A stretch of DNA of 13,290 bases, from positions 1 through 13,290 of the forward strand of contig CAYHAA010000032.1 of NCBI GenBank assembly GCA_964354495.1, written 5' to 3'. The stretch is from an uncultured archaeon. GTDB lineage: Archaea; Asgardarchaeota; Thorarchaeia; Thorarchaeales; Thorarchaeaceae. The notes under the pieces were generated by a model. That model had not been told where the DNA came from. It was given only the letters and a program-made list of their open reading frames with translations, and ran no database searches. Shown in pieces: positions 1 through 13,290 of the stretch; position 1 is the stretch's first letter, and every line of letters starts with the position of its first letter. The position numbers and the translations under genes were made by a program.

Positions 1-204
1 GTGAAATCCCCACGCAATATTCAGATCTCTTGATAACTCTCGCAGGCGCATCCTCTCTTCAGATTGAATTCTTTCGGGTGAGAATGCTGGGACGCCAATG
101 TCTGGAACAATACCATTCCAGTCATTCTCTGCGGCATACCTAATCGACTCATATAGAGAAGTATCATATATCACATGATAGGCTCGTCGTGCGGGAAGCT
201 GCAT
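1..204 (-). CDS. 5' part of a probable sugar phosphate isomerase/epimerase-like (xylose isomerase-like TIM barrel) protein; runs off the left edge; not in the ORF track
   Basis: Manual translation from ATG at 204 is open to base 1 (68 codons): MQLPARRAYHVIYDTSLYESIRYAAENDWNGIVPDIGVPAFSPERIQSEERMRLRELSRDLNIAWGFH. The pattern (helix, 'G+' strand, helix, strand ending in H) resembles the N-terminus of AP-endonuclease-2/epimerase TIM barrels. Divergent from a Gfo/Idh/MocA gene. Confidence 0.6.
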   Translation of the reverse strand, partial: MQLPARRAYHVIYDTSLYESIRYAAENDWNGIVPDIGVPAFSPERIQSEERMRLRELSRDLNIAWGFH

Positions 205-325
205 AGACGTAGAAGCTTCGTGTGCTCTTATGAGTTTGACTAAGCGGTTTCTTTTGTTGCCTAGCTATACATTGAAATGCAGAACTTGGACAGAAAGTAC
301 CATCACAATGAGAGCGGGTGTGTTG

Positions 326-1576
326 ATGAGACCAGTCGAGTTGATAGTTGCCGGCGCTGGAGACCGAGGCTTCGTCTATGCATCATACGCCAGAGAACAT
401 CCTGACAGAGCTCGAATCGTTGGCGTCGCTGAGCCACGCGAGCTCTACCGAGAGAAGATGACGCAGGAATACAATATTCCCGAGGAGAATGTCTTCAAAG
501 ACTGGAAAGACATGGCGAAGAGGGACAAATTCGCAGATGCCGTACTCATCACAATGCAAGACCAGATGCATCGATACCCTGCCATTGCCTTCGCGAAGAG
601 GGGGTATCATATTCTCCTTGAAAAACCAATGGCTCCGGATGAGAAGAGCTGCCGAGACATTGTCAAGGCAGTCACGGGAAAGAATATCATGTTCGCAGTA
701 GCACATGTTCTTCGATATACAAGATACACACAGGAGCTCAAGTCAATCGTCGATTCTGGACTTATCGGAGACATAGTCAGCATTCAGCACCTTGAGCCAG
801 TCGGATTCTGGCACCAGGCACACTCGTTTGTCAGAGGCAACTGGAGAAATGAGAGAGAATCCTCCTTCATGCTGCTCACAAAATCCTGCCACGACTTGGA
901 TTGGATTAGGTACGTCATTGGCAAGAGATGTGTTACAGTTTCCTCGTTCGGATCCCTTACACATTTCAAGAAGGAGAATAAGCCTGCCATTGCAGGTAGT
1001 AACTGCCTAGAGTGTGACTATGAACCCGATTGCCCCTATTCAGCGAAGAGAATCTATCTTGGTTTCATCAAACGAGGTGTCACAGGATGGCCTGTGAGTG
1101 TCATCAGCTCAGATGTAACATCAGCAGGTGTCATCAAAGCACTCCGAGAGGGGCCATATGGTAGATGCGTCTATGAATGCGACAACGATGTTGTGGACCA
1201 TCAAGTTGTGAATATGGAGTTCGAAGGCGGTGAAACTGCATCATTCACCATGACAGCCTTTGCCAAAGCAAGGCAGAGAGAGACCCGCATCTTTGGCACC
1301 AGAGGGGAGATCTACGGCAACGGTACCAAAATCCAAGTCTACGAGTTCTTGACGGGCAGGTCCGAGGTCGTGGATATTTCTACTGAAACGCCTTCGTCGC
1401 TTGCGGACCATGGCGGAGGCGACTATGCGTTGATTCACACATTTGTTTCAGCAGTAGCCGAGAATAATCCAAGCAAGATTCTCTCGGGGCCGGAAGAAAC
1501 GCTTGAAACACACTTGATGGCCTTTGCTGCAGAGAGAAGCAGAAAGGAGCGTAGAGTCGTAGACCTTAAGAGCTAA
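326..1576 (+). CDS. Gfo/Idh/MocA family NAD(P)-dependent oxidoreductase (~416 aa)
   Basis: Rossmann motif IVAGAGDRG, family motif ILLEKPMA, HVLRY, KSCHDLD, C-terminal HGGGD, and a Cys-rich insert CLECDYEPDC. Start moved from 230 to ATG 326, which begins at the Rossmann strand and follows an SD-like GGGTG. Confidence 0.92.
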   Translation: MRPVELIVAGAGDRGFVYASYAREHPDRARIVGVAEPRELYREKMTQEYNIPEENVFKDWKDMAKRDKFADAVLITMQDQMHRYPAIAFAKRGYHILLEKPMAPDEKSCRDIVKAVTGKNIMFAVAHVLRYTRYTQELKSIVDSGLIGDIVSIQHLEPVGFWHQAHSFVRGNWRNERESSFMLLTKSCHDLDWIRYVIGKRCVTVSSFGSLTHFKKENKPAIAGSNCLECDYEPDCPYSAKRIYLGFIKRGVTGWPVSVISSDVTSAGVIKALREGPYGRCVYECDNDVVDHQVVNMEFEGGETASFTMTAFAKARQRETRIFGTRGEIYGNGTKIQVYEFLTGRSEVVDISTETPSSLADHGGGDYALIHTFVSAVAENNPSKILSGPEETLETHLMAFAAERSRKERRVVDLKS

Positions 1577-1617
1577 ACCAAAATCCCAGAAACCGCATCA
1601 CCATAGTAGACGGATAT

Positions 1618-2406
1618 CTATTTTGAGGCATCCACGAGCCACTGTGACACTTTCATGAGAAGACTCCATTCGGAGTCAGGGTCGTCGTAGTAATCAAACT
1701 GATCAGTTCCATCACGCTCACTGTCTTCCTCATATTCTGGGTGCGGATATGAGAGAAAGACTGTACCGGCCCCATACCTACAGACTATCATGCTCGGCTC
1801 GTTGTTCTGCGGATAGAGAGTGATAGGAATCACTGTCGACATGTAAGTTGCATTAGTCGAATAGAAGTAACCTGAGCTCCAGTAAAGGACACCATATGTT
1901 GAGGGCTCGCTGGATAGATCTGGACCTGTCGAGTTCTCATTCACAACCAACTGGATTATCTTAATCCCGGAGCCATTTACAGCACCAATCGTATAGCCGT
2001 GGAAAAGCCTGAGGTAATAGTCGGTACCCAATACAGAACCTCCGCATATGCCGAAGTATGATCCACCTCCTTCAATAAAGTCACAGACTGCAATCCCACC
2101 TGTGACTCCAAGAGAGTAGAAGTAGTCAGAAGCAGGTCCTCCAGGAAAAACAATAATGTCGTAGCCATCAAGTACACCCTGTTGAATCTCAGTGGAGTTC
2201 ACGTAGTCTGCGTCCGCATTAATCCAGAGAAACATGTTTAGTAATGCTGTAGCACTGTGCAGAAGAACTCCTGTATCATTATAGACAGCCACACGGATTC
2301 CTTCCATACCCGTCGGATTCCTGAGGGCAAGCGTCAGAGATCCTACGACAAGAAGAAGCACAACAAGCACTACTGCTCCTTGTTTCTTTGAAACTGCTAT
2401 CGTCAT
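1618..2406 (-). CDS. Membrane-anchored BPL-N-like (class I glutamine amidotransferase-like fold) protein (~262 aa)
   Basis: N-terminal TM helix; VAVYNDTG, IIVFPGG, nucleophile-elbow YFGICGG and C-terminal HPE motifs typical of the biotin-protein-ligase N-terminal domain. Start taken at ATG 2406; ORF track gives 2436. Confidence 0.8.
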   Translation of the reverse strand: MTIAVSKKQGAVVLVVLLLVVGSLTLALRNPTGMEGIRVAVYNDTGVLLHSATALLNMFLWINADADYVNSTEIQQGVLDGYDIIVFPGGPASDYFYSLGVTGGIAVCDFIEGGGSYFGICGGSVLGTDYYLRLFHGYTIGAVNGSGIKIIQLVVNENSTGPDLSSEPSTYGVLYWSSGYFYSTNATYMSTVIPITLYPQNNEPSMIVCRYGAGTVFLSYPHPEYEEDSERDGTDQFDYYDDPDSEWSLLMKVSQWLVDASK

Positions 2407-2543
2407 GTTGAACAACTCCATTTCAAATGGCTGCAACAGCCATACTCCGATGTACAGGAATCTTGTCCGGGAGTGTTCTCACTGGCTATTATATGCCATA
2501 AAGGAATGATGTTCATAGCAAGAGATGTACAGCCATCGTAGAG

Positions 2544-2786
2544 TCATCCTCCCCCTACAGGGGGAAAAATCACAATCAGGTCATCATCATTCAACACTGC
2601 GTCCATGTCGAGCACTCGAATCCCATTGATCATCACTATTTTCGCCCTGCCCAGCTCAAAACCGAGATGCTGAGTGAGCTCACTGAGAGTCCTTCCATCA
2701 AAACGTACCTCAAATGATGCACCAATCTCAGAACCAGCAGGAGCGTATTCTCGGAGGGTTGCGTAGAGCTTGACAGTGACTCTCAT
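2544..2786 (-). CDS. moaD: MoaD/ThiS/SAMP family ubiquitin-like sulfur carrier (80 aa)
   Basis: MRVTVKLYATLRE N-terminus, INGIRV...LNDDDLIVIFPPVGGG C-terminal di-Gly; next to an AOR gene. Start at ATG 2786. Confidence 0.9.
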   Translation of the reverse strand: MRVTVKLYATLREYAPAGSEIGASFEVRFDGRTLSELTQHLGFELGRAKIVMINGIRVLDMDAVLNDDDLIVIFPPVGGG

Positions 2787-2797
2787 GGACTCATCAC

Positions 2798-3106
2798 TCA
2801 GTAGTAATCCACATCGACATCTTCTCTCGTATAGCCATGGCCTTTGAGATGTTGGCCACCACAAAGAAGCACCATGTTGAACGGGAAGAGGCCAACACGG
2901 TCTCCATCATCCATGACATGGTCAGTCTTCGCGAGATTGCCATTTATGAAGCAGTCCCCGAGGTCGTCGGGCTTTAGGTGGAAACGGGCTGCCAACTGAG
3001 TGAAGGTTTCATTCTTGACGTACTCAATCGTCAGCACAGTATCTTCGCTAGCATGACTGTCTGACACAAGGGCGCGAAGATTGCCATAGAGATGAATCTC
3101 AATCAT
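2798..3106 (-). CDS. Ubiquitin-like beta-grasp (MoaD/ThiS-like) protein with C-terminal extension (102 aa)
   Basis: MIEIHLYGNLR..., FINGNL..., DDGDRVGLFP match the beta-grasp pattern. Internal LLCGG is followed by 18 residues. Stop lies 11 nt upstream of the moaD start, so an operon is likely. Confidence 0.8.
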   Translation of the reverse strand: MIEIHLYGNLRALVSDSHASEDTVLTIEYVKNETFTQLAARFHLKPDDLGDCFINGNLAKTDHVMDDGDRVGLFPFNMVLLCGGQHLKGHGYTREDVDVDYY

Positions 3107-3225
3107 TGATACTTCTCTGCATTCCTGCCGTGAAAGGTGTTTCTCTCTGGTCAAAATAAGGGTATGCAGCAGTCGCTTCAATCTTGGACAAAGTTGGACA
3201 GGTGTTTATATACTGTGCCGAGGAA

Positions 3226-3311
3226 CACAACTCTGAGGTCGACCGACACGAACGCTGGCCTCACGAAGTTGTGCCCAGTGCCGTTTTCTGGGCGGACAAC
3301 ACTCCGGTGTT
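3226..3311. ncRNA. Candidate structured intergenic RNA/attenuator (unassigned family)
   Basis: Visible stems: CACAACT 3226-3232/AGTTGTG 3267-3273; TGAGGTC 3234-3240/GGCCTCA 3257-3263; GCCCAG 3273-3278/CTGGGC 3288-3293; AACAC 3298-3302/GTGTT 3307-3311. TATA-like TTTATATA at 3205-3212. Confidence 0.35.
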
Positions 3312-3341
3312 CAAGATTGTCCAATTAACAATGAACGGCGA

Positions 3342-3366
3342 GAGGAGAAGAACCTGTCTTCTCCTC
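3342..3366 (-). terminator. Perfect 10-bp hairpin directly downstream of aor (terminator or mRNA-stabilising stem)
   Basis: GAGGAGAAGA-acctg-TCTTCTCCTC, 12 nt after the aor stop codon (3379-3381). Confidence 0.6.
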
Positions 3367-3378
3367 ATGTCATATTCT

Positions 3379-5172
3379 TTAGACTCCCTTGAAAACAGCA
3401 TCAAGCTCTGCATCTGTGACATCGAAAGTCACGTTGTGAGGTGGAAGTTGTTCTGTGGTGAAGAACTCTGGAAGTCTGTCGTCGTTCTCAGTGAAGCCAG
3501 CCTTCTTGTTGAAGGCACGTTCGTTCTTCAGAATTGCCAAGCCATACTGCGTGACGTCGATTTCCTTGCCAAGGAATGCACTTACAGAGTCAGTCATACC
3601 TTTGAAACCGGCATCGTTGTCGAGAATGCAGAAAGCTATGAACAAGCAGTAACCCGTTGAGTCAATGTATGCTGTCGTAGCCTGGAAGGCCTTTGACAAC
3701 TCTGCCTTATTCAGAGCTCTCGGATCTGTAACAGTTCCCTTGATTCCGAGTATCTCAGCCGCGATGGTGTACCCTGCGGTATGGTCAGCGCCCATGGGAG
3801 TAGTGGCATACGTGACACCGATTCCACGAACCGGGCGTGGGTCGTAGGCAGGAAGCGCTTGTCCCTTCACAACAGGTATCCTTGTCACACCAAGGGCTTC
3901 ACCAGCAGTCTTTGTGCCCGATGAAACAAGTCTGCCAAGAGCCGAGTCCGGATTATAGGCCTCCTTCAGTGCCTTGATGGCACCGGGGCCATCTCCATAC
4001 TTGAGAAGACCTCCTTCCATCAGCATCGCTAAGGTGTTACCAGCTTCTATTGTGTCGAGCCCAATGTCATTGCAGAGCCTGTTCAGTTCCGCAACATCAT
4101 GAAGGACTCCGATTCCAAGATTCGAGCCAAGTGCCCATACGGACTCATATTCGAGCGGTGAAACATGGGCCTTGCCAGTCTTCTCGTACGGGACCGCATT
4201 CGAGCAGCTCATTACACACCCAGGATGACATACATGACCATACTTGCCTTCTGCAGCATCACCAAACTTTGTCTTTGTCTTGTCAACAAGCTCGTGCACT
4301 GCTTCGCCTGAGATCTTTGCTGCACTCTCAAAACGACCTGAACTGAAACCTCTTGTTGGCAGTCCTCCTGCCTCGTTCATAATGTTCTGAAGAATGTTGG
4401 TCCCGTAGTTCTTCAGTCCGCCAAAGGGCTTGCCATCGTCAGTGGTCAGTTTTCCAGTCACTGGATGCTTGTCAAGAGCCTCGCGGAGTGCCTTTTGTCC
4501 GCTGTCAAACCGTTCCTTTTCCTTCGGCTCTGGGGCCTTACCGCCTGTAGCATCGCTTATGATGGTAACGACTCGCTTGGAGCCTAGTACAGCCCCAAGA
4601 CCGCCTCTGCCCGCGTAACGACCAGGGTCTGTGTTCTCGGGGTTATTCCCAAAGATACCCGCACATTTCTGCAGACGTTGACCAGCCATGCCACATCCAA
4701 TGATACCAGGCTTGACTGGATAGTCCTTCCAGATCTTTCCTATGAGTTCATAGAGACCCTTGCCTGCATAGTCATTTGTCTTGACAATCTCACATGCATC
4801 TTTCCGAACTACAATGCTGTACCAGTCCTTGGAGTTCTTCGGAGGCGCTCCCTCGATGATCATACCGCGGACCCCGATTCGTGCCAGTCGTTCGCCAGTG
4901 AGGCCGCCGGCATTCGCCTCCTTGATGCCTCCAGTCAGGGGCGACTTCCCGCCCACACTCATACGGCCAGAAGAAGGAGCTCGTGTCCCTGCCAGAAGAC
5001 CCGGCGAAATAGCAATCTTGTTGTACTCACGCAGTGGATGACATGTCGGATCGACCTCTTTGTTAACCACAGCGGAGGTAAAAGCTCTGCCAGCTAGGGT
5101 CTCGTATTCCTTAGGAACCGATTCCCATTTGTGGCTCAAATCGCTCATGTTTATTCGGAGTATCTTGCTCAC
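3379..5172 (-). CDS. aor: Tungsten-containing aldehyde:ferredoxin oxidoreductase family enzyme (~597 aa)
   Basis: KILRINM N-terminus, KSPLTGGIKEANAGG, AGRGGLGAVLGSK, Fe-S motif CHPGCVMSC, EYES, DIGLDTIE, YATTPMGADH, DRLPEFF. Likely GTG start at 5172 with GAGAAGG upstream. Confidence 0.95.
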   Translation of the reverse strand: MSKILRINMSDLSHKWESVPKEYETLAGRAFTSAVVNKEVDPTCHPLREYNKIAISPGLLAGTRAPSSGRMSVGGKSPLTGGIKEANAGGLTGERLARIGVRGMIIEGAPPKNSKDWYSIVVRKDACEIVKTNDYAGKGLYELIGKIWKDYPVKPGIIGCGMAGQRLQKCAGIFGNNPENTDPGRYAGRGGLGAVLGSKRVVTIISDATGGKAPEPKEKERFDSGQKALREALDKHPVTGKLTTDDGKPFGGLKNYGTNILQNIMNEAGGLPTRGFSSGRFESAAKISGEAVHELVDKTKTKFGDAAEGKYGHVCHPGCVMSCSNAVPYEKTGKAHVSPLEYESVWALGSNLGIGVLHDVAELNRLCNDIGLDTIEAGNTLAMLMEGGLLKYGDGPGAIKALKEAYNPDSALGRLVSSGTKTAGEALGVTRIPVVKGQALPAYDPRPVRGIGVTYATTPMGADHTAGYTIAAEILGIKGTVTDPRALNKAELSKAFQATTAYIDSTGYCLFIAFCILDNDAGFKGMTDSVSAFLGKEIDVTQYGLAILKNERAFNKKAGFTENDDRLPEFFTTEQLPPHNVTFDVTDAELDAVFKGV

Positions 5173-5357
5173 ATCGTGAACCTTCTCATCAAGGAACTGA
5201 TATGCAAAGTGGCTAATATGCGATATGGTCACCCGATTCATATCGTTATGTCAGCTCGAACATGTCGTGCTGCAAACAGCCTATCCGGATGCCTGTGACC
5301 GCGATGTCTAGAACCACAGCACTCGATGAAGATCAATCAAACGTACAGAAATCACGC

Positions 5358-6143
5358 TCATGGATGCGACTCTTCAAGAAGCCATTCACAGACCTTCAAC
5401 ATGAGCCCCCATTCCGAGTCTGGATCAGAGTACGTATCCCACAGGTCGGTTCCGTCGTTCATGTTCCCTTCTTCATATTCAGGATGTGGACTAGAGAGAA
5501 ACACTGTTCCATTTCCATACTTAAAGGCAATCATCGAGGGCAATCCTGTATCAGTATAGGTGCAGATTGGGATGATTCCTGTCATGTTATCAGCATCAAA
5601 ATGACCAGATGATTCATAGAAGATAGTGTATGACTCTGGTTCGTCGCTCAGATCGGGACCCGTTGACTCCCGATTGACATTCATTTCAAGAAGCCAGTCT
5701 CCAGTCCCATTTGTATCGGGCCAGAGCATACCTTGGAAAAGACCAAGTCGATAGCCAGTGGCGTATGAAGCACCGCCATCAATTCCAAAATAAAATCCCC
5801 CATCAAGAACGAATCGTCGAACAATCTCATAATCATCTAGTATATCACAACGTTCGTCGCACCAGCACCCTCCAGGCGCGACGAAACTATCATACGAGCT
5901 CAGGGCTCCGGTCTCTACATCTTCATCACCGATTACCGTAACATCAGCGCCCATCCATCTGAACATACTCTCAAGAGCTATCTGGCTTGCAGGAGCCGTT
6001 CCATTATCGTCGTATACTGCGACCTTCACTCCTGCTAGAGGACGTGGGGAGAGAAACGTCACGAACAGTACGGAAGATCCAAGGATAATCATAATCAGTA
6101 CAGTGACAAGAAGTACTCGCAGACTTGGTTTGTAGATCTTCAT
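5358..6143 (-). CDS. Second membrane-anchored BPL-N-like/GATase-I-fold paralog (~261 aa)
   Basis: Collinear with 1618-2406 (VAVYDDNG, FVAPGG, YFGIDGG, NRESTGPDLSDEPESY, GNGTVFLSSPHPEYE, DPDSEW). ATG at 6143; ORF-track start 6158 is GTG. Confidence 0.8.
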   Translation of the reverse strand: MKIYKPSLRVLLVTVLIMIILGSSVLFVTFLSPRPLAGVKVAVYDDNGTAPASQIALESMFRWMGADVTVIGDEDVETGALSSYDSFVAPGGCWCDERCDILDDYEIVRRFVLDGGFYFGIDGGASYATGYRLGLFQGMLWPDTNGTGDWLLEMNVNRESTGPDLSDEPESYTIFYESSGHFDADNMTGIIPICTYTDTGLPSMIAFKYGNGTVFLSSPHPEYEEGNMNDGTDLWDTYSDPDSEWGLMLKVCEWLLEESHP

Positions 6144-6333
6144 GATTGCACTATCCACAGAGCTCTGAGTCAGAACGCATATTATTATGCTAAAAGGAGC
6201 ACTCTCAGCGCAAGTTCAATCAGATTTGGCGAAATAGTCGCCCTCCTAGAGAGAAAGTCCTGCTACACGATTATGTTCGATGCCGCTTCTAGACCATAGC
6301 CAATCTGGTCCATTTTCCAGTACCGAACCAAAG

Positions 6334-6957
6334 TCATTCAGTCACAGATTCATCCAAGCTATGCCTGAGTTTTCGCAGGAATCTACCACTTCTCTTCATA
6401 TATGTACGATATTCGTCACCAAATGTATCAATCAACATCAGCTCTTCTTGTTTTGCAACAGAGGGAAACGAGATAGAGATGAGAATTGAGAAGAATATGA
6501 TGAGAAGATTCAATGTCAGTAGTGCCATTGCTATAGAGAATACGATGAAGATTGTGTACATCGGATGGCGAACCCTGCTATATGGTCCGTCGGTGATGAC
6601 CTTGTGATTCGACTGTATCTCTAGACTAGCGGAATACTGTTTGCCGAGAGTGCAATGAGACCAGTACAGTGCTGGAACACATAAGATTGCGATAGGCAGC
6701 GCAAGCCATCGTATCCATATAAGGTACGAAAGCTGGAACCAGAGAATCCATGGCAGGTAGAGTAGATAGAGGATGATGCACGCAAAGTATGCGAGGATGC
6801 CAACTGTCAGCGTCAGAGCCGCAGCTCGTGGGAGTTCATGCTTTTCTCCAGCCTCTCTCTTTGCAGCTGGTATTCGATACGCTAGGCGAATCACAGCAAA
6901 AGCAGCATACATTGAAACAAACAGGATTCGAAATAGTAGCCCCTCATCCATGCGCAT
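6334..6957 (-). CDS. Isoprenylcysteine carboxylmethyltransferase (ICMT/Ste14/PEMT) family membrane protein (~207 aa)
   Basis: Several TM helices, TLGKQYS...HKVITDGPYSRVRHPMY, EELMLIDTFGDEYRTYMKRSGRF. SD AGGTGA precedes ATG 6957. Confidence 0.9.
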   Translation of the reverse strand: MRMDEGLLFRILFVSMYAAFAVIRLAYRIPAAKREAGEKHELPRAAALTLTVGILAYFACIILYLLYLPWILWFQLSYLIWIRWLALPIAILCVPALYWSHCTLGKQYSASLEIQSNHKVITDGPYSRVRHPMYTIFIVFSIAMALLTLNLLIIFFSILISISFPSVAKQEELMLIDTFGDEYRTYMKRSGRFLRKLRHSLDESVTE

Positions 6958-7130
6958 TTCACCTGAGAATCTGCGGAACCTGACAGCGCACTGCATCATT
7001 CTTATTGATTTGCTTTTGCTTGAGGCTCCGAAAGCGGCCACTTTGTGTAGTCATCCACTTGGTTCCCTGTGACCGAATTTCTTATCACGTTCCGGCCATC
7101 ATAGATTGATGTTCCGGGACGTGATTGGAC

Positions 7131-7655
7131 ATGACAGGCTGGTTTCAGGCTTTTGTTGATAAGGTGAAGGAGAACATTAAGAAGCTAATTGAGAAAATGA
7201 AAGGCAAAGCAGAAAGTCTCGCGGGTCCAGTGAAGGAGAAAGAGGGCATTGAGAAGCAAAGGGGAGGGAGCATGCTCACGGGATTCAAGAGCGCATTTCT
7301 TGGTGTCGCTGGCGTCATCGCAATCTCATTTGTCATCATAGGTTTCTTGGTTCTGCCGCCATTCTTTGACAGAGCAGGAGATCAGAATCATCGCCCAGAG
7401 ATTACAGGTTTTTACCCAACAGAGCATGTCGATATATCTATTGGGGAAAGCCAAGAATTCAATGTCTCAGTACGTGACCAAGACAATGACTCATTGGTGA
7501 TTTTATGGTATCTAAACCACGCAGTAGTCGAAACAAACATGACTAGTTTTCTTCTCATAGCCACCCAGCAAATGATGGGACCCAACGAGCTTAATGTTAC
7601 TGTGAGAGACTTGGAATACTCAACCTCGTTGGTATGGAATGTGACTGTGGTCTGA
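7131..7655 (+). CDS. Single-pass membrane protein with extracellular Ig/PKD-like beta-sandwich domain (~174 aa)
   Basis: Charged N-terminus, TM helix (AFLGVAGVIAISFVIIGFLVL), then NHRPEI...FNVSVRDQDNDSLVILWYLN...LNVTVRD, typical of archaeal Ig-like repeats. Five N-x-S/T sequons. Confidence 0.7.
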   Translation: MTGWFQAFVDKVKENIKKLIEKMKGKAESLAGPVKEKEGIEKQRGGSMLTGFKSAFLGVAGVIAISFVIIGFLVLPPFFDRAGDQNHRPEITGFYPTEHVDISIGESQEFNVSVRDQDNDSLVILWYLNHAVVETNMTSFLLIATQQMMGPNELNVTVRDLEYSTSLVWNVTVV

Positions 7656-7723
7656 GTCATGCCCACGTCTTCCGGATAATCTAGTAAAATCAATCGCACA
7701 TCCGCTCAGGAGAACATGTGGAA

Positions 7724-8416
7724 CTACTTCACTGCTTTGTGAATGGCTACAACACCGAAGCTCATCATTCTGTAGTCGACTTTTGAGAATCCAACCTCAT
7801 GAAGAATCTTAGACAACTCCTCGGCATCAAAGAATCTGGTGACTGAATATGAGAGATAGGCATAGCCAGTCCTCGATCCCGAGATAAGTCGCCCGAGCGT
7901 TTCGACAACTTTCCTTGTATACAGATGGTATGCGGCTCGGATTGGTGTTGATCTCGGCTGACTGGTTTCAAGATTGATGAATCGTCCTCCTGGCTTCAGA
8001 ATACGATTAAACTCTCTGAGGAACTCCATCAATCGCCCACGGTTTCCAGTGATGTTCCTCGTGGCAAATGAGATTACTACAAAATCAAAAGTGTTTTCGA
8101 GAAAAGGAAGTCGGCGGGAGTCAGCAAGAGAAACAGATGCTTTCCGAAGTTCTGGCTTGCTTCTGGCCCTTGAAATCATGGGAAAAGAAAAATCAGTAAG
8201 AACTATTCTTGTCCCGGGACTAGCGAGCCTTTGGAGATTGACTGCCATTTCTCCAGTCCCGCCACAGACCTCCAACCATAATGCGCCACCGTCAGCCGCA
8301 GCAATCTGCGAGGCTTTCTTCCGCCAAGGAATATCCAAGCCAAGGGTAAGAACATGATTCACTAGCTCGTACCGATTCGCAATCTCTGAGAAGATTGTGA
8401 GAAGCCCTTTGCTCAT
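7724..8416 (-). CDS. menG: UbiE/MenG family quinone biosynthesis C-methyltransferase (~230 aa)
   Basis: FSEIANRYELVNHVLTLGLDIPWRK, SAM motif I LEVCGGTGE, DSRRLPFLENTFDFVVISFATRN, EFNRILKPGGRF, GYAYLSYSV, FGVVAIHKAVK. Confidence 0.88.
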   Translation of the reverse strand: MSKGLLTIFSEIANRYELVNHVLTLGLDIPWRKKASQIAAADGGALWLEVCGGTGEMAVNLQRLASPGTRIVLTDFSFPMISRARSKPELRKASVSLADSRRLPFLENTFDFVVISFATRNITGNRGRLMEFLREFNRILKPGGRFINLETSQPRSTPIRAAYHLYTRKVVETLGRLISGSRTGYAYLSYSVTRFFDAEELSKILHEVGFSKVDYRMMSFGVVAIHKAVK

Positions 8417-8535
8417 TGGATATACACCTATTCGTAAAGAAACCACGTTCTAAGGGACAAATGGGTGAGCAAGATAGTGCCTGTTGATAATGTCGACCAT
8501 GAAGGCTAACACAGACTCTTCTTGGTTTCGTCCTT

Positions 8536-9132
8536 CTAATCCTTTCCGTATAGAAGATGCATTGGCCACCTTCTCGTCGAGAGTCCGATACTGACTGGGT
8601 GGTTGTGTGTTGACAGTGACCCTGAACTCTTGTGAAAGTGGTAATGAGCAATACCTAGACTTGCGATGATATCAGGAAATGGTAGAGGAATAAGCCCCGT
8701 TATCCGCCATATTTCGAGATTGAAGAGGATGAGATAGGGAAGAATGATCTCGGCCAGAAGCAAGACCACGGTAGCCACGGATGCTAAGCGAATGTTCAAC
8801 TTCCCTCGGGAGTACATGAGTGTGTTGGCATAAAGCATCAATCCCACGACCACCCAACTCGATGACATCGTCAGATACAGCAGTGTGTCGCTTATGGCGT
8901 ATGAACCGAAGAGGGAATCATCCCACCATCGAAGCAGGTCCCAACATGGAACAAAATGTGCTCGAGCAACACTAATGAATCCCGGAAGGAAGCACAACAG
9001 TGCATAGGCCCACCATGAAGGAGCCGGCAAACCTACCGCTTCGGCCACAACTAGAGCAGGCATAACAATGGCTATAGGACTGAAGAACGTTATGACCAGT
9101 ACTGCAAGCGGAAACAGGTTTACCTTTGACAT
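8536..9132 (-). CDS. Hypothetical multi-pass membrane protein (198 aa)
   Basis: ATG with GAGGA SD; about five hydrophobic segments; no recognised family; core-like GC (32/60 in the line starting 8761). Confidence 0.65.
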   Translation of the reverse strand: MSKVNLFPLAVLVITFFSPIAIVMPALVVAEAVGLPAPSWWAYALLCFLPGFISVARAHFVPCWDLLRWWDDSLFGSYAISDTLLYLTMSSSWVVVGLMLYANTLMYSRGKLNIRLASVATVVLLLAEIILPYLILFNLEIWRITGLIPLPFPDIIASLGIAHYHFHKSSGSLSTHNHPVSIGLSTRRWPMHLLYGKD

Positions 9133-9253
9133 TCCTCACATAGCCTGCCCCAGGGCACGTAGTACATATTATCTTCTCTTTTTTCAAACTTCGCATTTCC
9201 GCAGAATGAGTCAAGTAACTGACTTCTCAAACTGCATCAAGCAACCAAAAACA

Positions 9254-9340
9254 GACAACAGAGGATGGAAGTACCACTACAAAACCCTTGGACAACTCTA
9301 GGTACTGTATGAACACACTTTCAGTCTGCACGCCTCGGAC
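9254..9340 (+). repeat. Direct repeat copy 1 (87 bp): 23S rRNA 3' terminus plus downstream flank (minus strand)
   Basis: GACAACAGAGGATGGAAGTAC-16 nt-GACAACTCTAGGTACTGTATGAACACACTTT-CAGTCTGCACGCCTCGGAC. The 31-nt core (9291-9321) is identical in all three copies, and 9291-9333 is identical to 13248-13290 (43 nt). Confidence 0.97.
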
Positions 9341-9424
9341 ATTAGTACAGGTGAGCTGAACACCTCGCCGGAGCTTGGTGCTTACACCCCCTGCCTATTT
9401 ACCTCGTCTTCTACGAGAGTCCTC
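9326..9424 (-). rRNA. rrl: Orphan 3'-terminal fragment of archaeal 23S rRNA (domain VI, H99-H101); not a complete gene
   Basis: Minus strand GAGGACTCTCGTAGAAGACGAGGTAAATAGGCAGGGGGTGTAAGCACC...GGTGTTCAGCTCACCTGTACTAATGTCCGAGG matches the archaeal 23S 3' end. Pairings are intact: H99 GGAC/GTCC, H100 CTCGT-AGAAG-ACGAG, H101 GCAGG/CCTGT and GCACC/GGTGT. The upstream GCATCTAAG landmark (H97 loop region) is absent. The mature 3' end position is approximate. Confidence 0.88.
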
Positions 9425-9704
9425 GTTCCTAGACTCGATGTTACTGTCACCAGCCCCGCACTTCATTCTCGATGGCAGTCACACAGAGCCCTCATTCGGA
9501 TGAAAACGCTCGGCAAGTGGATGTGGAGTTCTTGCTAGACTATTCGAGTATTGCCACTACAACCATCTGTGCAAGTGAAATAGTTACAAGTTTTGTCGCA
9601 GAATATATAAGAGAACATTGTTTGTAATAGAGTGGAATTAGACTGAAATTAGAAATCACCAGATTACATCTTCCTTTATTGGCCAGAAAAAAGAGAGGTT
9701 TTTT

Positions 9705-10181
9705 TTGAACTCACGAACAAAAGAGGTGCTGGATAGTGACTGGATTCCGTCTTCAACTATTGTTTCACTAGTAGTTGGTTCCACTGCCCTTTTCGGGCCC
9801 ATATTCTTCTTTGTTGGTGCAAATCCACATGTTGACCTTGTATTTGAGGTGTATTCTCTCTTCTGGCAGTTATCCTCTCAGGGAGGACCATTAGTATTCA
9901 TTGCAGGATTTTCCAGTACTTATTCATTCTTCATGCCACTGCGAATTTTATATGTTTGGCAACTTCACAGATGCTATGATAGTCGTACATCAAGGCGATT
10001 GACATTGGTTGTTGGATTGATTGCTGAACTCCAGACTCTAATCACTCTCTTTATGATGTCATACGACCCCCTCTCTCCATACCCTCAACTGACTGGTCCA
10101 GTTCCATTGTTGTATCTTATGGGAGTTTTGTTTCTTATTACAGTGCCACCACGAACGCAAGGAAAGGAGTGGAATGATTAG
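9705..10181 (+). CDS. Hypothetical multi-pass membrane protein, paralog of 12685-13248
   Basis: Shared pattern with 12685: YSLFWQL/ESLMWRL, QLHRCY/QFNRYN, VGLIAELQ/VAILSELQ, PVPLLYLMGVLFLITVP/PIPTVLIVSIILLIFVP, then W. TTG start is uncertain. Confidence 0.75.
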   Translation: MNSRTKEVLDSDWIPSSTIVSLVVGSTALFGPIFFFVGANPHVDLVFEVYSLFWQLSSQGGPLVFIAGFSSTYSFFMPLRILYVWQLHRCYDSRTSRRLTLVVGLIAELQTLITLFMMSYDPLSPYPQLTGPVPLLYLMGVLFLITVPPRTQGKEWND

Positions 10182-10232
10182 ATTCTACTAGAGAATCAAG
10201 GGATTTTTGTGGAAGCGCCTGATCCAACGAAG

Positions 10233-10796
10233 TCATGGTTTTCGTTTCATTCTTCTCCGATATAGGACAAGGCTTAGGTATAGAATCAAAAGCGGTATTC
10301 CGGCTATGAGCGAAAGAGGGAGAACAATCTTCAATAGAGCAATATCCGGTGAGATTGGATTGATAGTTGAACCTCCAATTCGAGTGATTGTTAGATTGAT
10401 GTTAATGATTGCGATGTAGCCCGTATTCGTAGCATTCACGGTATAATATGCACTAAATGGGATGAAGGTTGAATTTCGATGCCGAGTGTCACCGCGATGT
10501 AACATAGTCTTCGAGTTCGTATCAGAGCTAATCCTGATTCGCACTATAGCATCAACAATAGATGTATTGATTGGGTCTATATCAGACACAATAGAGTATA
10601 TCGAGTATGGCTGTAGTGTGATTCTTGTTATAAATGATTGATTAGCTGTAAGCTCAAGGTTAGTTCTTTGCAGAATGGGATTGTCCGTAGTTTGAGCTAC
10701 ACAGAATCCTGCCGGTAAGGTAATCAAAACTAAAGTAACAATGGCAATTTGCGTTCTTTTCGAACTCATCGAAAAGTTTCTGTTCCTGAAAGTCAT
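10233..10796 (-). CDS. Hypothetical type I membrane protein (signal/TM, beta-rich ectodomain, TM, basic tail)
   Basis: Hydrophobic N-terminus, sequons NQS/NTS/NST/NAT/NLT, C-terminal TM followed by YRRRMKRKP. Confidence 0.72.
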   Translation of the reverse strand: MTFRNRNFSMSSKRTQIAIVTLVLITLPAGFCVAQTTDNPILQRTNLELTANQSFITRITLQPYSIYSIVSDIDPINTSIVDAIVRIRISSDTNSKTMLHRGDTRHRNSTFIPFSAYYTVNATNTGYIAIININLTITRIGGSTINPISPDIALLKIVLPLSLIAGIPLLILYLSLVLYRRRMKRKP

Positions 10797-10823
10797 TTGC
10801 CTATCAATGTACTCCCTAAGGAG

Positions 10824-11324
10824 TTAATACCAGTACATCCACAACTCCGGCTCTCCTCCGAAGAACCATAAGTCTCTTTGCGCATCAAAGAAGCGGCTAC
10901 TGTCTGTGATTCTGATTTCAAGTGTGGTGGAGGATGCATCAGTAATGGTTACTTGAAAATCCTCGGAAGAGGGACCAATATCGTCTGCATAAGTGTAACT
11001 AGCAGATGAACCCCATCTGTACCATAGCCGCATCAGTTCTGGGTTCTGCGCATCTCCGCCATCGTAATCGATTCGTATCTTATAGACGTCCGCACTCTGA
11101 TCAATGCCATTTATTTGAAACCAAATGTCAAGTCCGTAGGACCACACGGGATTTCCTTCCAGAGCCTCATTATCATCTTCGTCCCAATATCCAATAGTAT
11201 TCTCATAATCATCATAATATTCTACTCCAACATCAGTCCACGCAGCAACAGGTTGAACCACGAATGCAACAATCAAGAGTGCAAAGAATGATGGAAACAG
11301 AAGTCTATCAATAATCTTCTTCAT
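10824..11324 (-). CDS. Secreted hypothetical protein ending FGGEPELWMYWY (166 aa), paralog of 12099-12587
   Basis: Strong SD AAGGAGG before ATG 11324; signal peptide ending VAA-W; about 80 identities in ~140 mature residues with 12099 (manual count). Confidence 0.88.
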   Translation of the reverse strand: MKKIIDRLLFPSFFALLIVAFVVQPVAAWTDVGVEYYDDYENTIGYWDEDDNEALEGNPVWSYGLDIWFQINGIDQSADVYKIRIDYDGGDAQNPELMRLWYRWGSSASYTYADDIGPSSEDFQVTITDASSTTLEIRITDSSRFFDAQRDLWFFGGEPELWMYWY

Positions 11325-11408
11325 AATTCTTCCTCCTTGCAAAGAAATGAACCGACGCCGCCCCTCTTCCCACATTTGACATTTGTTTTCAAGGCCCATT
11401 ATGATTTA

Positions 11409-11846
11409 ATGCATAAGAAGAATATGAGTGTTTTGGCACAGGAGATTTCGGATGCCTATTCTCTCTTTCGGCATAAGATTGCTGCATTGGATCTGGCTCA
11501 TTATATGGTGCAATCTGAGTGTTTGTGGGATGTAGACAAGATTGTGTCAGCGCCTAATCAAGCAGATGAACCCCTTCAGTCGATAATTGTAATGAAATCC
11601 TTTAAGGAAATAATGACAAATCCTGACACTATTTCATTAACGCCCAGAATTCGAGAACGACTGTTCGTATTGCTGCAGGAATCGAAAGGCAGGTTTGAAA
11701 GAGTTGAATGGATTGTGAATGCGATTTCAGGTGCGATTGCTTTTACATCTGATGAGCAAATACAGTCCGCAACATTATCAATACTCAATGTTGGTTATGG
11801 GACTGAGATTTCAAAGAGAATTCGAAGTGATTGTAATTTCTCTTAG
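11409..11846 (+). CDS. Hypothetical soluble, probably alpha-helical protein (~145 aa)
   Basis: Open 438 nt in an AT-rich region, divergent from 11324; amphipathic helical pattern; no family recognised; start could be 11409 or 11424. Confidence 0.5.
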   Translation: MHKKNMSVLAQEISDAYSLFRHKIAALDLAHYMVQSECLWDVDKIVSAPNQADEPLQSIIVMKSFKEIMTNPDTISLTPRIRERLFVLLQESKGRFERVEWIVNAISGAIAFTSDEQIQSATLSILNVGYGTEISKRIRSDCNFS

Positions 11847-11900
11847 AATCCAGATATTGCTGCTATACTCAATAGATTACAAAAGTGATAATGGAGAATA

Positions 11901-11986
11901 GACATCAGAGGATGGAAGCACATTACGAACTCCTGAGACAACTCTAGGTACTGTATGAACACACTTTTAGTCGTCATGCCTCGGAC
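11901..11986 (+). repeat. Direct repeat copy 2 (86 bp), most diverged
   Basis: GACATCAGAGGATGGAAGCAC-15 nt-31-nt core (11937-11967)-TAGTCGTCATGCCTCGGAC; homology stops at GGAC (H99 3' strand). Confidence 0.96.
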
Positions 11987-12098
11987 AGACTGAAGTAGTC
12001 ACGCGATGAGGGAGGATTGTTTAGAAAAACATATATGCAAAAGGAGTGTTATTAAAGCTGGATGTTCTCCTGTAATATCTAGGTGGTGAAGAAGAGGA

Positions 12099-12587
12099 GT
12101 GCGGAAACAAAGAGCGGCTATTTTATCCCTATTTTTGATTAGCATGATAATGATTTTAGGTCTGCCAGTTCTTGCGTGGAGTGATATTGGCGTTGAATAT
12201 TATGATGGTGTCAAAGAAATATACGGCGAATGGTCTGAAAACGATAATACAGCTCTTGAAGAATATGTCGGGCTATGGGCGTACTATTTAGACATTGAAT
12301 TCAATATTACTAATGTAGATCAGAATGCAGACGTCTACAAAATTCGAGTAGATTATGGCGGATCGGATGGCGATGAAGCTATTCAGCTCTGGTATAGATG
12401 GGGTTCGTCTGGTTCTTGGATATATTGTACTACGTTATCTTCTATACAGGATCTCTATTATACAATTACTGATGCATCGAGTACCCTATTACAGATCAAA
12501 ATCATGGATAATACTCGTATTTTTGATTTTAATCGAGACCAATGGGACTTCGGAGGAGAACCCGAGCTCTGGATGTATTGGTATTAA
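12099..12587 (+). CDS. Secreted hypothetical protein ending FGGEPELWMYWY (162 aa), paralog of 10824-11324
   Basis: GTG start after GAGGA; signal peptide ending VLA-W; conserved blocks GVEYYD, ADVYKIR, LWYRWGSS, TITDASST, FGGEPELWMYWY. Confidence 0.88.
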   Translation: MRKQRAAILSLFLISMIMILGLPVLAWSDIGVEYYDGVKEIYGEWSENDNTALEEYVGLWAYYLDIEFNITNVDQNADVYKIRVDYGGSDGDEAIQLWYRWGSSGSWIYCTTLSSIQDLYYTITDASSTLLQIKIMDNTRIFDFNRDQWDFGGEPELWMYWY

Positions 12588-12684
12588 GAATTTGCACAAG
12601 CAAGCCTATTGAATATGATTATTGTCAATTCCAATCATTTGTTATAGGTAGCATTATGATGCGGAAAACTACGGTGACTTAGAA

Positions 12685-13248
12685 TTGAGTGCCTCTAAAC
12701 GCGTTAATTGGAAATTTCAACTAAGTCCGACTGAGGTGATGCTGCTACTGCTGTTTGTGGTTCTCTTCCTTCCTACATTTATCACTCTTCGTAACATATC
12801 GAGTTCACTTGCCTATTCCATCGAGTCTTTGATGTGGCGACTGCTTTTCTACCGTGACGGTTCTGTGGATTTTAGAATTGTTCCCTATTTTTTTATGCTT
12901 CAGGACCATCTACTGAAGTATCTGCTAGTCATTCAATTCAACAGGTATAACCGGCATGCAACAACCAAGATACGAGTTCTATTAGTCGCGATACTCAGCG
13001 AACTCCAGATGTTTCTGCTGATTGATATGCCTCAGATTATTGAAGGGATTCAGGGATTACATGCTTGGACTGCTTTCGTTTGGTATATCCCTATTCCTAC
13101 TGTTCTGATTGTTTCTATCATCTTATTGATATTTGTACCACGTCCGGAGTCTGAACCAATGTGGATTGATAAAGAAGAACAAAAAGCATGGTGGAAAACA
13201 AAGCAGAAAACGACATCAGAGGATGGAAGTACTTCACAAAACCCCTAG
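12685..13248 (+). CDS. Hypothetical multi-pass membrane protein, paralog of 9705-10181; C-terminus overlaps repeat copy 3
   Basis: About four hydrophobic segments; tail W-IDKEEQKAWW; the last 12 codons (TSEDGSTSQNP-stop) lie in the repeat. Confidence 0.8.
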   Translation: MSASKRVNWKFQLSPTEVMLLLLFVVLFLPTFITLRNISSSLAYSIESLMWRLLFYRDGSVDFRIVPYFFMLQDHLLKYLLVIQFNRYNRHATTKIRVLLVAILSELQMFLLIDMPQIIEGIQGLHAWTAFVWYIPIPTVLIVSIILLIFVPRPESEPMWIDKEEQKAWWKTKQKTTSEDGSTSQNP

Positions 13249-13290
13249 ACAACTCTAGGTACTGTATGAACACACTTTCAGTCTGCACGC
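13212..13290 (+). repeat. Direct repeat copy 3, cut by the window edge; predicted flank of the intact 23S rRNA gene (minus strand)
   Basis: GACATCAGAGGATGGAAGTAC-15 nt-31-nt core (13248-13278)-CAGTCTGCACGC; identical to copy 1 over its last 43 nt. Confidence 0.95.

Follow-up and report, generated by a model that had tools for sequence, protein, structure and literature searches.

Gene content of the window

The window, by which we mean the whole 13,290-nt stretch of DNA analysed here, is one complete contig (C32) in the 51-contig assembly of a Thorarchaeota (Asgard archaeon) genome that is 97.7% complete and has a single 23S rRNA gene. Three direct repeats, located at 9255-9333, 11901-11979 and 13212-13290 with 67-85% ungapped identity (BLAST limits 9247-9341, 11897-11987 and 13207-13290; E 1e-19 to 1e-27), bound two AT-rich modules with 38-43% GC in binned counts, against 43-55% in the remaining contig, as a preliminary description of this DNA had reported. 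On the core side, a minus-strand gene for a UbiE/COQ5-type methyltransferase (7724..8446; Pfam PF01209, E 1.3e-50) has orthologues (cluster cl1) 3' of the 23S gene in nine relatives' loci among those examined, and is a conserved anchor gene of the region downstream of 23S. The first core-side gene beside copy 1 of the repeat encodes a 198-aa multi-pass membrane protein (8536..9132, minus strand) with no match in Pfam; its sequence also stands after a copy of the trailer, the downstream part of the repeat, in metagenome contig L092.

Module 1 (9521..11896; 2.4 kb, ~41% GC) has open reading frames for a 158-aa membrane protein (9705-10181, plus strand), a 187-aa protein with a signal peptide and a C-terminal anchor (10233-10796, minus strand) and a 191-aa secreted protein (10824-11399, minus strand). 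Module 2 (11991..13206; 1.2 kb, ~39% GC) encodes, both on the plus strand, a 162-aa secreted protein (12099-12587), which sequence comparison identifies as a paralogue of the one at 10824-11399, and a 187-aa four-helix membrane protein (12685-13248), whose last codons extend into copy 3 of the repeat and which matches a Thorarchaeota-only protein cluster with an Atlas score of 0.94. A Pfam search of the module reading frames gave no match and no recombinase, in line with the initial view of the modules as recombinase-free, and the cargo of the window consists of small, lineage-specific membrane and secreted proteins.

Except for its first 186 nt, module 1 is missing from the 27 other genus genomes searched. 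These 186 nt match G009:C181:118-303, where they also directly follow the trailer, and they follow the trailer again in metagenome contigs L089 and L060. Module 1 is present at ~98% identity in contigs of four metagenome runs, which show other junctions too, and module 2 was found neither in these four runs nor in the other genus genomes searched.

The repeats and the 23S rRNA gene

An Rfam search of the window returned no 23S match, even at E<=10; the 23S identity of the repeats follows from their homology to the full-length gene of the same genome on another contig (C17:12687-15795, minus strand, spanning Rfam model positions 1-2987), which is followed by an intact trailer. By this homology, and as originally suggested, the repeats bounding the two modules can be assigned as copies of the 23S 3' end together with ~87 nt of its downstream flank, all in the same orientation. 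Each is a 5'-truncated piece of the 23S 3' end, between ~9 and ~205 nt long, followed by a complete 87-nt trailer, and the copies, co-oriented downstream of the 23S gene, share a common 3' boundary and differ in their 5' boundaries. The three copies of the window share an identical 31-nt core (minus strand: AAAGTGTGTTCATACAGTACCTAGAGTTGTC), which is invariant in all copies within the genome, while both of its flanks vary.

Copy 1 consists of a trailer (9247..9333, minus strand; 92% identical to the resident trailer, C17:12600-12700) and a displaced 23S 3' fragment (9334..9520, minus strand) that comprises helices H98 to H101. Positions 9323-9429 share 96% identity with the final 107 nt of the 23S gene of this genome (positions 3003-3109), and homology continues, weaker but clear, up to ~9520 at the base of helix H98; the copy thus does run into 23S sequence as first described, but over ~190 nt rather than ~100 nt. 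Helix H98 of this fragment is a hybrid of long and short types, and in the alignment its homology begins at ACATCCACTTGCC, the same 23S position as that of the fragment at C17:1-203. Copy 2 (11897..11990, minus strand) retains only ~9 nt of the 23S end (TGTCCGAGG) before a complete trailer, is 83-85% identical to the resident trailer and copy 1, and has a variable hairpin identical to that of the resident trailer of a relative, G012. Copy 3 (13207..13290, minus strand) is a trailer cut by the contig end and 94% identical to the resident one. Age does not simply rise with distance from the 23S gene, since copy 2, at 84%, has diverged further than copies 1 and 3 (92-94%), which modifies the succession first read into copies 2 and 3. 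The starts of the 23S fragments are non-random, with two within 2 nt of each other at the H98 base, about four at AATAGG and about seven within 10 nt around ACTAATG, a clustering that hints at some site preference.

The flank of the repeat, which the preliminary description had left anonymous, contributes the 3' strand to the pre-23S processing stem, with an oligo-T terminator at its end. The resident trailer and the 23S leader form a duplex with an energy of -65 kcal/mol, and all resident 23S genes examined in the genus conserve both stem strand and terminator. Because this flank is functional, each insertion behind the gene must bring a replacement copy. The trailer variants found in the copies match the resident trailers of different relatives, and hybrid trailer copies, such as a G012 copy at L035:6991, put crossovers inside the conserved core.

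A TnpB island between the window and the intact gene

The last 41 nt of the window are identical to the first 41 nt of C17, where the sequence of copy 3 runs on into a 23S fragment and then a TnpB gene. The join between the two contigs rests on this 41-nt overlap and on synteny, not on spanning reads, and only if it holds would the intact 23S gene lie ~12.6 kb beyond the window, past another island. The full minus-strand gene with displaced 3' fragments downstream agrees with the island geometry first proposed, and the expected intact gene exists, but it does not lie immediately to the right of the window, since a third module of 12.4 kb, with a gene for a TnpB nuclease, comes between.

On C17, the resident 23S gene with a mismatched long H98 is followed by its trailer, cargo, TnpB, the TnpB right end and a displaced fragment with a short H98. 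The TnpB protein is recognised by the NCBIfam model guided_TnpB (E 1.7e-25; 90.1 bits, under the curated cut-off of 100 bits) and by the Pfam TNB domain (E 7.6e-12), and keeps the motifs GVDLG, PEAWTS, CxxC (twice) and NADRN. At the right end, eight paralogues align up to ...GGTCA and diverge beyond. TnpB right ends adjoin 23S-derived or trailer DNA in three independent loci: at C17:204; in metagenome contig L085, a decayed form that retains just 125 nt of the right end beside a 76-nt fragment; and in G014, where the same pair of TnpB and giant gene stands behind the 23S gene and the right end abuts the trailer core. No common TAM-like motif precedes these three targets. The flank of the C17 TnpB matches the 23S genes of G012 and G009 at 20/20 positions, compared with 15/20 for its own resident gene, and the copy 1 fragment in the window starts at most 2 nt from the 23S position where this flank starts. 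A further candidate, in G015, was tested and rejected.

In a six-frame Pfam search of the whole genome we found no tyrosine recombinase (PF00589), Cas1 (PF01867), Y1 transposase (PF01797) or reverse transcriptase (PF00078). The orphan enzymes suggested at the outset were thus not recovered, apart from two 201-aa serine recombinases, the only ones in the genome, on contigs other than C17 or that of the modules. As the genome has no Y1 transposase and C17 no serine recombinase, the TnpB island lacks a cognate TnpA. The absence of recombinases applies at the Pfam level and is compatible with an unrecognised enzyme; we note that a 1902-aa protein is encoded next to TnpB and could be such a recombinase, Pfam absence not being decisive.

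Variation among relatives and at other sites

In the relatives, the 23S gene and its trailer are followed by 0 to 3 modules and then by the same core genes, and those with a match have 1 to 4 copies of the repeat. A single contig of G012 carries the 23S gene, three copies, two modules and then the UbiE gene. Single-copy sites followed by core genes occur in G010, G003, G016, G005 and G004, as well as in G017 and G006, where the core genes are common to the window. Copy 1 of the window adjoins genes that follow the 23S gene in relatives, so its placement next to core genes was correctly recognised early on. The number of copies and the DNA between them vary across species and strains, both in relatives and in metagenomes, again as anticipated; the 89 trailer copies are succeeded by 56 different, unrelated sequences, and of 40 metagenome contigs, about half have 2-3 copies in one orientation. 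Arrays of 2-3 copies lie within single contigs of independent assemblies (G012, G001, L055, L074, L093 and L094). These arrays, the length of the repeats (~90 nt, shorter than typical reads) and the fact that copies carry their own variants, copy 2 being only 84% identical, make it very improbable that strain variants behind 23S were merely strung together via the shared repeat during assembly, even though the assembly has 51 contigs, the window ends inside a repeat and co-occurring strains have different modules.

One core gene family (cl3) is found immediately behind the resident trailer in one contig, and behind a decayed remnant of the distal trailer in others, the pattern that would be expected of displaced original ends. 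In several displaced copies the core is gone and only the distal trailer is left. Trailers and module starts travel together, as seen for a type-B trailer with a gene for a YdjM-family membrane protein in both G012 and G014. We found no displaced fragment longer than ~205 nt, and no recombination intermediate in the form of a circle, an empty site in the same population or an excision joint; the joints in metagenome contigs fit a tandem array as well as a circle.

Contrary to the early assumption, the link of the repeat to rRNA is not strict. A copy on C15 is surrounded by housekeeping genes, and in G017 a 1.83-kb unit upstream of tRNA-Sec consists of a 34-nt 23S fragment, the trailer and paralogues of the window's two cargo families. 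This unit is flanked by a 37-nt direct repeat, and C7 of the window's own genome (G000) is the corresponding single-copy empty site. The module ends show no shared terminus when aligned; the G017 insert resembles a copied stretch of the array downstream of 23S. Similar duplications are found at the RNase P RNA gene.

Possible origin of the array

The reading that we favour, with a probability of roughly 0.55, is that the window is the outer part of an additive island that grew by successive insertions at the 23S 3' end, through recombination across the conserved anchor and possibly provoked by TnpB. Incoming DNA would bring its own 23S end and trailer and recombine with the resident copy. The gene would thereby retain a functional end, with the new cargo placed behind it and the former end displaced outward. 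Since the usual integrases are missing from both modules and genome, joining would most likely be the work of the cell's own homologous recombination across an anchor of at least 90 nt, either by a single crossover of a circular piece or by a one-sided, homology-anchored insertion. Homologous recombination alone predicts some long displaced fragments, which the size limit of ~205 nt does not bear out; long repeats may have been lost again through deletion, which would explain why only short fragments persist. The non-random fragment starts also speak against this part of the proposal, and the 37-nt duplication at tRNA-Sec is not explained by 23S homology. The initiating double-strand breaks might come from the lineage's TnpB RNA-guided nucleases, a weaker suggestion made because the right ends adjoin 23S or trailer sequence in three independent loci. 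Against it, modules 1 and 2 contain no TnpB remnant and the targets share no TAM-like motif.

A stronger role for the nuclease, which we regard as unlikely, would make the array the record of RNA-guided homing of TnpB-carrying cargo islands into the 23S rRNA gene. In characterised TnpB elements the right end supplies the guide. Here the guide would be the first ~20 nt of the displaced 23S/trailer fragment, and the replacement 3' end would escape a match to it; TnpB would cut a naive 23S gene and repair would copy the whole island in, with no need of a transposase or integrase, and the recombinase-free modules of the window would be leftovers after TnpB loss. If this were true, arrays at further RNA genes of the genome would have been seeded in the same way.

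That such homing is the entire mechanism, modules 1 and 2 being decayed islands that lost their TnpB, seems improbable. The layout on C17 is as predicted, with a mismatched long H98 in the resident gene and a matching short H98 in the displaced fragment, and the decayed version in L085, the TnpB and giant-gene pair of G014 with its right end at the trailer core, the start of the window's fragment 1 within 2 nt of the C17 TnpB flank start and the retained GVDLG, PEAWTS and NADRN motifs all fit. Homing of IS605-family TnpB elements via break-induced recombination is established (PMC10690162). However, tblastn with the C17 TnpB and giant protein gave no match on C32, hence none in 9521-13206, and BLASTN with the TnpB right end gave none in the window modules. 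Most fragment starts in relatives lack an adjacent TnpB end, the G015 candidate was rejected, and the three targets lack a common TAM. Guide position has no experimental assignment in this Asgard TnpB group; for the groups with the GTTCACTCA motif it was left open experimentally (PMC10691335).

We would also give long odds to a site-specific recombinase encoded elsewhere and acting in trans on the 31-nt trailer core, be it an unrecognised enzyme or an IS607-type serine recombinase, by analogy with Ccr acting on recombinase-less SCC elements. The identity of the core in all copies of the genome between variable flanks, the inferred crossovers inside it, the two serine recombinases and the clustered fragment starts would suit such an enzyme. 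Yet the core, which pairs with the leader, is under the strongest functional constraint, and as the longest identical stretch it would be favoured by homologous recombination too. In addition, several displaced copies have only the distal trailer and no core, the tRNA-Sec insertion does not target the core, and the genome has no tyrosine recombinase or Cas1.

Quite improbable, in our judgement, is template switching during replication or repair at strongly transcribed RNA genes without any mobile element, where a stalled fork or break would copy a distant stretch and re-enter slightly upstream, leaving a short local duplication around a templated insert. This would account for the variable duplication length (37 nt at tRNA-Sec, 35 to 290 nt at 23S), the arbitrary module ends with no shared terminus in the alignment, the resemblance of the G017 insert to a stretch of the 23S-downstream array, the paralogy of cargo genes with local families and the similar duplications at the RNase P RNA gene. 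But AT-rich modules missing from other genus genomes fit import better than local copying, and trailer variants matching the resident trailers of different relatives point to DNA from other lineages.

Relation to known systems

The end of the 23S rRNA gene is an unusual landing site for new genes, and no integrase was found in the genome. As with islands at tRNA/tmRNA 3' ends, insertion takes place in the 3' part of a structural RNA gene, which the insert restores, a displaced 3' fragment lies as a direct repeat at the far boundary, arrays are co-oriented and relatives have empty sites. Unlike in these islands, the target comprises the 23S gene and its processing-stem trailer, the displaced fragments start at many positions and not at one crossover site, and no integrase is encoded at the island edge or within the modules, nor, as far as Pfam shows, elsewhere in the genome. 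Elements without a recombinase also accrete in tandem at gene 3' ends in bacteria, examples being pseudo-SCC elements at rlmH in staphylococci and CIMEs beside ICEs at fda in streptococci. These resemble the 23S modules as small tandem cargo modules without a recombinase of their own, with repeats from the 3' end of the target gene, but they depend on a known recombinase (Ccr or the ICE integrase) acting in trans at a short defined site, and we identified no counterpart of either enzyme or site for the 23S modules.

With integron arrays, the modules share units of one to three promoter-poor cargo genes, repeats in the same orientation and high turnover between strains. They differ in that the genome has no IntI (no PF00589 match) and the 23S gene stands at the head of the array. 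Where integrons have attC hairpins, imperfect palindromes that bear no relation to the flanking gene, the repeats here show homology to the end of 23S and its processing-stem trailer, and the cargo lies in either orientation. The likeness to TnpB homing (IS200/IS605) and to homing endonucleases of rRNA introns is that a nuclease acting on the unoccupied allele of a conserved gene would, through break repair, promote copying of the occupied one, and that the flank of the C17 TnpB matches naive 23S genes and not its own resident gene. Here, by contrast, what would be carried along is a multi-gene island that takes the place of the gene's 3' end and is not spliced or excised, the modules of the window have no TnpB, and cleavage at the 23S site, guide RNA and TAM are putative.

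Lastly, the capture of cassettes in trans suggested at the outset is not established, and neither is the impression that no archaeal system of this type had been described, given the HeimM2 and HeimV2 elements of Candidatus Heimdallarchaeum. The portion of that report available to us describes no array of displaced rRNA 3' fragments for them, and they differ from the present case in lying at 16S, not 23S, and in that one of them has a homing-endonuclease-like gene (PMC8813620). As at the locus studied here, they are Asgard elements right behind an rRNA gene with two elements at one site, being inserted directly after the single 16S rRNA gene, between it and a tRNA gene (PMC8813620).

Trailer copies derived from the 23S rRNA gene

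The genome G000 comprises 51 contigs (3.3 Mb, 97.7% complete), and the window is the whole of its contig C32. One window gene matched a protein cluster confined to Thorarchaeota, in agreement with the Thorarchaeota assignment. Repeat finding and BLAST both located three co-oriented copies of a direct repeat of ~87–95 nt on the minus strand, at 9247-9341 (copy 1), 11897-11990 (copy 2) and 13207-13290 (copy 3, cut by the contig end). All three have an identical 31-nt stretch, flanked on both sides by variable sequence, and the intervals between copies are AT-rich as the preliminary description had stated (38–43% GC, against 43–55% in bins of the remaining C32). Rfam detected no LSU rRNA in the window, either at the gathering threshold or at E<=10, so the 23S identification had to rest on G000's own 23S gene. 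The only full copy of that gene lies on the minus strand of another contig, C17 (12687-15795). Indeed, the repeat matches the last nucleotides of this gene plus the following 87 nt, as expected if it were the 23S 3' terminus with its downstream flank. Copy 1 had also been said to extend ~100 nt into 23S; it does run into the gene, but over ~190 nt, spanning helix H98 through to the 3' terminus. The 23S portion of copy 2 is only ~9 nt.

The 87-nt flank, or trailer, base-pairs from end to end with the 23S leader (predicted duplex energy -65 kcal/mol), closes in an oligo-T run, and is kept behind the resident 23S gene of all relatives examined. Together, these properties identify it as the 3' strand of the pre-23S processing stem followed by the terminator. 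A functional trailer accounts for the 3' boundary common to all copies, because inserts must leave a complete trailer on the gene: every copy ends at the terminator. Copy starts range from within the trailer up to 205 nt inside 23S and cluster loosely: two are no more than 2 nt apart at the base of H98, about four lie at AATAGG, and some seven fall in a 10-nt interval around ACTAATG. AAATAG was considered as a TAM-like motif ahead of the fragment starts, and was discarded because the 15 listed boundaries have no motif in common.

The variable hairpins of copies 1, 2 and 3 match those of the resident trailers of three different relatives (G017, G012 and G002, respectively), and hybrid copies place crossovers inside the conserved trailer core. 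The H98 helix is long in the resident 23S of G000, short in the fragment adjoining a TnpB gene on C17, as in most relatives, and a hybrid of the long and short types in window fragment 1. The H98 expansion (~50 nt, within C17:12793-12900) is common only to G000 and G017 among the genomes compared. What different genomes have in common is the trailer plus the first 100–190 nt of the next module, while module interiors differ. A conserved module terminus was also considered, and rejected when the alignment of G017 and G012 module ends turned out to reflect a shared gene with different junctions.

Cargo and probable order of the island

The DNA between the copies, module 1 (9521-11896) and module 2 (11991-13206), encodes small proteins without Pfam families. 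These are a paralogous pair of secreted proteins (10824-11399 and 12099-12587), an anchored surface protein (10233-10796), a membrane protein of a Thorarchaeota-specific family (12685-13248) and a more distant member of the same family (9705-10181). In Atlas, the membrane protein falls in a Thorarchaeota-specific cluster, and a search with a module secreted protein returned nothing usable. Apparent inverted repeats within the array (10824-10949 versus 12462-12587) were rejected as structural elements, since they are the two secreted-protein genes in opposite orientation. In relatives, the module cargo includes leucine-rich-repeat proteins, a YdjM-family membrane protein, a methyltransferase, and a glycosyltransferase together with an epimerase; no mobility gene is among them. 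Cargo of this kind is typical of flexible islands.

The last 41 nt of C32 are identical to the first 41 nt of C17, and BLAST across the G000 contigs found the repeat at no contig ends besides those of C32 and C17. After the overlap, C17 carries a 203-nt 23S 3' fragment, the last 137 nt of which are 98.5% identical to the resident gene, and then a 12.4-kb stretch that separates this fragment from the resident trailer and gene. The stretch encodes a predicted 550-aa TnpB-family nuclease, a divergent 1902-aa protein and a 397-aa protein, neither with a family match, a HEPN-like protein and a TPR protein. The preliminary description had placed an intact 23S gene just right of the window; a full minus-strand gene does exist on C17, and would lie about 12.6 kb further on if C32 joins C17 through the overlap. 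The genes of C32:1-9246 sit downstream of 23S in relatives, and a single contig of G012 carries 23S, three trailer copies, two modules and then a UbiE gene. From the overlap and the relatives, not from spanning reads, we infer the following order in G000: 23S gene and trailer, 12.4-kb TnpB island, 23S fragment with copy 3, module 2, copy 2, module 1, 23S fragment with copy 1, core genes. In practical terms, contigs of these genomes break at the array, and annotation of rRNA can be misled by the displaced fragments.

Variation among relatives and metagenomes

A comparison of gene content behind 23S among relatives had been suggested, and this content does vary. Among the relatives with a match, G017, G006, G010, G003, G016, G005 and G004 have one trailer copy, and others have two (G022, G009, G015) or three (G012, G001). 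Modules 1 and 2 were not found in the 27 other genus genomes searched, with one exception: the opening 186 nt of module 1 are found behind a trailer in G009 as well. Behind the 89 trailer copies of all loci lie 56 unrelated sequences, and the upstream side of 23S is syntenic in relatives whose contigs extend there. One core gene family lies directly behind the resident trailer in one contig and is preceded by a decayed distal-trailer remnant in several genomes, as would be expected of an original end that was pushed outward.

When metagenome contigs were searched for the trailer core, 40 were returned, about half of them with two or three co-oriented copies. Module 1 recurs, flanked by repeats and at ~98% identity, in contigs of four public metagenome runs (two studies), from which module 2 is absent; these contigs contain further junctions, including a 62-nt fragment directly against another trailer. 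An array created by assembly error is unlikely, as the same structure is present in independent assemblies.

Isolated 23S 3' fragments (Rfam model ~2721-2973) were also detected in two other genera of the same family, at G050:C69:11484-11797 and G073:C1:1731318-1731606, by a class-wide search that scored only two candidates per genome, which suggests that the phenomenon extends beyond the genus. Separately, the 23S gene of three relatives is split by inserts of ~0.8 kb (L038 of G009, 10572-11354; L047 of G004, 389-1181; L051 of G025, 4409-5209), two at position 2577/2578 and one at ~2051. Each contains one ORF of 197–238 aa, and they are probably introns with homing-endonuclease-like genes; the 23S gene of G000 is without them.

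Proposed recombination across a conserved anchor

We are highly confident that, architecturally, this is an additive island at the 3' end of an RNA gene. Six-frame searches of the 97.7%-complete G000, in which control genomes scored as expected, found no tyrosine recombinase, Cas1, Y1 transposase or reverse transcriptase. PF00589 (Phage_integrase) matched in 14/14 control genomes and not in G000, and the expected XerA-type recombinase was not detected there. Two 201-aa serine recombinases are encoded on contigs other than those of the array. The SSU rRNA model RF01959 found no 16S gene in G000.

We favour recombination by host functions across the conserved anchor as the mechanism, because no canonical integrase is detectable, the duplication length varies, module ends are arbitrary, crossovers fall where identity is longest, and trailer variants trace to different lineages. 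Recombination across the 23S end and trailer would join incoming DNA behind the gene; short repeats would then persist and long ones be lost, as long repeats may promote deletion. Insertion by a site-specific recombinase acting in trans appears improbable to us, and template switching at transcribed RNA genes slightly more so.

Islands at the ends of tRNA and tmRNA genes are textbook examples of integrase-dependent insertion. The G000 array has the same working geometry but no detectable integrase, by which those islands are defined. The same difference separates it from recombinase-less accreted elements (pseudo-SCC, CIME), which are alike in working and belong to families defined by an integrase. 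The array is not an integron, having neither IntI nor attC. The nearest published Asgard case is that of elements located directly after the 16S gene of Heimdallarchaeum (PMC8813620). We found no paper on a 23S-anchored array, elements integrating at the 23S 3' end, TnpB in Thorarchaeota or rRNA-directed TnpB guides, which is weak evidence of novelty given that the searchable literature is incomplete.

The geometry of tRNA islands is thus built here on the single 23S gene of an Asgard archaeon, processing-stem trailer included, in a genome without a detectable canonical integrase, Cas1, HUH transposase or reverse transcriptase, and the pattern recurs across the genus as well as in numerous metagenome contigs. 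Apparently, the cell's most conserved gene can act as a recombination anchor shared between species. This provides a concrete and widely sampled system for asking how archaea near the eukaryotic stem gain genes without classical integrases.

TnpB right ends at 23S sequence

The TnpB family is multi-copy: eight paralogues can be aligned as far as a shared right end (...GGTCA), beyond which they differ. These right ends bear the GTTCACTCA motif, which has been described for Asgard TnpB groups (PMC10691335). At three independent loci the right end abuts 23S-derived DNA. On C17 it meets the base of H98; on the metagenome contig L085 a 125-nt right-end remnant, 96% identical to that of C17, meets the fragment at ATAGGCAGG; and in the relative G014 it lies against the trailer core, in antisense. 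The right end of a fourth paralogue (C27 ~7131-8996) meets an intact tRNA-Gly(TCC) gene (7054-7128) at the latter's 3' end, tail to tail, so that the presumed guide would be antisense to the acceptor and T arm of the tRNA. For the tRNA-like flank of the C6 TnpB, no matching tRNA gene was found. A 528-aa ORF of G015, next to a 76-nt fragment, was considered as a diverged TnpB because of an ATGGGTCA end and rejected, having neither protein nor right-end similarity.

The C17 TnpB keeps the RuvC-I and RuvC-III aspartates, a shifted glutamate and the zinc finger. The 20-nt flank of its right end agrees at 20/20 positions with the 23S resident in G012 and in G009, at 18–19/20 with that of most relatives, and at only 15/20 with G000's own resident 23S, in which the H98 expansion sits exactly where the flank would otherwise match. 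Taken together, the recurrence of TnpB right ends at 23S and this resident-allele mismatch point to RNA-guided breaks as events that may trigger or drive insertions there, and make RNA-guided homing of cargo islands a testable hypothesis. Against this, the window modules bear no trace of TnpB, the TnpB-linked targets yielded no common TAM, and use of the flank as a guide is only presumed for this TnpB group.

The gene for the 1902-aa protein (C17:2233-7941, locus L003) has paralogues on C6, C27 and C31 and partial ones on C1, C3 and C44. The protein has no Pfam or NCBIfam match, and its gene stands head-to-head with TnpB at four G000 loci and in G014; together the two genes resemble a mobile module present in several copies.

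Sites away from the 23S gene

Upstream of its tRNA-Sec gene, G017 carries a 1.83-kb unit in which a 34-nt 23S fragment and a trailer are accompanied by paralogues of the window secreted and membrane proteins, with a 37-nt direct repeat of local sequence on both sides. The counterpart in G000 (C7:73802-73843) is a single-copy empty site. Comparison of the filled and empty sites indicates that a piece of the 23S-downstream array was inserted at another RNA gene. G000 itself has a 23S fragment and trailer on C15, beside a paralogous membrane-protein gene and amid housekeeping genes.

Lastly, the RNase P RNA gene on C7 is present as a full copy (28603-28942) and as a 261-nt copy at 95% identity (31314-31574), 2.4 kb away and in the same orientation, with a 31-nt third piece at 24069-24099. 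It is thus a second structural RNA gene of G000 with displaced partial copies.

What the first reader, a model, noticed from the sequence alone, without database searches (positions are those of the whole stretch)
9326..9424. Orphan 23S rRNA 3' fragment with fully intact H99-H101 pairing
Seen: all three terminal helices pair (GGAC/GTCC; CTCGT/ACGAG; GCAGG/CCTGT; GCACC/GGTGT), yet upstream 23S landmarks are missing and the fragment faces an AT-rich module. Established: Pyrococcus furiosus 23S is circularly permuted, with the circular precursor reopened at H98 so that H99-H101 moves to the 5' end. Inference: the fragment boundary near H98 may be a recombination crossover, an RNA-derived copy of a processing product, or a separately transcribed 3' piece of a split 23S.
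Basis: partly seen in the sequence, partly recalled or inferred. Interest (0 to 1): 0.7.

Follow-up and report, generated by a model that had tools for sequence, protein, structure and literature searches.

The report
Displaced spare end of 23S rRNA gene
This is a real but almost certainly silent spare copy of the last ~280 bases of the 23S rRNA gene of a Thorarchaeote (Asgard archaeon), left behind when foreign gene cassettes carrying their own replacement gene end were inserted into the organism's only 23S gene; it marks the end of that gene as an insertion hot spot without a recognisable integrase.

Summary
The fragment is real: window 9337-9424(-) matches archaeal LSU rRNA model positions 2885-2973 (63.8 bits, E 9e-18, all pairs canonical). 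It is longer than reported. It runs 9247-9524(-) and comprises 6 nt of the H94 3' strand, an ES39/H98-like stretch, H99-H101, the mature 3' end and the 76-nt trailer (3' strand of the processing stem) up to a T-run. It is the outermost of three same-strand tail copies (A 9247-9524, B 11897-11987, C 13207-13290 continuing on contig C17). They lie in ~17 kb of low-GC variable DNA between the genome's only complete 23S and a conserved UbiE-type methyltransferase. Seven congeneric Thorarchaeota genomes also hold orphan tails; four show same-strand arrays. Contigs from four other studies bridge both junctions of A, so it is not an assembly chimera. The resident 23S is 99% identical to sister species G012 up to position 2914 and diverges abruptly at 2915. 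Orphans C and A begin at 2906 and 2908. Copy A is a mosaic: long-type ES39 5' half, a 165-nt core 96-100% identical to G012's working 23S, and a third trailer type; its ES39 no longer folds. Best reading: a displaced gene end, a recombination scar. It is not a Pyrococcus-like permuted product or a split-rRNA piece. No integrase was found. The scan had already noted this island on the neighbouring contig of the same genome, not on other DNA.

The parts
9247..9524 (-). Copy A: the complete orphan 23S tail. It comprises 6 nt of the H94 3' strand, a chimeric ES39/H98, H99-H101, the mature 3' end and the trailer.
   Evidence: both junctions are bridged by independent contigs
9430..9517 (-). ES39/H98-like segment of copy A. 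It is chimeric: the 5' half is long-type (73% to G017) and the 3' strand is short-type (96-100% to G006, G012 and copy C), so the basal stem cannot form.
9337..9424 (-). H99-H101 (model positions 2885-2973), fully paired. The H101 pair allele is CA/TG, as in G012 and G024, against GT/AC in the resident gene.
9247..9322 (-). The 76-nt 3' trailer, which is the 3' strand of the leader/trailer processing stem. It ends in a T-run (9247-9251).
9528..11896 (.). Low-GC cassette between copies A and B. It holds ORFs 9705-10181(+), a three-TM protein; 10233-10796(-); 10824-11399(-), a signal-peptide protein; and 11337-11846(+). None has a family match.
11897..11987 (-). Copy B: a partial tail made of about the last 20 nt of the 23S plus a trailer. 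The trailer is of the type carried by G012's real 23S.
   Evidence: the junction is bridged by X7 record 24
11988..13206 (.). Low-GC cassette between copies B and C. It holds ORF 12099-12587(+), a paralogue of 10824-11399, and ORF 12685-13248(+), a three-TM protein with a paralogue beside copy D on C15.
13207..13290 (-). Copy C, distal part. It continues on contig C17:1-~205 through an exact 41-nt overlap. It carries a short, G012-like ES39, and its 5' end abuts the right end of a TnpB element.
7724..8446 (-). UbiE/COQ5-type methyltransferase, the conserved gene on the far side of the island in G012, G017 and G006.
8536..9132 (-). A 198-aa membrane-protein ORF between copy A and UbiE. It is not conserved at this place in relatives.

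Best explanation
Copy A is a displaced, non-functional 3' end ('tail') of the organism's single 23S rRNA gene. In this Thorarchaeota genus, foreign DNA is repeatedly inserted into the end of the 23S gene. Each incoming segment carries its own replacement tail (ES39, H99-H101, the mature 3' end and the processing-stem trailer) followed by cargo genes. The gene therefore stays whole while the previous tail is pushed downstream.

Repetition has produced a same-strand series: 23S, new tail, cargo, old tail, cargo, older tail, conserved flank gene. Copy A is the outermost member in this genome.

Shown here: the layout, its presence in relatives, the abrupt switch of the resident gene at the same site where the orphans begin, the mosaic make-up of A, the exchange of cargo between species, and the absence of a recognisable integrase.

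Inferred: insertion and spread work mainly by homologous recombination. The conserved 23S body is one homology arm and the orphan tail is the other, and crossovers inside the tail give hybrids such as A. The initial break at the base of ES39 may be made by an RNA-guided TnpB nuclease, whose guide-side flank is that very site beside copy C. The orphan itself probably does nothing for the cell.
For: Layout:
- There is one full 23S, and tail copies A, B and C lie on the same strand downstream of it.
- C32 joins C17 through an exact 41-nt overlap that only these two contig ends carry.
- UbiE is the conserved far flank. The interval from the 23S to UbiE is 2.2 kb in G017, about 3 kb in G006, 2.3 kb with two orphans in G012, and 17.4 kb with three orphans in G000.

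Spread in the genus:
- Seven other species genomes of the genus hold orphan tails, and four of them (G012, G001, G009, G015) have two or three same-strand copies on one contig.

Reality of the fragment:
- Contigs from four other studies bridge A's right junction (8717-9321) and left junction (9409-9669, 9396-9700, 9450-9604).

Precise site:
- G000's 23S differs from G012's at 29 of the first 2914 positions, is 100% identical over 2740-2914, and diverges from 2915.
- Orphan C starts at 2906 and orphan A at 2908.

Functional ancestry and recombination:
- The H101 pair covaries across species.
- A carries two compensated swaps relative to the resident gene.
- A's 165-nt core is 96-100% identical to G012's working 23S, while its ES39 5' half and distal trailer come from other types.
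- B carries a G012-type trailer and G012-c2 a G014-type trailer.

Tail and cargo travel together:
- B and G009-c1 share right flanks, as do the G000 resident tail and the G017:C133 orphan.
- The island's HEPN gene is 94% identical over 1016 nt between G000 and G014, against 75-87% for UbiE.

No integrase:
- Pfam, PHROGs and NCBIfam scans of 30 ORFs of the window and of the islands found no recombinase other than the TnpB gene.

Decay:
- A's ES39 no longer folds.
- Older orphans (D, G009-c2, G015-c1) are only 76-85% identical, as expected of neutral relics.

TnpB:
- The right-end scaffold ends in GGTCA and is followed at once by the 23S sequence at the ES39 base, which is the start of copy C.
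Against: - No enzyme can be tied to copy A. A profile of the TnpB right end finds no relic beside A, beside B or in any relative's array, and tblastn finds no TnpB remnant in the window.
- A and C start within 2 nt of each other although their left flanks are unrelated. Four independent short orphans also start at tail position 189-190 (P about 0.006 under a uniform model, tested post hoc). Such discrete sites fit a site-specific process better than random crossovers, unless the junctions are inherited as homology arms.
- The order of events cannot be reconstructed, because every tail is a mosaic.
- The test of whether A's trailer is the cognate partner of the resident leader was not diagnostic.
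- All the genomes are metagenome bins, and no single read or contig spans the whole array.
- Whether A is silent was not tested.
Confidence: 0.68

Rival explanations
1. The tail copies are attachment-site duplicates made by a site-specific recombinase. This could be an unrecognised integrase encoded in the island, or an enzyme encoded elsewhere in the genome that acts in trans, as in integrons or Xer-exploiting elements. It would cut at defined points of the 23S tail.
For: The copies are direct repeats of the target's 3' end bounding low-GC cargo, as at tRNA genes. The junction sites are discrete: 2906-2908 twice plus the resident breakpoint at 2915, and four orphans at tail position 189-190. 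Several cassette ORFs have no detectable family and could hide an enzyme.
Against: No recombinase domain appears among 30 ORFs of the window and the islands in three libraries. Many cassettes are only 0.8-1.3 kb with one small ORF. The other left junctions are scattered at 138-181, 199 and 234. The shared segments are 60-280 nt long and mosaic, not a short identical core.
Confidence: 0.15
2. Copy A is what remains of a second rRNA operon that decayed in place.
For: It evolved as part of a working 23S, as the compensated pair changes show.
Against: Three copies lie in one orientation directly behind the only 23S. Several end at the same T-run and begin at discrete sites, and A and C begin where the resident gene switches ancestry. 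The same pattern recurs in relatives. A's core is 96-100% identical to a sister species' working gene, so it has not decayed.
Confidence: 0.05
3. Copy A is transcribed on its own and acts as an RNA. Possible roles are a free H99-H101 domain, a decoy for processing or assembly factors, or the 3' piece of a fragmented 23S.
For: H99-H101 and the trailer are intact. The trailer pairs with the resident leader at least as well as the resident trailer does, with a cofold gain of -42.3 against -32.7 kcal/mol. A TATA-like AT-rich box lies at about 9607-9616. In P. furiosus a free 129-nt H99-H101 fragment exists at a low level (PMC7758197).
Against: The resident gene is complete. The orphan's ES39 is broken. 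Other orphans are truncated at various points or decayed, so no common RNA product is conserved. The TATA-like box more plausibly serves ORF 9705-10181.
Confidence: 0.05
4. The orphans are reverse-transcribed copies of the 3' end of the primary rRNA transcript. They would be primed at the terminator U-run and truncated at their 5' ends at the bases of stable helices.
For: Most copies share a constant 3' end at the T-run while their 5' ends vary. Several 5' ends fall at helix bases: the ES39 base, the H101 5' start (138/139) and the H101 3' end (189/190).
Against: All copies lie in the same orientation immediately behind the gene and are not dispersed. Homology with other loci continues 82-184 nt beyond the T-run. 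No reverse transcriptase was seen in the islands. The resident gene itself switches ancestry at the same site, which is a DNA-level event.
Confidence: 0.03
5. The fragment is an assembly or binning chimera created at the conserved rRNA sequence.
For: All the genomes are metagenome bins. The tail is a repeat, and contig C32 ends inside it.
Against: Both unique junctions of A, including the chimeric ES39, are present in independent contigs of four studies. A mis-join at shared words cannot create a junction between non-rRNA sequence and an internal tail position. Orphans occur in seven other genomes of the genus.
Confidence: 0.02

Closest known systems
Genomic islands and proviruses integrated into the 3' end of tRNA/tmRNA genes (Reiter et al. 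1989; archaeal tyrosine recombinases reviewed in PMC8371274)
   Same: The insert carries a replacement for the target gene's 3' end, so the gene stays intact and the old 3' end is left as a direct repeat at the far border. Tandem arrays arise from repeated use of the site. The cargo is foreign and low in GC.
   Different: The target is a 23S rRNA gene at the base of ES39, not a tRNA. The repeats are up to 280 nt long and mosaic. No integrase was found in 30 ORFs of the window and the islands.
SAR11 hypervariable region HVR2 between the sole 23S and 5S rRNA genes (Wilhelm et al. 2007, PMC2217521)
   Same: Both are AT-rich, hypervariable islands of cell-surface and defence genes attached to a single-copy rRNA gene. 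In both, the rRNA genes are proposed as homologous-recombination anchors that let island variants spread.
   Different: SAR11 has a conserved rRNA gene on each side, and no duplicated rRNA ends are reported. Here only one side is an rRNA gene, and displaced partial tails mark successive insertions.
TnpB/omega-RNA elements of the IS200/IS605 type and the Asgard aCas1-TnpB loci named in earlier scan notes
   Same: Beside copy C, a TnpB right-end scaffold is followed directly by the 23S sequence at the ES39 base. Its guide would therefore match an uninserted short-ES39 23S gene. This fits guide-directed cutting of empty sites followed by recombinational repair.
   Different: Copy A, copy B and the relatives' arrays have no detectable TnpB end. 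The inserted unit is far larger than an IS and includes a rebuilt gene end. The TAM and the left end were not determined.
HeimM2 element of Candidatus Heimdallarchaeum (Wu et al. 2022, PMC8813620)
   Same: It is an Asgard mobile element with leucine-rich-repeat cargo, inserted directly beside the only copy of an rRNA gene. LRR proteins also occur in the G001 cassettes.
   Different: HeimM2 lies between the 16S gene and a tRNA gene, carries a homing-endonuclease homologue, and has no reported duplication of the rRNA end.
Circularly permuted 23S rRNA of Pyrococcus furiosus and Thermococcales (Birkedal et al. 2020, PMC7758197)
   Same: The same region of the molecule is involved. H98/ES39 is a dispensable surface element at whose base the RNA can be broken.
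   Different: That is RNA processing of a conventionally ordered gene. Here the event is in the DNA, the copy keeps H98 and the full trailer, and H99-H101 is not joined to H1.

Membership tests
Archaeal LSU rRNA (Rfam RF02540), as a gene fragment | Covariance-model match above the gathering score | tested here: met
   The match scores 63.8 bits against a gathering score of 50, covers model positions 2885-2973, and has no non-canonical pairs.
Archaeal LSU rRNA (Rfam RF02540), as a gene fragment | Complete gene (model positions 1-2987) | tested here: not met
   Only the tail is present. The one full gene is at C17:12687-15795.
Integrase-mediated island at the 3' end of an RNA gene (att duplication) | Direct repeat of the target's 3' end at both borders of foreign DNA | tested here: met
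   The resident tail and copies C, B and A lie on the same strand and bound low-GC cargo.
Integrase-mediated island at the 3' end of an RNA gene (att duplication) | Tyrosine or serine recombinase gene within or beside the island | tested here: not met
   None was found by Pfam, PHROGs or NCBIfam in 30 ORFs of the window and of the islands of G000, G001, G009, G012 and G015. ORFs without any family match remain.
Integrase-mediated island at the 3' end of an RNA gene (att duplication) | Short identical core at which strand exchange occurs | tested here: inconclusive
   Junctions cluster at 2906-2915 and at tail position 189-190, but others are scattered and the repeats are long mosaics.
Pyrococcus-type permuted 23S, as the source of an RNA-derived copy | H98 removed and H99-H101 joined to H1 through the circularisation junction | tested here: not met
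   Copy A keeps a 90-nt ES39/H98 and the full 76-nt trailer. It is followed by a protein gene, not by H1 (PMC7758197).
Pyrococcus-type permuted 23S, as the source of an RNA-derived copy | Mature RNA ends lie at the base of H98 | not testable with these tools
No RNA data were laid.
TnpB/omega-RNA (IS200/IS605-type) element flank | Right-end omega-RNA scaffold directly upstream of the fragment | tested here: not met
   It is met for copy C. For copy A, the nhmmer profile of ten right ends finds nothing in the window apart from the element next to C.
Homologous-recombination-anchored hypervariable island at an rRNA gene (SAR11 HVR2 type) | Variable, compositionally deviant gene content between a single-copy rRNA gene and a conserved flank | tested here: met
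   The 23S-to-UbiE interval ranges from 2.2 to 17.4 kb, its contents are unrelated between species, and its GC is 0.36-0.44.
Homologous-recombination-anchored hypervariable island at an rRNA gene (SAR11 HVR2 type) | Island cargo more similar between genomes than the flanking core genes | tested here: met
   The HEPN gene is 94% identical over 1016 nt between G000 and G014, against 75-87% for UbiE. This is one gene only.

The most novel reading that the evidence does not exclude
The orphan tails are working parts of a mobile system and not mere scars. Each island would consist of a replacement 23S tail, cargo and an old tail. It would spread between Thorarchaeota species without an integrase, using the 23S body and the old tail as homology arms. 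At least sometimes the spread would follow a TnpB/omega-RNA cut of uninserted 23S genes at the base of ES39. A side effect would be horizontal swapping of ES39 expansion-segment alleles (55-57 nt against 90-91 nt) in the only 23S gene.
Probability: 0.3. Interest if true: 0.8.

Novelty: new variant of a known kind. Interest (0 to 1): 0.6.

Why it matters
Single-copy rRNA genes are usually treated as the most stable and vertically inherited part of an archaeal genome, and they are used as the yardstick for Asgard phylogeny.

Here the last 200-280 nt of the only 23S gene, including the ES39 expansion segment that is central to the debate on Asgard and eukaryote ribosome evolution (Penev 2020, PMC7594248), is replaced and shuffled between species. 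The replacement comes as a by-product of inserting surface-protein and defence cassettes. This has three consequences:

1. It offers a concrete mechanism for the patchy distribution of ES39 sizes.
2. It warns that the 3' domain of the 23S is a mosaic marker in this group.
3. It adds an rRNA gene to the list of island insertion targets, apparently without an integrase.

For annotation, such orphan tails should not be counted as rRNA genes or taken as evidence of fragmented rRNA.

Tried and rejected
- **Default Rfam scan of the whole window.** It found nothing. The hit appears only with laxer filters on a short stretch.
- **TnpB element as carrier of the 23S piece.** I rejected this as a general explanation. 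About ten TnpB relatives in the genome lack any 23S piece, and no right-end relic lies beside A, B or the relatives' arrays.
- **'Copy A is the cognate partner of the resident leader'.** The first cofold result looked supportive. A cross-species matrix then showed that the leaders are too conserved: A's trailer is the best partner for the G000, G012 and G017 leaders alike. I dropped the claim.
- **Reading the TnpB family's TAM from the left ends, to test for precise excision beside A.** The copies stay similar for more than 330 nt upstream of the start codon, so the left end was not located. The test was not completed.
- **Integrase search.** Scans in Pfam, PHROGs and NCBIfam were negative.
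- **The search for related loci with ORF 12685-13248.** No relatives were found in the genome collection.
- **Bacterial-type promoter and terminator scan.** It found nothing and does not apply to archaea.
- **Sequencing runs.** No run held half of the sampled words, so the source sample was probably not indexed. Window 12008-13133 had no cover in the four runs laid apart from one thin bin at 12500-12663, which says nothing either way.
- **Apparent precise inversion of copy D relative to the paralogous ORF on C15.** This is more simply explained by homology ending at the ORF's stop codon.
- **Literature searches for reported orphan or partial 23S ends bounding islands.** No direct precedent was found.

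Full report
**Observation**

The whole-window Rfam scan at gathering thresholds found nothing. A permissive scan of 9100-9700 gave one clear hit: LSU_rRNA_archaea at 9337-9424 on the minus strand. It covers model positions 2885-2973 of 2987, scores 63.8 bits (E 8.8e-18) and has no non-canonical pair flagged. The stretch folds into H99/H100/H101 at -35.8 kcal/mol, z = -2.73 against shuffles. The window is a whole contig (C32) of a 3.3-Mb, 51-contig genome. That genome has one complete 23S, at C17:12687-15795 on the minus strand, so the window copy is an orphan.

**True extent**

BLAST against the genome shows that the likeness to the resident gene continues 76 nt beyond the mature 3' end and stops at a T-run (window 9247-9251). 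The resident 23S has a 91-nt insertion between model positions 2882 and 2883, which is an enlarged H98/ES39. Copy A continues upstream through a 90-nt ES39-like stretch to ACATCCA at window 9518-9524. The real 23S tails of other species of the genus also match the resident gene only from H99 onward, because ES39 is hypervariable. The 'boundary near H98' is therefore an artefact of homology searching. The 76-nt trailer is the 3' strand of a long leader/trailer processing stem, and the leader is not repeated anywhere in the genome.

**Context**

There are further copies:
- B at window 11897-11987: about the last 20 nt of the 23S plus the trailer.
- C at window 13207-13290, continuing on C17:1-~205.
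- D on C15.

The end of C32 and the start of C17 overlap by an exact 41-mer that only these two contig ends carry. In the RNA sense, the order is therefore: 23S; resident tail; about 12.5 kb holding a TPR protein, an unknown 397-aa protein, a HEPN protein, an unknown 1902-aa protein and a TnpB element; copy C; two small ORFs; copy B; four small ORFs; copy A; a 198-aa membrane protein; and a UbiE-type methyltransferase.

The DNA between the copies is low in GC. In the window it encodes small three-TM proteins and signal-peptide proteins with no family match.

**Organism and relatives**

Record titles of the relatives identify the genus as Candidatus Thorarchaeota (OWC2, FT5_021, 4_1_July_SF_Bin37). 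In a genus of 28 species genomes, seven besides G000 hold orphan tails. Four of them have two or three same-strand copies on one contig (G012, G001, G009, G015). In G012 the array directly follows the full 23S and ends next to UbiE.

UbiE is the conserved far flank in G012, G017 and G006, and the 23S-to-UbiE interval ranges from 2.2 to 17.4 kb. Cassette contents are unrelated between species: LRR proteins, a sugar epimerase and a glycosyltransferase, Mrr, HsdM, an SMC-like ATPase, HEPN and YdjM. No integrase was detected in any library.

**Not an assembly artefact**

Logan contigs from four separate studies bridge A's right junction (X1 record 2, 8717-9321). They also bridge its left junction, including the odd ES39: X5 record 11, 9409-9669; X7 record 19, 9396-9700; X1 record 4, 9450-9604. 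X7 record 24 (11256-11965) bridges B's junction. No single contig spans the whole copy.

**The copies come from working 23S genes and have recombined**

One H101 base-pair position covaries across species: GT/AC, CA/TG, CC/GG, GC/GC and AT/AT. A carries CA/TG, as do G012 and G024. The resident gene and C carry GT/AC.

Segment by segment, copy A has this make-up:
- The ES39 5' half is long-type: 73% to G017, 58% to the resident gene and about 30% to the short types.
- The ES39 3' strand, H99-H101, the 3' end and the first part of the stem (165 nt) are 96-100% identical to G012's working 23S.
- The distal trailer is closest to G006, G017 and the resident gene (82-87%), and only 72% to G012.

Because the 5' and 3' basal strands of its ES39 come from different types, the stem cannot form. 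The region folds at -22.9 kcal/mol, worse than shuffles (z = +1.48), against about -39 kcal/mol for the real long ES39s.

C's ES39 (57 nt) is nearly identical to G012's real one (55 nt). B's trailer is of the G012 type, and G012-c2's trailer is of the G014 type.

**The insertion site is precise**

A full-length alignment shows that G000's 23S differs from G012's at only 29 of the first 2914 positions and at none of positions 2740-2914. It then diverges abruptly from 2915, the first variable base of ES39. Orphan C begins at 2906 and orphan A at 2908.

The resident gene's foreign part therefore starts where the displaced tails start. Short ES39 is the majority state in the genus (10 of 12 real tails). 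The resident long ES39 is therefore the import, and G012-like ancestral features survive in the orphans.

**Tail and cargo move together between species**

The left flanks of the orphans are all unrelated, and their junctions fall at tail positions of about 16-18, 138/139, 155-162, 172, 181, 189-190 (four copies), 199 and 234. The cluster of four has P about 0.006 under a uniform model, tested post hoc.

Right flanks are sometimes shared. B and G009-c1 share 184 nt, and the G000 resident tail and the G017:C133 orphan share 82 nt. The island's HEPN gene is 94% identical over 1016 nt to a gene 1.4-2.4 kb behind G014's 23S, whereas UbiE is only 75-87% identical between species.

**Role of TnpB**

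An earlier scan note said that a TnpB right end abuts the displaced fragment. I had first dismissed the element as a neighbour and then re-tested it. Ten TnpB copies share a right-end scaffold ending in GGTCA. In the C17 copy, the next bases are the 23S sequence at the ES39 base, which is the start of copy C. A profile of these right ends finds no relic beside A, beside B or in the relatives' arrays. TnpB may therefore have made or exploited one junction, but it does not explain copy A. I could not locate the element's left end or its TAM.

**Mechanism**

Shown:
- repeated insertion into the 23S end of segments that bring a replacement tail plus cargo;
- displacement of the earlier tails;
- recombination among the tails;
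- exchange of cargo between species.

Inferred: the islands spread by homologous recombination, with the 23S body as the left arm and the orphan tail as the right arm. Resolution inside the right arm gives hybrids such as A. Inheritance of the arm's start would explain why A and C share a left end. An RNA-guided cut at the ES39 base may trigger some events. An unrecognised site-specific recombinase remains a serious rival, because the junctions are discrete.

**Comparison with known systems**

- The logic is that of tRNA-gene islands, but in an rRNA gene and without a visible integrase.
- The ecology resembles SAR11 HVR2, a hypervariable island at the sole 23S and 5S genes with the rRNA genes as recombination anchors (PMC2217521).
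- An Asgard precedent for an element beside the only rRNA gene is HeimM2 (PMC8813620).
- The Pyrococcus permutation (PMC7758197) concerns RNA processing at the same helix and is not what is seen here.
- I found no report of displaced 23S ends bounding cassettes.

**Verdict**

Interest is moderate to high because the marker gene and ES39 of an Asgard lineage turn out to be horizontally mosaic. The scan had already flagged the same island from the neighbouring contig of this genome, not from other DNA.

Noticed in passing
G000:C27:7054-7258 and G000:C6:~13450-13608: Other copies of the same TnpB family have structural-RNA sequence on their guide side. The C27 copy abuts a tRNA-Gly gene (7054-7128) in antisense, and the flank of the C6 copy looks like a tRNA T-arm. 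The family may generally sit at RNA genes.
   Followed up: partly
G009:C21:17991-21852: The 23S of relative G009 is 3862 nt long, with an insertion of roughly 750 nt near position 2576 that the other species lack. It may be an intron.
   Followed up: no
window 10824-11399 (-) and 12099-12587 (+): These are paralogous signal-peptide proteins that end in the shared motif GGEPELWMYWY, with no family match. They are paired in the cassettes with small three-TM proteins (9705-10181, 12685-13248 and perhaps 8536-9132).
   Followed up: partly
G000:C17:8302-9303 and G014:C2 about 57170-58180: A RiboL-PSP-type HEPN gene is 94% identical at DNA level between the islands behind the 23S genes of two species, far above the identity of the flanking core genes.
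   Followed up: partly
tail position 189-190 (window about 11985 for copy B; G012:C34:20979; G001:C33:4141; G009:C181:2693): Four orphans with unrelated left flanks and different trailer types all begin at (C)TACTAATGTCC, at the 3' end of H101. Two others begin at the 5' start of H101 (138/139). The reason for these discrete sites is unexplained.
   Followed up: partly
window 9345-9390: Contigs from other studies match the tail up to 9345, 9347, 9376 or 9388-9390 and then continue with unrelated sequence (loose ends). This suggests further orphan variants in natural populations.
   Followed up: no
G000, whole genome: The SSU_rRNA_archaea model found no 16S gene in this 97.7%-complete assembly, although an earlier scan note mentions a 16S with mini-introns in a Thorarchaeote. 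The 5S gene is unlinked, on C24.
   Followed up: no
window 9607-9616: A TATA-like AATATATAAG box lies in the AT-rich spacer between copy A and ORF 9705-10181. Its orientation is unknown.
   Followed up: no
G000:C15:11533-12228: Copy D (85% identical, H101 partly broken) lies away from the 23S, beside a paralogue of ORF 12685-13248 in a second low-GC patch.
   Followed up: partly
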